A DNA stretch of 59,716 nt from Nitrospirota bacterium (GTDB lineage Bacteria > JACPQY01). A program made the translations under genes and the position numbers. Positions 1 to 59,716 of this stretch are shown one piece after another. The stretch covers positions 1 through 59,716 of the forward strand of contig JACPAV010000022.1 in assembly GCA_016180645.1 (NCBI GenBank), written 5' to 3'. Positions within the stretch are counted from its first letter, which is position 1. Every line of letters starts with the position of its first letter. Under the pieces are notes generated by a model that searched no databases, was not told the origin of the DNA, and worked only from the letters and a program-made list of their open reading frames with translations.

Positions 1-211
1 GGTTAAGATAATCTCCTTTCCAAAGATCCTCTCGGTCACGAAGAAAGAGGACAGAATCACTGAACAGTTACAGGAGGACATTTTCACTGAACTACCACAG
101 TCAGCAGCCCTCATTTGACCCCCTCACCGGCGACGCCGACGCCTCCGAGGCGTTCCGGAGTGCGTGGCTCCGATTTCTGACTCTGGTGAAGGAATAGATT
201 TCGTCGGCTGC

Positions 212-1963
212 CTACAGCTTGAACCGGCTCATCCGCTGCATCAGTTCGGAGCCGAGCGCGGACAGAGTTCCCGCCTCCGTATTCAACTGCTGGAAGGCCG
301 CGGCGCTCTCCTGGACCAGTTTGGAAATGGATGTGAGCGCGCCGGCTACCTCGTCGCTGGCCTTGGCCTGCTGATCCGTCGCAACGCGGATCTCCGCTGA
401 CAGTTTCGACGCCTGGGCCGTGCCGGACAGAATCTCATCGAGCGCCTTCCCCGCCTGCACCGTGAGCGTGGCCGTTTCATTGGTCACCTTCGATGTCCGC
501 TCGACCGCCGCCAACGTCTTGTTCGCCCCCTCTCCGATGTTCTCGATGATGGACGTGATGTTTCCCGCCTCGGAGGCCGCCTTCTCGGCCAGCTTGCGCA
601 CTTCGTCCGCCACCACCGCAAAACCGCTGCCGGCCTCTCCCGCTCTCGCCGCCTCAATGGCCGCGTTGAGCGCCAGCATGTTGGTCTGAGCAGCGATCCC
701 TTCAATCGTCTTCACGATCTCTCCCACGCGCCGGCAGTTCTGGTTGAGCTGCGTCATGTCCTGCACGGCATCACGCACGGCCATCTCGGTCGCCTCCAGT
801 CCGCGCAGGCCTTCCGTCATGACATCCTTGCTCCGGCGCGCCAGTTCCGTGATCTCCTTCATTCGCGTGTCGGCGTGGCCGGAATTCGTGGCGACCTCCT
901 GAACCGCCGTCGCCAATTGCGTCACGGCCGCCGCCACGTCCTCGATCCGCGCCTGATGCTCCTGCACCGTGCCGATGGTTCGGCCCGACACCGCCTTGAT
1001 CTCGGCAGCCGCCGATTCCGTCTTGCGCACCGTCTCGTCCACGTGGGCCAGCAGTCCGCGCAAGTTCGTCTGCATGGTCGTAAACAGTCGTCCGATGTCC
1101 CCCGGAAGCGCGCCGTCCGTCCGGCTGAAATCCCCCTTCGAAAGCGTCTCCGTCTGCCGCGCGAGTTCACCCAGCACCCCGAGCACTTGGTTGAAGGAGC
1201 GACGCATCGCCGCGATCTCATCGCGCAGCTTGACCTCCAGCGGCTCCTGGTTGAGCTTCCCCCCCGCGAGGTCGTCCAGCACGCGCGTGACCTTCTGGAC
1301 GGGTTGACTGATCGTCACCGTAAACACCAGCGCCAGGACCATACTCAACATCACCGCCCCCAGAGCCGCGCCTGATCCGACGAAGGCCGCAAATCGTTTC
1401 CGAAGGGTCGCCAGGTGCTTGAGTGAAAAACTCATGCTGACCGCCCCCATGACCTCGCCCTTCTTGACATCGTGACACTCCCCGCAAGACCCCCGGGCCA
1501 CGATCGGCACCACGTAATCGAACATGTTTCCCCGCCCGTTCTTGACGACCATCGTTTGAGGGGCGCCCGAAGAGAGGGCCTCCCGCTCGATGTCATTCTT
1601 CGGCTGCTTCTCCGGACCGTGCGGAACGTCCTCATCCTCGTTCAGGACCTCCGCGTGGATGATCCGCAGCTCCGCAATCGTCGTGGATTCCAGTAGATGT
1701 TTGACGATCGATCCCGCACGCTCTCCTTCGTCGGCTTCCATAAGCTGGATGAGACCCTCCGTCACTGCCGTGCCCGTCATTTTCGCGGCGTTCAGCTCCT
1801 GCTCCAGCGAGAACTTTCCCTGCACCCACAGGGCGATGACGAGAATCGCCGCCATGACCAGCGCGAAATTGCCGACCAAGGTGACGATGACTCGTTGATT
1901 AAGCGACTTGAAGTTGAAAAGGCCGTCCACCCGGCGGACCCAACCGAGCACCATTTCCTTCAT
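212..1963 (-). CDS. Methyl-accepting chemotaxis protein with periplasmic c-type heme (CxxCH) sensor domain
   Basis: Two TM segments flank a periplasmic domain containing CGECH (Tll0287/DUF3365-like). HAMP region follows, then the MCP hairpin signature [38 protein letters not shown]. Confidence 0.93.
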
Positions 1964-1967
1964 GCCT

Positions 1968-2276
1968 TCACCTCGCCGCCGGACGCCGTTCCTGGCCCGG
2001 TTTCAAGAGCTGGAAAAACGCCCCCTGTTCGCTCCGGACCAACTGGTAGAACTCGCAACCCATGCAACTCACCTCTTTCTCGGCAAAACTTCCCTGAACC
2101 TTCCCACCGCAAAATGTCCCCGCCACCGCCCAGCAAATCCGGCCGGCAAACTTTCCCCCATTGATGCCTCCACCGGATACGTCGCCGGACGCCGGACACA
2201 CCCCCATCTCGGGAACCTTCAATCCTCCGGGCTCGCGCCCGCATTTCTTGAACTCCCAGCAGTTCGTCTTGGCCAT
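1968..2276 (-). CDS. Two-CW domain Cys-rich small protein
   Basis: Pattern NCWEFKKC...CPA...[12 protein letters not shown]...CMGCEFY. SD GAGGAGG upstream; ends 4 nt before the MCP start. Confidence 0.85.
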
Positions 2277-2406
2277 TTCAGCCTCCTCTCGATTCGATGC
2301 GGAAGTCCTACGTTTCCGATGGAACCCTCGAAAACGGCTCTCGGTTCACCCCTTCATCGGCCATGCCCGTTGGGCCTATCGATAGCAGTTGCCACGGCGT
2401 CCTGAA

Positions 2407-2486
2407 ATGACCCAAGTCATGAACGATTAGCTGATGTGGATCACCATTCAAACATGTCAGACCGATTCTTTGTTGATCGCACTCAT
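2407..2486. promoter_or_regulatory. Cluster of three FNR/Crp-like boxes in the divergent promoter region
   Basis: ATGAC-CCAA-GTCAT (2407-2420), CTGAT-GTGG-ATCAC (2431-2444) and TTGAT-CGCA-CTCAT (2473-2486). All resemble TTGAT-N4-ATCAA. Confidence 0.55.
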
Positions 2487-2521
2487 GTTCTAAGGCGGAT
2501 GTCGGTCTGTACCATGGGACT

Positions 2522-4375
2522 ATGGAACAGATCACCGCGAATCCTCCGGCCACTTCCGTAGCTCCCCTTCCCGAGGCGGGAGCCGGCCGGTTCACCCGCG
2601 CCGAGCAGCGCATCCGAAAAGGCCTCTGGATCTATCTCGTTATTCGGTGGGTGATCGCCGGCACCCTCTCACTCATTCCCATCATCATCGTCCCCTTCGG
2701 CCTCTCCATGGGCAACGGCTTCCTGGTGGCCGCCTTCGCGTGCATTACGCTGAGCAATGTCCTCGTGCACTGGCAGTTCCGCCGGCTGATTCAGACGCCC
2801 AAACTCCTGCTCCTGTCCTTCATCTTCGATTCGGTCCTCGCGGAAATCGTGATCCACGTGGGAGGCGGCGACGCCTATGGCCTCCGTTACTTCGGTCTGA
2901 TCGTAGTTCTCTTCGCAACCACATTGCTCCCCCCCCGCTTCTCGCTGGTCTCGGTCGGCTCGTTCCTACTGAGTCACGTCGCTCTCGAAACCTTGGAGTT
3001 CCTCGGTGGGTTGCCTCCCGGCCAAGGCATGAATGCGTCCGCCTTCACCCCCCTTGAGCGCCTGTTCTACGGAATCGTGCCCGACGCGTTTATCGTATGG
3101 GCGGTCTGGTGGGGCGTGGCGATGGTCACGGATCAGCTCACAAGGGAAATTCGATCCGGAGAAGAACGCGCGGACGAACTGGATGTGCTCGTCCGCTCCG
3201 CCACCGAGCGCATCGAACAGACCCAAAAGGCGCTGATACAGTCCGAGAAACTCTCGGCACTCGGACAGGTCATCTCCGGCGTGACGCACGAGCTCAACAA
3301 CCCGCTCACCGGCGTCATCGGGTACGCTCAACTCCTGAAGGAGTCCGCATCGAGTCCCGATCAGCGGGCGATTCTGGACAAGCTCCTGCGCGAAGCCGAA
3401 CGCTCGAAAAGGATCGTGAACAATCTTCTGGTCCACACCCGGCACTATCAGTCCGAGAAAGTCCCGATCGACCTGAATGCATTCGTGCGCGAGGTGCGGG
3501 AACTTCGCGAATACCAAGCGGGACTCCAGAACATTCGCTTCGAATGCGAATTGGATCCAAATCTTCCCAAGACGATGGGAGAGCCGGACCACCTCCGCCA
3601 AGCCCTCATCAACATCGTGCTCAATGCAGAACAGGCGTTGCAAGATAGACTGGAATCCGGCCGGAAAATTCGAATTTCCTCGCAGGTTGAACCGCCATCT
3701 TTGCCCGGAGCGAACGGGTTCGCACATGGACGAATCCGGATTGCCATCTGGAACAACGGCCCGGCGATCCCGCCCAATGTTTTGTCTCGTCTGTTCGAAC
3801 CGTTCTTCACCACGAAACCCCCGGGCAAGGGGACGGGGCTCGGCCTCTACCTGGTGCACAATATTCTTGTCGATCACGGAGGATCCATTCGCGTTGAGAG
3901 TGATCCATCGCGGGGCACGACCTTCACTCTGGATCTACCTGTTATCCCGTCGCCGGCACCCGTTGCGGCTACGATACCGGTCCCCCCTCATGTCGAGACT
4001 CCGGCCCCAAAGCCGCCCAAGCTTGTCCTAGTGGTGGATGATGAGGACTTCATCCTTGACCTCCTGTCCCAGGCGCTGAAGTCGGACGGGCACCGCGTCC
4101 TTACCGCCCGAGATGGAGTCGAGGCGCTCGATGTGCTGAAGACCGCCGAGCCAGGCGTCATCTTGATGGACTTCCGAATGCCGCGTATGGACGGTGAGTC
4201 ACTAGTGGGCGAAATCGAACGCTGTTATCCGGCCCTGATGAACCGTATGGTCATCATGTCCGGGAGCAGCGGACTCGGAGGGCTCGATCGCCTCCTCCGA
4301 GAGAAACCCCATCTGCGGCACATCCAGAAACCGTTCGACCTGAGGGCGGTGAAGGCATTGATCGGCTCGATGTAA
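2522..4375 (+). CDS. Membrane-bound hybrid sensor histidine kinase with C-terminal receiver domain
   Basis: About 6 TM helices; H-box GVTHELNNPL; N-box LINIVLNA; FEPFFTTK and GKGTGLGL; receiver VLVVDDE...ILMDFRMPRMDG...KPF. Confidence 0.93.
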   Translation: MEQITANPPATSVAPLPEAGAGRFTRAEQRIRKGLWIYLVIRWVIAGTLSLIPIIIVPFGLSMGNGFLVAAFACITLSNVLVHWQFRRLIQTPKLLLLSFIFDSVLAEIVIHVGGGDAYGLRYFGLIVVLFATTLLPPRFSLVSVGSFLLSHVALETLEFLGGLPPGQGMNASAFTPLERLFYGIVPDAFIVWAVWWGVAMVTDQLTREIRSGEERADELDVLVRSATERIEQTQKALIQSEKLSALGQVISGVTHELNNPLTGVIGYAQLLKESASSPDQRAILDKLLREAERSKRIVNNLLVHTRHYQSEKVPIDLNAFVREVRELREYQAGLQNIRFECELDPNLPKTMGEPDHLRQALINIVLNAEQALQDRLESGRKIRISSQVEPPSLPGANGFAHGRIRIAIWNNGPAIPPNVLSRLFEPFFTTKPPGKGTGLGLYLVHNILVDHGGSIRVESDPSRGTTFTLDLPVIPSPAPVAATIPVPPHVETPAPKPPKLVLVVDDEDFILDLLSQALKSDGHRVLTARDGVEALDVLKTAEPGVILMDFRMPRMDGESLVGEIERCYPALMNRMVIMSGSSGLGGLDRLLREKPHLRHIQKPFDLRAVKALIGSM

Positions 4376-4398
4376 CCTATTGTCACCACGCTTATTGT

Positions 4399-4412
4399 TT
4401 GACTTGGGTCAT
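4399..4412. promoter_or_regulatory. FNR-like box upstream of the Crp/Fnr regulator
   Basis: TTGAC-TTGG-GTCAT; 13/14 identical to the reverse complement of the 2407-2420 box. Confidence 0.6.
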
Positions 4413-4448
4413 ACATGATTGATTGACTCGGGTGCACACTGCTCCTGA

Positions 4449-5198
4449 ATGGCCACGAGGAGGCGTTTCACAGGAGCTGGAAAGGCCGCACCGGACGGGG
4501 ATTCAACGCCGAAGTTATGCGACCTGTGCAAGGTGCGCACCCCATGTATCATCGGAAAACTTTCTGCGCTCCCGGATGCCCAGAAGAACTACTCGTTGCC
4601 CGGAGTGCCTCAGACCTTCCGCAAGCGGCAGATCATCTTTCAGACCGGCTCCAAGCCGTACGGCCTCTACGTCGTTTGTTCCGGCCGGGTGAAGGTGTAC
4701 AAGAACACTCCGTCGGGTCGGCTCCTCACCACGCGTATCGCATCGACGGGCGAACTTCTCGGTTATCGAGCCTTCTTCGCCGATGAGACCTACGCGGCCA
4801 ACGCCGAGACTCTGGAGGATACCAGCCTGCGTTTTCTGGACAGGGAAGTCGTTCGTAAGCTGATCCTGACGCAACCCCCGCTGGTTGAAGAAATCCTCCG
4901 CAAGGTCTGCCTGGAACTTCGCTATTCCGAGGACACGCAAGTAGAGCTCCTATACAAGCCGGCGCATGATCGGCTCCGTGGACTCCTGGTCCATCTGGGA
5001 AAAATCTATTCGTCCGACCTGGATCAGAAGGAAGTGGTCATTCCGCTCACCCGGGATGAAATCGCCGATCTGGCCGGTCTCACCTCGGAAACCACCATCC
5101 GACTTCTCCGAGAATTCCAACAGCAGGCCATTGTCGGTACCTCCGGCTACGGCCGACTTACCGTCCACCTCCAAGCCCTCCGCCAGGAAGCCGCGTAG
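4449..5198 (+). CDS. Crp/Fnr family transcriptional regulator with N-terminal Cys cluster
   Basis: CDLCKVRTPC at the N-terminus; cNMP-binding-like domain (LYVVCSGRVKVYK...GELLG); HTH LTRDEIADLAGLTSETTIRLL. Confidence 0.92.
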   Translation: MATRRRFTGAGKAAPDGDSTPKLCDLCKVRTPCIIGKLSALPDAQKNYSLPGVPQTFRKRQIIFQTGSKPYGLYVVCSGRVKVYKNTPSGRLLTTRIASTGELLGYRAFFADETYAANAETLEDTSLRFLDREVVRKLILTQPPLVEEILRKVCLELRYSEDTQVELLYKPAHDRLRGLLVHLGKIYSSDLDQKEVVIPLTRDEIADLAGLTSETTIRLLREFQQQAIVGTSGYGRLTVHLQALRQEAA

Positions 5199-5259
5199 CA
5201 CCCCGCCCCGAATCGATATCCAACCGCATCCGCCTCGTTACCTCCACTCTCGACCCCTG

Positions 5260-5318
5260 GTAGGCGCACCCTTTACGGGTGCGTCCTCGGCAAAGCGCAA
5301 CCTGAAGCTGACGGCTAC
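5260..5318 (-). repeat. GTAG-type REP-like doublet (copy 1)
   Basis: GTAGGCGCACCCTTTACGGGTGCG...CTGAAGCTGACGGCTAC. Its reverse complement aligns with 12423-12478. Confidence 0.75.
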
Positions 5319-5350
5319 CGCAACGATTGGGCACGGGTTCGTCTTTTTCC

Positions 5351-5364
5351 CTGATCTGGATCAT
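5351..5364. promoter_or_regulatory. FNR-like box upstream of the porin gene
   Basis: CTGAT-CTGG-ATCAT, about 49 nt before the ATG at 5413. Confidence 0.55.
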
Positions 5365-5412
5365 AGTAGACATCCATGCGCCGCATCAGACTCCGGGGAA
5401 AAGGAGAGAGCC

Positions 5413-6660
5413 ATGAAACGCAGAATTGTGAGCACAATGTTGACTGTCACGGTCGTATTATTGGGAGGGATTGCGACTGCGCGAGGCGATGCAAAGGTAT
5501 CTCTCCAATATCGGCCGCGGATCGAGAACAAGGGGGCCGGGTACCGAACGCCGAAGACCGAAGGATCTTCCGGCTATCTCGAAGCCTCGCATCGGGCCCG
5601 TCTCGGAATCAAGGCCACCCACCCGGATGTTCCAAATGTCAGCGGCGCCGCCGAGATCCAGGACGTACGATTTTTCGGCGAGGAATCGGACACGCTCGCC
5701 GATTACACCGCCGACACCTTCGATCTCCATCAGGGATTCGTGGATGCGTTCGATGAAATCCGCCACATCGGGATCCGCGTCGGACGGCAGGAACTCAACT
5801 ATGATGAGCACCGGCTGTTGGGTAACGTCGACTGGACGCAGCAAGGCCGATCCCACGACGCAGCGGTCCTTCGCTGGGAATCCGGTGCGTACGCCGCCCA
5901 TCTCGGAGGTGCGAAACACCTGAGCGCCGCTCGACTCCAAGGGGGAACGTACAAGAAAGCCTATCCCTCTTACACGAACTACAACGAACTCCTCTTCCTG
6001 TGGGCGAAAGCGCCCGCCGGACCTGTCTCTGCGAGCTACTACGCGGTGTTTGACACGCCGCCGAAAATCTCGACTCGATTCACCACAGGTCCGCGCCTCG
6101 AATCCTCGGCGGGCGGTATCCAGTCGCGCGCCGAAGCCTACTACCAAATCACGAAACAGCGCGACATGGACCGGGCAAGCGGCTACCTGGTCGGCCTGTC
6201 CGCGGGGAAGTCCTTTTCGGCCGGTCCCACCGGTTACTCCACCACGGCGGCTTACGACTTCAGCTCGCCCGATTTCGGCAGCCTATACCCCACCGCCCAC
6301 AAATGGTTCGGCACGATGGATCTGTTCCTCGCATTCCCCGCCGACACCAACAGCAAAGGCTTGCACGATCCCGCGCTGAAACTGTCGGCGACGGGCACCG
6401 ACTGGAAATTGCTCCTCGACCTGCACTATTTCATGCTGGCTGAAGATGTGAACGGCGAAAAGAATCTCGGCCCGGAAGTGGACATCACACTGCCGGTGAA
6501 GTTCAACAACGTCCTGACGCTCACGGCCGGCGTGAGTGCCTTCTTCCCCGGTCCTGGCATGGAAAACCTGAAAGGAACGACACCGGAGGGTGGGACCTTC
6601 ACACCGGCAAGTCTCGAAACCGGGTACTGGTCGTTCCTTATGTTGGACGCGAAGTTCTGA
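5413..6660 (+). CDS. Alginate-export (AlgE-like) family outer-membrane porin
   Basis: SD AAGGAG then signal peptide MKRRIVSTMLTVTVVLLGGIATARG; motif GRQELNYDEHRLLGNVDW..GRSHD; C-terminal Phe. Start moved from 4966 in the ORF track to 5413. Confidence 0.8.
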   Translation: MKRRIVSTMLTVTVVLLGGIATARGDAKVSLQYRPRIENKGAGYRTPKTEGSSGYLEASHRARLGIKATHPDVPNVSGAAEIQDVRFFGEESDTLADYTADTFDLHQGFVDAFDEIRHIGIRVGRQELNYDEHRLLGNVDWTQQGRSHDAAVLRWESGAYAAHLGGAKHLSAARLQGGTYKKAYPSYTNYNELLFLWAKAPAGPVSASYYAVFDTPPKISTRFTTGPRLESSAGGIQSRAEAYYQITKQRDMDRASGYLVGLSAGKSFSAGPTGYSTTAAYDFSSPDFGSLYPTAHKWFGTMDLFLAFPADTNSKGLHDPALKLSATGTDWKLLLDLHYFMLAEDVNGEKNLGPEVDITLPVKFNNVLTLTAGVSAFFPGPGMENLKGTTPEGGTFTPASLETGYWSFLMLDAKF

Positions 6661-6666
6661 AAGCGC

Positions 6667-6752
6667 CGTGGTTCGACTCGCTCACCACGAGCGGTTTTCC
6701 AGGTTGCATCAGGGTCTGAACCGCTCAACCTGAGCTTGTCGAAGGGGGAGCG
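6667..6752. repeat. Palindromic intergenic element of the TTCGACAAGCTCA type
   Basis: CGTGGTTCGACTCGCTCACCACGAGCGG...CCGCTCAACCTGAGCTTGTCGAAGG; two inverted related halves. Only one copy in this window. Confidence 0.5.
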
Positions 6753-6806
6753 AGGGGAAAGGAATTCCGCGGGAATTCGGGCGAGTCTTCGTGTAGACTC
6801 CGCGCC

Positions 6807-7316
6807 ATGCACTGGCTCTACGAGGCCTCCGTGTGGCTCCACATCGTCGCGGCAGCCGTGTGGCTCGGCGGGATGGTCTTCGTCGGCGCCGTAGTGGTTC
6901 CCGTCTCTCGCAAGCCCGACTTCCAGAAATCGGCCGCGTCCCTCGTGCACCACACCGGGATCCAGTTCCGGCCGGTCGGATGGATCTGCCTCGGCCTCAT
7001 CGCCTTCACAGGCCTTTTCAATCTGTGGTACCGAGGCGTTCGCGCGGAGGACCTTGTGAGCCTCAACTTCTGGCGCATGCCGTTCTCACAGGCACTCGCT
7101 TACAAGCTCATTTTGTTCTATGTCATCCTCGTGATCAGCGCGGTGCATGACTTCTATCTCGGCCCGAAAGCCACCGCGTCCTGGATGGCAGACCCCAATT
7201 CCCCGAAAACGGCAAAGTATAGGAATCTGGCTTCCAAGCTCGGCCAAATCGGACTCCTGATCTCGCTCGCCATCGTGGCCTTCGCCGTGATGATGGTCCG
7301 CGGACTGCCGTGGTGA
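6807..7316 (+). CDS. CopD-like / DUF4149 family 4-TM membrane protein
   Basis: WLHIVAAAVWLGGMVF, LIAFTGLFNL, KL.L....SAVHDFYLGP. Confidence 0.75.
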   Translation: MHWLYEASVWLHIVAAAVWLGGMVFVGAVVVPVSRKPDFQKSAASLVHHTGIQFRPVGWICLGLIAFTGLFNLWYRGVRAEDLVSLNFWRMPFSQALAYKLILFYVILVISAVHDFYLGPKATASWMADPNSPKTAKYRNLASKLGQIGLLISLAIVAFAVMMVRGLPW

Positions 7317-7331
7317 TGGGGAGCAGGAAAG

Positions 7332-7383
7332 GTAGGCGCAGCCTTCAGGCTGCGTCCGGTTCGCGGGCTGAAGCCCCATGCCA
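7332..7383 (+). repeat. GTAG-type REP-like doublet (copy 2)
   Basis: GTAGGCGCAGCCTTCAGGCTGCG...CGCGGGCTGAAGCCCCATGCCAC; same architecture as the copies at 5260 and 12423. Confidence 0.65.
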
Positions 7384-7397
7384 CGGAGGGTATGGGA

Positions 7398-7444
7398 CCA
7401 TGATATGTCGCCGCACCACGGATGGTGCGGCATGGAACATGGCC
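7398..7444 (+). repeat. 47-bp dispersed hairpin repeat (copy A)
   Basis: 41/47 identical to the reverse complement of 24434-24480. Confidence 0.85.
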
Positions 7445-7459
7445 CGCGGCTACCGCCGC

Positions 7460-9850
7460 ATGGGTCCAAGCGCCAAGAATCTCGTCTTCGCCAACGCCCT
7501 CCTGATTTTCTTCCTCGCCTGCACGAGCAAGAAAAAAGAATGCCCTCTCCCCGAACCGGCGCCCATCGCCACCGCCCCCGTCGGCGATCTCGGCGACGGC
7601 ACGTACAAACTTTACACGGGTCGCCGGATCACTCCGATCGGCCGACACCTGGAAGTCGGGACATTCCCCCAAAACCTTGCGCTTTCCCCATCAGGAAAAC
7701 TCCTCGCCATCAGCCACAGCGGCGAAAGCGACGAGAAAAATGAGGAGAAGGAGAAGCAGACGGTCTGGATCGTTGACGCGGCCACCATGACCACCCTGAA
7801 GATTATTCAAGCCGATGCCTTCTTCTACGGCCTCGCGTTCAGTCCCGATTCGAAGCTGCTCTACGCTTCCGGTGGTGGAGGCAACACGGTTCACGTGTAC
7901 GACGTGACCTCGCCGACCTACCGCGAGGTCAATCCCTTGAAGGTGGAGGACTATCCCAGCGGCGTGGCCGCAACTCCCGACGGGAAACTCCTCCTCGTGG
8001 CCCGGCTTCACGAACACACACTGTCCGTCTTCAAGACCGGCACCTACGAGAAGCTCGCGGACCTGCCGACACAGGCGTATCCCTACGGAGTAGCCGTAAC
8101 GCCGGACAGCACGAAGGCGTTCGTCTCCAACTGGGGTGACTCCTCGATCTCGGCGTTCGACCTGACCTCGCTGAAACCCCTCGGGCGCATCGAGGTTGGA
8201 AAGAATCCCGAAGGGCTCGCCGTTTCCCCGGATGGGAAGAGCCTCGTCTCCTCCAACGCCGACGCGGATTCCCTCAGTTTCATCGATACCGCCACGCTCG
8301 AAGTCACCCGCACTCTCTCCCTGAGGGCCCGTGCCGAGGACGCCCCCGGCGTCATGCCCGTGGATCTCACGTTTTCACCCGATGGCAGTCGGCTGCTCGT
8401 CGCGTGCAGCGGAGACAACATGATCGCCGTCGTCGATGTCGCCGATGGGAAAATCATCGGCAAGATCCCTTCCGGCGCCTATCCCACTTCGGTACGAACC
8501 GATGGAAAATCGCTCTACATTCTCAACGGCAAGGCGTTCGGAGCGCGACCCAATCTCAAGAACGAATTCATCACCTCCATCGTGTGGGGACATCTATCCA
8601 GCGTGGACATGCCGTCGGAAGCGGATCTCCCCTCGCTCACGGCCAAGGTGGACGAGAACAACGAAGATCGGCTGAAGCACTTCTTCGGGCTCGGTCCGGA
8701 ATGCCAGGCGACTAACGGCCCGGTGCCCATCCGCCATGGTGATAAGTCCGCACAAATCAAACACGTGGTCTACGTAGTCCGCGAAAACAAGACGTATGAC
8801 TCTCTGCTCGGGGATCTGGGCGGCGAGGCGCGGGGAGAGCCCAGCTTCGCCTTGTTCGGTGAAAAGATCACGCCGAACCTCCACTCGCTGGCCCGCCGCT
8901 ACGCCAACCTCGACAATTGCTACTACGAGTCCGAGCAGTCCCTCCAAGGTCACATCTGGATCTCCGGGGGATGGACCAACGATTTCGCCGAACGAAACTG
9001 GACCGCCATGTGGGCGCAGAAAGGCGTGGGGCAGTTCTTCCTGCCCAACACCGAACCGGCGGCGCGCGGCGGCGAGCCGCTGTTCTATGACAATCTCATC
9101 AAGCACGACGTCTCGTTCCGGGTTTACGGAGACCCCACGGGGATTCTCACGGGACTGTTCGACACCTTCAGGAACAACATCGATTTCAAGTACCCCACGT
9201 GGTCCATCCAGATCCGTGATCAGGACAAGATCAAGGAGTTTTTCCGCGAATTGGATCTCGGCATCTTCCCTTCATTCGTATCGATCTGGCTTCCGAACGA
9301 TCATACGCGCGGCACTTCTGCGGGGGCCCCAACGCCCGAGACGATGATTTCGGACAACGACTACGCCACCGGCCTCCTCATCGAGAAGCTGAGCAAGAGC
9401 CCCTACTGGAAAGAGACGGTCGTTTTCATCTTCGAAGACGATCCCCAGGGAGTGCCGGACCACATCGATGCCCACCGCGGCCCCTGTCTCGTCGTCGGTC
9501 CTCAGGTGAAGCGTGGCTACACATCCCACGTCCACTATTCGTTCCCTTCCTTCCACCGGACCGTGGAACTGATTCTTGGGATGCAGCCGCTCAGCCGATT
9601 CGATGCCCTTGCGGCGCCGATCCTCGACGTGTTCACCCAATCGCCTGAAAATTCAGAACCGTTCACTCCCGTCGCGCCGGACGTCCCCGTGAGGTACAAC
9701 GCGCCCGACGCCTACGGCGCGGCGGAATCGGCGAAAATGGATTTCTCCACGGCGGACCAGGCACCCGGGCTTGGCCGTGTTCTGTGGCACCACATGAAAG
9801 GTCCGAAAGTTCCGTTCCCCTCCGCCTATGCGGATGAGGACGATGATTGA
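7460..9850 (+). CDS. Lipoprotein: YncE/YVTN beta-propeller fused to phosphoesterase (alkaline-phosphatase superfamily) domain
   Basis: Lipobox FFLAC; repeated P.G.A.SPDGK blades; IKHVVYVVRENKTYD, WLPNDHT and FEDDPQGVPDHIDAHR motifs. Start is 7460 or 7439. Confidence 0.88.
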   Translation: MGPSAKNLVFANALLIFFLACTSKKKECPLPEPAPIATAPVGDLGDGTYKLYTGRRITPIGRHLEVGTFPQNLALSPSGKLLAISHSGESDEKNEEKEKQTVWIVDAATMTTLKIIQADAFFYGLAFSPDSKLLYASGGGGNTVHVYDVTSPTYREVNPLKVEDYPSGVAATPDGKLLLVARLHEHTLSVFKTGTYEKLADLPTQAYPYGVAVTPDSTKAFVSNWGDSSISAFDLTSLKPLGRIEVGKNPEGLAVSPDGKSLVSSNADADSLSFIDTATLEVTRTLSLRARAEDAPGVMPVDLTFSPDGSRLLVACSGDNMIAVVDVADGKIIGKIPSGAYPTSVRTDGKSLYILNGKAFGARPNLKNEFITSIVWGHLSSVDMPSEADLPSLTAKVDENNEDRLKHFFGLGPECQATNGPVPIRHGDKSAQIKHVVYVVRENKTYDSLLGDLGGEARGEPSFALFGEKITPNLHSLARRYANLDNCYYESEQSLQGHIWISGGWTNDFAERNWTAMWAQKGVGQFFLPNTEPAARGGEPLFYDNLIKHDVSFRVYGDPTGILTGLFDTFRNNIDFKYPTWSIQIRDQDKIKEFFRELDLGIFPSFVSIWLPNDHTRGTSAGAPTPETMISDNDYATGLLIEKLSKSPYWKETVVFIFEDDPQGVPDHIDAHRGPCLVVGPQVKRGYTSHVHYSFPSFHRTVELILGMQPLSRFDALAAPILDVFTQSPENSEPFTPVAPDVPVRYNAPDAYGAAESAKMDFSTADQAPGLGRVLWHHMKGPKVPFPSAYADEDDD

Positions 9851-9863
9851 TGGAGGTATCACC

Positions 9864-10652
9864 ATGAAGAACGTCGTTGCCCTACTTGCGGTTGTTTTCT
9901 CCTTGGCCTCGTCGGGAAGTCCGGCGGGCGCATCGGAAGATTCCCCCTATCTCTATCACCCAGGAGAGACCCTCGGCCGCGGTGCCGCAGTCTTGGAAAG
10001 CGAAACCGCCATCGGGACCCGTGAGTCTCGTCCCTTCGGCGAAGAGGGTGTCGAGCAAGGCGTCCGGGTCCGATACGGCGCGTTGACTCCTCTCACTCTC
10101 GAAGCATGGGGCGCTACATTGTTCAACGGCTCAGGCCTCGATCATGCGGCGTGGGCCGTGGAATCCCGCCTCCGCCTGCTGGACCAAGGCCAGGCGCCAA
10201 TGAGTCTCCAGCTCGGCGCCGGATGGCTTCAAGACTTTCAGGGGGTGTCCGTTCCACGGCTCCGGCTCACCGGAAGCCGATCCCTGGACGGACTGGACCT
10301 TCGCGCCACCTCGCTTGCGGAGATTCCCACGGGAGTCGCCGGGAGAGATGCCGTGGACCTCATCATCGGCGTGGCCGGTTCGACGGCAATGGCTTCCCAC
10401 CTGCGGCTCGGGGCTGAAATCCTGGGAGAGGACTTGGAGGGCCTCTGGGACGAAGAGGAGGCCGAAGGAGGAGCCAAACTTCTCGCGGGACCGACCGTGG
10501 ACTCAGCCCTTTCGCCACGGCTCGCCCTCAAGTTGAATGCCTCGGCCTACTATCCGGTGACCCGCAATACACCAACCCGCGTGCAACCGGGCATCGATGC
10601 CTCTTCCGGCCCCGGCTTTCTCGGCCGACTTGCCGTCAGCTATGCTTTCTGA
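9864..10652 (+). CDS. Secreted, probable outer-membrane beta-barrel protein of unknown function
   Basis: SD GGAGG; signal peptide; alternating beta-strand pattern; C-terminal YAF. Confidence 0.7.
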   Translation: MKNVVALLAVVFSLASSGSPAGASEDSPYLYHPGETLGRGAAVLESETAIGTRESRPFGEEGVEQGVRVRYGALTPLTLEAWGATLFNGSGLDHAAWAVESRLRLLDQGQAPMSLQLGAGWLQDFQGVSVPRLRLTGSRSLDGLDLRATSLAEIPTGVAGRDAVDLIIGVAGSTAMASHLRLGAEILGEDLEGLWDEEEAEGGAKLLAGPTVDSALSPRLALKLNASAYYPVTRNTPTRVQPGIDASSGPGFLGRLAVSYAF

Positions 10653-10653
10653 C

Positions 10654-10758
10654 GAGATGGCTTCGCAGTCGGCCCAAGGACCGACCCGCTCGCAATGACA
10701 ACGCGGCTGTCATTGCGAAGGATATCCTCGCCGACAGGCGGGGATCCCGTGGCCATCT
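10654..10758. repeat. GTCATTGCGA/TCGCAATGAC palindromic repeat (copy 1)
   Basis: GAGATGGCTTCG...CTCGCAATGACA-N6-TGTCATTGCGA...GGCCATCT; related to 39338-39413. Confidence 0.65.
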
Positions 10759-12377
10759 TCCCCCGTGGATCCCGCCCCTCTTTTGGCATCGTTTTCACCT
10801 GCCTGGTTGCAGTCGCGTTTCTCTCTTGCGAATCTACTGAATCTCCGAGGCCCTCGATCGACCGCGGCCTGCAATACCTCGCCGAAAACCTCCCCCAGTA
10901 TGCGGACGAAGAATTCGGCGCGGTCATCGCGGAGAACCCTTCCGCCACCGAGGCCCGACTAGGGCTCGGTCTTTCCCGCGTTCAGGGTATCTTCCACCTC
11001 GTCGATTGGGTCCTATCCATCGCCGGCCAGAACGGAACGTACCCCAAGTCTGCTCCCCCGCTCCTGCTCTCTCCTGAACGGCCCGCCCCGGTTCAGGATG
11101 AAAATGTTTTCGTCCACGACCTCCTCGACAAGGTCCTCTCGGACATTCTCAAGCTTACGCAGGAAGCCAATGAGGGATTCGCGGCGGCATCCGGCTCCCC
11201 GACCTTCAAGCTCGTGATTCCAGCCGCCCCGCTCACAATCCGGGAGCGCACAGTGATGGATCTCGGTGGCACATGGACGTCCAACGACGCCCGACTCCTA
11301 AGCTCCCTCGGTCATTTCGTCGAGGCAACCCTCTACCTGCTCCTGTCCCAGGACACCCAATCCGACTACTTCGGAATATTTGCCCACGCCAAGCCGCTCC
11401 TGCTGAGCGGTGGCCTCGATCCGGGGGATCTCACCGGAGGAACGGGGACGGCGACCCTGATGAATGTCTTGGCCTTCGCCCTTACCCATCCGCAGTACCC
11501 CAACTTTTTCCGTCCGAGCACGCTCGACCTCGACGGCAACGGCAAAGCGGACGGTCAGGAGTTTCCCCAAAGAGCGCGGTCCCTCTACGCCTCGGCCTAC
11601 AGCGACCTGTCCGCCGCTCTCGATGCCGTTCGCCAATCGCCCGGCGCCGAAAGCGCATGCCGTTTCAGAAGTTCATCTGGAAAATCGGGGAAGATCGAGT
11701 GCGGGAACGCCGAGAAACCCCTCTCCATCCCGATATCCAGTTCATTTGCCGCCTCGGTCGCGAGTCTGACAGGCCATCTCCAGAAACACGATCCCGCGGT
11801 CCTGTCCCTGAAGAACGATTTCGTATCCCCCTTGGCGGTTCTTGTTTCGGCGATCCTTCAATCCGGCCTCATCGACATACCGACGCTCTCCGCTCTAGGC
11901 TCCAATCCGGATCTCATCGAAGCCGCCATCCGGGGATTCGTTGCCATCGACATCGGGCTGGACTTCTACACGTTCTTCGACACGCCGTTCGCGCTGCGAG
12001 ACGTCTTCCCCGCTGTGAGGACCGATCTTGAGGCGCGCGAGATGAATTTCTTATTTGAGTGGGAATGCGCCGGCGTCAATCAGCTCGCCGCCCCGTTGGG
12101 GAGCACCAGCGCGTATCCCAAGGGTGGACTCACTTGCCCGGAAGACGCCGCCTTGGTCGACTCCGCGCACTTCACCGATACCCTTTTCGCTTCCCTCGGA
12201 ATTTCCTCCATCAACAAGGACGATACCGCCAGTCGATTTCCCTACATACCCTTCAAGGACTCCACGTTCAACGGCCTCCTCTACCTGGAGAAGGACGGCC
12301 AACTCCAGAAATCCACCCTCCAGTCCCTCAACGACCTCATCACCACCCTCGGCGGCCTCCTCTCCTCCGCGCTGTAG
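10749..12377 (+). CDS. Hypothetical lipoprotein
   Basis: Lipobox VAFLSC after a GTG start at 10749 (ORF track gives 10695); DLDGNGKAD Ca-binding-like motif. Confidence 0.7.
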   Translation: MAIFPRGSRPSFGIVFTCLVAVAFLSCESTESPRPSIDRGLQYLAENLPQYADEEFGAVIAENPSATEARLGLGLSRVQGIFHLVDWVLSIAGQNGTYPKSAPPLLLSPERPAPVQDENVFVHDLLDKVLSDILKLTQEANEGFAAASGSPTFKLVIPAAPLTIRERTVMDLGGTWTSNDARLLSSLGHFVEATLYLLLSQDTQSDYFGIFAHAKPLLLSGGLDPGDLTGGTGTATLMNVLAFALTHPQYPNFFRPSTLDLDGNGKADGQEFPQRARSLYASAYSDLSAALDAVRQSPGAESACRFRSSSGKSGKIECGNAEKPLSIPISSSFAASVASLTGHLQKHDPAVLSLKNDFVSPLAVLVSAILQSGLIDIPTLSALGSNPDLIEAAIRGFVAIDIGLDFYTFFDTPFALRDVFPAVRTDLEAREMNFLFEWECAGVNQLAAPLGSTSAYPKGGLTCPEDAALVDSAHFTDTLFASLGISSINKDDTASRFPYIPFKDSTFNGLLYLEKDGQLQKSTLQSLNDLITTLGGLLSSAL

Positions 12378-12397
12378 ATCGCCTCAGCGGCTCTGGA

Positions 12398-12518
12398 CTC
12401 AGTTTGAAAACGCGCTGGACCGGTAGCCGCAGGCTTCAGCCTGCGTCCGAGGACGCACCCATAAAGGGTGCGACTCCCAAGACATCCCTCCCCGCAACGA
12501 TGGGGTTTTCAAACAGAG
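12398..12518. mobile_element. MITE-like element with 14-bp terminal inverted repeats enclosing GTAG REP-like copy 3 (12423-12478)
   Basis: CTCAGTTTGAAAAC (12398-12411) and GTTTTCAAACAGAG (12505-12518), 13/14 complementary; located between convergent genes. Confidence 0.55.
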
Positions 12519-12519
12519 C

Positions 12520-14007
12520 CTAGGACAGCAATCCGTTCAGCCGGTCCTGAATGACCGCGTCAGCGCACTCAAGCCCGCTCTGCGCGGCGAGTTCCGTGCC
12601 GATGCCGCGACCGCCCGCGCCGTCGCCGCAGAAATAGAGTCCTCGGATCGGTGTCCGCACGGGTGGTCGGCGCTTCCCAACCTGACCCACTCTCTGACCT
12701 GTACTGATCGCCGGGCCGTACTGCTTGCCAATCCATCGCTCGATGAACCGAACGTCGAACGTCTGGACCCACTCGATGTGCGGCACGATCTCCGGCGCCA
12801 TCGCCTTGATCGTCTCCACCATGTTGGCCGTCCATTCCTTCGGACCGTTCTCCAGTGTCACGTCCGTGGTCGGCGCCACCGCACACGCCGTAATGAGTTG
12901 CTTGCCTTTCGGTCCCAGCTGCGGGTCGAAGTTGGTCGGGATCGGAGCGTATATGGGCGTGGCCGCAGGCAACTGCCCTTTCTGCACCTGGCCGTACACA
13001 CGTTTGAGATCGTCCACCTTCATCGTGCGAATCGTCATCTCGTCGCTCCATCCTCCAATCAGACACCCGGCCTTCAACACGGGACGGTCCAGGATGATCT
13101 TGGCCTGCACGGCGATGGAGCTCCCTCGAATCTCCTTTACACGACGAACGTACTCACGTGGAAAATGTTTCTCTCCCGCCAGGCCGAGAACGCTCGTCCG
13201 CAGGCTTGAAGTGCTGATCACGATGGGCGCGCAGAAGTCCCGACCGTCCCGTGCGACGACTCCCGTGACCCGGCCGTGAGAATTCAGCCTGATCCTCTCA
13301 ACCCCGCAGTGAGTCACGACTTCAGCCCCGTGTCCCCTCGCCGCTTCCAGGAGCGCGCGGGGAACCGCCACCGATCCGCCGATCGGATAGCTGAGGCGGT
13401 TGTCCCACACCATCCGCTGAAAGCACCAGATCCCTTCTCCCGCGCTGACCTCTTCCAGCGGGAGCACAAAATAGAGCCCCAATAGGAAACCGAAGGCGGC
13501 GACGAGGCGCGGATCGCGCGTGTAGCGCAGGACGAAATCCATCATCGGTACATCGTCCAAAGCCTCGATCTCGTGCGGCCGCAGCCGCATCACGGCGGTG
13601 AAGAAGCGAACGATCGGCGGCACTTCCCACGGTTTCAGCCTCACCTGATACGCCGCGCGGAGGAGCGCCGCGGGCCAGCGGTGGGGGTCCCTGGGAAACG
13701 TGAGATCCAGCCCCGGCCCACGGGCCAGGACCATTTCCCGCGTTTGGACGAACCGAACCCTCTTCTTCACACCGGCGCGGCGCTGAGCCTCGCCCAACGG
13801 ACCCCGATGGCCGCGGGAAAAGAGATGGGTACCGATATCGATGTGAAACCCCCGCTTCTCATAGTAGCTGCAACTGCCGCCGATCCGCGGATTTTTCTCA
13901 AGGATCAATACACGGAGGCCGGCCGCCGCGAGCGCCGATCCGACGGCGCAACCGCCGAGGCCCGTCCCAATGACGATGGCATCGTACTTCGAAGGGCTGT
14001 TTCTCAT
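12520..14007 (-). CDS. Phytoene desaturase (CrtI)-family FAD-dependent oxidoreductase
   Basis: YDAIVIGTGLGG...ILEKNPRIGG dinucleotide fold; C-terminal TPIRGLYFCGDGAGGRGIG. ATGA overlap with the upstream gene fixes the start at 14007. Confidence 0.88.
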   Translation of the reverse strand: MRNSPSKYDAIVIGTGLGGCAVGSALAAAGLRVLILEKNPRIGGSCSYYEKRGFHIDIGTHLFSRGHRGPLGEAQRRAGVKKRVRFVQTREMVLARGPGLDLTFPRDPHRWPAALLRAAYQVRLKPWEVPPIVRFFTAVMRLRPHEIEALDDVPMMDFVLRYTRDPRLVAAFGFLLGLYFVLPLEEVSAGEGIWCFQRMVWDNRLSYPIGGSVAVPRALLEAARGHGAEVVTHCGVERIRLNSHGRVTGVVARDGRDFCAPIVISTSSLRTSVLGLAGEKHFPREYVRRVKEIRGSSIAVQAKIILDRPVLKAGCLIGGWSDEMTIRTMKVDDLKRVYGQVQKGQLPAATPIYAPIPTNFDPQLGPKGKQLITACAVAPTTDVTLENGPKEWTANMVETIKAMAPEIVPHIEWVQTFDVRFIERWIGKQYGPAISTGQRVGQVGKRRPPVRTPIRGLYFCGDGAGGRGIGTELAAQSGLECADAVIQDRLNGLLS

Positions 14008-15500
14008 CGAGGCCCGAGATCCTTGAGGATCATTTCCGCCACGTTGAATCCGGAATCCACCGCCTGCGTCGTCCCAATCCCGCGGCCACCCGCATCGCAC
14101 CCTACAAAATAAAGCCCCTTGAGCGGCGATCGCGGATTCGGCTTGGAGCGCCCGCACTGCCCGATGATCTGCCCCAGCCCGATGCACTCGCCCCCCTGAC
14201 CGGCGAGGACCGCATCGCGCGTCGTGGCCGAAACCTGAGCTGCGCCAAAACTCTGACTGCGGATGACATGCTTTCTCAGATGCGGCCACAAACGGTCCGC
14301 CATCTCCTCCGCCTTGGCGATGGCCACCCGGCTCATCGGTGATCGGGGATCCGGGGACGATAGAACTCCAATCAAGGCCACTTGACGTATTCGCCCTGAC
14401 ACAAGCGACGGATCGTAAAGCGAAGGGACCGTTACGAACAGAAGCGGATTCCTCGGCCAGTTTCCCCGTTCCGCTTCCGCAAACCGATTCGTATCCCACC
14501 CACTCTCGGGCGAGAACACCACCGTCATGGGAACTTTGAATACCGGCGTGTCAAGATCATACCGGATCCCCACAAACGCCCATGAAGGAGCAAGCTCCTT
14601 GATCCGCTCAACGTAATCCTCCAGGAAGGCCGGCTCGCCGGCAAGCCGGAGCACGGTGGGCTGGATGCCCGCGTTGGATACCACCACGGGCGCGTGGAAC
14701 TCACCGCCGCTGGTGGACACCCCGTACGCCGCGCCATCCCGCCTCAGGATGCGCTCGACCCGCGTCCCCCCCAACCACTGCCCTTCCCGGGCCTGGATAA
14801 ACCGCGCCGCCTCTTCCGCAATCACTCCGTATCCTCCGCGGTGATAACGGCCCGCCCCGCCCTTTGAAATCTCACGCAGCGTCCGAATCGCCTCCGAGGC
14901 CGGCAGCCGATCCACCGGAACCACGAAAAACAAGTTCATCAGGCTCGCCATCCAGTCGAAGATCGGTTGCGGAAGGCGGAAGCGTTTCATCCAATCCAGC
15001 ATCGGAACTCCATCGAAACGATCCAACATGATCGGCGGCATCGCGCTCGAAACGGCGTTCATGGCCATTATTCCGCCGAGTTGCCACGCGCGAACCCCCA
15101 GCCTCGAAGCCATCCGGATCATCTCCAAAGGGTTGCGGATGGGCCGGGCGGGAACGACCAAACTCCGCCGTTTCCCGTCAGGCGCCAAATACACAAACTC
15201 CGCCGCCGGATCGGGGGCGAGGAGAACGGACGGGTCCAAGCCGATCAAGCTCAGGAGATCATGAAAACGCGAATGGAGAGAGGGTCCGCCCGCAATCGGC
15301 CAAAGCTCGTGGACAACACCTCCGCGAACAACCCGCATGGCTTTTCCACCCGGCCTGGAGTTCTTCTCGATCACGAGGACACGCCTTCCCCGGCTTGCCA
15401 GAACAGCCCCCACCGTCACACCGCCATAGCCCGCGCCGATGACAATGGCATCGAAACGATGCGGTCCGGAGCCAGGCTCAAGCCGCAAGCGAGCGGTCAT
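14004..15500 (-). CDS. Phytoene desaturase (CrtI)-family FAD-dependent oxidoreductase, paralog of the downstream gene
   Basis: FDAIVIGAGYGG...EKNSRPGG; SPLKGLYFVGCDAGGRGIG. TGATG overlap fixes the start at 15500. Confidence 0.88.
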   Translation of the reverse strand: MTARLRLEPGSGPHRFDAIVIGAGYGGVTVGAVLASRGRRVLVIEKNSRPGGKAMRVVRGGVVHELWPIAGGPSLHSRFHDLLSLIGLDPSVLLAPDPAAEFVYLAPDGKRRSLVVPARPIRNPLEMIRMASRLGVRAWQLGGIMAMNAVSSAMPPIMLDRFDGVPMLDWMKRFRLPQPIFDWMASLMNLFFVVPVDRLPASEAIRTLREISKGGAGRYHRGGYGVIAEEAARFIQAREGQWLGGTRVERILRRDGAAYGVSTSGGEFHAPVVVSNAGIQPTVLRLAGEPAFLEDYVERIKELAPSWAFVGIRYDLDTPVFKVPMTVVFSPESGWDTNRFAEAERGNWPRNPLLFVTVPSLYDPSLVSGRIRQVALIGVLSSPDPRSPMSRVAIAKAEEMADRLWPHLRKHVIRSQSFGAAQVSATTRDAVLAGQGGECIGLGQIIGQCGRSKPNPRSPLKGLYFVGCDAGGRGIGTTQAVDSGFNVAEMILKDLGPR

Positions 15501-17026
15501 CAGTTCAGAAAAGCTTGCCTCTTGTTGTCGCGCGATCTGAGCAGCGAGGCCACCGGATCGACGGGGAGAAGTCGGCCCATTCGGTTGATCATCCGTGCCA
15601 CACCCTGCAATTCGCGTTGATCGAGGTCCACTGAAAGCTTCTCCGGTCTCCCGATCTCCTTCAGGACGGCCTCCGCCGCCAGCCAGCCCGTTCGGCACGC
15701 GTTTTCCATGCACGAAGGCAGTCCCGTCTGGATCCAGTCGCCCGCGAGGAAGAGATTTCGTACCGGCGAGACGGTTCCCGGCCGCCGCTGCTCCATGCCG
15801 GGGTACGGGCAGTGGATGGCCATCGGAATGTGGTTGACCACCGAATGGAGAACCTTCGCCTGGGCCGCCTCGGGGAGATACTCGGCCAGCTCGCTCACCG
15901 CCTCCGCCACGATCTCCTCATCCGACATGTGCATCGCGCGGTCGCAATAAATACAGTTCGTCATGATCACGGAATTACGCTCCTCCCAGCCTCGGTTGAT
16001 GTTGGACATGTCGTAGAAATCGCAGTTGAGATCGTTCGGGTTGAAGGCGCGCGCCCAGAACTTTCTCTTCGTCAGCTTCCGGTCGAACCAGATGTACGTG
16101 CTGTAGTACGGGGAAGCGTGGAAATGGACCAGCTCATGGAAGGTCCTGCGCGAACGAATCCACTCGCGAGGCGAGACCTGCCGAAGAGCCATCGGGGTAA
16201 GGGCTGAAATGATGTACTGGGCCCGAATCTGCCGCCCATCCTCGAGAAGCGCGCCCGTGGCCGAGGAGGCCGTTCCCGTGAAAGCCTTCACTTCGGCTCC
16301 CTTGAGAACCCGGATGCCCGACTTTTTCATGAGCGACTCCGACTGCGGGACATAGAGATCGCTCAGCCCGGTGTCGGCGAATCCGATGTCGAGGTCCGCT
16401 ACACCGATCAGCCCGCAGTAGAAGCGGAGGAGAGCGCCCGCGGAGCAGAGATCGATCGGAACGTTCATGATCGCCATGCACGCGAAGGACCAGAACCGTT
16501 GGATGGCGTACTCCGAAACGCCGAAGCTGCGGAGAAAGGCAGAGGCGTTGATATTGTCGAGCTTCCGCACGTCGTCCTCCTGGAGATGGAGAGCGTAGAG
16601 CGAAACGGGAACCATCGTCATCACGTCGGACATCGGCATCGACTTGTCCGCGAGGAGACTCCATGTGAAATGGAATGGCGCGGGGAGGCGTCGGTCGGCG
16701 ACCATGCTGATCTCCTTCCGACCATCCACCATCGTGATGAAATGCCCCGGCTCCTGCCAGACCACGCGGTCACGCGTTCCGCACAGATCCATCATCCGAA
16801 ACATGTTGGGATACTTGTTCATGAAGATGTGCGGGCCGATGTGGACAGGGTCGCCCGTCTTCTTGTCGTTCCAACTGCGAGCGCGACCCCCGAGATGCGG
16901 CTCCTTCTCGACGAGGGTGATCTTGAGACCCGAATTCTTGAGCCCAAGAGCTGCCGTGATCCCGGCAAGCCCGCCGCCGACGATGAGGACATCCGTGCCT
17001 GTCGGCCGGCTGTTTTCCTTCGCCAT
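15500..17026 (-). CDS. HpnE/Pds-like flavin amine-oxidase-family oxidoreductase
   Basis: VLIVGGGLAGITAA...EKEPHLGGRARSW...HIGPHIF; NLFLAGDWIQTGLPSCMENACRTG; SD AAGGAGG. Confidence 0.85.
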   Translation of the reverse strand: MAKENSRPTGTDVLIVGGGLAGITAALGLKNSGLKITLVEKEPHLGGRARSWNDKKTGDPVHIGPHIFMNKYPNMFRMMDLCGTRDRVVWQEPGHFITMVDGRKEISMVADRRLPAPFHFTWSLLADKSMPMSDVMTMVPVSLYALHLQEDDVRKLDNINASAFLRSFGVSEYAIQRFWSFACMAIMNVPIDLCSAGALLRFYCGLIGVADLDIGFADTGLSDLYVPQSESLMKKSGIRVLKGAEVKAFTGTASSATGALLEDGRQIRAQYIISALTPMALRQVSPREWIRSRRTFHELVHFHASPYYSTYIWFDRKLTKRKFWARAFNPNDLNCDFYDMSNINRGWEERNSVIMTNCIYCDRAMHMSDEEIVAEAVSELAEYLPEAAQAKVLHSVVNHIPMAIHCPYPGMEQRRPGTVSPVRNLFLAGDWIQTGLPSCMENACRTGWLAAEAVLKEIGRPEKLSVDLDQRELQGVARMINRMGRLLPVDPVASLLRSRDNKRQAFLN

Positions 17027-17199
17027 GTTTACCTCCTTGCCAATATGCGGAGCTTCAAATCATGCTGTCCAACTGTTTAGTTAACTCATTCTCAAACCCA
17101 AGTCAAATGCATAGTCAAGGATAGCCCACATCAAACTCATGCGGAGAGCAACAGGCTACGCCTCCGCGCCACCGATGCCCCTCTCCGATGGACCGGGAA

Positions 17200-18909
17200 C
17201 TAGTGCCCGGCGAGGCCCGGTATGAGTCTTTCAATCAACTTCGGAACTTGGCTGCGATCTTTTGAGGACTGTCCCGTCGACCGTTTGCTCCTCCATGAAA
17301 CAAGTTTCACGATGCACCAGTATTCGAAATCGAAGAAGCCAAAAAACGTCGGGCTGGCGGTCCTGATCCCTTTCTTCCATCGCCACTCGATAATCATTTC
17401 GAAGGGCAGGATGAACAGCCGCCACCAACCGGGGAAATTCTGATGCGTCTTGTGGAACCGATTGTGATGGAAGCCGGCAACGAAATAGATGTTGTTGATC
17501 CACCTGGGGAGCTTGGGGTTGTAGGCGGCGGACATCTTCGTCCACTCCCCCATGGAATTCGGCAGGGGCCATCCGTTCTCTTTCGCGCGCTCGAACGCAA
17601 TCGTTCCCGGCAGCGGCATGAGCACGTAGACCGTCGCGCGGCTTCTTCCTCTCGGATGGAGGGCGCGAATTTCATCGGATACTCGCAGGGTGTCCATGAT
17701 CTGGGATGGAGTCTCGCCGGGATTCCCGATGATCCAGGTGTACACGCCCTCGATTCCATGCTTGGCCAGAAGCCTCGCCGCCACATAGTGGGCTTCAACC
17801 TTCTCGTTTTTTCGCATCGTCTTGAGGGTTTCGTCATTCCCCGATTCGGCGCCGATATGTATTCGCAGACAGCCCGTCTCGGCCAGTTTGGCGACCCGTT
17901 CCTCATTCTTGAGCTGATCGGAGCGGAGATGCAGATGGTACTTGACGCCTTTCCTCTTTAGATGCTCGGCGTATCGCCAATCCTTCAGGAACCAGGAGGA
18001 ATTTTCGTCTTCGAGTTCAATGAAATCGAACGACTGGACGTTGTAGATATCATCCAAATCCTTCTCCCATATCTCGTACGGAATGTACCGGTACACCGAC
18101 CTGGTTTTCCCGGTCTCCGGGTCCCACTGCGTGTATTGACCGCCAACCGAACAGAACTCGCATGAGGTGGGAGACCAGTTGCAGCCACGGGAACTTTGAA
18201 GGATGACTTCGTTTCGTCTTGCCGCCTCCCGAAACAGACGCTCTGTCTTCGGAGACATGACCGGCACGTACTCCTCCTTCAGGTTGAGCGCCAAACCCCT
18301 GCGATTCACCAGGATTCGGCCCCCTTCGTATTCATAGACCCCGTTCGGATCGTGAATCTCGATGATTTCCTTTTGCTGCCCGATGGGCCTCAATCGAAGT
18401 CCCGGCCTGTAGGAATCCTTGATTCCAAACCGTTCATCTTCCTCGGGTGATGGTTGATACCCCGCGCTTTCCCGTTTGTACGCGACGCCATCGATGTCTT
18501 TGTATCCCTTCCCGGCTTCGATGGCATGCAGAAGCTTTGGAAACCGCGCCTCCCCCTCTCCGATAACACAAAAGTCCACGTAGCTCTCTCGCATCGATTG
18601 GAGCGGTTGGAACGTGACGTGTACCCCTCCCCAGACAATGGGTTTCTCGGGAAACCTTTCCTTGCATCGGCCGGCGATCCGGATGGACTCACCGAGCTGA
18701 AATCCGGAGAGCGAGCTGAGGGCAACAACATCGGCCCTGCCCATGAGCTCCCACATCTGCTTCTCGCTGTCCAGGCGAGCATCCCAGAAATCCACCTCGT
18801 GACCGGCAATTTCCGCGGCGCGCCCCGGATAAATGATCGACAAAGCACAGTTCTTTTGGGGTGAGATCGGAGACGGCAATGGATAGATCATCGCCACTTT
18901 CAAGGACAT
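17200..18909 (-). CDS. Cobalamin-binding radical SAM protein (class B methyltransferase-like)
   Basis: B12 domain IVWGGVHVT...DFCVIGEGE; SSRGCNWSPTSCEFC; IGAESGNDETL; PLPGT. Start 18909 behind SD GGGAGG. Confidence 0.88.
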   Translation of the reverse strand: MSLKVAMIYPLPSPISPQKNCALSIIYPGRAAEIAGHEVDFWDARLDSEKQMWELMGRADVVALSSLSGFQLGESIRIAGRCKERFPEKPIVWGGVHVTFQPLQSMRESYVDFCVIGEGEARFPKLLHAIEAGKGYKDIDGVAYKRESAGYQPSPEEDERFGIKDSYRPGLRLRPIGQQKEIIEIHDPNGVYEYEGGRILVNRRGLALNLKEEYVPVMSPKTERLFREAARRNEVILQSSRGCNWSPTSCEFCSVGGQYTQWDPETGKTRSVYRYIPYEIWEKDLDDIYNVQSFDFIELEDENSSWFLKDWRYAEHLKRKGVKYHLHLRSDQLKNEERVAKLAETGCLRIHIGAESGNDETLKTMRKNEKVEAHYVAARLLAKHGIEGVYTWIIGNPGETPSQIMDTLRVSDEIRALHPRGRSRATVYVLMPLPGTIAFERAKENGWPLPNSMGEWTKMSAAYNPKLPRWINNIYFVAGFHHNRFHKTHQNFPGWWRLFILPFEMIIEWRWKKGIRTASPTFFGFFDFEYWCIVKLVSWRSKRSTGQSSKDRSQVPKLIERLIPGLAGH

Positions 18910-19036
18910 TCGAATCCTCCCTTTCTTGCGTGCTCGATTACCAACAGTGAATCTCCGCCATTCTACGTCTTTCGAGTCATGATGGAAAGTGAGGGTGCCC
19001 CGCGCGCCGCCTGGCCGGGCGGGACCCCGAAAGCCC

Positions 19037-20233
19037 CTACAACACCCTCCAGATTCCCCGCCCCGGAAGATAGCACTCCTCCTGAACAAATTCGTCTTTC
19101 GCCGTGATCAAGAATCCCTCGGGGACATTCTCCCAATGCCGCAGATCGGGTCTCACCGCACTTTCCAGAACTTCCGGCGCCTTGGACATGATCGCCGAAC
19201 CACCCTTCACGGAAACCTCGCATAGAGCGGCCGTTCCCCTGAGCTGGATATCATCCCCGCTGTCCAGCCCTACCGCTCCTTGGGCCGCACCCTGAAGGGA
19301 CGCAATCGCGAGCCCCAGCGCCACGCCGCTTCCGCATCCGCCTACCATCACCGCCGAGCCCGCTGCAACGGTGGTAATGCTGTACGCCATCCCTATCGGC
19401 AACCGGATCCAACTCTTGGCAAACATGAGGGGGTGGTACCGGTGCTGGTGCCGCATCGCAATCTTGTTGAACCAAGCGGTTGTCGAAATTCTCACGCCTG
19501 TCGGCGATGCACACTCGGTCACAAACTCCTTGTTCGTCCACACCTTGAGGTACCCTTGCTTCGGATGGATAAACTGGAGATCCCACAGGACCTCCGGGAA
19601 TTGCCCAAAGGCGAAGATCTTCCAATCGGATGTCGCATTCGGATGCAGGTCGATTTTCTCCACGCGCCCCGCGGCGTATGCACGAATGGTGTCCCCCACT
19701 TGATCGAACTCCCCCAGCCGGCTCCAGTCCACCCGCGCTTCCTCCGCATCCCCGTGTTTTTCCCACATGATCGCCTGGAGAAGAATGTTCACCGGATCTT
19801 CCCCTCGCGTGTAGAGAACCGCGCGCATCTCATCATTCATCCGGCGCAGCTCGACTTGTGAATCCTCGAACTCGTTCTTCTTCATGTAGCTCGCAGAAAT
19901 CAGAAAAGACAGATAGGCTCTCTCGTAGCTTTCGAGCACATAGCCGGTCGCCATGTCCTCCGGGATGAAAATACTCGCCACCTCTCTCGACCAGAAATGC
20001 GTCTTGTGCGTGTACTTCCGCAGGGCCTTGCTTCCGTATTTGATCACCAAGTCGTAACACTGCGATCGATAGGCCGTCGAGATGAGATTCAACGCTTGAA
20101 TCGGCCGGCGAAAGCTCAGACGGTCCTGAACATCCTCACATGAATAGACATCGGGGAGATCGTCGTCCGGCTCGACGTAGGGCACACAGCCGGCGAAGAG
20201 GAGCAAGAAGGCCCCCACACCGGAAAACCGCAT
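19037..20233 (-). CDS. Hypothetical lipoprotein, COG3014-like
   Basis: Lipobox LFAGC; Y..ESYERAYLSFLISASY...VELRR helical motif. Confidence 0.65.
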   Translation of the reverse strand: MRFSGVGAFLLLFAGCVPYVEPDDDLPDVYSCEDVQDRLSFRRPIQALNLISTAYRSQCYDLVIKYGSKALRKYTHKTHFWSREVASIFIPEDMATGYVLESYERAYLSFLISASYMKKNEFEDSQVELRRMNDEMRAVLYTRGEDPVNILLQAIMWEKHGDAEEARVDWSRLGEFDQVGDTIRAYAAGRVEKIDLHPNATSDWKIFAFGQFPEVLWDLQFIHPKQGYLKVWTNKEFVTECASPTGVRISTTAWFNKIAMRHQHRYHPLMFAKSWIRLPIGMAYSITTVAAGSAVMVGGCGSGVALGLAIASLQGAAQGAVGLDSGDDIQLRGTAALCEVSVKGGSAIMSKAPEVLESAVRPDLRHWENVPEGFLITAKDEFVQEECYLPGRGIWRVL

Positions 20234-20236
20234 CCT

Positions 20237-21736
20237 CTACCTCGCGGGGGCGGGGGGGGGGACCGACGGAAGCCGCTTCTGGTAGGGCATGCCGAGAATC
20301 TGCTTCATGATTTTCACCATGCGCCACAGAAGCCAGTTCTTGATGAACGGGAATACCGTTGCGGGCGCGAAATACGGATTTTTCGTTCCGCCGATCCCGG
20401 CAATGTAAAGCGCCTGCTCGGCGACCGATACGGGACATCCATACGCCCGCATGACCTGCTGTTTTCTCCGGAACAGGAGATTCCGGAATACCACCGCCAT
20501 CTTGATGAAAATGTCCGTGAACTTTGCGTGGTACGGGTCCTTGTGCCGACGGTCCTTGTAAACGGAGCCGACTTCCACATCCTTTCCGGCAATCCTCCCC
20601 TTCCAGTTCGCGCAGTCGCCGATGAATACAACCTTCTCGCCCGGCTTCGCGTCGATCGGCCCCTTATAGGCGCCGAACACCACGTGAAATGGTTTCATCT
20701 TGGCGTCCGCCTTCTCGTCCAACTGCCGGATAATCTCGATCGCCTCCTCCATCGCACCGGGACAGCCCCCCCAACAGTAACTCGTCCTTTCCGGCTCGGG
20801 CGGCGGCCCTGCATACGCCCGAATCCGCGTACCCTCGAAATACTTCTCCACGCGCACGAGCCCCACTTTGAACCCCTTGGCTCGCGCACGGGCTTGGTCC
20901 AGGGTGACATCGCCCTCGACCGAAATCTCCTCTAACGCGATCGGTCCGAATCCACGCTCCGACACAATACGAATGTGATCCACCGTTTTCGGTTCGAGCC
21001 CGATGATTCGGCAGCACACGGCATCGACCGCCACGCTGTTGTTCCCCATGATGATCAGTTTGAGATCGAAGGGGATGGGCGTAAGCATCCGTCCCTGCCC
21101 GGCGATGATCGCGTCGATAGCGATGAATTTCGGCTGAATGATCGCCTGAAGGTCCGCAATCTTCTCGTCAAGCCGATGGTCGTGGTCGATCAGGCGATGG
21201 CGGTCGTCTTGAATCCCGATGTAGTTTTTCAGCGAGAACGTCACGGTCGTCCACGGGTGGGCCTTGAATTTGGGGCAGTTCACCAGGAAATCGCATTTCG
21301 CGATCGGCTCCGGCGTAAAGACGTAGTCCCGCATCCGCCCGGCATGGGTGTACCGCACCTCCGCTTGCGGCACTTCGTCGAAATGGTACACCTTCGCCCG
21401 GTGCTTCCTGGCGATCGGATAATACCCGGCCTGCGAAAAAGCCATTCGCGTCGGCATTGTAATTCCACACCGCTCCCCCACGGCCAGCTCCGCCATCTCT
21501 CCACCGTCCCGATCTCGAAGGGCGCCGAGAACGCCGTCGATGAATTCAGGCCGCGTGAAGGCGTGCGGGAAGATCTCCTTGTGCGCGATGACGACGTTCG
21601 GCTTGATCAGCGTCCGGCCGCGCGGCCTGAGATCCAAAGCCTCCAACCCCTCTCGAACGATGGCGTGAATCCGATCCGCGTCGTAAGATTCGCAGTGGCG
21701 GAGAATCACCCGGGGTTTTTCATTCGGCGCGGCCAT
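20237..21736 (-). CDS. DUF362 family protein with C-terminal Cys-containing extension
   Basis: TLIKPNVV, FTRPEF, VNCPKFKAH, TFSLKNYIG, DAIIAGQG..P, NSVAVDAVCC; extension carries CWGGC...GDC...GCP. Confidence 0.85.
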   Translation of the reverse strand: MAAPNEKPRVILRHCESYDADRIHAIVREGLEALDLRPRGRTLIKPNVVIAHKEIFPHAFTRPEFIDGVLGALRDRDGGEMAELAVGERCGITMPTRMAFSQAGYYPIARKHRAKVYHFDEVPQAEVRYTHAGRMRDYVFTPEPIAKCDFLVNCPKFKAHPWTTVTFSLKNYIGIQDDRHRLIDHDHRLDEKIADLQAIIQPKFIAIDAIIAGQGRMLTPIPFDLKLIIMGNNSVAVDAVCCRIIGLEPKTVDHIRIVSERGFGPIALEEISVEGDVTLDQARARAKGFKVGLVRVEKYFEGTRIRAYAGPPPEPERTSYCWGGCPGAMEEAIEIIRQLDEKADAKMKPFHVVFGAYKGPIDAKPGEKVVFIGDCANWKGRIAGKDVEVGSVYKDRRHKDPYHAKFTDIFIKMAVVFRNLLFRRKQQVMRAYGCPVSVAEQALYIAGIGGTKNPYFAPATVFPFIKNWLLWRMVKIMKQILGMPYQKRLPSVPPPAPAR

Positions 21737-21762
21737 GGTGAGTAGGGTATCATGCCGCGTGG

Positions 21763-22191
21763 ATGCTTGAAAGAACGCGTTGGATCACCGGACCCCTGGC
21801 CTTGTTCGATCTCGGCCTGGGGGGGATCGCCGTCCTCTGGCCGGACGTATACGCGAGCCTCATGCACGGGCCCCTTCACCCTGACGCGTTCGCGCTCATC
21901 CACAGAACCGGCGTCCTTTGGCTCTTCTTTTCGCTCTGCGAGTTCGCCGCGTTCCTGAGGTGCGAAAGATGGCCGGCCACGATCCTCGCCGTTGCAATTC
22001 TTCGCCTGATGGACGTCCCGGCGGACACTGTCTACTTCGTGACCTCCACCACGCTCACCTTCCTGGGCCGATCCTCGCTCCTCATCGCGCCGTTCTTCAA
22101 TCTCGCCGTCGGCGCCTATCTTTTCTCGGCTTGGAAACGCCGACCCACGGCGGCTGCGCCTGGACGCAACCGCCGCCCCGAATCCCGCTGA
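21763..22191 (+). CDS. Hypothetical 4-TM membrane protein
   Basis: Four hydrophobic segments; ends 3 nt before the LysR start. Confidence 0.65.
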   Translation: MLERTRWITGPLALFDLGLGGIAVLWPDVYASLMHGPLHPDAFALIHRTGVLWLFFSLCEFAAFLRCERWPATILAVAILRLMDVPADTVYFVTSTTLTFLGRSSLLIAPFFNLAVGAYLFSAWKRRPTAAAPGRNRRPESR

Positions 22192-22194
22192 TCC

Positions 22195-23088
22195 ATGGAC
22201 ATTCACCAGCTCCGAACATTTCTCGCGGTTCTGGAACACGCCAGCTTTTCCGGTGCGGCGGAAGCCATCCACCTGACGCAATCCACCGTCAGTTTCCACA
22301 TCAAGTCGCTGGAAACCGAGGTCGGAACGCGGTTGATTGATCGCCGCCGCGGAAAAGCGCGTCCCACCGCTGCCGGCCGCACCCTCCAGGAATACGCCGG
22401 CAAGATCGTCTCCCTCCGTGGGGAAGCCATGGCCCGAATGCAATCCGAGCAGCGCGGTGAAGTAGGAACCGTCACCGTCTCGGCCTCCACCATCCCGGGC
22501 GAATACCTTCTCCCCCCCTTTCTCGCCTCGTTCAACCGACTCCATCCAAAGGTCCAAATCGACCTCCGGATTTCGGATTCTCAGCAGGCCCTCCAGGAAC
22601 TCCTCGGCGAGAAATGTGATGTCGCCCTGCTTGGATCGAGGCCGCCGGCCGCCCGGGTGACCTCCGAGCCCTTCGCCCCGGATGACCTCATCCTCGTTGC
22701 GCCTGCTCCCAACCCGTTCACCCCCTGGCCCCGCGTCACCCATGCCGAACTCATGCACGTTCCGCTGATTCTTCGGGAAACCGGCTCCGGAACTCAACGA
22801 GCCACCCTCGAATTCTTCAGGAAGGCTCATCTCGACCCGGGCCGATTCACCCACGCGCTCCGCGTGGGCAGCACCCAGGCCGCCAGGCAGAGCGTGATCG
22901 CGGGCGCCGGCATGACGTTCATTTCGCGATGCGCCGTAGAGACCGACCTACGGGCCGGCGTTCTCACTCGCATCGCGTGTCCCAGGACCCCCATCCGGCG
23001 GCACATCTTCCTCGCCCGGTTGAAGAACGCGACTCTGTCTCTGCCGGCCCGGGCACTCATCGATTTCCTCCGATCACACATTCGATAG
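22195..23088 (+). CDS. LysR family regulator resembling the selenium-metabolism-associated / CysL-like subgroup
   Basis: HTH MDIHQLRTF...SFSGAAEAIHLTQSTVSFHIKSLE; ASTIPGEYLLP; LILRETGSGT. The subgroup call is from recalled motif similarity only. Confidence 0.88.
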   Translation: MDIHQLRTFLAVLEHASFSGAAEAIHLTQSTVSFHIKSLETEVGTRLIDRRRGKARPTAAGRTLQEYAGKIVSLRGEAMARMQSEQRGEVGTVTVSASTIPGEYLLPPFLASFNRLHPKVQIDLRISDSQQALQELLGEKCDVALLGSRPPAARVTSEPFAPDDLILVAPAPNPFTPWPRVTHAELMHVPLILRETGSGTQRATLEFFRKAHLDPGRFTHALRVGSTQAARQSVIAGAGMTFISRCAVETDLRAGVLTRIACPRTPIRRHIFLARLKNATLSLPARALIDFLRSHIR

Positions 23089-23093
23089 TTGAC

Positions 23094-23108
23094 ATCGATA
23101 ATATCGAT
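23094..23108. promoter_or_regulatory. LysR-type T-N11-A palindrome
   Basis: ATCGAT-AAT-ATCGAT perfect inverted repeat, about 10 nt upstream of TTGACG (23118-23123). Confidence 0.65.
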
Positions 23109-23154
23109 ATTACTTTCTTGACGGCGGATCTCCATCAAAGATCAAATACTCCCC

Positions 23155-24195
23155 ATGTCTACTCGATGGACGACCCCCCGCCCCTGGACCCGCCCTTCGG
23201 GGGCTGGATGGCGGGTTGGGCTTGGGTTCCTCGCGGCCTTTTCCTTTGCGGCCGCGTCTGCCCGGGAGCCGGAAATCGAAACGCGCTTGGCCCCCCGGTC
23301 GCGCACATTCGAATTCCGTTACGAGGTCACCCTTCCCGCGCCGGCGGCAGGCACGGCCAAGCTGGAGGCATGGTTGCCTCTTCCCATGGAGGACGATTTC
23401 CAGAAGGTTGAGAAAATCCGAATCGAGGGGGCGGCGGCCGTCGTCGGACGCGACCCCAAGTACGGCAATTCCATGGCCTATATCCGTTTCGATTCAAAGA
23501 ACGGCGCCGCATCCCCCGTCCAAGTCACCCTAACCGCCGACATCACCCGCCTCGAACAAAGGCCCCGTCGAGCCGAGCAAGATGGGGCCGGGCCGACCGC
23601 GGTTCCTGCGCTCTTTTTGCAACCTTCGGAAAAGATGGTTCTGACCGATCCCATCCGAGCCCTGGCGCGCAAGGTGACGCGAGGGAAGGCGTCGGACCTC
23701 GAAAAAGTGCGGGCGCTGTACGAATACGTCGCCGCCTTCATGCGATACGACAAGTCCGGCAAGGGCTGGGGCGAAGGCGATGTAAGATTCTGCCTCCGGG
23801 AAGCGCGCGGAAACTGCTCCGATTTCCATTCCCTCTTCGGTTCCCTCGCCCTAGCCCTCGGGATCCCCGTCCGATTCTCCATCGGCTTCCCCCTGCCGCC
23901 GGACAAACCGGAAGGCGTCATCGGCGGCTACCATTGCTGGGCCGAGGCCTACGTCGCCGGGACGGGCTGGCTTCCGGTGGACATCTCGGAGGCGGACAAA
24001 CATCCGGAGAAACACGATTACTACTTCGGGGCACTGGACGAAAACCGGGTCAGATTCTCCGAAGGACGCGACATTCCCCTCGAACCACCTCCGGCCTCGG
24101 CCAAGGCGCTGAACTTCTTCATCTATCCCCACGTGGAGGCGGACGGCCGGCCGGTGAAGGACGTCACCACGCGGTTCTCCTTCCGGAATCTCTAG
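23155..24195 (+). CDS. Exported transglutaminase-like domain protein
   Basis: Signal peptide; catalytic-triad motifs GNCSDFHSLF, YHCWAEAY and WLPVD. Confidence 0.9.
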   Translation: MSTRWTTPRPWTRPSGAGWRVGLGFLAAFSFAAASAREPEIETRLAPRSRTFEFRYEVTLPAPAAGTAKLEAWLPLPMEDDFQKVEKIRIEGAAAVVGRDPKYGNSMAYIRFDSKNGAASPVQVTLTADITRLEQRPRRAEQDGAGPTAVPALFLQPSEKMVLTDPIRALARKVTRGKASDLEKVRALYEYVAAFMRYDKSGKGWGEGDVRFCLREARGNCSDFHSLFGSLALALGIPVRFSIGFPLPPDKPEGVIGGYHCWAEAYVAGTGWLPVDISEADKHPEKHDYYFGALDENRVRFSEGRDIPLEPPPASAKALNFFIYPHVEADGRPVKDVTTRFSFRNL

Positions 24196-24196
24196 C

Positions 24197-24291
24197 GACG
24201 GGGCCGTAGCTGGGCTACCTCCCGACTGCAAATCGGGCAGCGGTTGACTTCAACGTCGCCGGGTGGGTTCGACTCCCATTCCCCGTCTGCA
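24197..24291 (+). tRNA. Non-canonical tRNA-Sec-like tRNA with GCA (Cys) anticodon and U discriminator (selC*-like tRNA-Cys or tRNA-Sec variant)
   Basis: Acceptor GACGGGG/CCCCGTC; D arm GTAGC-TGG-GCTAC; anticodon arm CCCGA-CTGCAAA-TCGGG; ~24-nt variable arm; T arm GTGGG-TTCGACT-CCCAT plus one extra T; discriminator T24288; CCA not encoded (GCA follows). Confidence 0.8.
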
Positions 24292-24390
24292 CGTTCGATC
24301 CCGACCCCCACGATGGGGGAAGTGCCGCGGGAGGGCAGGATGCCCGGAGCGGCCCATCCCCCGTCTCCGCCGATTTACGCTTCTCCCTAT

Positions 24391-24426
24391 TATCTGTAAC
24401 ATCTGATATATCTGATTACACAGATA
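24391..24426. promoter_or_regulatory. 9-bp-period ATCTG repeats upstream of the AbrB/HgcC-like gene (probable operator)
   Basis: TATCTGTAA-CATCTGATA-TATCTGATT followed by the inverted ACAGATA. Confidence 0.55.
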
Positions 24427-24433
24427 TATCAAA

Positions 24434-24480
24434 GGCCATGTTCCATGCCGCGCCGTCCATGGCGCGGCGACCGATCATGG
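24434..24480 (-). repeat. 47-bp dispersed hairpin repeat (copy B)
   Basis: Reverse complement is 41/47 identical to 7398-7444. Confidence 0.85.
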
Positions 24481-24513
24481 CCCCTTACCATCCTATGAAA
24501 GGGGAGGTGTTCG

Positions 24514-24795
24514 ATGAAACGGACACGATCGAAAACCGAAGGCGCGTGCTGCGCGCCGGGAACCGACATCACGGGTTGTTGCAAAGTGGAGGCCGTCGTC
24601 CCCATCGATGAGCGGGGACAAATGGTCCTCCCCAAAGAGGTCCGGGACAAAGCCGGGATCAAAGCGGGCGACAAGCTCGCCGTCATCAGTTGCGGGACCG
24701 GCAGTCCCATCGGCTGCCTCTGCGTCGTGCGGGCGGACGCCATGGGCGGGATCCTGAAATCCTTCCTCGGCCCCCTGCTCAAGGATCTGGTGTAG
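24514..24795 (+). CDS. AbrB/MazE/SpoVT-type regulator of the HgcAB-associated (HgcC-like) family
   Basis: GCCKVEAVVPIDERGQMVLPKEVRDKAGIKAGDKLAVISC; two CC pairs; SD GGAGG. Confidence 0.8.
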   Translation: MKRTRSKTEGACCAPGTDITGCCKVEAVVPIDERGQMVLPKEVRDKAGIKAGDKLAVISCGTGSPIGCLCVVRADAMGGILKSFLGPLLKDLV

Positions 24796-24797
24796 TC

Positions 24798-25493
24798 ATG
24801 ACGGCACCGGCCATGACGCACGGGATGATCGAGGCCCAAGCGCCGCCCCAGACCATCCGCAGGGTCTACAACTTCTGGAGCCTTTTCTACGGCACGCTGG
24901 CGGCCCCTCTCGAACGAAAGCCGCGGCTGCGAGGTCTGGACCTCGCAGCCGTCAAGCCCCGGGAAAAGATCCTCGAAGTCGCCGTGGGGCCCGGCGCCAC
25001 GTTCTTGGAGATCCTCAAGCGTGTCGATCAATCCACAGTTGTATCCGGCGTGGATCTCTCTCCTCGGATGCTTGACACCACTCGGCGGGCGGCCACACGC
25101 GCGGGCTACGACAACGTCGACCTGCAATTGGCCGACGCACGCCGGCTCCCCTTCGCCGACGGGTCGTTCGATGTCCTGTACAACAGCTACATGCTGGACT
25201 TGATCCCGCTGGATGAACTTGGGGGCATCCTTTCCGAGTTCAAGAGGGTGCTGCGGCCGGGCGGTCGAATGGTCCTGGTCAACATGAGCAAGTCGAGCGG
25301 AGAAGACCGGACCTTCTGGGAGCGCCTCTATCTTGCCGCCCCGAAGAGCTGGGTACCCTATCTGTTCGGTGGATGCCGTCCCGTTCTCATGGAGGGTCCG
25401 TTGAAACACACGGGATTCCGCGAGGTGAAACGTGAATTCATCGCGGGACCGCTTCCCTCGGAAATCGTAGGCGCAAGAAAACCGGCGTCTTGA
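24798..25493 (+). CDS. Class I SAM-dependent methyltransferase (UbiE-like)
   Basis: ILEVAVGPG, GVDLSPRML, ADARRLPFADGSFD, RVLRPGG; starts 2 nt after the upstream stop. Confidence 0.9.
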   Translation: MTAPAMTHGMIEAQAPPQTIRRVYNFWSLFYGTLAAPLERKPRLRGLDLAAVKPREKILEVAVGPGATFLEILKRVDQSTVVSGVDLSPRMLDTTRRAATRAGYDNVDLQLADARRLPFADGSFDVLYNSYMLDLIPLDELGGILSEFKRVLRPGGRMVLVNMSKSSGEDRTFWERLYLAAPKSWVPYLFGGCRPVLMEGPLKHTGFREVKREFIAGPLPSEIVGARKPAS

Positions 25494-25499
25494 AGGGGT

Positions 25500-25606
25500 A
25501 AAAAAAAAGCGCGCGGGCCCCCTGCGAGGATACGGGGGAGCGAGGGGACCCGCGCTATGTGGGCTTCATTCCTATTGAGGTCGCCCGCTTTGAACCAGCC
25601 TCAATA
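25500..25606 (-). ncRNA. Candidate small RNA (two hairpins, C-rich loop, intrinsic terminator)
   Basis: Minus-strand TAGACA-N17-TATGTT promoter (25640-25612); 10-bp stem 25571-25580/25599-25608; 13-bp terminator stem 25511-25523/25543-25555 followed by U9. Confidence 0.55.
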
Positions 25607-25854
25607 GGGGCAACATACAATATCCCAATTACCTTGTCTAGTGCCTGTGAAAATGGCCGCCGAAATGTTACACCCATTCGGGGCGGTGTGTTTTCAGCCG
25701 ACCGAGCCTCAGAACTGAATTTGCTTGACCCCATATCTCATCCTCGGGAACTACTTTGGACTAATCGGGTCCACTTGTCAAGCCCCCTTTCGATGGAATT
25801 GTTCCCCTGGAATGGTATAAGGGGGGCGGTCCCGAAAGGAGGGCCGTACACACA

Positions 25855-26394
25855 ATTCCGCTGGATATCTTCATTAACCTGCTGGTCGGGTCAGCTTTCG
25901 CATTCGCCTGCGGCAGAGAGGGAATCAAGGACGGGTCGATTCGTTCCGCCGCCCTGCTCCGCGCCGTTGGGGTGGTCTTGGTCACGTTCGTTCCCTTCGC
26001 GGCCTACTACGTCGCCCGTTACCCCGACTGGAGCTGGATGTATCTTTTCCCCAGCGACACCCTTCCGGCCTACCTCACCTATGGGATGTTGTTCGCCTAT
26101 GTGGCGGCGGTGTGGGTGGGATTTCAAATGAGCGCAGCGTTGCTCAAAAAAGGGTCGATTCTGCCTGCCCGGCTGAACATGGTGGGAGATGCACTATTCT
26201 TGGTTGTCATCACCGGCTGGGGTTGGCACCGGCTTCTATACGCCGGAACGTACGCCGACTACCAAGCCGGCACCGCGCCCATGATTTTTCGCACGCCGCT
26301 CTTCTGGGCGGTTATCGCGCTCGGCGCGGTCTTCCTTCCCGCGCTGGGGTTAATGCTCCGCCGGACTCGATCGAACCGGCCCGCCACCAGCTAG
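25855..26394 (+). CDS. Membrane protein, paralog of 39447-40265; probable non-AUG (ATT) start or lost start codon
   Basis: Frame is open upstream of GTG 25972: IPLDIFINLLVGSAFAFAC aligns with MVQVDVFWSYALGAGFAVAA. SD AAAGGAGG at 25835-25842. Confidence 0.65.
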   Translation: MPLDIFINLLVGSAFAFACGREGIKDGSIRSAALLRAVGVVLVTFVPFAAYYVARYPDWSWMYLFPSDTLPAYLTYGMLFAYVAAVWVGFQMSAALLKKGSILPARLNMVGDALFLVVITGWGWHRLLYAGTYADYQAGTAPMIFRTPLFWAVIALGAVFLPALGLMLRRTRSNRPATS

Positions 26395-26431
26395 CCATCG
26401 ATCAATCACCGCGGACGATTCGCGCTCTCAC

Positions 26432-28006
26432 GTGGACTACGATTTCGCGATCGTCGGAAGCGGCTTCGGCGGGAGCGTCGCCGCGCTGCGCCTTGCGGAA
26501 AAAGGCTACTCCGTCGCCGTCATCGAACAGGGGCGCAACGTCGGCCCCGCCGAGATCGAGGCTGGGCGGACCCATCCCAGGAAACTTCTCTGGTCCCCCC
26601 GCTTCGGCCTTGATGGATACTTCTCGGTCAACCTCTTCCGCCATGTCGGCATTGTAGGCGGCGTAGGAGTGGGTGGCGGAAGCCTCGTGTACGCCGCGGT
26701 TCTCCTGGAACCGAAACCCGATTTCTTTCGAGATCCCGCCTGGAACGGCCTGGGCATCGATTGGCAGAAAGATCTCTCCCCACACTACGCCACCGCCAAG
26801 CGAATGCTCGGCCGGACGACCAATCCCCGTCTCGGCGAGATGGACGACTATCTGCGGCGAACGGCTCGATCCATGGGCGCGGAGGCATCGTTCGGACCTG
26901 TCCCGCTGGGCATCCATTTCGGCGAAGGGATCGAAGAAAGGCCGGATCCCTACTTCGGTGGAGAAGGCCCGCCCCGCAGACCCTGCCGCTTCTGCGGGGG
27001 GTGTATCTCAGGATGCCCCTACAACTCCAAGAACAGCCTCGACAAGAACTATCTTCATCTCGCACAGGCTCAGGGGGCGGTGATCATCCCCGAACGCAAA
27101 GTCATGTCGATCTCGCCCCGCGAGGGAGGCGGCTACTCCCTTGCGCTTGCAGGCCTCTCCCGTCACCATTCCACAGAATCACCGGTTGTGGCCCGCCAGG
27201 TCGTGCTCGCCGCCGGAGTCCTCGGCACACTCGAACTGCTCCTCCGGTCTCGGGACGAGCACCGGGCTCTGCCGAATCTCTCGGCCCAGCTCGGCACTGT
27301 GGTTCGAACGAACAGCGAAGCCATCGTTGGAATCCTCTCCAACGATCCCGACAAAGACCTCACCGAAGGCGTGACTGTATCGTCCCACTTCTTCCCGGAC
27401 GACCACACGCACATCACGCAGAACCGGTTCCCCCCCGAGGACAAGATGTCCCGATGGCAGATGGGGCCGATGGTGGACGACCCGGTCCCCTGGCGGCGGA
27501 GCCTGCGCACGCTGGCCCAGTTTGTGATCCACCCCAAGCGATCGACGATCGCGTGGCGGGCAACACACTACGGGCGTCGAGTCAGCGTCCTTACGGTCAT
27601 GCAGCACATGGACAACCAGATCGCGTTTCGGCTCGGCCGGTCCTGGATTCCGCCGTTCCGAAAGGGTCTCCGATCTCAGGGGGTGGAAGGCAAACGCGCA
27701 CCCTCCTACCTCCCCGTCGCCAATCGCGCGGCCCGATCGTTCGCCGAGCACGCAGGAGGCACACCCCTCAACGTTATTCTGGAGAATGTGGCGAATCTCT
27801 CCGTAACAGCGCATATTCTGGGGGGCTGCCACATGGGAAAATCGGTCGCCGACGGCGTAATCGACGCGTCGCACCAAGTGTTCGGCTATCCCGGTCTGTA
27901 CGTGGTGGATGGTTCCGCGGTTTCAGCCAACGTGGGGGTGAATCCCAGCCTCACCATCACGGCGATGGCCGAGCGTTGGGCCGGCCTCATCCCGCCCAAG
28001 TCCTGA
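26432..28006 (+). CDS. GMC oxidoreductase, cholesterol oxidase (ChoD)-like
   Basis: YDFAIVGSGFGGSVAALRLAEKG; GVGGGSLVYA; CRFCGGCISGC; KNSLDKNYL; TAHILGGC; ANVGVNPSLTITAMAER. Confidence 0.9.
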   Translation: MDYDFAIVGSGFGGSVAALRLAEKGYSVAVIEQGRNVGPAEIEAGRTHPRKLLWSPRFGLDGYFSVNLFRHVGIVGGVGVGGGSLVYAAVLLEPKPDFFRDPAWNGLGIDWQKDLSPHYATAKRMLGRTTNPRLGEMDDYLRRTARSMGAEASFGPVPLGIHFGEGIEERPDPYFGGEGPPRRPCRFCGGCISGCPYNSKNSLDKNYLHLAQAQGAVIIPERKVMSISPREGGGYSLALAGLSRHHSTESPVVARQVVLAAGVLGTLELLLRSRDEHRALPNLSAQLGTVVRTNSEAIVGILSNDPDKDLTEGVTVSSHFFPDDHTHITQNRFPPEDKMSRWQMGPMVDDPVPWRRSLRTLAQFVIHPKRSTIAWRATHYGRRVSVLTVMQHMDNQIAFRLGRSWIPPFRKGLRSQGVEGKRAPSYLPVANRAARSFAEHAGGTPLNVILENVANLSVTAHILGGCHMGKSVADGVIDASHQVFGYPGLYVVDGSAVSANVGVNPSLTITAMAERWAGLIPPKS

Positions 28007-28013
28007 GGCTGCC

Positions 28014-29390
28014 TTGATTCTGACGGAGGCCCTGCGCGCAAGACGGAGGGCGTCGTGGCCGCGACCGGCCCTCGATGCGTTCATTCAGAGGAAGGTTTCC
28101 GAAATTCTCGATTTCGCAAGAAGTCACTCACGCTATTACTCGCAACTCTACAAAGATGGGCCCCTGGGTGCGCCGTTGCATTCGTTGCCGTCGGTTCGCA
28201 AAAAGGACCTGATGGAGCACTTCGAAGAAGTGGTGACCGATTCCCGGGTTCGAGTGGAGGAAGTCCGGCGTTGGATTGCCGATCCAAAGCTGATCGGCCG
28301 CCTTTACCTCGACCGATACGTGGTGCTCAATACCTCCGGGACCACCGGTTCCGTCGGGATCTTCCTGTTCGACCACGCGAGTTGGACAACCATCCGCGCC
28401 GTGGCCTATGCCCGCGCGCCTCAGTCGCTCCCCAAAGCAGCCTTCTTCGCGCGGGCCTTCACGGGGGGAAACCGTATCGCCACGTTGTGCGCCACGCGGG
28501 GGCATTTTGCCCTCCGTACGATCTTCGATACGCGCCCCCCGTGGTGGGAAAAGCTCCTCGTCAGGCGCAAGGCGATTGAAATCACCGATCCCCTCCCCGC
28601 TCTCGTGCAACAACTCAATGATTTCCAACCCCACTATCTCAGCGGCTATTCCAGCATCCTCTCCGCGCTGGCCGCCGAGCAGGCCGAAGGCCGCTTGTCG
28701 ATCCAGCCGGAGGCGGTCGGCGGCGGCGCAGAACCTCTCACCTCTGAAATGAGACGCCGAATCGGGCAGGCCTTCGGAGCGCGGGTCTTCGACCTCTATG
28801 GGGCCACGGAAGCGATGGCCATCGCGGTGGAAGGAGACTGCGGGGCACTTCACCTCACCGAAGATTTCTGTGTGCTCGAGCCGGCAGACGCGGACGGAAA
28901 ACCCAGTCCCGAAGGCGAGTGGAGCGACAAGGTGTTCGTCACCAACTTCGCGAACCGCATCATGCCGATCATCCGCTACGAGCTGACCGATTCGGTCCGC
29001 GTGGTGCCCGGGGCCTGTTCCTGCGGGTCGCCGTTCAGGCGGATCGAGCTGCGGGGGAGAGCCGACGACACACTAACACTCAAAGGACCCGCCGGCATCG
29101 TCCGCGTGCCTCCCATCGCATTGATCGCGCTCCTCCTGGACGTCCCGGGAATCCGCCAATCGCAGATGGTCCAGGATTCTCCAACGCACATTCAAGTATT
29201 GATCGTCCCGGAGCCTTCAGCCGATTGGGGACGCCTCCAGAGCTCCCTCTCCACGATCCTCCGCCGGTACTTTTTGCAGTCGGGTGCCGGTGATGACCTC
29301 AGGCTGGACACGGTTCGTGCCGACACGATTGCCCGACTCCCCGGCGGCAAGATCCGGCAAGTCTGGAACCGCTCCAGTTCAGTTCTCTAA
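28014..29390 (+). CDS. Phenylacetate-CoA ligase (PaaK/CapK)-like adenylate-forming enzyme
   Basis: TSGTTG, YGATE, TNFANRIMPIIRYELTD, CSCG, GRADD. Confidence 0.85.
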   Translation: MILTEALRARRRASWPRPALDAFIQRKVSEILDFARSHSRYYSQLYKDGPLGAPLHSLPSVRKKDLMEHFEEVVTDSRVRVEEVRRWIADPKLIGRLYLDRYVVLNTSGTTGSVGIFLFDHASWTTIRAVAYARAPQSLPKAAFFARAFTGGNRIATLCATRGHFALRTIFDTRPPWWEKLLVRRKAIEITDPLPALVQQLNDFQPHYLSGYSSILSALAAEQAEGRLSIQPEAVGGGAEPLTSEMRRRIGQAFGARVFDLYGATEAMAIAVEGDCGALHLTEDFCVLEPADADGKPSPEGEWSDKVFVTNFANRIMPIIRYELTDSVRVVPGACSCGSPFRRIELRGRADDTLTLKGPAGIVRVPPIALIALLLDVPGIRQSQMVQDSPTHIQVLIVPEPSADWGRLQSSLSTILRRYFLQSGAGDDLRLDTVRADTIARLPGGKIRQVWNRSSSVL

Positions 29391-29553
29391 AACTCTCTGA
29401 TTCGCCTCATAAGGCGAACCCCGTTTGAGGCCCGAACGGGCTCCCGCTGCCAGGGCCAAATGCATCATGGTCCTCTAACGGGGCGAATAGGGTGAAGGCC
29501 CTATTCCCCTCAAGCCTTCTGGGGTATTATCCTACCGGGGGAGATTGGGGCTC

Positions 29554-31134
29554 ATGGGGGAGTCGTATCAGAATGACACAACCGTCGATGCCGACGTTAA
29601 GCCGGACAAAAGCGGTGTGCTTTTTCGCAATCTTGCCCGCCTGGCCGCCGATGCAATAATTCTTGCGAACGAGGACGGCGCGATTACCTTCTGGAATCAG
29701 GCCGCCGCCGCGATTTTCGGCTTCCAAGAAAACGAGATCATGGGCCGACCCCTCACGACCATCATGCCCGGACGCTATCGGGAACGCCATGTCCAAGGGC
29801 TGGCGCGCCACCGATCCACCGGCGAATCCCTCTACTTTGGCGCCGTACACGAATACCACGGCCTCCGGAAGGACGGTGCGGAATTCCCCGCTGAAATCGC
29901 CGTGTCCACTTGGCGCCACGACGGGGAAACCGTTTTCGCGGCCATTGTTCGAGACACCTCTCAAAGGAATGAGGCCGACCGGATCGCCCAGGAGAGCCGC
30001 GAGCGATACCGAAGCCTCGTCGATGCCTGCGCCGACGCGGTCTCCCTGATGGACCCCGCCTTCCGGATCCTGATCTGCAACGAGCAAAAGGTCCGGCTCT
30101 ATGGATACGACCACGCGGGCGAGATCATCGGCATGAACGCCCTTGACTTGGTCGCCCCCGCGGATCGCGCCGGCGCGAACAAGATCGCCGAGCAGCTCGC
30201 GAGGAACGGTTTGGTCCGCAACTGTGAACTCACGATGGTTCGCAAGAACGGCAGCGTCTTCCCCGCGGAGCTCAGCGCGTCCCAGGTGACAGGCGCCGAT
30301 GGCCGCCCCTCGGGGTTCACCGCGATCGTGCGGGATGTTTCGGATCGCAAGGCATCGGAGGACAGGCTTCGCGCCGGCGAACAGCACTACCAAAAGCTTT
30401 TCCATCAGTCGCGCGATATGGAGCGATCGATCCGCTCGCTCTCCCAGAGGGCCATCCACGCCCAGGAGGAAGAACGCCGGCGGATCAGCCGGGATCTGCA
30501 CGACGAAGTCGGCCAGTCCCTGACCGCCATTACGGTCCTCCTGGAGTCGTCGAAGAAATCCTGTCGGTGCCCCGCGGCATCCAAGAGGCATCTCCTGGAA
30601 GCGCAAGATCTCGTGGAACAGTCCGTGGGGAACCTGCGGCGCGTGTGCCACGAACTGCACCCGGACATCTTGGAGCACCTGGGGCTCATCCCCGCCCTCC
30701 GCTGGTATGCCAAGAAGTTTGCCGAGAGGACATCCATCAAAGTTCAGTTTCGTGTGACCGGTGACCCGGGGCGCCTGAACCATAAACAACGATTGATGGT
30801 CTACCGTATCGTGCAGGAGGGCCTCACCAACACGTTGAAACACGCGAGCGCCAAACACGTGACTATCGAAATGGGTGGACGACCCGGCACGATTACCCTG
30901 GCCATCCATGACGACGGGAAAGGGTTCAGTGTAGGCCGCGGACTCAATCCTGCCCGGGATCGCGAGGGGGTCGGCGGGCAGGGTCTTCTCGGAATCCAGG
31001 AACGGGTGCGTCTGGCAGGAGGGGGATTCGAGGTCCAGTCGGCGCGGGGCAAGGGGACAACGATTCGGGTGAACATCGCCGTTCCCATGGCGCAACCGAA
31101 GCGCAAACGGTTGTCAAAGAAGAAGCCGCCATGA
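29554..31134 (+). CDS. Cytoplasmic PAS-PAS sensor histidine kinase (HisKA_3, NarX/UhpB type)
   Basis: Two PAS/PAC domains (WNQAAAAIFG, RKDG.EFP; RKNGSVFP); EERRRISRDLHDEVGQ; QEGLTN..KHA; DDGKGF; GLLGIQER. Confidence 0.93.
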   Translation: MGESYQNDTTVDADVKPDKSGVLFRNLARLAADAIILANEDGAITFWNQAAAAIFGFQENEIMGRPLTTIMPGRYRERHVQGLARHRSTGESLYFGAVHEYHGLRKDGAEFPAEIAVSTWRHDGETVFAAIVRDTSQRNEADRIAQESRERYRSLVDACADAVSLMDPAFRILICNEQKVRLYGYDHAGEIIGMNALDLVAPADRAGANKIAEQLARNGLVRNCELTMVRKNGSVFPAELSASQVTGADGRPSGFTAIVRDVSDRKASEDRLRAGEQHYQKLFHQSRDMERSIRSLSQRAIHAQEEERRRISRDLHDEVGQSLTAITVLLESSKKSCRCPAASKRHLLEAQDLVEQSVGNLRRVCHELHPDILEHLGLIPALRWYAKKFAERTSIKVQFRVTGDPGRLNHKQRLMVYRIVQEGLTNTLKHASAKHVTIEMGGRPGTITLAIHDDGKGFSVGRGLNPARDREGVGGQGLLGIQERVRLAGGGFEVQSARGKGTTIRVNIAVPMAQPKRKRLSKKKPP

Positions 31135-31784
31135 AGCAAATCACGGTTCTTCTGGCGGACGATCACACCATTGTACGACAGGGCCTCCGCGCACTCCTCC
31201 AGGCCGAACCGGATATCGACGTGGTCGGCGAGGCCGAAGACGGCCGGAGTGCCTTCAGGAGGGTGCAAGAGATTCAACCGGACGTGGTGGTCATGGATAT
31301 CGCGATGCGCAAACTGGGCGGCATCGAGGCCGTTCGAAGAATACGGCGGCAGTCCCCCCGGATCAAGATCCTGATCCTATCCATGTATGCCGATGATGAA
31401 TACGTGCGACAGGCGACGGAGGCCGGGGCCTCCGGGTACCTCGTCAAGGGCTCGCCCGCCGCCGAACTCGTGACCGCGATTCGGGAAGTCGTCAAGGGAA
31501 ACGTTTTCTTCAGCCCGGCCATTTCGAGCCTCCTCGTGGAGGATCTGATCAACCATTCACACGAAGGCACGGATGATCCCACGCATCGGAAATTGACCCC
31601 CCGGGAGCGCGAGGTGCTCCAACTTATCGCGGAAGGTCTCAGCAACAAGGAGATCGCCAAGGAACTCTCGATCAGCGTGAAGACCGTGGAGAAGCACCGC
31701 CAGCGCATCATGGACAAGCTCAACATTCATTCGGTGGTTGGCCTCACAAGGCACGCGATCCAGGTGGGAATCATCCGCGTCTGA
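31131..31784 (+). CDS. NarL/FixJ (LuxR-HTH) response regulator
   Basis: LLADDHTIVRQGL, PDVVVMDIAM, LTPREREVLQLIAEGLSNKEIA; ATGA overlap with the kinase. Confidence 0.95.
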   Translation: MKQITVLLADDHTIVRQGLRALLQAEPDIDVVGEAEDGRSAFRRVQEIQPDVVVMDIAMRKLGGIEAVRRIRRQSPRIKILILSMYADDEYVRQATEAGASGYLVKGSPAAELVTAIREVVKGNVFFSPAISSLLVEDLINHSHEGTDDPTHRKLTPREREVLQLIAEGLSNKEIAKELSISVKTVEKHRQRIMDKLNIHSVVGLTRHAIQVGIIRV

Positions 31785-31931
31785 CTCCCACCAGGATCTG
31801 GGGTCTCTCCCCGGGCCTTCAGTGGGTATCTACCCTATTGCGGAACCGGTTCCCCTGATCTATGGAGAAGGTTAGGAGTCAAACCGGGGTCGCAGGGTCA
31901 GTTGAGGGATGTGAGGTGCGAAGTGGCAGAG

Positions 31932-32150
31932 ATGACGGGGCTGAGCAGTCATTCCGATTCCCATCCTCCCGTGCCGGGTCGTATCAGGAGTTCTCAGGGC
32001 GAACTTTTCCGATTGAGAGACGACGAATGGGTCTTCCGAGCGATGGTCCGCACGGCGTGGGTGGGATTCCTTGGTGAGATGGCCAACGGTCTGGAGAACA
32101 TGCGCGAGCGAGCGCACAGCGGCCACGAGATTTACCACTCGGACGAGTAG
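31932..32150 (+). CDS. Possible small hypothetical protein
   Basis: Short ORF filling the gap downstream of NarL-like boxes; no recognisable motif. Confidence 0.3.
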   Translation: MTGLSSHSDSHPPVPGRIRSSQGELFRLRDDEWVFRAMVRTAWVGFLGEMANGLENMRERAHSGHEIYHSDE

Positions 32151-32162
32151 CTCTCGCCTTTC

Positions 32163-33440
32163 CTACTGGAGCCTGAGCACCGGCCGGCGGGTGCTGGCTA
32201 GTTCTTCCAGGAGATCCGCCGCGCTCCGTGGGGCATCGTACCGTTTCATGCTCTCCGCCACCTGACCTGCGCGGTCCTTGTATCCGGGATTGCTCAACAC
32301 CTGCCGTATCGCTTCGGCCAGCTTTGTGGAGGTGAGTCCTTTGCGCCGGAGCACAATTCCCAAGCCCCTGTCCTGAACCCGCCGCGCGTTGTCCGGTTGG
32401 TCCCAGTTGAACGGCACCACCACCTGTGGGACGCCCGCGACGACTGCCCCAAGGGTGCTCGAGTTCCCACCATGATGGACGATCACGTCCACCTTCGGAA
32501 GAAGCTTGCTGTTAGGAACGAAGCGGCGCACATGCACATTCGGCGGAATCGCACCCAATTCCTCAGGCTGCCAAGCAAACCCGATGGTGACCACTCCCGA
32601 TCCAGGAATCGATCCCAAGGCATCGAGCCCCGTGCGAAAGAAGTCTTTTCGGATCTGGCTGACCGACGTACCCTGAGTAAAATAGACGACCGGCTTTCGC
32701 AAATCGTCGGGAACCGCTTCCCCATCAAGAAGGCCGTCCCACAACGAAGGACCGACCATGTGGAACTGCCCCGGCAGATCCGTGCGAGGAAACTCAAACT
32801 CGAAGCCCGTGTAGCAGATGCAGAGCCAGGGCGAGATGAAGCTCTCCAGCATCGCCCGCTTCTGGGACGGCAAGCCGAACTTCACTCTGGCGCGGTTGAG
32901 CTCCCGGTTCCACTTGCCCCCCATGGCGACGATGAGGTCCCAGAAACGACGATAGAAAAATCGGGTGGCTCCGTTCCTGGCCGGTCCCCAGCCCAGCGTC
33001 GGGGGGATGGCCTCCGGACCTGGGATGAAATTCATGAAGAGCACGAGCGATGCCCACGGGATGTTGTGTTTCTCGCAGGCCAAGGGAAGAACGGTCATCA
33101 TGTCGGTTGCAACGATATCGGGTTTCACCGCCGGCAGCATCGCATCCACCTCTTCGAGGATCCGATCCATCCACTTGAGGTAGATGCCTTCGACCATGAA
33201 CCGCGTCTGCTTCAGGCCGTCCAACCGTGTCATCTCAGGGTAGTTCCGGCCGATGCTGTCCTTGATGCCCATCACCGGCCCTGCGGTGACAAAGGGAAAG
33301 TTAAGGCCGCGCAATTGAGACTCGATCTCCGGATCGCCCGCATAGATCACTTCGTGGCCTCGTCGGCGCATTTCAAGAGCCAGTGGCACGGTCGGGGTGA
33401 AGTGCCCGGTGGCGCTGGTCACTCCGATCAAAAGGCGCAT
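32163..33440 (-). CDS. GT1 family glycosyltransferase (MGT/sterol glucosyltransferase-like)
   Basis: GHFTPTVPLALEMRRRGHEV; FVPNSKLLP..DVIVHHGG...AVVAGVPQVVVPFNWDQ PSPG-like box. Confidence 0.9.
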   Translation of the reverse strand: MRLLIGVTSATGHFTPTVPLALEMRRRGHEVIYAGDPEIESQLRGLNFPFVTAGPVMGIKDSIGRNYPEMTRLDGLKQTRFMVEGIYLKWMDRILEEVDAMLPAVKPDIVATDMMTVLPLACEKHNIPWASLVLFMNFIPGPEAIPPTLGWGPARNGATRFFYRRFWDLIVAMGGKWNRELNRARVKFGLPSQKRAMLESFISPWLCICYTGFEFEFPRTDLPGQFHMVGPSLWDGLLDGEAVPDDLRKPVVYFTQGTSVSQIRKDFFRTGLDALGSIPGSGVVTIGFAWQPEELGAIPPNVHVRRFVPNSKLLPKVDVIVHHGGNSSTLGAVVAGVPQVVVPFNWDQPDNARRVQDRGLGIVLRRKGLTSTKLAEAIRQVLSNPGYKDRAGQVAESMKRYDAPRSAADLLEELASTRRPVLRLQ

Positions 33441-33505
33441 GGGACGGCACGCTACCACCGCTCCGGGATGTCGAGCAAGCTTGACCCCAAGCCGATCCCC
33501 GGTGC

Positions 33506-33566
33506 ACCTAATCGGTGACAGTATACTCTATTGGATCGAATTAGAGTATACTGTCACCGATTAGGT
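33506..33566. repeat. GGTGACAGTATACT palindrome (copy 1)
   Basis: 25-bp perfect arms ACCTAATCGGTGACAGTATACTCTA with an 11-nt loop. Confidence 0.9.
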
Positions 33567-33630
33567 TGGGCGAACGGATCCGGCAAATCCGTTTGACAGG
33601 CCGAGTTCTCAGGCGGAGAATGCGGATTAC

Positions 33631-35340
33631 ATGATTGGGGGGAGTCGCCGGCATCGAGGGATCGACGTTCAAACATGGATCCGGTCTGCGCTCTTGCGGG
33701 CGCTCGTTTGCTTCATCGCATGCTTGTCGACTTCCTGCGGATCGTCCGAGAGCGAATCAACCGTCCCGGCGCCTTCGACCGGCGGGGCCGGAAGCCCCAC
33801 GCCATCCGACGGCACCCGCGGCGGCGTCCGCGGGGACGAAATCGGCTTGAGCGGCAAGATCGAAACGTCCTTCGACGCGAGCGGGTCCGCAGCCACCGCC
33901 GCCGGCCCCTCCCCGGAAGCCGCCGGAGCAACCGCCACCGTCATCCAGCCGCCTGCCCCGGAGTTCAAGATCGCCTCCGCCCGCGGGAGCAGCCTTTTCG
34001 TCTTCGTCATCAGCCCGGAGAGCGACAATATCATCCGGATCGAGGCCGATTCTCTTGGCGTCAGCACAATCCACGTCGAGGGCAAGCCCGAAGAAATCGA
34101 AGTCACGCCGGACAACAAAACCGCCGTCGTCCTCTCCCCCTCCGCAAATACGGTGTCCCTGATCGACGTAGAATCCGCGGCAGTCACCCCGATCAAAGTC
34201 CGCCCGGGCCTCAATCGCATGGTCCTCTCCCCCGGCGGACGGTTTGCCATCGCCTTCTTCGATTTCGCCAAAACCGGGGGCAAGATCGCCGTCTCCGGGA
34301 TCAAGACGTTCAACGAAATCTCCATCGTGGACGTGCAAAAGAAGTCCGTTTCGAGCATGGCCATCGGCTTCAATCCGAAAAGAATTACGTTCAGCAAGGA
34401 TTCGCAGCAGGCCTTCGCCATCACGGATTTCAATATCGCCATTGTCACCCTCGAAACATCGTCGGTCCGATCGGTGGACTTCAGCACGGACCCCCTCGTT
34501 ACGATTCAGCCCTTGCAGGTGGAAGTGAACTCGACCGGAACGTATGCGTTCATCCTCCCCCGGGACAAGAACCAGGTTCGCGCGATGGACCTCGCAACGG
34601 GAGCGGTCACCATCATCGTGCCGGAACCCAAACCGGCGGGCATCCGCCTCTCGCCCGATGACAGCATCGTCCTGGTGACCCACCCGACCACTCTCTCCAC
34701 CTTCTCCCAGATTGACGCTGCGCCACCGTTCACGTTGACCAAATTCGTTGTCCCCGGCCAGATCTCCATCGACACATTCGAATTTGCACCGGACGGGAAA
34801 AAGGCCGTCCTCTTCGGCCAGTCCACCAACACGGAGCTTCTCAGCGTTTACAACACCAAGGCCGGCACCTCGGAAACTTATCCCACGGTCAAACCCGTCC
34901 GGTCGGTACGCTTCTCGCCGAACTCGCGATACGCGGTGCTCACGACATCCGGCGGCGACGGAAAGCCCAACAGCGACATCGACGACTATTTCGATCGCGT
35001 TCCCGCCTTCATATCACTCGACCTGGACACGGTAGCCCAGAATGCGGTGCAGCTCGAATCCAATGTGCAGGACATATCCTTCGATACGGCAGGCCGTTTT
35101 GCCGAGATCTCGCTCACGGGGATCAAATCCGTCGTCGTGCTGAACCTGGAACGCCAAGTGGCCGACTCCGTCTTACTCCCGAATGTGCCGAAGATCATCG
35201 GAACCCTGCCAAACCGGGTGATGGGGTTCTCCGTCTTCGCGCATGAACTGGGGCAAGTCTCCTTCATCAATTTCGATTCGAGGGCCGTGCTCACCGTGAC
35301 GGGCTTCGAACTCAACTCCCGGATCAAGCCCATGCCGTGA
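33631..35340 (+). CDS. YncE-like beta-propeller lipoprotein
   Basis: Lipobox LSTSC; Ser/Gly/Pro linker; blades TPDNKTAVV, SPGGRFAIA, APDGKKAVL. Confidence 0.8.
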   Translation: MIGGSRRHRGIDVQTWIRSALLRALVCFIACLSTSCGSSESESTVPAPSTGGAGSPTPSDGTRGGVRGDEIGLSGKIETSFDASGSAATAAGPSPEAAGATATVIQPPAPEFKIASARGSSLFVFVISPESDNIIRIEADSLGVSTIHVEGKPEEIEVTPDNKTAVVLSPSANTVSLIDVESAAVTPIKVRPGLNRMVLSPGGRFAIAFFDFAKTGGKIAVSGIKTFNEISIVDVQKKSVSSMAIGFNPKRITFSKDSQQAFAITDFNIAIVTLETSSVRSVDFSTDPLVTIQPLQVEVNSTGTYAFILPRDKNQVRAMDLATGAVTIIVPEPKPAGIRLSPDDSIVLVTHPTTLSTFSQIDAAPPFTLTKFVVPGQISIDTFEFAPDGKKAVLFGQSTNTELLSVYNTKAGTSETYPTVKPVRSVRFSPNSRYAVLTTSGGDGKPNSDIDDYFDRVPAFISLDLDTVAQNAVQLESNVQDISFDTAGRFAEISLTGIKSVVVLNLERQVADSVLLPNVPKIIGTLPNRVMGFSVFAHELGQVSFINFDSRAVLTVTGFELNSRIKPMP

Positions 35341-36812
35341 AAAATACCGGGGCTCGGATCTACACCCACCTCGTTGCCGCCGCGCTGGTCGCTTCCTGTG
35401 GCTCGGCATCTTGGAACCCCACGCTGGGCCAGTTCAGCCTCACTCCGGCGGGCGGAGGCGCGCTCATTTCCAATACCGCCTGGGACCACGTCGTGTTTGC
35501 TTCACCGGAGCGCACCAGGAAGTTCCCGTTGTCCCTCAAAACACTCGGCTGGGTCAGTTTCAGCAGCCCGTCGACCCGATATGCCGCGTGGATTTCCCCC
35601 CACGCATCCACTCTCTATTTGTTTGACGCCGAGAGCCTGACCCTGACGGCCATTCCCTCCCGCCCGCTTCAAACCACCGCCGTGTTCTCACCCGATGAAC
35701 GTTGGGTGCTGGCCTATGTCGATCCCGTCCGCCTGCCGGCCGATATCACAATCGAGGGGGCGGTCGGTTTTGCCGATGTAACGCTGGTTCAACTTGAAAC
35801 CGGCGACCACCGCACGTTCAGCATCGGCGAAAATCCAAACCTCGTCACGTTCTCGCAGGATGGAAACTATTTTGTATTCGCCACCGCTTCACGGCTGGTT
35901 CGGTGGGACGTACACGAACTGGTCGAGCCGAACGAAATGACATCGGTCGACGTTCCCATCCGTCTGACCGCCTCCTCCGTCATCCTCCCCACGGCCATGG
36001 CCCTAAGCCCGGACAACCAGACCGGCTTTCTCGCCGTGAAAGGCCGTTCCGACCTCTTCATCATTGAATTCGACAAACCCAACGTGCGCATCGAATCGCT
36101 CGGCTCGGAGCCGTCAGGCATCTTTGTCGCGGTAGACCAAACATCGGCCCGGAAATTCGCCGTTATTCAGGACAAACCGGGATCGAACCGATGGTTCCGC
36201 TTGAATCTCGACTCCTTCGAGTTGGTCGGCTTCAATACGGCCGTCTTCCCCAAGACATTTCGATTTTCAGCGGACGGTACGTCCTTCCTGATCGTGCCTC
36301 CCGATTCGAACAGCGTCCTCTCACGCGTCACGATCAGAGATGGCACGGAAACCGTGGCCACGCTTGTCAAGAACATCACGGACGCGGCGATCTCCGCCAA
36401 CGGCGAGTTCGGCTTCGCCCTCCACAACCAGCAAGGCTCCGGCACGGGGGACACCCAGGGCGTCTGGAAATCGCGCCTGGCCGTGAGCATCATCAACTTC
36501 GATACGCCCACGCAAGTCGCCACGCCCCTCCTGGTTGAAAAAGCGACGACGTCGGCTTTCCTCACGCCGAGCGGTGGAGGCATCAGCCTGTTCCTCTCGG
36601 GTGTGCCGCGGGCCGTCCACCTCCCTTTCAACCCCGGCACGCCCACCACCCTGCAATTGCCCTTCGTTCCCGAGACGACCACCCGACTGCCGGACGGGCA
36701 ACTGGTGTTTCTCACAAGCGCGTCACCGGGCGCCGTCGGATTCGTCAACCCCGAAACCGGAGAGACTCGTGTCGTGCACGGGATCGAACTGGTTGGAGTC
36801 CTCGACCCATGA
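35337..36812 (+). CDS. Beta-propeller lipoprotein, paralog of the upstream gene
   Basis: Lipobox LVASC; FSPDERWVL, FSQDGNYF, LSPDNQTG; GTGA overlap. Confidence 0.78.
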   Translation: MKNTGARIYTHLVAAALVASCGSASWNPTLGQFSLTPAGGGALISNTAWDHVVFASPERTRKFPLSLKTLGWVSFSSPSTRYAAWISPHASTLYLFDAESLTLTAIPSRPLQTTAVFSPDERWVLAYVDPVRLPADITIEGAVGFADVTLVQLETGDHRTFSIGENPNLVTFSQDGNYFVFATASRLVRWDVHELVEPNEMTSVDVPIRLTASSVILPTAMALSPDNQTGFLAVKGRSDLFIIEFDKPNVRIESLGSEPSGIFVAVDQTSARKFAVIQDKPGSNRWFRLNLDSFELVGFNTAVFPKTFRFSADGTSFLIVPPDSNSVLSRVTIRDGTETVATLVKNITDAAISANGEFGFALHNQQGSGTGDTQGVWKSRLAVSIINFDTPTQVATPLLVEKATTSAFLTPSGGGISLFLSGVPRAVHLPFNPGTPTTLQLPFVPETTTRLPDGQLVFLTSASPGAVGFVNPETGETRVVHGIELVGVLDP

Positions 36813-37474
36813 AACGTTGGATCGGCATTTTCTGCGCGGCGGCGCTAACCGTTTGGGCGGGACGAACCCCGGCGCAAGCTCAATCTCTCCTCTCGGCCGA
36901 AGGGACTCTCGTGCTGCAACGCGTTTCCGACCAAGGCTACCTGGCGTTCGACAACGACCGGTACCTCAGCGCCTATGGTGCGCGACTCAATGTTGCCCTA
37001 CCCGGCCTCCCGAAGGACCTGAAGCTGAACCTGGAATACGCTCGCGCCGATCAAAGGGGATCCCTCTTCGGTTCAATCCAAACCCGGATCCGTATGCATC
37101 AGGCCGACGCGGGGCTTCAGTATTCGCTGCGATGGACGCAATTTCTCCCGGAAACCCCCGAGTGGTTGGCGCCCGTCCATCGCCTCGGAAGGATTCTCGA
37201 ACTCTCTGCGCTGGCCGACGCCCAACTCGCCCGCGCGGAAGCAACATTTTCCGGGAACATCTCGCGATTTGAAGGGTCCGATCTTGGCGTGGCTTTCCGG
37301 CTTGCGGCAGGACCCTCGCTCGTCCTTCCCAAGGATCTCGTTCCTCTTTCCGTCAGCGCGCTCCTGCGCTATCACGCCGGTTACCGAAGCCAGAGCGACT
37401 TGAAACTGGGCCGGCCCGGAACCCTCTCCATCGGTGGTCTCTTCCACTCCCTCAGCCTCGGGATTTACTACTGA
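36809..37474 (+). CDS. Secreted small outer-membrane beta-barrel-like protein
   Basis: Signal peptide ending AQA; C-terminal LSLGIYY; ATGA overlap. Confidence 0.7.
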   Translation: MKRWIGIFCAAALTVWAGRTPAQAQSLLSAEGTLVLQRVSDQGYLAFDNDRYLSAYGARLNVALPGLPKDLKLNLEYARADQRGSLFGSIQTRIRMHQADAGLQYSLRWTQFLPETPEWLAPVHRLGRILELSALADAQLARAEATFSGNISRFEGSDLGVAFRLAAGPSLVLPKDLVPLSVSALLRYHAGYRSQSDLKLGRPGTLSIGGLFHSLSLGIYY

Positions 37475-37503
37475 CTCTCCCATCCCCGCGAACGCAGTCA
37501 GCC

Positions 37504-38232
37504 ATGGCCAGCCCCCTCTCAGCCGATTCAGCATCACGAGCCTTGCGAAAGCACGCGAGTCGCCGGAAATCCATCGTGCTGCAAAGCTTCTTCAAAACAG
37601 CCCCCGGCGAGTATGGCGAGGGAGATGTGTTCCTCGGTGTCACGGTACCGGGCACGCGTTCCGTCGCGAAGCCATTCCGCGATCTTCCGCTCGCCGAAAT
37701 CCGGAAACTCCTCCGCTCGAAGATTCACGAGGAACGGCTTCTCGCCCTCTTGATCCTCGTCGATCAATTCGCCCGAGCGGAAGCGCCGCTCCGCGAGAAG
37801 CTCTTTGATTTCTATGTCGCGAATCTCTCCCGCGTGAACAATTGGGATCTCGTAGATCTTTCCGCCGAGAGAATCATCGGTCCATGGCTCGCGGGAAGGA
37901 GCAAAACCCTTCTCTACACACTCGCCCGATCGCCTCGGCTCTGGGACAGGCGCGTGGCGATCCTATCCACGTTTCACTTCATCCGGAACCGCGATTTCAA
38001 AGACACACTCAAACTTGCGGAGGTGCTGCTCCGCGACAAAGAAGATCTCATGCACAAGGCGGTCGGCTGGATGCTCCGTGAGGTCGGAAACCGCAATCTC
38101 CCCACACTCGAACGATTTCTCCGCAGATACGCCCCCCGCATGCCCCGCACCATGCTCCGCTACGCCATCGAAAAGCTCCCCCCTTCCAAGCGGAAGCGCT
38201 ACATGTCTATGCGGACCCCACATAATCGGTGA
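37504..38232 (+). CDS. DNA alkylation repair protein (AlkD-like HEAT repeat)
   Basis: FFKTAPGEYGEGDVFLGV, NNWDLVD, LWDRR, DLMHKAVGWMLRE, MPRTMLRYAIEK. Confidence 0.9.
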   Translation: MASPLSADSASRALRKHASRRKSIVLQSFFKTAPGEYGEGDVFLGVTVPGTRSVAKPFRDLPLAEIRKLLRSKIHEERLLALLILVDQFARAEAPLREKLFDFYVANLSRVNNWDLVDLSAERIIGPWLAGRSKTLLYTLARSPRLWDRRVAILSTFHFIRNRDFKDTLKLAEVLLRDKEDLMHKAVGWMLREVGNRNLPTLERFLRRYAPRMPRTMLRYAIEKLPPSKRKRYMSMRTPHNR

Positions 38233-38279
38233 CAGTATACTCTAATAGGAGTCATTAGAGTATACTGTCACCGATTATG
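38221..38279. repeat. GGTGACAGTATACT palindrome (copy 2), containing the stop codons of both flanking genes
   Basis: 26-bp perfect arms CATAATCGGTGACAGTATACTCTAAT with a 7-nt loop. Confidence 0.92.
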
Positions 38280-39293
38280 CTGGAGGTTTCTCAGAATACT
38301 CGGATTCCGGATGTAGCCGTTTCTCGCAAACCAGACAAGAGAATCACGGATAGCGGTTTCGAGAGGGGTTTGAGGAAGGCCGAGTTCGCGAACGGCCTTG
38401 GAGCAATCGGCACGAAGCCCCATCGCGTTGACTTTCACTCCCGCGGGCGTGATGCGCGGCGGTTTGCGGGTCACATACTCGCTCATGATAAGGTCAAGGT
38501 GCGCCGCGGCCATTGCCACCGTCCGCGGAATCCGAATCACCGGCTTTCGAACTCCCGTGATGTTCATGACGATCTCCGAAAATTCGCTGAGGCTCAGGTT
38601 CTTCGATCCAAGTAGATAGCTCTCGCCCTTCCTCCCCTTCTTTGCCGCGAGAATGTGTCCCGCCGCTATGTCCCGTACGTCGCCCCAATTCGTATTGTTC
38701 TCAATGAGCGGGACGAAAGGCATCTCCACGGTCGCCAGAATCAGTTTACCCGTCGGCGTCGGACCCACGTCGCCGGGTCCCACCGGTCCCGTGGGGGCAA
38801 CAATGGAGACGTCAAGACCGTTCTTTGCAAATTCCCTCGCCACGAGGGTTCCCTCGTATTTGGAGATGGCGTACGCCTCTCCGGTGGCCGCGTAGGCAAA
38901 AGGGCTGTCTTCCGTCGCATCCTCGTCGATCCCCTGCCCACCGAACGCCGCTATCGAGCTGGTGTAGACAACCTTCTTTGCTCCCGCTTCACCCGCCGCG
39001 CGAAGGACGTTGCGGGCACCCTCCACGTTCACCTTACGCATGAGTTCCGGTTTCGGAAGCCAAAGGGCATAGATCGCGGCGAGATGGAAAACCCAATCGC
39101 ATCCCCGCACCGCATTCGCGACCGCGGCCGGATCGGTGATGTCCCCCACAATCCGCTCGACGTCCATGCCCGCGATATTCCGCAAGTCCTCCTTGAGCAG
39201 ATGGAGCACGCGCACATCTACTCCCTCGGCAAGAAGCAGGCGCACCACGTGCGAGCCGATGAACCCCCCACCACCGGTTACGAGTGCTCTCAC
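38268..39293 (-). CDS. NAD-dependent epimerase/dehydratase (HpnA/DFR-like extended SDR)
   Basis: ALVTGGGGFIGS, FHLAA, YTSS, YAISK, GPGDVGPTPTG. Confidence 0.9.
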   Translation of the reverse strand: MRALVTGGGGFIGSHVVRLLLAEGVDVRVLHLLKEDLRNIAGMDVERIVGDITDPAAVANAVRGCDWVFHLAAIYALWLPKPELMRKVNVEGARNVLRAAGEAGAKKVVYTSSIAAFGGQGIDEDATEDSPFAYAATGEAYAISKYEGTLVAREFAKNGLDVSIVAPTGPVGPGDVGPTPTGKLILATVEMPFVPLIENNTNWGDVRDIAAGHILAAKKGRKGESYLLGSKNLSLSEFSEIVMNITGVRKPVIRIPRTVAMAAAHLDLIMSEYVTRKPPRITPAGVKVNAMGLRADCSKAVRELGLPQTPLETAIRDSLVWFARNGYIRNPSILRNLQHNR

Positions 39294-39337
39294 AAAACCT
39301 TCACCCCCACCTTCTCCCTTCTCACTGAAGAACTTCC

Positions 39338-39413
39338 GTCATGGCGAGCGACCGAAGGGAGCGCGGCAATCCCAGACCCAGATTGCTTCGTCGCTGACGC
39401 TCCTCGCAATGAC
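39338..39413. repeat. GTCATTGCGA/TCGCAATGAC palindromic repeat (copy 2)
   Basis: GTCATGGCGAGCGACCGAAGGGAGCGCGGCAATC...GATTGCTTCGTCGCTGACGCTCCTCGCAATGAC. Confidence 0.7.
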
Positions 39414-39446
39414 ATCTGCGGTGCAGCCCGCGTTTGGAAGAATTCC

Positions 39447-40265
39447 CTACGCATTCACCAACATCAGCTTCCTGTAGTAGAAATGGAACACGCCCCACCG
39501 GCTGATCCCGAGAGCGTAGATCACCATGATCGCAACGGCTCCCCCCAGAATCCATCCCAACCAATGGATGAGGAGGCTCGACACAATCGCCGCGCCGAGC
39601 GAAGCGAGAAACATCGCGCCGGAGACAATCCGGATCACGCGCCCCTGACTCATCCGCGCCGCCCGGGCCTGATCCACGGAGGAATCGAGCTTGTAGCCGG
39701 ACCTCTGCCACTTCGCCATCCAGCCGAAGAGCAGCGGCATCATGATGACGCCCATCACGGCCAGCGTGATCGCCACGTCCGACGTGAACCAGTCCGTCAC
39801 GTTCGACCCCTGCCAATTCAGGAATTTCTCGTGATTGGACGAGAAGAACCGTTTGTAACCTGCCCCGTCCCATCCGTGCACGAGGATGAAGAACATGCAG
39901 AAGTACCCCGCGATGAGTTGGAGGAACGCCGCGTAGAGTTTCCGCTTCATGATGAGCGTATACGCCACGAAGAATCCAAGAATACCCTGCGTCACGTTCG
40001 TGGTGGTGAACAGGGTGACAAGCCAAGCGGGGAGGTCATCCCGGCTCCTCGCGACCTGCATCGTTTCCCAATCGGGAAACGCCCAGAGCAAATAGGCACC
40101 GGACGGAACGAAGAACACCGCAAGAAAAAACAAGGTCTTCATGAAAAATGCGTTCCGGAACGGCGTGCCGTTGTTTTCCTCCCGTTCTTTCAACAGTTGT
40201 CGCGAGGCGGCAACGGCGAACCCCGCGCCGAGCGCGTAGGACCAAAAGACGTCTACCTGGACCAT
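39447..40265 (-). CDS. Multi-pass membrane protein of unknown function
   Basis: SD AAGGAGG then MVQVDVFWSY; about 7 TM segments; FPDWETM and HGWDGAGY motifs. Confidence 0.75.
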   Translation of the reverse strand: MVQVDVFWSYALGAGFAVAASRQLLKEREENNGTPFRNAFFMKTLFFLAVFFVPSGAYLLWAFPDWETMQVARSRDDLPAWLVTLFTTTNVTQGILGFFVAYTLIMKRKLYAAFLQLIAGYFCMFFILVHGWDGAGYKRFFSSNHEKFLNWQGSNVTDWFTSDVAITLAVMGVIMMPLLFGWMAKWQRSGYKLDSSVDQARAARMSQGRVIRIVSGAMFLASLGAAIVSSLLIHWLGWILGGAVAIMVIYALGISRWGVFHFYYRKLMLVNA

Positions 40266-40285
40266 GTCAACCTCCTTCGATTGTG

Positions 40286-41494
40286 TTATGCGGCGATTTT
40301 CGCATTGACTTGGGGATCGTAGCAGTCGACCGGGTGAACTCCCGCTCGGGCGATACATTCATTGCAGAATGAGCACGCCTGGATCGGCCTGCCGTCGCGA
40401 ATCTTCTCCGGCAGCGCGGGGTCCGCAATCAGCGCCCGACCCATACTGACCATGTCGCACTCGCCGTTGCCGATCGCCCGCTCCATGGCGTCACCGTGCT
40501 GAAAACCGCCTACGCAGAGGATGGGGACATTCAACTTCTGTTTGAACACGCGGCTGTATTTCAGGTTGAAGCCTTCGTAATACGCGAACATCCGGTTCGC
40601 GAAGGGGACCAGCAGCGGGGCGCCGACCCTGAACAACGCCGGGAGATGCCGTCCCAGTCCTTCACGGACCAGCGAACGCAGCGGCGCCTTGCCGCGGATC
40701 ATGGGCTGACCGGATTGGTAGTGCCCACACGTCACTTCAATCCCATCGACCCCCTCCTCCTGCATGATTCGGGCCACTTCGAGCGACTCCTCCAGCGTGA
40801 AGACCTTCCGGTATGGCAAACAATCCTCGGCGTTCAGCTTGAGGATGAGCGCGAAGCCCGGGCCGGCGCGCTTCCGCGTTTCCCGGCACGTTTCGAGAAG
40901 AAGCCTCATCCTGTTTTCCAGACTGCCTCCGTACTCGTCCGTGCGGCGATTCGTATACGGGGAGAGGAACTGCGAAATCAGATAGCCGTGCCCCGCGTGG
41001 ATCTGAACGCCGTCAAAACCCGCCTCTCGCGCCCGTCGGGCGCCCTCGGCAAAATCCGCCACGATGCCCCGGATCTCATCGGTCCGCAGCGGGCGCGGTT
41101 TCGTGCGCATGAGCAACTCGCGGACGTCGCTTGCGGACACGGCCTCCTTGAGACCGACCGCGCTGGGAAACACCTGCCTTCCGCAGTGATTGACCTGCAT
41201 GAGGGAGCGGACGTCGTGTTTCCGGAGCAAATCGGTGAATCGACGCCAGCCCGGAATGCGCTCATCGCGGTCGATTCCGCCCTGTTTCGGCGTGGATTGC
41301 CCTTCCCGGCCGGCATAGACGTTCCCCGTAATAATCAGCCCCACGCCCCCTTTTACGAGCGGCTCATACCACTCCAGATAGGAATCGGTCACCTCCCCGG
41401 CGTCGGATGCCCTCGTCTCGGAGGTGGCCGTCTTCGCGACCCGGTTCTTGACTCGCATCGGCCCGATCGATACCGGCTCAAACAATTTCGACAT
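40286..41494 (-). CDS. NADH:flavin oxidoreductase (Old Yellow Enzyme family)
   Basis: MSKLFEP..IG...KNR; AGFDGVQIHAGHGYLISQFLSPYTNRRTDEYGGSLENR; MGRALIADP; CSFCNEC. Confidence 0.93.
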   Translation of the reverse strand: MSKLFEPVSIGPMRVKNRVAKTATSETRASDAGEVTDSYLEWYEPLVKGGVGLIITGNVYAGREGQSTPKQGGIDRDERIPGWRRFTDLLRKHDVRSLMQVNHCGRQVFPSAVGLKEAVSASDVRELLMRTKPRPLRTDEIRGIVADFAEGARRAREAGFDGVQIHAGHGYLISQFLSPYTNRRTDEYGGSLENRMRLLLETCRETRKRAGPGFALILKLNAEDCLPYRKVFTLEESLEVARIMQEEGVDGIEVTCGHYQSGQPMIRGKAPLRSLVREGLGRHLPALFRVGAPLLVPFANRMFAYYEGFNLKYSRVFKQKLNVPILCVGGFQHGDAMERAIGNGECDMVSMGRALIADPALPEKIRDGRPIQACSFCNECIARAGVHPVDCYDPQVNAKIAA

Positions 41495-41498
41495 GCCG

Positions 41499-42566
41499 CT
41501 ACACCTCCATCTCCCAGAGCAGACAATCGCGCTTCGGCCACGGCGGCCTCGCGACGTCGAACGGGTAGAACTCCCCGCCAATGATCTTCCCACCCGCGCA
41601 AGCCAGATCATGGAGGTGGTGGCAGTCCACACCGTTCGCCGAGATCCGGCCCAGCACATCAACTTTCGCCGAGGCCGGATCGATGCGGACAAGATCGACT
41701 TTCCCCACGCCCGTGGCCGCGTACACTTCCCCCTTTGCCCCAACGCACAGACCGCTCGCCCGCGTCGAGGCATGCCCGGACGGCAGCAACCGCAATGTTC
41801 GCCGTTCGAGATCCACCACGAACAGCCGCGCGCGGTTTCTCGTCCCACCCACCAGGTAATGCGGCGGAGCGAAAACCAAGCCGTCGATCCCGGGAGCCGC
41901 GCTCTCTCCGACGAAGCCGTCTTCCAAGGAGCCAAGACGCTCCGACCGACCCGACGAATCCATCAGGAATGCGTCGCCTCTCGTATCGGATAGGAGAACA
42001 TCGCCCTGCGGCCCCGCGCACGCCTGGTGGACGAAGCCCTTCAAAGATGGAATCGACCCCGCGCTCCGCCCCTGATCATCGATGAACAGAATCCCATCCG
42101 GCGAGAGGCGGACGAATCGTTTTCTCGGGGCATCCCACGAGAGATCAATTTGCAGAAAAGGGTACTTGCCGACCAGTTCCCACTGGCCCGCGGCATCGCG
42201 CTTGATCAGGCAGGCCGACATGAAACGTCGACCGAACCATCTCGCCGATGCGAAGAGGGTGAGGAAGGAACGAGTGGAAAATGGGCCACGGTGCGCACGA
42301 GCCATGTACAGACCCCCACCCATCATCCTCGTCGCCGCCACGTAGGTCTCCCCATCCGGCGTTTCCACGATGGATCGGTGAATGTAAATGGCGCCTTTTA
42401 GAAGGCCGCCGGCGGCGTCGTGTTCGAATGATCCAGAGTTGGGATCGAACCGCCAAAGATGTCGAGGTGTATTGGAGAGGGAAACCCAAACGTGGCCGGA
42501 TTTCGAGGCGGCCACGCCGCCGATCATCGCCCGCTTCTCAGGGAGGGGATGCGCTTTGACCTTCAC
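41499..42566 (-). CDS. Hypothetical beta-propeller-like protein
   Basis: Long ORF coupled to its neighbours by overlap and short gap; blade-like repeats (LWRFDPNSG, LVRIDPAS). Confidence 0.6.
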   Translation of the reverse strand: MKVKAHPLPEKRAMIGGVAASKSGHVWVSLSNTPRHLWRFDPNSGSFEHDAAGGLLKGAIYIHRSIVETPDGETYVAATRMMGGGLYMARAHRGPFSTRSFLTLFASARWFGRRFMSACLIKRDAAGQWELVGKYPFLQIDLSWDAPRKRFVRLSPDGILFIDDQGRSAGSIPSLKGFVHQACAGPQGDVLLSDTRGDAFLMDSSGRSERLGSLEDGFVGESAAPGIDGLVFAPPHYLVGGTRNRARLFVVDLERRTLRLLPSGHASTRASGLCVGAKGEVYAATGVGKVDLVRIDPASAKVDVLGRISANGVDCHHLHDLACAGGKIIGGEFYPFDVARPPWPKRDCLLWEMEV

Positions 42567-43033
42567 GACCTTTTCCCCTCACCTTCCTTCTTCGGCATGA
42601 CCACTTTGTAGGAGAGCGATCCGTCCGCAACGAGTTTCCCGTCCGGCGTTCGAACCTCGACATACAGAAAAATGATGCTGCGGCCTCGTCGCCGCACCTC
42701 CGCCTCGGCGATGCAGTCCTGCCGGATCACGGCGTCCATGAAATGCGTATGGAGATCGATGGTGAGCAGCCGCTCCGGCGGTTCGGGCAGTCCCGAGATG
42801 ATGGCCATGACGACCACCGTGTCGATCAGGCTGACGATCGCTCCCCCGTGCATGATGCCCGCCGGCTGATTCAGTTCCGGACGATAAGGGAGCCGCATTC
42901 GCGCATAGTCGCGCCGCACCTCCTCCGTCTTGAGGCCGAGAAACGCCGGGAACGGGGCCAACCCCATTCGTTCCTTGATCACCGCCTCTACCTCAGAGGG
43001 CAGAGCTTCGTGTTCGGCTGCGCTAATCCGCAT
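42563..43033 (-). CDS. PaaI family (hotdog) thioesterase
   Basis: FLG...LNQPAGIMHGGAIVSLID; TIDL; RRGRSI. Confidence 0.92.
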   Translation of the reverse strand: MRISAAEHEALPSEVEAVIKERMGLAPFPAFLGLKTEEVRRDYARMRLPYRPELNQPAGIMHGGAIVSLIDTVVVMAIISGLPEPPERLLTIDLHTHFMDAVIRQDCIAEAEVRRRGRSIIFLYVEVRTPDGKLVADGSLSYKVVMPKKEGEGKRS

Positions 43034-43111
43034 GCTTCGACTCCTTCTTCCGACCTGCCCCCGCCGCTCCTCTGAGCACGTTGTAGACGCCCTGCCCGGT
43101 GTAGTGTGGGT

Positions 43112-43714
43112 TCATGCCGCCACTCCTTCGAACATCAGCGGGATGACGGCCCGCATCCATTCCTGCGCCGCGCGCGGTCGGTCCGCCGAAACCGCAATGC
43201 GCCTCACGGCCTCGAAGATGATGGCGTTCAGCGCCAGCGCCGTCGTCTTCGTATCAAGGCCGGACTTCAAGAACCCCTTCTCCTTCCCGTTCCGCAAATA
43301 CCGCTCCGTGAATTCGCCGAAGAGGTCCATCGCGTTCTGAATTTTCCGGTTCAGCGACTCATCGATTCCCAGCGCCTCATAGAAGATCAGTTTGGACAGA
43401 TAAGGATCCTCCATGAAAAGCGTAAACAGCTTGCCCCCAAGGCGTTCGACCTGGGCGCGGTACTCCGACACCGTGTTTGTAGCCGACGGATCTTCGCTCG
43501 CCACCACTTTCGCAATTCTTTGAATGACCTCTTCGATGACGTGATTGAAAATATCGAGCTTGTTCCGGAAGTAACGGTAGAACGTGCCGTGCCCCATTCG
43601 CAGTTTCGACGCGATGGTCGCGATGTTCGCCGCGTGATAGCCCTTCTCCGCGAAAATCTTTTCCGCCGCCGAGAGGATCTGAGTCCTTCTTTTATCCACT
43701 ATTTCATTTCTCAT
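43112..43714 (-). CDS. TetR/AcrR family regulator
   Basis: ILSAAEKIFAEKGYHAANIATIASKLRMGHGTFYRYFRNK. Confidence 0.93.
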   Translation of the reverse strand: MRNEIVDKRRTQILSAAEKIFAEKGYHAANIATIASKLRMGHGTFYRYFRNKLDIFNHVIEEVIQRIAKVVASEDPSATNTVSEYRAQVERLGGKLFTLFMEDPYLSKLIFYEALGIDESLNRKIQNAMDLFGEFTERYLRNGKEKGFLKSGLDTKTTALALNAIIFEAVRRIAVSADRPRAAQEWMRAVIPLMFEGVAA

Positions 43715-43732
43715 AATAGTACCTTACACGAT

Positions 43733-43771
43733 AATGATACGTCATTCTACACATAGACAGGTTGCTGTCAA
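43733..43771 (-). promoter_or_regulatory. Sigma70 promoter of the TetR operon with an overlapping palindromic operator
   Basis: TTGACA (43771-43766)-N16-TAGAAT (43749-43744); AATGA-TACG-TCATT at 43733-43746. Confidence 0.65.
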
Positions 43772-43833
43772 GCAGAATGTTTCAGGACCGCGCCTCAGTT
43801 GACACCATACACCGAACATAATACCCTCACACC

Positions 43834-44046
43834 ATGGCAGGGAGGGCACCCACCAAGGCGAAGCCTGCCGGAAAACCGGCGGAGGCCCCGCTCAAGTCCT
43901 TCACCACCACCTACCGCGCCCCACGTCCATCCAAAAAGAAAGAAGCGGAGTCAAAGATCCCCCGCTTCTGGCCCGTCCTCGCCTACCTCGGCTCCGCCGT
44001 CATTTTTCTTTCGGTCTACGCCAAGACACTCTCGAAGATTCGCTAG
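43834..44046 (+). CDS. Small basic protein with one C-terminal TM helix
   Basis: TTGACA-N17-TACCCT ends 6 nt before the ATG; hydrophobic FWPVLAYLGSAVIFLSVY. Confidence 0.5.
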   Translation: MAGRAPTKAKPAGKPAEAPLKSFTTTYRAPRPSKKKEAESKIPRFWPVLAYLGSAVIFLSVYAKTLSKIR

Positions 44047-44115
44047 ACCAGCCTTCGCACCCTCCACAGGTGGCAGATCGTTTACTTCCCGCCCGAAGCG
44101 ATCTACACTCACAAC

Positions 44116-44511
44116 GTGGGAAAACCTATCCGGGAAGTTGTCATCAGTACCCCTGATCGCAAGAAGAGGTCGGTTCCCGCACTGTTCGATTCAGGCGCCT
44201 TCCACACGATCCTGCGTTCGGATTGCCTGCCCTCGCCCGAGGCGCTCATCCGCTACCGCCCGGCTCGCAAGCTGGGCACAGCTCGGAAAGGCGCACGGGT
44301 CACCATCCTCGGCACCACTTATCTCGTGATTCAGATCGGCGACAAAATGATCGAAACAAGCGCCCTAGTTTCACCGGACCTCAGTCGCGAAATGGTCATC
44401 GGAGCCGAAGCGATGCAGGCGTGGGATATTTCCATCCGAAACTCGAACGGCAAGAGATCCATTTTCGTCCGCCACGACATGCGCGACCCGGACATCACCG
44501 AAGTCGCGTAG
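44116..44511 (+). CDS. Stand-alone retropepsin-like (clan AA) aspartyl protease
   Basis: ALFDSGA catalytic motif and MVIGAEAM. Confidence 0.8.
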   Translation: MGKPIREVVISTPDRKKRSVPALFDSGAFHTILRSDCLPSPEALIRYRPARKLGTARKGARVTILGTTYLVIQIGDKMIETSALVSPDLSREMVIGAEAMQAWDISIRNSNGKRSIFVRHDMRDPDITEVA

Positions 44512-44523
44512 CCCCCGCCTCGA

Positions 44524-46296
44524 TCAATAGCACTTCCTCCAATCGTCGCCTTTCGAGGCCCACGAGGGGCCCGGGTCGAGAAAGCATACGGACATTCGAC
44601 CCAGGCTGTGCATTATGGGTCTGAATTTGAACGCCCACCGTTCTCCGGCCTGCCATGGCTGGTAATTGCCGTTGGCCATCATGACTCGACCCTTTTCATC
44701 TACCGCGATCGAAGCCACACTCGAACTCGCGAAGTCATCCGGCTCGATGTAGCCCACGGCAACATCATCTCCTGAATCCACGGAAGTGCCCTTGTGGTCC
44801 AGGTAAACGAGGACTCCGACTCTATTCTCGTTCCCATCCAGGACTTCGCCGCCATAAGAACCTGTGCCGATCAGCAGTTCGTGATCGGACAACACCTGGA
44901 TTGCGGTGATCCAATCCGACACGTCTTTCCTCCCCGGAAAATACGAGGAGGGACGGATGTGGGACCATCGGTCGTCCTCGCTGACAAAAGGCGTGCCCGC
45001 CGGATCGAGCACAAAGATTCCGACGTCCGACCCCACCCACACGACTCCCTTGGAATCCACGGAAATGCGCGTGAGCAGATCCGTGCTGAGCAGTGAATTT
45101 CCCGGGTTGAACGAATAGGATTCCTCGACCCTCAAACCGCCGGTCGACGACCGCCCGAGCCTCAGCGCGGCGAACCCATCCACTCCACCCGCCGGATCCT
45201 TCTTCTCGTCTGTCGAGGCGACCCAAACCGTGCCGTCCGGCCCGACATCGGCATCGACCACATCCGGATCGCTGGGGTGTTCAACGTGCGAGGACCTGTC
45301 TTCTGCCGTCACCGCCGGATCGCCGTATTCAAGGAGGGTCGCCCCCTGCTGAAAACCGCCGATCAGCATGGCTCCGGGCGCGTAGGGACGGATGGACGCA
45401 ATCGGCAAGACGATATTGCCACCCCTCAGGAGCTTCCTACCGGCAGCGTCGATCGCCGCGTAGCCCTGAGCCAGAGTCCCGACCCACACGGAATCCTGCT
45501 CCCCGGCGGTAAGCACCGTAACGGACTCTCCCAGCGAGACTTCCGAGAACAACCCCCCGCCGCTGCTCGCCATCAGATCCCTCAGTGAAAACTCTTTTCG
45601 CGTCCCCCAATCGAGCTGTCCGAATTCCGGCATGGGCACACGCGCAACCCCGCGCGTCGCCGTTCCCATCCAAACGTCGCTCTTGGAACCAAAGATCGCG
45701 GCCGTCACGGGGAAATAGGTGCCTACCTTGATATCCAGCGGAAAAACCGCATCAGACGCCTGTTCCCGGAACTCCAATCGCAGGAGGTGTGCTCCCGTCG
45801 GAAACCGGTCGCCATTCACATCCATGCCGAGAAACATCACCGTTCGCACCCCGGCCTTAGCCCGGTCCGGACGAATCCATACGCGCATGTCCAGCCCGGA
45901 TAGCCCCACCGATTCCTCTCCCGCGGACACCGCCCAGCCGTCCTCAATCGGAACGGGACTGAACGGCAACTCGCGACCGTCAAGGAACATCCCGACCGAT
46001 TCCACTCCGCTGGGCCAAATCGCGAGGTCCACTCCCGTTCTCCTCCACATGGGAAACCCGATCTCATTGGGACATGACACGCACCAATGCAGATCGGGAG
46101 TCCGGACGCCCACAAAGAGACCCGCCTCATCGATCCGGCTTGATTCTCGTTCTCCACCGCTGACGTAGAAGGGTTCCGCCGACGGCTCCGTTGAGGCGCG
46201 GTTCGAGCAAGACCCTTGCAACAGCAGAGTAAGCGCGACCGCTGAATGCACCCAGACTCCGCGCTGCCGTTGACCACCTCTCCCCACGCCGGCCAC
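44524..46296 (-). CDS. Secreted/lipoprotein with two-component-regulator-type beta-propeller repeats
   Basis: Signal LLLQGSC; repeated VWMGT..GV, VWVGTL.QG, VWVGSDVGI, SIAVDEKG. Confidence 0.65.
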   Translation of the reverse strand: MAGVGRGGQRQRGVWVHSAVALTLLLQGSCSNRASTEPSAEPFYVSGGERESSRIDEAGLFVGVRTPDLHWCVSCPNEIGFPMWRRTGVDLAIWPSGVESVGMFLDGRELPFSPVPIEDGWAVSAGEESVGLSGLDMRVWIRPDRAKAGVRTVMFLGMDVNGDRFPTGAHLLRLEFREQASDAVFPLDIKVGTYFPVTAAIFGSKSDVWMGTATRGVARVPMPEFGQLDWGTRKEFSLRDLMASSGGGLFSEVSLGESVTVLTAGEQDSVWVGTLAQGYAAIDAAGRKLLRGGNIVLPIASIRPYAPGAMLIGGFQQGATLLEYGDPAVTAEDRSSHVEHPSDPDVVDADVGPDGTVWVASTDEKKDPAGGVDGFAALRLGRSSTGGLRVEESYSFNPGNSLLSTDLLTRISVDSKGVVWVGSDVGIFVLDPAGTPFVSEDDRWSHIRPSSYFPGRKDVSDWITAIQVLSDHELLIGTGSYGGEVLDGNENRVGVLVYLDHKGTSVDSGDDVAVGYIEPDDFASSSVASIAVDEKGRVMMANGNYQPWQAGERWAFKFRPIMHSLGRMSVCFLDPGPSWASKGDDWRKCY

Positions 46297-46352
46297 TCTA
46301 CCATGCGAATGCCCTGCGTGACAGGGAACTGCGTATCGGCGATAATCGATCC

Positions 46353-47738
46353 ATGACGCGAGCCGAAGAGAATCCTCTCAGGACCCTTCCGCAGGTTGAG
46401 ACGCTAGCCAATGAAGTGCTGGAGTCCTACCCGGCGCTGCTGAAGAGCGTGGCCGTGGATGTGGCCCGTGAGGTGATCGAAGACGCGCGCACACAACTCC
46501 GAAAGGGGCGCAACGGGCTGACGGAAGGCGTATTGCTCCGTCGAGCCGGGGACCACGTTCGCAATCTTCTCTCCGGCGGGCTCCGGCCCGTGATCAACGC
46601 CACCGGAATCATCATTCATACGAATTTGGGCCGGGCGCCGCTTTCTGCAGAAGCCGTCCAGGAGGTCGTGCAGACCGCCGGGAGTTACTCGAACCTGGAA
46701 TTCGATCTCACGCGCGGTGAACGCGGGGAACGCATCAACGCGGTCCGCTCTCTACTGCATGCCGTGTGCGGAGGCGAGGATTCGCTTGTCGTCAACAACA
46801 ATGCGGCGGCCGTCCTCCTCGTTCTCGCAGCGCTGGCCAAAGGAAAAGAAGTCGTCGTCTCGCGCGGCGAACTCGTCGAGATCGGTGGCTCCTTCAGAGT
46901 TCCGGAAGTCATGGAGCAAAGCGGGGCAATCCTTCGTGAGGTCGGCACAACCAACAAGACCCGATTGAAAGACTACGAACAAGCAATCTCCCCGGCTACG
47001 GCCCTCATGATGAAAGCCCACCGGAGCAATTTTCAGGTGGTCGGCTTCACGGAGGAGACTTCGCTTGAGGAACTGGTCGAGCTGGGCCGCAAGAAGAATG
47101 TTCCGGTCTACATGGACCTCGGGAGTGGTGCAGTCCAGCCCTTCACCTTTCCGGGCGTCTCCCGGCGGGAACCGCTGGTCCGTGAGATCGTTTCACAGGG
47201 CACGGATCTCGTGAGCTTCAGCGGCGACAAGATGCTAGGCGGCCCCCAAGCCGGCATCATCATCGGCACGTCCAAGCTGATCCAACAAATCGCTCACCAC
47301 CCGCTGTACCGAGCGCTCCGACCCGACAAAATGACCCTCGCCGCATTGGCCGGCACCCTCCGGCTCTGCCTCACGGGCGGGGAGGCCGCATCCCAAATTC
47401 CTGTCACCGCCATGTTGAACGCTCCTTTGGACGAGCTCCGCCGTCACGCCGAGCAGGTCCGACGAACGGTTCTCAAATCGCGGAAAGACTTGGACTTGGA
47501 AATCGTCGAAGACACTTCCTATGCCGGCGGGGGCGCCCTCCCGATGGAGGCTCTCCCGACCCTTGCCTTGCACCTCAAGCACCCCTCGCTCTCGCCCAAT
47601 TCAATCTCCGATGCACTTCGGATATCCGATCCCCCCGTGATCGGCCGGATCTCGGATAACCGCTTTCTCCTCGACCTCCGGACCGTGTTCCCACGGGAGA
47701 TTCCCGATCTCGCGCGGGCAATCATCGCGCTTTCGTAG
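46353..47738 (+). CDS. selA: L-seryl-tRNA(Sec) selenium transferase
   Basis: VINATGIIIHTNLGRAPL, YSNLEFDL, VVNNNAAAV, SRGELVEIGGSFR, EVGTTNKT, PLP-lysine FSGDKMLGGPQAG. Confidence 0.97.
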   Translation: MTRAEENPLRTLPQVETLANEVLESYPALLKSVAVDVAREVIEDARTQLRKGRNGLTEGVLLRRAGDHVRNLLSGGLRPVINATGIIIHTNLGRAPLSAEAVQEVVQTAGSYSNLEFDLTRGERGERINAVRSLLHAVCGGEDSLVVNNNAAAVLLVLAALAKGKEVVVSRGELVEIGGSFRVPEVMEQSGAILREVGTTNKTRLKDYEQAISPATALMMKAHRSNFQVVGFTEETSLEELVELGRKKNVPVYMDLGSGAVQPFTFPGVSRREPLVREIVSQGTDLVSFSGDKMLGGPQAGIIIGTSKLIQQIAHHPLYRALRPDKMTLAALAGTLRLCLTGGEAASQIPVTAMLNAPLDELRRHAEQVRRTVLKSRKDLDLEIVEDTSYAGGGALPMEALPTLALHLKHPSLSPNSISDALRISDPPVIGRISDNRFLLDLRTVFPREIPDLARAIIALS

Positions 47739-47752
47739 TAGCATCCCTCCCC

Positions 47753-49126
47753 ATGGCCGTGCCCCCTCCTGACAAATCTGAAATCTCAAATCTCAAATCC
47801 CAGTCCGGACCTGCCGGGGTCACCCTCGATACCATCGTGTCCCTCTGCAAACGCCGCGGATTCGTTTTCCAATCCAGTGAAATATACGGCGGGATCGGGA
47901 GCACGTGGGATTGGGGACCGCTCGGCGTCGAGTTCAAACGCAACATCAAAGATGCGTGGTGGAAAGCCATGGTGCATGATCGCGACGACATGGAGGGGAT
48001 CGACGCCGCTATCATCATGAATCCGAAAGTCTGGGAAGCCAGCGGCCACATCGCGGGTTTTCACGATCCCATGGTCGAGTGCAAGGCATGCCATCACCGA
48101 TTTCGAGAGGATCATCTCAAGGAAAAGGGGAAATGCCCGGATTGTGGCGGCGAAGTCACCCCCCCCCGTCAGTTCAGCCTCATGTTCAAGACCAACGTGG
48201 GACCCGTGGAGGACACCTCGGCCATCGCCTACCTCCGCCCTGAAACGGCCCAGGGAATTTTCGTCAATTTTGACAACGTGCTCACCACCTCGCGCCGCAA
48301 GCTCCCTTTCGGCATCGCCCAGATCGGCAAGGCCTTCCGCAATGAAATCACCCCCGGCAATTTTGTTTTCCGCTCGCGCGAATTCGAGCAAATGGAGATC
48401 GAATTCTTCGTCCGTCCCGGCACGGATGAGGATTGGCACCGAAGATGGGTGGAGGACCGGCTCCGATGGTATACCGACCTCGGCATCCGTCCCGAAAGCC
48501 TTCGCAAGCGCGAGCACGGCAAGGACGAGCTGGCCCACTACGCCAAAGCCTGCGTGGACCTTGAATTCGAGTTTCCCATGGGCTGGTCCGAACTCGAGGG
48601 CATTGCCAACCGGACGGACTTCGATCTCAAGCAACACACGAAGTTTTCGGGCAAGACCCTCAGCTTCTTCGATGAAGAAAAGAAGGACCACGTGGTCCCC
48701 TTCGTGATCGAACCGAGCGCAGGGGTTGACCGGAGCGCCCTCGCCTTCCTCGTCCATGCCTACACGGAAGAAAAAGTGAAGGATGAAAAGCGCGTCTCGC
48801 TCAAGCTCCACCCCACCCTCGCACCCATCCAGGCCGCGATCCTTCCTCTCCTCCGGAATCGGCCGGACGTGGTCGAGACGGCCCGGAAACTCTACACCGA
48901 TCTGAAGCGCCGCATTCGAGCACGGTATGACGACACCGGCTCCATCGGCCGCCTCTATCGGCGGCAGGACGAAATCGGCACACCCTTTTGCATCACCGTG
49001 GATGTGCAGACCCTCACCGACCAGAAAGTCACCGTGCGGGACCGCGACACCATGTTACAAGATCGCATCGGATTGGACTCGGTCGGTTCCTACTTGGAAA
49101 CGAAACTCGGCGTCCCAAAAGTCTGA
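47753..49126 (+). CDS. glyQS: Glycine--tRNA ligase, alpha2 type
   Basis: LCKRRGFVF.SSEIYGG, YLRPETAQGIF, AFRNEITPGNFVFRSREFEQME, IEPSAGVDR, IGRLYRRQDEIGTP. Confidence 0.97.
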   Translation: MAVPPPDKSEISNLKSQSGPAGVTLDTIVSLCKRRGFVFQSSEIYGGIGSTWDWGPLGVEFKRNIKDAWWKAMVHDRDDMEGIDAAIIMNPKVWEASGHIAGFHDPMVECKACHHRFREDHLKEKGKCPDCGGEVTPPRQFSLMFKTNVGPVEDTSAIAYLRPETAQGIFVNFDNVLTTSRRKLPFGIAQIGKAFRNEITPGNFVFRSREFEQMEIEFFVRPGTDEDWHRRWVEDRLRWYTDLGIRPESLRKREHGKDELAHYAKACVDLEFEFPMGWSELEGIANRTDFDLKQHTKFSGKTLSFFDEEKKDHVVPFVIEPSAGVDRSALAFLVHAYTEEKVKDEKRVSLKLHPTLAPIQAAILPLLRNRPDVVETARKLYTDLKRRIRARYDDTGSIGRLYRRQDEIGTPFCITVDVQTLTDQKVTVRDRDTMLQDRIGLDSVGSYLETKLGVPKV

Positions 49127-49135
49127 TCCATCCTC

Positions 49136-49756
49136 ATGAGCAAGACCTGGATTCTCCCCATCGCAGGGCTGCTCGCCCTCGTCATCGCGGTCGTGGCGCT
49201 TGTCGCCCGGTTCACCAGCCAATCCCTCGAGCCGCCCGCTTCGGTCTCCTCCTTGCCCGAAGACACTTCCCCCCCCCCTGCGAACCCTCCACCCGCGACT
49301 CTCACTCCGCCGCAACCCGTCGCTCCCCCGGCTCCCCCTCCGACGCGCACGGAGATCAGGTTGGAGGACCTGGAAAATTTCAAAACACTCTCCGCCTCTC
49401 CTTTCCCCTCCAAGTCGGAATGGCCGGACTTCGTGGCCAGGGCAGAAGCCGTTGCAAAGGAACATTTGGAAAAGACCGGGGACCTGTCCCGACCGATCGA
49501 CCTCGCCCCGCTCAAGGAAGCCGAAAAACAGGGATTGCCCGCCGCGGCCGCCATGCGCGCCGCGTTCCAGGCCCGGAAAATCAAGGCCCAACAGGACTAC
49601 GATGAGTTCACGAAAAAAGTGGATGAGGTCTACCAAAGCTGGGGTGACAAGAAACCCGAAGTCCCCCAGGAAACGATGGCGGCGTTGGTTACCGACCTCG
49701 TCAACCACCGCGCCCGGCTTCTGTTCATCGACGACCGTTTGAGCCGTCTTCAGTAA
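49136..49756 (+). CDS. Hypothetical membrane-anchored protein
   Basis: N-terminal TM, Pro-rich linker, helical C-terminus; operonic spacing. Confidence 0.65.
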   Translation: MSKTWILPIAGLLALVIAVVALVARFTSQSLEPPASVSSLPEDTSPPPANPPPATLTPPQPVAPPAPPPTRTEIRLEDLENFKTLSASPFPSKSEWPDFVARAEAVAKEHLEKTGDLSRPIDLAPLKEAEKQGLPAAAAMRAAFQARKIKAQQDYDEFTKKVDEVYQSWGDKKPEVPQETMAALVTDLVNHRARLLFIDDRLSRLQ

Positions 49757-49757
49757 G

Positions 49758-52079
49758 TTGGAGAGGCTCTCCCTCGCCTTCCATCCGGTGCTGCCCGCGT
49801 GGGGCCTGTGGCTCGCAGCCGGCGTTCTCGCCGCCGCCCTCGCCGTCTACGGGTGGTATCTGCTCCCCATCCTGAAGACACCCAAAACACTCGCGCTCCT
49901 CGCCCTCCGCCTCCTCTTCCTCACGGGCCTCTTCGGGCTCCTGCTTCGCCCTTCCGTCGTTTTTTCCAGGATGAAGCCGGTTCAAGGCACGCTCATTCTC
50001 GCGGTGGACCGCTCCCTCAGCATGCTCCTCTCCCCACCCGGCTCCCCATCGCCGCCCGCCCCGGTGCGCGTCAACTCCGGGAAGGAGGCTCCCAGGCCGG
50101 GCGCCACGTCGCGGTGGGCCTGGGCATGGTCGCGCCTATCGAGCCCGGCCTTTCGGGAACGACTTTCACAATACCGCGTGCGCGTTCTTTCTTTTGGCGC
50201 GTCCACAACAGAGGTGGAAGCCCTCACGTCGGACGCCTTGGCGCCCCGCGAGGAAACCACCGACTTCAGCGATCTGGCGACCACGCTGGACCGATGGACC
50301 CGCCAGGAACCGGTCTCAGGCATCCTCATCGTAAGCGACGGCATCGACCACTCCGGCTTCCGGCAACGGCTCGATCAGACCGGTCCCTCCTCCCTCGCCC
50401 TCCTCAAACAGGAAGTCCCCATCACCGCCTTGGGATTCGGCACCTCCAAGCGCGTGCGGGATCTCGCCGTTGAATCCGTCGAAAACAGCGAATACGCCTT
50501 CGTCCGCTCCACCGTGCGCGTGAAGGCCGTGCTTCGCGTCCGCGGCTACGATTTCAAGGAACTCCCCGTCACGCTCAAACGCGAAGGAGAGTTGTACTCG
50601 GCCCAGTCCGCGCGGGTGGATCGAAAGACCGGCCTCGCCACGGCGGAGTTCGACATCCAGCCGTTCCAGGTGGGCGAGTCCATCTATTCCGTGTCCGTTC
50701 CCATCCAGGAGGGAGAGATGCTCACGGAGAACAATGAGCGGCACTTCGTCCTCCGGGTGCTGCGAGACAAAACCCGGATGCTGCTCATCAGCGGCCGCCC
50801 CTCCTGGGAACTCCGCTTCTTCCGGGAGATGGTGAAGCGACACCCACATTTCGACCTCGTCAATTTCAACATTCTCCGAACGCCGAGCGACATCTTCGCC
50901 GTACCGGAAAAAGAACTCAGCCTGATACCCTTCCCCGGCGACGATCTCTTCTTCAAAGACATCCAGGATTTCGATCTCCTGGTCTTCCTGGATTTCACCC
51001 ACGAAACACTCCCCAATTTCGCGCCGTACATCCGGCCCGAAGCGCTCGTGAAGATCCGCGACCAGGTGAATCAGCACGGCATGGGTGTGCTCGTCATCGG
51101 AGGCGAACAGACCTTCTCCGGCTCGGCTCTGCGCAATTCCCCGCTCGAAGAGATCATGCCCGTCCAGATGCCCATGATGAACCGGGGGTTCGACTCCGAG
51201 GAGTTCCGCCCGATGATCACCGAGGCCGGCCGGAGCCATTTCATCACGACGGACAGGGAAGGCGCATCGATTCCTTGGAACTCCCTCCCCCCGCTCTCGG
51301 GCAGCGCCTTGATCGGCCCGCCGAAGGCCGGGGCTATCACGCTGCTGGCCCACCCCCGGGCCCGCGCGGGAGGACAGCCCGTCCCGGTGGCCGCCGTATG
51401 GGAAAAAGGAAAAGGACGGGTGATGTTGCTGTCCACCGACTCCTCGTGGAGGTGGGCCTTCTCCGATCCGTCCTCCGCGGAGGCGGTTTCCGCCTATCAC
51501 CAATTCTGGTATCGAGCCATCCGCTGGCTCACGCGCGATCCTGAAACGAACCGCATCACCGTCACTTCGGAGCGATCCGCCAAGGGCGGCTACTCCGTTT
51601 CCGCCCGCGTGGTGGACGATCAATACCGGAAAGCCCGCGGGGTGAACGTTACGATGACGCTCCGCGATCCCCGCGGCCCCAAACTGGAACAAGCGGCCCG
51701 CGAAATCTCGGAAGGTCAGTACGAGTCTGAATTCCAAACGCCCGCCATGGGCCTCTACTCCATCGAGGTTCACGGCGCGAAAGGGGATGCTTCGCTGGGG
51801 GATGCCAAGGCCGTGTTCACGGACCCCGCCGCTTTCGCGGAAGCCTTCGACTACGTCCCGGACCAGCCGCTCATGGAGCGCCTCGCCGACCTCTCCGGAG
51901 GATCCTGGGTCGACCTCACCCGCACCGACCCCGCCGAAATCGATTGGCCGCCTCCCGAGAAACAAGTGGAAGAAGGTTCACGCGAAAAACCCCTCTGGAA
52001 CACCGCCGTGATGCTCCTGATCCTGTTCGCCGCCGCCGCCTCCGAGTGGACCCTCCGCCGCCGCTGGGGCCTGATGTAG
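49758..52079 (+). CDS. Membrane protein with vWA (MIDAS) and GATase1-like domains
   Basis: VDRSLSM MIDAS, IVSDG.D, GRPSWELRF, KGKGRV...DSSWRW, C-terminal EWTLRRRWGL. Confidence 0.82.
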   Translation: MERLSLAFHPVLPAWGLWLAAGVLAAALAVYGWYLLPILKTPKTLALLALRLLFLTGLFGLLLRPSVVFSRMKPVQGTLILAVDRSLSMLLSPPGSPSPPAPVRVNSGKEAPRPGATSRWAWAWSRLSSPAFRERLSQYRVRVLSFGASTTEVEALTSDALAPREETTDFSDLATTLDRWTRQEPVSGILIVSDGIDHSGFRQRLDQTGPSSLALLKQEVPITALGFGTSKRVRDLAVESVENSEYAFVRSTVRVKAVLRVRGYDFKELPVTLKREGELYSAQSARVDRKTGLATAEFDIQPFQVGESIYSVSVPIQEGEMLTENNERHFVLRVLRDKTRMLLISGRPSWELRFFREMVKRHPHFDLVNFNILRTPSDIFAVPEKELSLIPFPGDDLFFKDIQDFDLLVFLDFTHETLPNFAPYIRPEALVKIRDQVNQHGMGVLVIGGEQTFSGSALRNSPLEEIMPVQMPMMNRGFDSEEFRPMITEAGRSHFITTDREGASIPWNSLPPLSGSALIGPPKAGAITLLAHPRARAGGQPVPVAAVWEKGKGRVMLLSTDSSWRWAFSDPSSAEAVSAYHQFWYRAIRWLTRDPETNRITVTSERSAKGGYSVSARVVDDQYRKARGVNVTMTLRDPRGPKLEQAAREISEGQYESEFQTPAMGLYSIEVHGAKGDASLGDAKAVFTDPAAFAEAFDYVPDQPLMERLADLSGGSWVDLTRTDPAEIDWPPPEKQVEEGSREKPLWNTAVMLLILFAAAASEWTLRRRWGLM

Positions 52080-52084
52080 CATTC

Positions 52085-52133
52085 TCGGTGACAGTATACT
52101 CTAATTGGACCGAATAAAGTATACTGTCACCGA
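52085..52133. repeat. GGTGACAGTATACT palindrome (copy 3)
   Basis: TCGGTGACAGTATACT...AGTATACTGTCACCGA between convergent genes. Confidence 0.88.
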
Positions 52134-52143
52134 TTATATAGGC

Positions 52144-53277
52144 TCACGCCGCTCCCCTCGCGCGAAGGACCTCCTCCACCCATTCGTTGGGAACTTTCTC
52201 CGACACCGCCGCCTTTCCGATTCGCTCCAAGAGCACGAATCGCCGTGCCGCCCCGGAAAACTTCTTGTCGAACTTCATGTGATGCAGAATCGGCCCTAGC
52301 GCCGGAGGAAGCATCCCATCGCCACCCTTGAGTTCAGGCAATCGTACCGGCAAATGGAACCTCCGCAGCGCGTTTTCCGTGCGTTCCACGGCCATCGCTT
52401 CCACCAAGCCCATCCGCCTGGAAAGATCCGCCGCGCACGCCATTCCAACGCTGATGGCCTCGCCGTGCGTGATGACATCGTAGCCCGCCGCCGCCTCGAT
52501 GGCGTGACCGATGGTGTGACCGAAGTTCAGTCTTGCGCGGATCCCCTTCACGGCCACCTGGTCGTACGGGTCCAAGCCCACCACCTCCGCCTTAATCTTT
52601 ACGCAGCGGAATACCGTTTCCACCAGAGTGTCCGCGTCCAGCGCCAGCAACGACTCGGCTTTCCCCTCGAGAAATCCGAGAAACTCCGCGTCGGCAATGA
52701 GGGCATACTTCACCACCTCGGCGAGACCCGATGAAACCTGCCGCGGGCTCAAGGATTTCAGAAAGGCCACATCGCTGAGGACGAAGGCCGGCTGATAGAA
52801 AAGCCCCACAAGATTCTTCCCTTCCCTCAGATTGATCGCCACCTTCCCGCCAATGGAAGAATCAACCTGGCTGAGGAGCGTCGTCGGCAGAATTCCGTAG
52901 GGAACACCCCTCCGCAGGGTTCCCGCCACGAATCCGGCCAAGTCCCCCAGCGCCCCGCCGCCCAGCGCAAGGATCCCTGCCTCGCCCGACCGCCCCGTTT
53001 TCGCAATCTGTTCCAGCACACGGACGTAGGTGTCCGACGATTTCGCCGCATCTCCTTCGGGCACAAAGCAGGGTGCCGCCGACCGCCCCGCCTCGCTGAG
53101 TGCCCGGCCCACCGCGGGAAAAATCGTCCGGTGAAGCGCCTCCGTCGTGATCAGGACAACGTGTTTGGGAAACCGCACCGAATCGAGTACAGACCGGAGC
53201 TGTCCGAGAATGTTGTACCCCACGTGCACGGGATATTCGATCGTCGGCGAATGGATTCGAACTTCCGTCTGCAGCAT
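52144..53277 (-). CDS. aroB: 3-dehydroquinate synthase
   Basis: LGGGALGDLAGF, PTTLLSQVDSSIGGK, KNLVG.FYQP, GLAEVVKY, LNFGHTIGHAIE, HGEA. Start is 53277 or 53280. Confidence 0.96.
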   Translation of the reverse strand: MLQTEVRIHSPTIEYPVHVGYNILGQLRSVLDSVRFPKHVVLITTEALHRTIFPAVGRALSEAGRSAAPCFVPEGDAAKSSDTYVRVLEQIAKTGRSGEAGILALGGGALGDLAGFVAGTLRRGVPYGILPTTLLSQVDSSIGGKVAINLREGKNLVGLFYQPAFVLSDVAFLKSLSPRQVSSGLAEVVKYALIADAEFLGFLEGKAESLLALDADTLVETVFRCVKIKAEVVGLDPYDQVAVKGIRARLNFGHTIGHAIEAAAGYDVITHGEAISVGMACAADLSRRMGLVEAMAVERTENALRRFHLPVRLPELKGGDGMLPPALGPILHHMKFDKKFSGAARRFVLLERIGKAAVSEKVPNEWVEEVLRARGAA

Positions 53278-53331
53278 CATGCCATCATAGCCGAATCTGC
53301 CGCCGATGCGGAGCGGACGGAGCCGCGAGAC

Positions 53332-54288
53332 TCAAACCCGGGATATCGGCGGCCGCCCCCCGAGCACGGCCACCACGTTTTGGACCGCTTCCATGGACAT
53401 GCGGGCTCGCGTCTCGATCGTGGCGCTGCCCACGTGAGGCAGAAGCACGGCGTTGGGTATTCGCCGCAGCTCGCGTCCGACCGCCGGTTCGAATTCGTAC
53501 ACGTCGAGTCCCGCACCGGCGATCCACTCCTTCCGCAGCGCCTTCACGAGTGCCCGCTCCTCCACGATCGGCCCCCGGCCGACATTGATCAGATACGCGT
53601 TCGGCTTCATTGCTCTAAACTCCGGCTCTCGGAATCGATGGCGCGTCTCCGGCGTAAGCGGTGCGAGAATAACCAGAAAATCGCTTTCTCGAACCAATCG
53701 CTCGAACGATACGCGCATCGCACGCGTCTCCCGTTCCACACCGCGACCAAGTCGATTCCGATTGTGGTAGACGACTCTCATCCCAAATCCTCGCGCCCGC
53801 TTAGCCACTTCGCAACCGATCCGTCCCATCCCCATGATGCCAAGAGTCTTGCCGTGCACGTCGTGTCCGAGCATGTAGAGCGGCGCCCACCCCTTGAACC
53901 GGCACTCGCGCATCTCCCGGTCCCCGTCCGGCACCCGCCGGGCACAGCCCAGGATGAGCGCCCACGTCAGGTCCGCCACCGCCTGCTTGAGTGCATCCGG
54001 CGTGTTCGTGACGACGATCCCTCGCTCACGGGCAAACGGCAGGTCAACATTGTTGGACCCGCTGGCACAGAGGGAGATCACTTTCAAACGGGCTGCCTTC
54101 CCGATCATTTCCCTGTCCATCGAATCGCTGAGCATCGCCACGATGCCGTCTTTGTCCCCAATCGCCTGTTCCAGTTCCCGGCGCGACATGTTCCGGTTGG
54201 CACGGTGCAAAGTGATCGTCGCGTAGTTGGCCAGGTAGTCCAGCGCCGGTGCGGCGATCCGCCGAGTGACGAGGACTTTCGCCCTCAT
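53332..54288 (-). CDS. D-2-hydroxyacid dehydrogenase (glyoxylate/hydroxypyruvate reductase type)
   Basis: VTNTPD, GKTLGIMGMGRIG, LINVGRG, AGLDVYEFEP, LLPHVGSAT. ATGA overlap gives start 54288. Confidence 0.93.
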   Translation of the reverse strand: MRAKVLVTRRIAAPALDYLANYATITLHRANRNMSRRELEQAIGDKDGIVAMLSDSMDREMIGKAARLKVISLCASGSNNVDLPFARERGIVVTNTPDALKQAVADLTWALILGCARRVPDGDREMRECRFKGWAPLYMLGHDVHGKTLGIMGMGRIGCEVAKRARGFGMRVVYHNRNRLGRGVERETRAMRVSFERLVRESDFLVILAPLTPETRHRFREPEFRAMKPNAYLINVGRGPIVEERALVKALRKEWIAGAGLDVYEFEPAVGRELRRIPNAVLLPHVGSATIETRARMSMEAVQNVVAVLGGRPPISRV

Positions 54289-54953
54289 GCCCTGATTTCC
54301 CGAGAGGGACAAAATGGAGCCATCTTGCATTCCCCACAAAGAGGGCGCCGGGCTTGGCAGATCTGCCTCCCGTGAAGAATCGTCGCGTGACCGAAATACG
54401 TCCATCGATCGCGTGGCACGATCTTCATGAGATCCTGCTCAACCTTGCTTGGATCGCTTTCGCGCGAGAACCCCCAACGAAGCGAAAGCCGATGCACATG
54501 GGTGTCCACTGTGATGCCTTCGTTCCTCTTGAACCACGTTCCCAGGAGGACGTTGGCCGTTTTCCGCGCCACGCCCGGAAGCGTGATCAAATCCTCCATC
54601 GTTTCCGGCACCTTTTCGCCGAATCGCTCGACGATGAGACGGCACGCGCCCTGAATGCTCTTCGCCTTGTTGCGATAGAAGCCGGTCGACCGGATATCTT
54701 TCTCGATCTCCGCGATGTCCGCGCGCGCTAACGCCGAAGCATTCGGATATTTCTTGAAGATGATCGGCGTGACGCGGTTGACTCGTTCATCCGTGCACTG
54801 CGCAGAAAGAATGGTCGCGATCAGAAGTTCGAGTGCGTTCGAGTGGTCCAACGAACAGGTCGCCTTCGGAAAGGTCTCGCGGAGCACACCGAACACCTTC
54901 TCGTAGGGCGCCATCTTCCCGTTTGGGAGCTTCGCGATTTTCTTTGCATTCAT
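54285..54953 (-). CDS. nth: Endonuclease III
   Basis: LLIATILSAQCTD, HhH LPGVARKTAN, VDTHV, 4Fe-4S motif CX6CX2CX5C. Confidence 0.96.
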   Translation of the reverse strand: MNAKKIAKLPNGKMAPYEKVFGVLRETFPKATCSLDHSNALELLIATILSAQCTDERVNRVTPIIFKKYPNASALARADIAEIEKDIRSTGFYRNKAKSIQGACRLIVERFGEKVPETMEDLITLPGVARKTANVLLGTWFKRNEGITVDTHVHRLSLRWGFSRESDPSKVEQDLMKIVPRDRWTYFGHATILHGRQICQARRPLCGECKMAPFCPSREIRA

Positions 54954-55144
54954 GGAGGGCCGGATTCTATCATTTTCGATGAACGTTTCAGCCCACTCTT
55001 GCTCTTACTCAATTCACTGTGCCGTCACAATAGTGAATTAAATACTTAGCTGAAAGAAAACGCTTGACAACCTTGGCGCGAAACTGTTGAATATGTGACA
55101 TAGGACACATGATTCAGACTGCGAACAGCAAGAACGGAGGCCCC

Positions 55145-56323
55145 ATGCGAATAACTCGAAACATCGCCTTTGCCGTTGCCGGTTTTTCCCTCGGATCGCT
55201 CCTCCTGATGGGCTGCGAACAAACACCCACAGGCCCGGGAGTGGCTGAGGACCAAACGCCGGTCACGGAAGCGGCAACTGAGACCGCACAAAATACTCAG
55301 ACCCCATCAGCGGCGACGGAATCCCAGCCCGCAAATCCTCCGTCTTATGCAGCCATCCCAACGGACGGCAGCGGCGCAACCGCTTCCGCGGCTCAGCCTC
55401 CTTCTTCCGATCCGGTGGCCGCCTCCGCCGAGGCAAATTCAGGCTCGACTACACCGGCCGCAGCGACCCAGGGCGCCGGGACCGCTCCAACCGCGGAACA
55501 GGCTCCGGGCATCCAGAGCAGCACGTCCGCGATCGAAGCAACCATGTCGGTCCTCCAGCAGTCGAACAATTTCTGGTCCTCGAGCCGGCCCTCGCTGGCT
55601 CCACGGCGCGACATCCTTAGCGATGTCACCAACGGGTTCAACGACGCCCTCAACACCGCCGCGAACACCATCGGCGGTCTGGCGGGTGCTCCCACCTGTC
55701 CCACGGTCACCCGAACGGTCGACCTGAACGGCATCACCGTCAAGATCGACTACGGCACCGGCTGCCAAGATCCGCTCACCGGCAAGACTCTCAGTGGCAC
55801 GGTGACCATGGTGAAGGCGCTCACCAAAGTGACAAGCACGTTCGCCGGCCTTTCCGACGGAACGCGCACTTTGGATGGCAAGAGCGAGATGGCCCTGAGC
55901 GGCACATCCCTCACCCTTTCGGGCAACAGCAACCTGAAAGGTCCCAAGGGCATCACCTCCACAAACCTCAATGAAGTGTTCGCGTATTCCGATATGGGAA
56001 CGGCCACCAACTTCCTCGATGACCGGCTCACCGGGAACGGCACGAGCAGCATCGTGGCGCCGAACGGAATGACGGCCACGACAGCGCTCAAGAACTTGGT
56101 CTACGAACCGATCACCTGCCCGCTCGAACCCAAGAGCGGATCCGTGGAGGCCACCGCGGGGCCGGTAAAGGCCACCATGCCCGTGGGAGACGACGGCTCC
56201 GCGCCGTGGCCCCTCTGGTGCGATGGCTGCGGTTCAGTCTACGTCAACGGCCTCAAGATCGGCAAAGTCTGCTGGGTCGGCGGCGTGAGCTTCGAACCCT
56301 CCATTCCCATCCCGGGGCTGTAA
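55145..56323 (+). CDS. Hypothetical lipoprotein (Thr/Ala/Ser-rich linker, beta-rich Cys-containing domain)
   Basis: SD GGAGG; lipobox LLMGC; CP...IDYGTGC...SG motif. Confidence 0.75.
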   Translation: MRITRNIAFAVAGFSLGSLLLMGCEQTPTGPGVAEDQTPVTEAATETAQNTQTPSAATESQPANPPSYAAIPTDGSGATASAAQPPSSDPVAASAEANSGSTTPAAATQGAGTAPTAEQAPGIQSSTSAIEATMSVLQQSNNFWSSSRPSLAPRRDILSDVTNGFNDALNTAANTIGGLAGAPTCPTVTRTVDLNGITVKIDYGTGCQDPLTGKTLSGTVTMVKALTKVTSTFAGLSDGTRTLDGKSEMALSGTSLTLSGNSNLKGPKGITSTNLNEVFAYSDMGTATNFLDDRLTGNGTSSIVAPNGMTATTALKNLVYEPITCPLEPKSGSVEATAGPVKATMPVGDDGSAPWPLWCDGCGSVYVNGLKIGKVCWVGGVSFEPSIPIPGL

Positions 56324-56346
56324 CCCGGTTCCCCGTATCTTGCGCC

Positions 56347-56378
56347 GAAGCGCCCCCCTCGGGGCGCTTCTTCTTTTC
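56347..56378 (+). terminator. Intrinsic terminator
   Basis: GAAGCGCCCC-CCTC-GGGGCGCTTC followed by TTCTTTT. Confidence 0.8.
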
Positions 56379-56455
56379 ATGCCTTGTTCGACGCCCTTAC
56401 GGCCAGAATGGTCAAGTACCTTGTTCCATCCCACGATCTCCAGTAAGATGAGGAC

Positions 56456-56836
56456 GTGGGAGCAACGTACGCGGCAGTCACCCTCAGATCGAACGGCAGA
56501 CAAGCGGCCAAGCGCCTTCTCGTGGATACGGGTGCCACGTATTCGTGGGTGGAGGCGGCACTACTTCGCAAGCTGGGCGTGAAACCCGAACGTGAGATGA
56601 ACTTCGAAACCATCGAGGGCAAACTCATCAAGAAGCAAATCGGTTTTATCGATGTGGAGTGCCTGGGGCTCAGCGCGCCTACCGTTGTTGTGTTTGCCAC
56701 GGGAAAGGACGCGGAAGTGCTCGGCTTGCACGCCCTTGAGGGATTGGCGCTCGAAGTAGACCCGGTCCATCGAATCCTCAAGAAATCGAAAGCCGTCATG
56801 GCGCTGCTCTCCAGCAGCCCACCACACACCGCCTGA
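56456..56836 (+). CDS. Stand-alone retropepsin-like (clan AA) aspartyl protease
   Basis: LLVDTGATYS; VLGLHALEGLALEVDP. Confidence 0.85.
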   Translation: MGATYAAVTLRSNGRQAAKRLLVDTGATYSWVEAALLRKLGVKPEREMNFETIEGKLIKKQIGFIDVECLGLSAPTVVVFATGKDAEVLGLHALEGLALEVDPVHRILKKSKAVMALLSSSPPHTA

Positions 56837-56853
56837 GCGCGGTTAGCCGGCCC

Positions 56854-57846
56854 CTACCGGCGAGGGGATTTCTTCTTGTCTTGACCCGGAGGGGTGGAAG
56901 GGGGGCCTTGGGGCGAGGCCGGAGGCGCCGATGGAGGGGACGCGTTGCCCGGATCTTCAAGGATGCGGATCTTGTCGTCGCCCCAGTACATCTTGTCGCC
57001 CGAGGGGGTGGAGACAAAGACTTTCATGAAACCATCGAGTTCCCAGCCGCGGATGTCTTTCAGGAGGTCGATGACGAGCGATCTTGGAAACTTCGCCTCC
57101 CATTTCCCGCCTCCCTCCTCCCATTTCACGCTGTCCGCCGCAATCGTCCCCTGGAATTTGGTCTGAGATGCGACTAGATCGGCTCCCTGCGGCGCGGAAA
57201 GATACGCCGTGATCCATTTGCCTTCGCTCTTGAAATTGAGCGTATCGGGATCAACGTCCAGCCCCACCTTCACCGGCTCCTTCTCGGTCGTCTGAATAAT
57301 CAAGGTGTTCGACCACACCTTGCCTGTCCAAACTTTGGCCCGCTCGTCCATGGTTTTGAAAGGATTCTCCTTCTCCATGCTCTCGAGTGGCCACTGTAAG
57401 CGGTAGGTGTCAGCAGACAGTCTGAGCAGCCCGACTTCCATGCAATGCTCCGTATTTCTACAGGGAACATCCTGAGTTTGGCTTCCCGCGTAGACCCATC
57501 CCTCCTGAACAGCCATCGACCGCCGATAGGTTTGCCCGGGTCCGAGCAGATGAAAACCGGACATTTTCCTGTAGAGCACCTGACCAAGACCATACGGCTC
57601 TATGCGCTGACCGATCGAATCATTGATGTGGAATTCCCCTACCACACTCCGGAACAGATCTGGAAGATTCGGCTCCGGCACCAGTAATTCTCGCGAGTCC
57701 ATGTTTGCCGAAACGAACTCAATCTTCCACGGCTTTCCCGCGGGCCGAACTCCGTCCGATGTCTCCAGCAAGGCTGCGATTCGCCCATCAACGGCATAGG
57801 CCGAACCCGCCAGGGCCAATAGACCGGCAATCGCTAGAGCTCGCAT
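56854..57846 (-). CDS. Secreted hypothetical protein
   Basis: Signal peptide MRALAIAGLLALAGSAYA; C-terminal module DVDPDTLNFKSEGKWITAYL...AKFPR. Confidence 0.7.
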   Translation of the reverse strand: MRALAIAGLLALAGSAYAVDGRIAALLETSDGVRPAGKPWKIEFVSANMDSRELLVPEPNLPDLFRSVVGEFHINDSIGQRIEPYGLGQVLYRKMSGFHLLGPGQTYRRSMAVQEGWVYAGSQTQDVPCRNTEHCMEVGLLRLSADTYRLQWPLESMEKENPFKTMDERAKVWTGKVWSNTLIIQTTEKEPVKVGLDVDPDTLNFKSEGKWITAYLSAPQGADLVASQTKFQGTIAADSVKWEEGGGKWEAKFPRSLVIDLLKDIRGWELDGFMKVFVSTPSGDKMYWGDDKIRILEDPGNASPPSAPPASPQGPPSTPPGQDKKKSPRR

Positions 57847-58517
57847 TGGCCTGGAGTAAAGCCGACGCCCGGCTTGCCGCAAAATTCGGGATCAGGCGGA
57901 TCGCTGCCGCACTCCTCAAAACATCTCGCCTCGCAGCTTGTGGCGCGCCGGTCAGCCTCCTCCGCATCCAACGGCGTCAAAGGAGGCTGAGCAGGTTCGC
58001 ACTGATGGACCAGCTCGTGGAATATGGAAATCTCAAGGCCCCGATCCGTCTGCCTGTTTTCCTTGCAGATGACACTCTGATCCGTCTGTCCATTGGTATG
58101 GCCGCCGTACCCAGCCCCGCAATAGCTGTCATCCTGGTTGCTTGCACACGCCACCCGATTGGGATCGGCCTTCTGGAAGCACTCCCTCATCCTCGGTCCC
58201 AAACACGGCGGCGGGGTGGTCTTCCACGTCTTCTGGAGGCACGCCACGCGGTTTTCGCACTTCGATTGGTCGGTCTGGCAGGGGTTGTCGGCTTCGCACT
58301 GGAGCGCCCGGCGAGGGGCGAGGAAGTCCGGCCCGGCCTCACCGGCCCGCTCCGGCGCGGGAGAGGGACTCGGTGCTTCCTCCAACACCTCCAGGATCGC
58401 CTTCACCTGCGAGGTCAACCGCTCCGCATCCGCCTCCCCCACTTTGAACACCTCCCGCCCGTAGGGCAACTTCTCAAACTCCAAATACATCGCCTCCGCC
58501 GGAAGTTCCCACTCCAT
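57834..58517 (-). CDS. Cys-rich protein with HExxH motif; possibly the frameshifted C-terminal part of the upstream ORF
   Basis: IFHELVHQC; about 14 Cys; overlaps the upstream ORF by 44 nt. Confidence 0.5.
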   Translation of the reverse strand: MEWELPAEAMYLEFEKLPYGREVFKVGEADAERLTSQVKAILEVLEEAPSPSPAPERAGEAGPDFLAPRRALQCEADNPCQTDQSKCENRVACLQKTWKTTPPPCLGPRMRECFQKADPNRVACASNQDDSYCGAGYGGHTNGQTDQSVICKENRQTDRGLEISIFHELVHQCEPAQPPLTPLDAEEADRRATSCEARCFEECGSDPPDPEFCGKPGVGFTPGQCEL

Positions 58518-59700
58518 CCGGTCCCATCTGTCCGTTCAGTCTCACCCCAACATCCACCAACTCCTGCGTCAACTTCGACTGCGTCACCAGCGCACTCCCC
58601 GGAGCCGATTCATCCACGCGCACGATGAGTCCCCCCTGACCCGGCGTCCTCAACAGGGCCCCTCCCCTCCGGGATGCCAATCTCGGTGGCTCCACTCCCG
58701 GACACTCCCCCGGCCCGTAGTCCGTGCTCACGTTCACATCCACATTCGTTCTTTCATGCTGCTCCCCACCTGCATATGGATTCGGACCGCATGGGATCGA
58801 ATGGTCCCACTTATATCTGCTGGAAAACTTCTCCGTACGCCCGCATCCAATAGTCATTCCCCTCCCTTCATTACATTGCGAGGACGAGTCCTGCCAGTTC
58901 CCGAAATGCGAATCTTCAAACACCCTCTCGATTTCAAAACACTCAATCAATGGACCCTGTTTCGAACCATCGATCCGGTAACGGACCCGCTCATACTGTC
59001 GCCTCGTGTAACCGTAGCACAGCATGACCGTATTCCCACTTTCAATCACCGCTTCAAAATGATCCGAACTACACTCCAAACGAGTCAACCCCTCATCCGG
59101 CGTTCGAATCGGGGCCAATCTTGGGTCGGGGTTTGTAACCGGAAGAATACGGACGTCAAACGGACCCCGACTTACCCGGCATGCCGTCATCGTCTCCCCC
59201 TCCAAACTCACCCGATAGTCGCCCACACTCACTGGAATCCCGTGCGCCGATCGCCCGCGGACCAGAGTCTCAGCAAGGGTTTCGATGGGAGCCGACCCCT
59301 TCAGGGCTTCCCACTTGGTGGCCACCGTTCGGAATTGATCCGGAGGGAAAGTCATGACTTCCAACGTCTCCCCAGCCTCGTATTGAACGTGCAGGGGGAA
59401 GAGGGTGTAAGGCGCGTCAAAGGCACAGGGAGGCAAAGAGGTATAAGCAGAAGTGAGGGGAACGGCCTCCACGGGGCCATCAAGGATGCCCGCACCGGCG
59501 GGGGAAATCTGAGTTGTACCCTCCATCCCATATGTCGCCACGCCCGATGGCTCCCTGCCCCCACACCCGGAAGGCGACAGGTGAAACACCGCGCTCAGGC
59601 TCATCGCCACAAGAAGGGTGACACGTGACGCAAGACTCGAAAGACATTTCTCTCTCCGGCGTTCACGTGCAACATTCGACGTTCCATCAGCCCCCGCCAT
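58474..59700 (-). CDS. Hypothetical lipoprotein/secreted Cys-containing protein
   Basis: Hydrophobic leader ending SPSGC; 408-aa ORF; start uncertain near the window edge. Confidence 0.55.
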   Translation of the reverse strand: MAGADGTSNVARERRREKCLSSLASRVTLLVAMSLSAVFHLSPSGCGGREPSGVATYGMEGTTQISPAGAGILDGPVEAVPLTSAYTSLPPCAFDAPYTLFPLHVQYEAGETLEVMTFPPDQFRTVATKWEALKGSAPIETLAETLVRGRSAHGIPVSVGDYRVSLEGETMTACRVSRGPFDVRILPVTNPDPRLAPIRTPDEGLTRLECSSDHFEAVIESGNTVMLCYGYTRRQYERVRYRIDGSKQGPLIECFEIERVFEDSHFGNWQDSSSQCNEGRGMTIGCGRTEKFSSRYKWDHSIPCGPNPYAGGEQHERTNVDVNVSTDYGPGECPGVEPPRLASRRGGALLRTPGQGGLIVRVDESAPGSALVTQSKLTQELVDVGVRLNGQMGPDGVGTSGGGDVFGV

Positions 59701-59716
59701 GCCATGCGATTAACAC

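What the first reader, a model, noticed from the sequence alone, without database searches (positions are those of the whole stretch)
22195..24291. Candidate new system: LysR-controlled transglutaminase-like gene + atypical tRNA operon
Seen: a perfect ATCGAT-AAT-ATCGAT (T-N11-A) box 5 nt after the LysR stop, then TTGACG and a weak -10 (TCAAAT) ending 7 nt before the ATG of an exported Cys-His-Asp transglutaminase-like enzyme. The tRNA begins 1 nt after that gene's TAG, so co-transcription is nearly unavoidable. Known: LysRs of this sequence type recur beside selenium/sulfur-utilisation genes. Inference: a sulfur- or selenium-responsive unit that induces a specialised Cys/Sec tRNA together with a thiol-dependent enzyme. 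I know of no description of this gene combination.
Basis: partly seen in the sequence, partly recalled or inferred. Interest (0 to 1): 0.78.

Follow-up and report, generated by a model that had tools for sequence, protein, structure and literature searches.

The report
Selenium switch, exported enzyme, mimic tRNA
A selenium-type regulator gene sits in front of an exported enzyme gene, a pairing that recurs in other bacteria, and in this genome alone a rare cysteine tRNA shaped like the selenocysteine tRNA is joined to the end of that gene, which suggests its supply may follow selenium status.

Summary
Three parts need separate verdicts.

1. **The tRNA (24197-24288)** belongs to a described class, selC* tRNA-Cys or tRNAReC. 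It has a GCA anticodon, U73, a long variable arm and a tRNA-Sec-like body. The genome also has selA, selB, selC and selD.

2. **The LysR** passes the curated cut-off of the selenium-associated subfamily (LysR_Sec_metab, 259.9 vs 250 bits). It is the only such gene in the genome.

3. **The LysR-to-transglutaminase-like pairing** is the new result, and it is not chance.
   - It recurs in 2 of 44 other LysR_Se loci from 400 diverse genomes, and in 5 of 30 enzyme loci of one other class.
   - That box lies upstream of 9 of those 30 enzyme genes, against 1 background site in 162 kb.

The tRNA is not part of the conserved pair. No such tRNA was found in any comparison set. Co-transcription here is plausible (1-nt gap, no terminator-like site across the junction, hairpin after the tRNA) but not shown.

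Verdict: not a conserved three-part system. It is a known tRNA class attached to a previously undescribed LysR_Se target.

The parts
21763..22191 (+). 142-aa hydrophobic ORF. It ends 3 nt before the LysR start and is possibly co-transcribed with it. No family match.
   Evidence: no Pfam or NCBIfam hit
22195..23088 (+). LysR_Se: selenium metabolism-associated LysR regulator. It is the only one in the genome.
   Evidence: Pfam HTH_1 + LysR_substrate. NCBIfam NF040786, 259.9 bits against a cut-off of 250. Own-genome search gave 1 match over the cut-off.
23094..23108 (.). Perfect palindrome ATCGA-TAATA-TCGAT, the probable LysR_Se operator.
   Evidence: Aligns with ATTGA-N5-TCAAT boxes in 6 homologous loci. 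The box stands upstream of 9 of 30 enzyme genes in another class, against 1 background site in 162,286 nt.
23089..23094 (+). TTGACA directly after the LysR stop. With TACTTT at 23111-23116 (16-nt spacer) it is an alternative promoter that would enclose the operator.
   Evidence: read from the sequence; not listed by the scan; inference
23118..23147 (+). TTGACG, 18-nt spacer, TCAAAT: putative promoter. The -10 ends 7 nt before the ATG, which implies a leaderless or near-leaderless mRNA.
   Evidence: Homologous loci have TTGAC + N17-18 + TAnnnT right after the box. Not listed by the consensus scan.
23155..24195 (+). Exported two-domain transglutaminase-like Cys-His-Asp enzyme (346 aa with the ATG start).
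   Evidence: PF01841. C221/H260/D276 invariant. AlphaFold model pLDDT 88.4. Best fold match 3ISR, E 1.3e-16, and the TgpA periplasmic domain 6G49.
24197..24288 (+). selC*-type tRNA-Cys (tRNAReC class): GCA anticodon, U73, long variable arm, 8/5-like acceptor/T branch with a C8.U mismatch.
24312..24365 (+). GC-rich hairpin after the tRNA, the likely end of the transcription unit. Its 3' arm repeats 14 of 15 nt of the tRNA 3' end.
   Evidence: fold of 24289-24440: -56.2 kcal/mol, z -3.1, 0 of 200 shuffles as stable. Repeat found.

Best explanation
The locus joins a conserved two-gene regulatory unit to a lineage-specific passenger.

**The conserved unit.** LysR_Se is the selenium-status LysR subfamily (HrsM in methanogens). 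I propose that it binds the 15-bp palindrome next to the promoter of an exported transglutaminase-like thiol enzyme gene and controls that gene. I put this at about 0.75.

**The passenger.** It is a tRNAReC / selC* tRNA-Cys, a cysteine tRNA built on a selenocysteine-tRNA body. Published work on this class says it is charged by CysRS, carried by SelB, and puts Cys at UGA+SECIS sites. I put class membership at about 0.85.

**The link between them.** The tRNA starts 1 nt after the enzyme's stop codon. No terminator-like site spans the junction, no promoter-like site was found in front of the tRNA, and a strong hairpin follows it. The tRNA is therefore most likely cut out of the same transcript, which would tie its supply to LysR_Se and so to selenium status. 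I put this at about 0.5.

**Shown:** the sequence features, the family memberships, the recurrence of the LysR_Se-to-enzyme pairing and of its box, and the Sec machinery in the genome.

**Inferred:** binding, the direction of regulation, co-transcription and processing, charging and SelB use, and what the enzyme does.
For: **tRNA**
- ARAGORN calls Cys-GCA, 92 nt.
- It is the second-best tRNA-Sec match in the genome: 47.2 bits, behind the true selC at 73.3 bits. All other hits score 42.5 bits or less.
- After the acceptor strand comes T (U73).
- The stretch running from the end of the variable arm through the T arm is 21 of 22 identical to the genome's own selC.
- selA, selB, selD (with 1 in-frame TGA) and a single cysS are present.
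- It meets the operational tRNAReC criteria of PMC13582414: at least 80 nt, GCA or UCA anticodon, discriminator U.

**LysR_Se**
- NF040786 scores 259.9 bits against a cut-off of 250. It is the sole copy.
- The family's neighbours elsewhere are SelB (4 loci), SelD-like (2), YedE-type, NifS-like + TusA, FdhD (2) and DsrE. This fits Lin 2015.

**Pairing with the enzyme**
- An enzyme homolog lies directly downstream on the same strand in 2 of 44 other LysR_Se loci from 400 diverse genomes.
- A LysR lies upstream in 5 of 30 enzyme loci in the class of G354. The 4 of those 5 that were scored, together with G354's own LysR, give 285.7-316.2 bits on NF040786.
- Linked and box-bearing enzymes fall in three separate parts of the enzyme tree (quick tree).

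**Box**
- Conserved sequence and position.
- Present at 9 of 30 enzyme loci against 1 background site in 162,286 nt.
- Similar boxes lie upstream of LysR_Se genes in 6 other loci.

**Transcription unit**
- 1-nt gap.
- No terminator-like site at the gene-tRNA junction and no promoter-like site in the 3' part of the enzyme gene.
- Hairpin after the tRNA.
Against: - No RNA data exist for this organism, so co-transcription is not shown.
- The tRNA is absent from every other LysR_Se-to-enzyme locus examined (0 of 44, 0 of 30), and from the 96 genomes of that class by two searches.
- 0 of 37 metagenomic long tRNA-Cys loci carry the LysR, the enzyme or the box. About half of these have less than 1.5 kb upstream.
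- 2 of 400 diverse genomes have such a tRNA. Neither has LysR_Se nearby or at E <= 1e-60.
- In the window the box is 9 nt away from TTGACG instead of abutting it, and the -10 is weak.
- The pairing is a minority state. It holds for 1 of 35 enzyme copies in the diverse sample and 0 of 31 in genome contigs.
- One of the two diverse-sample cases (L221) is a 1.6-kb contig whose LysR carries 4 stops.
- The tRNA is atypical. It has a C8.U mismatch and a 5-bp D stem with a 3-nt loop, and its Rfam score is only at threshold. Its fold z-score is -1.46, with 18 of 200 shuffles as stable.
- No box resembling the operator was found near selA, selB, selC or selD.
Confidence: 0.5

Rival explanations
1. Neighbours only. 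LysR_Se controls the enzyme gene, but the tRNA has its own unrecognised promoter inside the 3' end of the enzyme gene. It landed there by chance or by rearrangement, and its expression is independent of selenium status.
For: - The tRNA is missing from all other LysR_Se-to-enzyme loci.
- Long tRNA-Cys genes elsewhere often sit 13-50 nt behind unrelated same-strand genes: DGOK in 3 loci, a 5'-nucleotidase, an MFS transporter, a PALP enzyme. Tight spacing is therefore common for this class and need not mean shared regulation.
- Promoter rules for this lineage are unknown.
Against: - A 1-nt gap leaves no room for a terminator.
- No promoter-like site was found in 24000-24196.
- Earlier notes of this scan report the same regulator type and an operator in front of tRNAReC genes in two other genomes. 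I did not check those notes.
Confidence: 0.33
2. Decaying paralog. The tRNA is a degenerating duplicate of selC and is no longer functional.
For: C8.U mismatch, shortened D arm, Rfam score only at threshold (47.2 against 47), fold not more stable than shuffles.
Against: - The anticodon loop CUGCAAA, the T loop, the 7 Watson-Crick acceptor pairs, U73 and G1:C72 are all intact and mutually consistent with Cys identity.
- Random decay would not produce both Cys identity marks together.
Confidence: 0.08
3. It is a true tRNA-Sec with a sense anticodon. It would be charged with Ser, converted by SelA, and would insert Sec at UGC/UGU codons that carry a SECIS.
For: [quoted passage not shown]
- The long variable arm could attract SerRS. 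Mukai 2017 counts U73 as acceptable for SerRS in allo-tRNAs.
Against: - U73 together with GCA are the main CysRS identity elements.
- The genome already has a normal selC(UCA), and its selD uses TGA.
Confidence: 0.05
4. One reading: a dedicated, conserved three-gene sulfur/selenium system in which regulator, thiol enzyme and special tRNA work together.
For: All three parts have a selenium or thiol connection and lie on one strand within 2.1 kb.
Against: The three-part combination was found nowhere else in any set searched.
Confidence: 0.04

Closest known systems
selC* tRNA-Cys / tRNAReC (Mukai et al. 2017, NAR, PMC5389517, passages read; Vargas-Rodriguez et al. 2018, RNA Biol, not held, known here only through passages of PMC13582414 and PMC7609411)
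   Same: tRNA-Sec-like body, long variable arm, U73, GCA anticodon. It coexists with a canonical selC and complete selABD.
   Different: - The lineage was labelled Nitrospirae/Nitrospirota by earlier notes of this scan, but its GTDB phylum holds only 2 genomes.
- The architecture is 8/5-like with a C8.U mismatch, not the 8/4 form with an A51a bulge described for delta-proteobacteria.
- No selB* or cysS* lies next to it (single selB and single cysS).
- It is fused to the end of a protein gene that stands behind a LysR_Se operator.
LysR_Se subfamily / HrsM (Lin et al. 2015, GBE, PMC5322559, passages read; NCBIfam NF040786)
   Same: It passes the curated cut-off. It occurs in a Sec-using genome. 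Family members sit next to selenium genes.
   Different: - Here it is not next to selA, selB or selD (selA lies 23 kb away).
- Its apparent target is a transglutaminase-like gene. That paper mentions such a gene only as a STRING associate of YedF.
- No operator is mentioned in the passages I read.
Bacterial transglutaminase-like putative cysteine proteases (PDB 3ISR, Cytophaga hutchinsonii; TgpA periplasmic domain, PDB 6G49)
   Same: Two-domain fold: an N-terminal beta domain plus a transglutaminase core with a Cys-His-Asp triad.
   Different: Sequence identity is only 16-20%. No function is known for 3ISR. No selenium link has been described for these proteins.
tRNA genes co-transcribed with protein genes, such as the E. 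coli tufB operon (recalled, not checked here)
   Same: A tRNA and an mRNA on one transcript, separated by RNase processing.
   Different: Here the tRNA lies 3' of the ORF with a 1-nt gap. It is a recoding tRNA, not a housekeeping one.

Membership tests
selC* tRNA-Cys / tRNAReC | tRNA-Sec-like architecture: extended acceptor/T branch, long variable arm, long D stem with a small loop | tested here: met
   - Rfam tRNA-Sec 47.2 bits against a gathering score of 47.
- The cloverleaf has 7 Watson-Crick acceptor pairs plus a C8.U eighth pair, a 5-bp T stem, a variable region of about 25 nt containing a roughly 7-bp stem, and a 5-bp D stem with a 3-nt loop.
- The match is marginal: one mismatch, and a D arm one pair shorter than usual.
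selC* tRNA-Cys / tRNAReC | Discriminator U73 and a GCA or UCA anticodon | tested here: met
selC* tRNA-Cys / tRNAReC | Coexists with canonical selC and the Sec machinery | tested here: met
   selC 73.3 bits; selB 369.8, selA 556 and selD 356.9 bits, all over their cut-offs
selC* tRNA-Cys / tRNAReC | Charged by CysRS, bound by SelB, recodes UGA+SECIS as Cys | not testable with these tools
   Needs biochemistry or an E. coli reporter.
LysR_Se (NF040786 LysR_Sec_metab) | Score over the curated equivalog cut-off | tested here: met
   259.9 bits against 250. The margin is narrow. The next-best family, CbbR, scores 171.9 against 450.
LysR_Se (NF040786 LysR_Sec_metab) | Found only in SelD-containing, mostly Sec-decoding organisms (Lin 2015) | tested here: met
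LysR_Se (NF040786 LysR_Sec_metab) | Subfamily-specific conserved proline in the substrate-binding domain (Lin 2015, supplementary figure S5) | not tested
   The supplement was not read, so the position is unknown to me.
Transglutaminase-like superfamily (PF01841) | Pfam domain over the gathering score, and a Cys-His-Asp triad | tested here: met
   90.3 bits against 23. C221, H260 and D276 invariant in 20 of 20. Fold match to 3ISR.
   No case found in any set.

The most novel reading that the evidence does not exclude
LysR_Se acts as a selenium switch that produces one RNA carrying two things. One is the message for an exported thiol enzyme, possibly used to capture or release selenium outside the cell. 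The other is the Cys-for-Sec tRNA. When selenium runs short, the cell would then both scavenge selenium and let SelB put cysteine at UGA so that selenoprotein mRNAs are still completed. This would be a transcriptional control of genetic-code reading by nutrient status. It would also make the transglutaminase-like family a new member of the selenium regulon across several bacterial lineages.
Probability: 0.25. Interest if true: 0.75.

Novelty: new variant of a known kind. Interest (0 to 1): 0.5.

Why it matters
Why cells keep tRNAReC is unsettled. A 2026 paper says the division of labour between tRNA-Sec and tRNAReC remains unclear (PMC13582414, passage read).

This locus places such a tRNA physically behind a selenium-type regulator and its operator. 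That makes 'tRNAReC is made when selenium is short' directly testable with a gel shift and a reporter.

Separately, the work adds two things to the poorly known LysR_Se regulon. One is a candidate operator, ATTGA-N5-TCAAT next to the -35 element. The other is an unexpected target, an exported transglutaminase-like thiol enzyme. One literature search for the three terms together found only Lin 2015, where the enzyme type appears only in a STRING table.

Tried and rejected
- **RNA evidence.** No RNA holder was listed for 22195-24600. Only 4 DNA runs of one groundwater study hold it.
- **Close relatives.** The GTDB phylum holds only G000 and G001. G001 is 84% complete.
  - It has no tRNA-Sec match over the cut-off, no LysR match and no selA.
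  - It shares only the DUF362 gene (75% identity), with no synteny around it.
  - Gain or loss of the block therefore cannot be read.
- **Same tRNA in relatives.** A DNA search in 40 relatives gave only a 28-nt chance match.
- **Regulon prediction in G000.**
  - The exact palindrome with up to 3 mismatches gave 159 sites, none within 600 nt of selA, selB, selC or selD.
  - The degenerate box gave 53 sites against 6.2 expected. Only the one at 23094 has an all-A/T spacer.
  - The box is too short to predict a regulon in this GC-rich genome.
- **Integration scar.** I considered the repeat of the tRNA 3' end at 24353 as an integration scar. It is the 3' arm of the hairpin 78 nt downstream, not a distant attachment-site copy.
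- **Enzyme function.** NCBIfam gave no hit. The PDB sequence search gave only 3ISR at E 0.0022. The fold search gave proteins of unknown or general function.
- **Other steps.**
  - The careful tree search did not finish, so only the quick tree was used.
  - Vargas-Rodriguez 2018 is not held.
  - No covariance model of the metagenomic tRNAs was built. They had been picked with a pattern taken from this tRNA, so the test would have been circular.
Full report
**1. What is in the sequence**

The window is one whole contig (C24) of a 4.7-Mb, 65-contig genome. DNA runs that hold it come from a single groundwater study. Earlier notes of this scan call the organism an uncultured Nitrospirae/Nitrospirota bacterium (not checked). 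In the GTDB set its phylum holds only this genome and one other.

On the plus strand lie, in order:
- a 142-aa hydrophobic ORF (21763-22191)
- a LysR gene (22195-23088)
- a 66-nt A/T-rich spacer (39% G+C)
- a transglutaminase-like gene (23155-24195)
- one base, then a 92-nt tRNA (24197-24288)
- a GC-rich hairpin (24312-24365)

**2. The tRNA**

- ARAGORN reads Cys-GCA.
- Rfam places it in tRNA-Sec at 47.2 bits, with a gathering score of 47.
- In the whole genome it is the second-best tRNA-Sec match. The true selC on C57 scores 73.3 bits and every other tRNA 42.5 bits or less.
- The genome has a normal 75-nt tRNA-Cys on C18, plus copies in two tRNA arrays.
- The cloverleaf has 7 Watson-Crick acceptor pairs and a C8.U eighth pair, a 5-bp T stem, a long variable arm, a 5-bp D stem with a 3-nt loop, and T at the discriminator position.
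- The stretch running from the end of the variable arm through the T arm is 21 of 22 identical to the genome's own selC. This suggests descent from selC.
- Most tRNAs of this genome do not encode CCA, so its absence here means nothing.
- selA (in this window, 46353-47735), selB, selD (with one in-frame TGA) and a single cysS are present.

This is the published class selC* tRNA-Cys. Mukai 2017 gives its marks as U73, a GCA or UCA anticodon and a tRNA-Sec-like shape, always with complete Sec machinery (passages). The class was later named tRNAReC. A 2026 paper summarises it as decoding UGA as Cys when a SECIS follows, for both anticodon types (PMC13582414 passages). The 2018 primary paper is not held.

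The lead to the name tRNAReC, and to the point that a GCA anticodon can serve at UGA, came from earlier notes of this scan.

**3. The regulator**

- The LysR passes the curated cut-off of NCBIfam NF040786, 'selenium metabolism-associated LysR' (259.9 against 250 bits).
- It is the only such gene in the genome.
- Lin 2015 defined this subfamily (LysR_Se, HrsM in archaea). The paper found it only in SelD-containing, mostly Sec-decoding organisms (passages).
- In 400 diverse genomes I found 44 other loci over the cut-off.
- Their neighbours include SelB (4 loci), SelD-like genes (2), a YedE-type transporter, NifS-like + TusA, FdhD (2), DsrE, rhodanese and ATP sulfurylase.

**4. The pairing with the enzyme gene is real**

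*Tests centred on the enzyme.* My first tests spoke against any linkage.
- 0 of 31 enzyme-homolog loci from genome contigs had a LysR or a long tRNA. These were mostly Acidobacteriota, Myxococcota and Planctomycetota.

*Tests centred on the regulator.* These changed the picture.
- 2 of the 44 other LysR_Se loci have an enzyme homolog directly downstream on the same strand: G354 and G229. G229 is weak evidence, because it is a 1.6-kb contig whose LysR carries stops.
- In the class of G354, 40 of 96 genomes carry the enzyme.
- Of 30 loci fetched there, 5 have a LysR upstream. In 3 it is directly upstream, in one there is a 600-nt gap, and in one a PBP-like gene lies between.
- The 4 of those 5 that were scored, together with G354's own LysR, give 285.7-316.2 bits on NF040786.
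- In the diverse sample the enzyme occurs in only 32 of 400 genomes, 35 copies in all. An immediate neighbour by chance would be expected in far fewer than one of 44 loci.

*Caveats.*
- The class-level cases are related to one another. Still, they span five GTDB families and two deep enzyme clades, and the window's enzyme lies in a third part of the tree (quick tree only).
- The pairing is a minority state even so. It holds for 1 of 35 copies in the diverse sample.

**5. The operator**

The spacers after the LysR stop align.
- The window's ATCGA-TAATA-TCGAT matches ATAGA-TAATA-TCAAT, ATTCA-AAATA-TCAAT, ATTGA-AAATA-TCGAT, ATTTA-AAAAA-TCAAT and ATTGA-TGATT-CCAAT.
- In those loci the box is followed at once by TTGAC(A/T/C), 17-18 nt, and a TAnnnT -10.
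- A scan for the box (at least 8 of 10 positions) followed within 2 nt by TTGAC found it upstream of 9 of the 30 enzyme genes of that class. Several of these have no LysR within 1.5 kb. Only 1 further site lies in 162,286 nt of the same loci.
- The same scan found 1 distant site (1.26 kb upstream) among 31 genome-contig loci.
- Similar boxes stand 58-164 nt upstream of LysR_Se genes in 6 other loci.

In the window the box is 9 nt from TTGACG rather than abutting it. That is about one helical turn, placing its centre near -54 instead of about -43 (my arithmetic). A second TTGACA lies directly before the box. I therefore cannot say whether the regulator activates or represses here.

The window has no Shine-Dalgarno sequence. 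Its -10 ends 7 nt before the ATG, which suggests a leaderless message. Homologs do have GGAGG.

**6. The enzyme**

- The family is large: 1355 hits at E <= 0.001 among 8000 scored candidates. The best non-self hit is 49% identical.
- Cys221, His260 and Asp276 are invariant, as are a GWGxGD motif and Cys261.
- The model (pLDDT 88.4) has an N-terminal helix, a beta domain and the transglutaminase core.
- Its best fold matches are the putative cysteine protease 3ISR (E 1.3e-16, TM 0.70 on the target) and the periplasmic domain of TgpA.
- No homolog has an in-frame stop, so there is no Sec form.
- In the other class the enzyme gene is often followed by a DUF2064/CofC-like gene (7 of 14 loci annotated). 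In two loci the LysR is preceded by a DUF3343 'Se/S carrier' gene.
- Its substrate is unknown. A role in selenium capture outside the cell is a guess.

**7. Is the tRNA part of the unit?**

*As a conserved part: no.* No long tRNA-Cys was found in any of the following:
- the 44 LysR_Se loci at +-5 kb, one of which has a true selC 1.1 kb downstream
- the 30 class loci
- the 96 class genomes, by Rfam search or by pattern

The reverse tests agree.
- 37 long tRNA-Cys(GCA) genes from metagenome contigs have neither the LysR, the enzyme nor the box. Their neighbours are varied.
- The 2 such tRNAs among 400 genomes lie in genomes without a LysR_Se match at E <= 1e-60.

*In this genome: co-transcription is the simplest reading.*
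- The gap is 1 nt.
- There is no terminator-like site at the junction and no promoter-like site in front of the tRNA.
- A strong hairpin follows the tRNA.
- The only convincing LysR_Se box of the genome lies in front of this unit.

Nothing here shows the RNA.

**8. Verdict**

The regulator type, the operator, the control of the enzyme gene and the nature of the tRNA hold. It is wrong that this is a conserved new three-part system, and wrong that the tRNA is undescribed.
- The new results are the LysR_Se-to-transglutaminase-like pairing with its operator, and a tRNAReC riding on that unit in one lineage.

Noticed in passing
window 24404-24431 and 24514-25493: A perfect 11-bp-arm palindrome (TGATATATCTG-ATTACA-CAGATATATCA) stands before two genes. 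The first is an AbrB-type gene that passes the NCBIfam cut-off for 'HgcAB-associated protein HgcC' (99.8 against 70 bits) and has an N-terminal CC...GCC motif. The second, 3 nt later, is a UbiE/ArsM-like methyltransferase. This is probably a separate metal(loid)-responsive unit. I did not look for hgcA or hgcB.
   Followed up: partly
genome contigs C21:21779-25649 and C29:62471-67783: Two dense tRNA arrays of about 30 genes each. They include a tRNA with a TTA anticodon (called 'Stop') and a 93-nt tRNA with an ATT anticodon. The genome has 104 tRNA genes in all.
   Followed up: no
window 46353-49123: selA is followed, 17 nt later, by a class-II aminoacyl-tRNA-synthetase-like gene (tRNA-synt_2b + HGTP_anticodon).
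   Followed up: no
L228 (G104:C6) 4998-7033: LysR_Se (41% identical to the window's), then a GT2 glycosyltransferase gene, then a true selC 1.1 kb downstream. The layout is the same as in the window, but with the real tRNA-Sec.
   Followed up: partly
L265, L278, L264, L266, L267, L269, L275 (class of G354): The transglutaminase-like gene is followed by a DUF2064/CofC-like gene in 7 of 14 loci annotated. A DUF3343 'Se/S carrier' gene precedes LysR_Se in L265 and L278. PBP_like_2 genes flank the enzyme in L269 and L271.
   Followed up: partly
Most belong to one sequence family beginning GGCCGG or GACCGG. Three sit 13-14 nt behind a 2-keto-3-deoxy-galactonokinase gene, two are followed by FlpD/MvhD genes, and one lies between two PALP (cysteine-synthase-type) genes.
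   Followed up: partly
genome contigs C6:10831-10918 and C43:10283-10377: ARAGORN calls two further over-long tRNAs, Arg-CCG (88 nt) and Thr-GGT (95 nt). Their arms are poorly paired, so they may be false calls or allo-tRNA-like genes.
   Followed up: no
window 23155 vs 23287: The public gene call for the enzyme is 302 aa, which would start at TTG 23287 and lack the N-terminal hydrophobic segment (P0001). Homologs align over the longer 346-aa form.
   Followed up: partly

Follow-up and report, generated by a model that had tools for sequence, protein, structure and literature searches.

A probable selC*-type cysteine tRNA gene in a Nitrospirota genome that encodes the complete selenocysteine machinery

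Which amino acid is carried by a tRNA that has the body of a selenocysteine tRNA and the anticodon and discriminator of a cysteine tRNA? The question is raised by a gene at positions 24197-24288 (+) of the window, by which we mean the whole 59,716-nt stretch of DNA analysed here (contig JACPAV010000022.1 of the Nitrospirota bacterium assembly GCA_016180645.1). A preliminary description of the locus had left two answers standing, either a cysteine carrier of the selC* kind or a tRNA on which serine is converted to selenocysteine (Sec). As described by Mukai et al. (NAR 2017, PMC5389517), selC* tRNA-Cys is a tRNA-Sec-like molecule that has U73 and either GCA or UCA as its anticodon, is hosted by Clostridia, Bacilli, Thermodesulfobacteria, Thermodesulfovibrio and delta-proteobacteria, and occurs only in genomes that also have selA, selB, selC and selD, an account that a 2020 review (PMC7609411) repeats; our literature search for functional work on these tRNAs after 2017 yielded reviews only. 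On the evidence presented here, we consider it likely that the Nitrospirota locus encodes a functional selC*-type cysteine tRNA, in which a Sec architecture is joined to the cysteine identity set U73, G34-C35-A36 and G1:C72.

Structurally, the gene is well formed and measures 92 nt to the discriminator, and its call draws on ARAGORN, Rfam model RF01852, a cloverleaf minimum-energy fold and segmentation against 19 relatives. ARAGORN, run on the window, reports a tRNA-Cys(gca) at 24197-24288, and the Rfam tRNA-Sec match at these positions, the sole Rfam match within the window, lies barely above threshold in the Infernal comparison that the preliminary description had proposed (47.2 bits, where the gathering score is 47; E 2.2e-06), so that its expectation that standard scanners might miss the gene or label it a pseudogene did not hold. 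The minimum-energy fold is a five-arm cloverleaf (-39.6 kcal/mol, z -1.93, equalled by 8 of 200 shuffles), with standard or G.U pairs at 7/7 positions of the acceptor, 5/5 of the D stem, 6/6 of the anticodon stem and 5/5 of the T stem. Read from the 5' end on the plus strand, the acceptor 5' strand GACGGGG with C8 (24197-24204) faces 24280-24287; its first seven pairs, GACGGGG (24197-24203) with CCCCGTC (24281-24287), are standard, and the eighth is a C.U mismatch. The D arm (24206-24218), evident in both the sequence and the minimum-energy fold, has a 5-bp stem GTAGC/GCTAC and a 3-nt loop TGG, and the anticodon arm (24220-24239) has a 6-bp stem in which 24220-24225 pair with 24233-24237 and A24239, leaving C24238 bulged, around the loop CTGCAAA (24226-24232) with the anticodon GCA at 24228-24230. 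There follow a long variable arm of 23 nt (24240-24262), predicted by the minimum-energy fold to form a hairpin of seven pairs with one bulged U, and a T arm (24263-24279), GTGGG/TTCGACT/CCCAT with G.U as its first pair, placed by sequence and by segmentation of the family. The acceptor 3' strand TCCCCGTC ends on the discriminator U73 (T24288; 24280-24288 together, from the sequence and the sorting of the family), so that 13 nt (24275-24287) separate the T loop from the discriminator. No CCA is encoded, the bases after the discriminator being GCA. In its architecture, the tRNA thus combines a 13-position 8/5 branch and a 6-bp anticodon stem with a compact D arm and a long variable arm; the acceptor, D arm, anticodon loop, T arm with its G.U pair, 13-nt spacing and U73 of the preliminary description were all recovered in place, and the variable arm that it had put at about 24 nt segments as 23 nt.

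The base on which the GCA anticodon hinges, G24228, which the same description had singled out for checking, is a G in the Logan contigs of four runs, all belonging to a single study, with 0 differences over 23900-24600, and therefore stands; the study probably sequenced the source sample itself, so that the runs do not count as evidence independent of the assembly, and since these are contigs, not raw reads, rare variants would stay hidden in them. The runs listed for this stretch include no RNA run.

The genome in which the tRNA resides (65 contigs, 4.7 Mb, 97% completeness, 60.8% G+C; assembly G000) holds 104 tRNA genes in all. Among these are a canonical tRNA-Sec gene, selC, with UCA anticodon, G73 and an encoded CCA (C57:131478-131573, 73.3 bits), and a canonical tRNA-Cys of 75 nt with a variable region of 4-5 nt (C18:118103-118177), while two further tRNA-Cys lie inside tRNA arrays. 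The selenocysteine synthase gene selA, said in the preliminary description to be 22 kb away, is indeed located within the window at 46377-47723 (+) and is a single copy in the genome (TIGR00474, 556 bits, above cut-off); the genome further encodes one selB (C63:2892-4778, 369.8 bits) and a selD (356.9 bits) with one in-frame TGA. There is one full-length cysS (C30:17192-18601), which covers profile positions 1-464 of 466 and has therefore kept the anticodon-binding part of the enzyme. Thus, of the genes that the preliminary description had named as worth seeking, canonical selC(UCA), one selB and selD are present, but neither selB* (or any second SelB-class gene) nor a second CysRS (cysS*) appeared above cut-off in the genome. 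SepRS was likewise not found in the genome, and a SepRS route was rejected for that reason.

With regard to the 3' end, 45 of the 48 non-array tRNA genes have no encoded CCA, so that its lack is the rule in this genome and gives no indication of decay for the tRNA at 24197-24288; the three non-array genes with CCA include the canonical selC and the canonical tRNA-Cys. The arrays themselves (G000 C21:21779-25649 and C29:62471-67783) are dense, comprise 30 and 26 genes that partly duplicate each other, and include a tRNA with the anticodon TTA (labelled 'Stop' by ARAGORN) and a 93-nt tRNA(ATT).

Relatives were surveyed with the pattern CTGCAAA, then 22-42 nt, then GGGTTCGANTCCC, in one genome per species, which gave at least 80 loci, a sample biased to its two motifs. 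Among the matches listed, ARAGORN called a GCA tRNA of at least 80 nt in 33 of 80 loci. Sorted by discriminator and geometry, and again among the matches listed, these 33 comprised 19 with U73 and a 13-nt spacing from T loop to discriminator, five with G73 in Burkholderiales-labelled MAGs, five with a Sec-like D arm in Acidobacteriota-labelled MAGs, one (L105) with 12 nt after the T loop and three with ordinary D arms. Only the 19 U73/13-nt tRNAs were taken further, and their 13-nt geometry is therefore theirs by selection. Taxonomically, these 19, among the matches listed, carry the labels Nitrospirota or Thermodesulfovibrionales (11), Bacillota (4, including Sulfobacillus thermotolerans and an Ammonifex MAG), Actinomycetota or Thermoleophilia (3) and unidentified (1). 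The U73/GCA tRNAs of 8/5 geometry in MAGs labelled Actinomycetes, Thermoleophilia and Actinomycetota (L038, L108, L107; a further one is in the unidentified L044) come from groups that are not among the selC* phyla named in the available text of PMC5389517. The Acidobacteriota-labelled tRNA(GCA) (L059, L083 and L091, also L033 and L047) combine a long variable arm with a Sec-like 6-bp D stem and a TGG or CGG loop; L059, L083 and L091 have U73 with an ordinary 12-nt (7/5) acceptor/T branch, and L033 and L047 did not parse cleanly.

Segmentation of 20 sequences, the 19 relatives and the tRNA at 24197-24288, by their anticodon and T loops yielded an acceptor of 8 positions and a T stem of 5 bp; the anticodon stem has 6 bp, the outermost of which is formed across a single bulged base. 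Across the 20, compensatory changes affect acceptor pairs 2, 3, 6 and 7 and all but one of the six anticodon-stem pairs. The pair across the bulge is one of those that covary: 12 sequences have C-G there, 3 (with the present tRNA) U-A, 2 G-C and 1 G.U, and 2 have a mismatch. At the eighth acceptor position, 15 of the 20 have an A-U pair, 1 has C-G and 4 have a mismatch, namely the present tRNA (C.U) and 3 of the 19 relatives (C.A in L038, A.G in L073 and L088). The 5-bp D stem with TGG loop recurs, with compensatory changes, in L095, L044, L107, L068 and L081. Judged from these aligned sequences, the fold of the tRNA is the family's 8/5 geometry with its eighth acceptor pair mismatched (C.U); the bulged 7/8 or 7/6 helix, fitting neither 8/5 nor 8/4 cleanly, that had been suggested at the outset gives way to this reading. 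A second view of the same stems came from an alignment (A4) of 19 rows, 18 of them distinct (one duplicate), which excludes L068 and L108 and leans towards the structure of the covariance model to which it was fitted: 97.2% of its cells pair, both partners have changed in 14 of the 24 pairs (5/6 in the anticodon stem, helix 3), and its covariation score of 0.545 compares with 0.165 for shuffles, of which 0/500 reach 0.545, and with at most 0.161 when partners are slid.

Evolutionarily, the core of the tRNA is closest, among the matches listed, to the selC* gene of a Bacillota-labelled MAG (L088; 44 of 54 positions identical), and is identical at 34 of 54 positions to the genome's canonical selC; a recent duplication of the genome's own selC was rejected on this comparison. 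The ends GACGG...CCGTC-U are common to the present tRNA, L088, L073 and L095, and the T arms of the tRNA and of the genome's own selC are one loop base apart. When six Nitrospirota-labelled selC* genes were used to build a covariance model (R1), it gave 54.4 bits to the tRNA and 54.4 bits to the canonical selC of the genome, and because these scores tie, it is the identity bases and the geometry, and not a family-specific score, that place the tRNA in selC*. A metagenome search with a family-specific pattern returned three stretches, none of them an ARAGORN tRNA, one of which (L160) is a selC*-like tRNA running off its contig start. In the one other genome of the phylum that was compared (G001, 84% complete, n=1), there was no tRNA of the selC* kind, and neither selC nor selA was found; their joint absence fits a link to the Sec trait, as a single case, and since this sole phylum mate is without the tRNA, conservation within the lineage does not add support. 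As a separate observation, one Thermodesulfovibrionales-labelled MAG carries a second Sec-shaped tRNA(GCA) at L068:6179-6327 (-), 4.6 kb from its selC* gene, with approximately 64 extra nt in the variable arm; it scores 47.0 bits with the Rfam tRNA-Sec model and was missed by ARAGORN.

Compared with the published class, the tRNA at 24197-24288 is, by its sequence features, a member of selC* tRNA-Cys. It has the tRNA-Sec-like fold (a 6-bp anticodon stem with a bulge, a 23-nt variable arm and a 13-nt stretch from T loop to discriminator, with the eighth pair C.U), U73, the GCA anticodon and G1:C72, its genome has complete selA, selB, selC and selD, as in the description of the class in PMC5389517, and the gene content around it is of an anaerobe type. 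According to the same source, selB* is found in two delta-proteobacterial subgroups and cysS* in one of those, and the secondary arrangement of selC* is described as particular to each phylum; the downstream selB* and cysS* of the delta-proteobacterial subtype are missing here and the neighbours are unrelated, a feature that marks the subtype, not the class, and the branch is 8/5 with a mismatched eighth pair where PMC5389517 describes a bulged 8/4 for that subtype. Among Bacillota-labelled relatives, L088, L073 and L095 (the last being Sulfobacillus thermotolerans) share the 13 nt after the T loop and the bulged 6-bp anticodon stem. L095 additionally has the 29-nt 5' part and the D arm (5-bp stem, TGG loop) in common with the present tRNA, but its eighth pair is Watson-Crick, whereas the D stem of L073 and L088 is of the classical 6-bp form with a 4-nt loop; CCA is encoded in L088 and L095 and replaced by CCG in L073, unlike in the present tRNA.

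Other known tRNA kinds fit less well. Canonical tRNA-Cys has a 7/5 branch, a short variable region and a standard D arm, and at 92 nt against 75 nt in the genome's own copy (on C18) the present tRNA differs in all of these. With bacterial tRNA-Sec (RF01852), it shares the 8/5 branch, the long variable arm, the 6-bp anticodon stem and a score past the Rfam threshold, but it has U73 instead of G73, GCA instead of UCA, a GACG instead of a GGAG start and a smaller D arm; G73 and the acceptor bases of a SerRS substrate are thus lacking, and the role of decoding Sec in this genome falls to the separate selC(tca), with selD using TGA. Allo-tRNAs, described in PMC5389517 as having 12-bp acceptor/T branches (8/4 or 9/3), resemble it in their long variable arm, Sec-like compact D arm and occasional U73, but here the branch has 13 positions, with 5 bp in the T stem; allo-tRNAs have varied anticodons and are interpreted as acceptors of Ser or Ala. 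On many phage contigs in IMG/VR (e.g., L165, L173, L189, L211, L224, L240, L181, L192 and L231), there are tRNA(GCA) of 84-93 nt, mostly with U73, whose long variable arm, ordinary D arm and 7/5 branch make them class-II-shaped cysteine tRNAs distinct from selC*. A phage origin of the present gene was rejected because the viral contigs carry this different kind.

Functionally, the ends of the molecule and the company that it keeps bear on whether cysteine or Sec is carried. The U73 of the tRNA is like the discriminator of canonical tRNA-Cys, and its GACG start and U73 stand against the GGAG start and G73 found in all four tRNA-Ser of the genome and in its canonical selC. Among the matches listed, a canonical selC (tca, G73) accompanies the U73 tRNAs of this shape in 5/5 other genomes checked, or 6/6 with this one, whereas G73 tRNA(GCA) are the sole tRNA-Sec match above cut-off in 5/5 genomes, MAGs whose completeness is not known. 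The latter MAGs (L037, L040, L049, L056, L082) bear the labels Rubrivivax, Burkholderiaceae or Burkholderiales; this sequence pattern suggests that Sec may be encoded at Cys codons in the Burkholderiales-labelled group, and it fits the recoding of Cys codons to Sec by natural tRNA-Sec with sense anticodons as outlined in a review (PMC10778597, citing Mukai 2016). That the U73 copies sit beside a canonical selC and the G73 copies stand alone favours a Cys carrier over a Sec carrier. The long variable arm is the main recognition feature for SerRS, and some serylation of the tRNA at 24197-24288 is therefore possible from its sequence.

In one alternative, the gene would encode a second selenocysteine tRNA: after charging by SerRS and conversion of the serine by SelA, it would be taken by SelB to SECIS-marked UGC/UGU, recoding a sense codon to Sec. 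The Sec-type fold with its long variable arm, the passing Rfam tRNA-Sec score and the presence of selA, selB and selD agree with such a role, for which the sense-anticodon tRNA-Sec in print (PMC10778597) and the five Burkholderiales-labelled G73 tRNA(GCA) among the matches listed offer models. Against it, natural GCA-anticodon tRNA-Sec replace the canonical selC in those genomes, whereas this genome retains its canonical selC(UCA) and has a selD with an in-frame UGA; moreover, its ends are not those of the genome's own SerRS substrates, and its D arm (5 bp, 3-nt loop) is unlike that of the genome's own selC. We regard this alternative as very unlikely, and of the two answers in the preliminary description it is the cysteine carrier that persists, on the strength of the class match in U73, GCA and G1:C72, the separate selC and Sec genes, the non-SerRS ends and the 6/6 versus 5/5 split.

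Concerning the surroundings of the gene, a transglutaminase-like ORF of 346 aa lies immediately upstream (23155-24195, +; Pfam PF01841, 1.2e-25), with its stop codon ending one base before the start of the tRNA. A promoter scan of 23000-24600 found a sole sigma-70-like site, at 23073-23102, before this ORF, and co-transcription of the ORF and the tRNA is therefore possible. Downstream, a short interspersed repeat that is not part of the tRNA occupies 24301-24340 (21 matches in blastn-short against the genome) and contains a G/C hairpin, and a second short repeat occupies 24432-24484 (57 matches in the same search); Logan contig depth has sharp peaks at both. Across nine other selC*-type loci, no conserved neighbours were found except within close pairs, and no partner gene conserved beside the tRNA was found across the compared loci; in the phylum mate G001, the upstream ORF is matched weakly and at the level of a domain (31% over 124 residues). 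As the neighbours differ between lineages, context gives no functional hint.

Two further alternatives concern what the gene does, if anything. The tRNA might be a decaying or silent selC* relic without function, a reading that would account for the mismatched eighth acceptor pair, the lack of an encoded CCA, the marginal Rfam score, the absence from the sole phylum mate compared and the repeat element directly downstream. Yet the other 23 stem pairs are all intact, a mismatch at the eighth pair is found in three of the 19 relatives as well, CCA is absent from nearly all non-array tRNA genes of the genome, and U73, GCA and G1:C72 have been kept, so that we consider decay highly improbable. A Cys-tRNA that acts outside bulk translation, either as a regulator or decoy that binds SelB or as a cysteine donor for a tRNA-dependent enzyme, is unlikely in our estimation but has its own points of contact with the data. 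With a normal tRNA-Cys and two array copies in the genome, the extra tRNA is not needed for decoding. In E. coli, a 13-position acceptor/T branch reportedly distinguishes ligands of SelB from those of EF-Tu (Baron and Bock 1991), and the branch found here would be of the SelB-ligand type. Non-translational roles were left open for the new tRNAs in PMC5389517, where, on the other side, a delta-proteobacterial selC* tRNA(UCA) is described as active in translation in E. coli, and the missing conserved partner gene likewise weighs against such a role.

We posit a route by which a functional selC*-type cysteine tRNA could serve translation. The gene would be transcribed, possibly together with the upstream transglutaminase-like gene; CCA would be added post-transcriptionally, as it must be for nearly all tRNAs of the genome; the single full-length CysRS would charge the tRNA with cysteine; and the charged tRNA would decode UGC/UGU. 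From the perspective of delivery, a variant of this route can be imagined for a genome without SelB*, in which the selC*-type tRNA(GCA) would be carried not by EF-Tu but by the ordinary SelB to SECIS-marked UGC/UGU, where cysteine, or Sec after occasional serylation, would be inserted depending on selenium supply. We hold this variant to be quite unlikely, but if it were true, it would constitute a natural Cys/Sec switch at a sense codon.

For annotation, the comparison offers a simple rule, drawn among the matches listed from only 6 and 5 genomes, respectively: U73 copies are extra to a canonical selC, and G73 copies replace it. More broadly, selC* tRNA-Cys are among the few natural tRNAs that join the tRNA body of one amino acid to the identity of another. 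The tRNA at 24197-24288 would provide a clean example of this class from a very sparsely sampled lineage, in a genome with the full Sec machinery and without a dedicated SelB* or CysRS*, which may be the sharpest setting in which to ask whether EF-Tu or SelB carries such a tRNA and why it is retained beside a normal tRNA-Cys.
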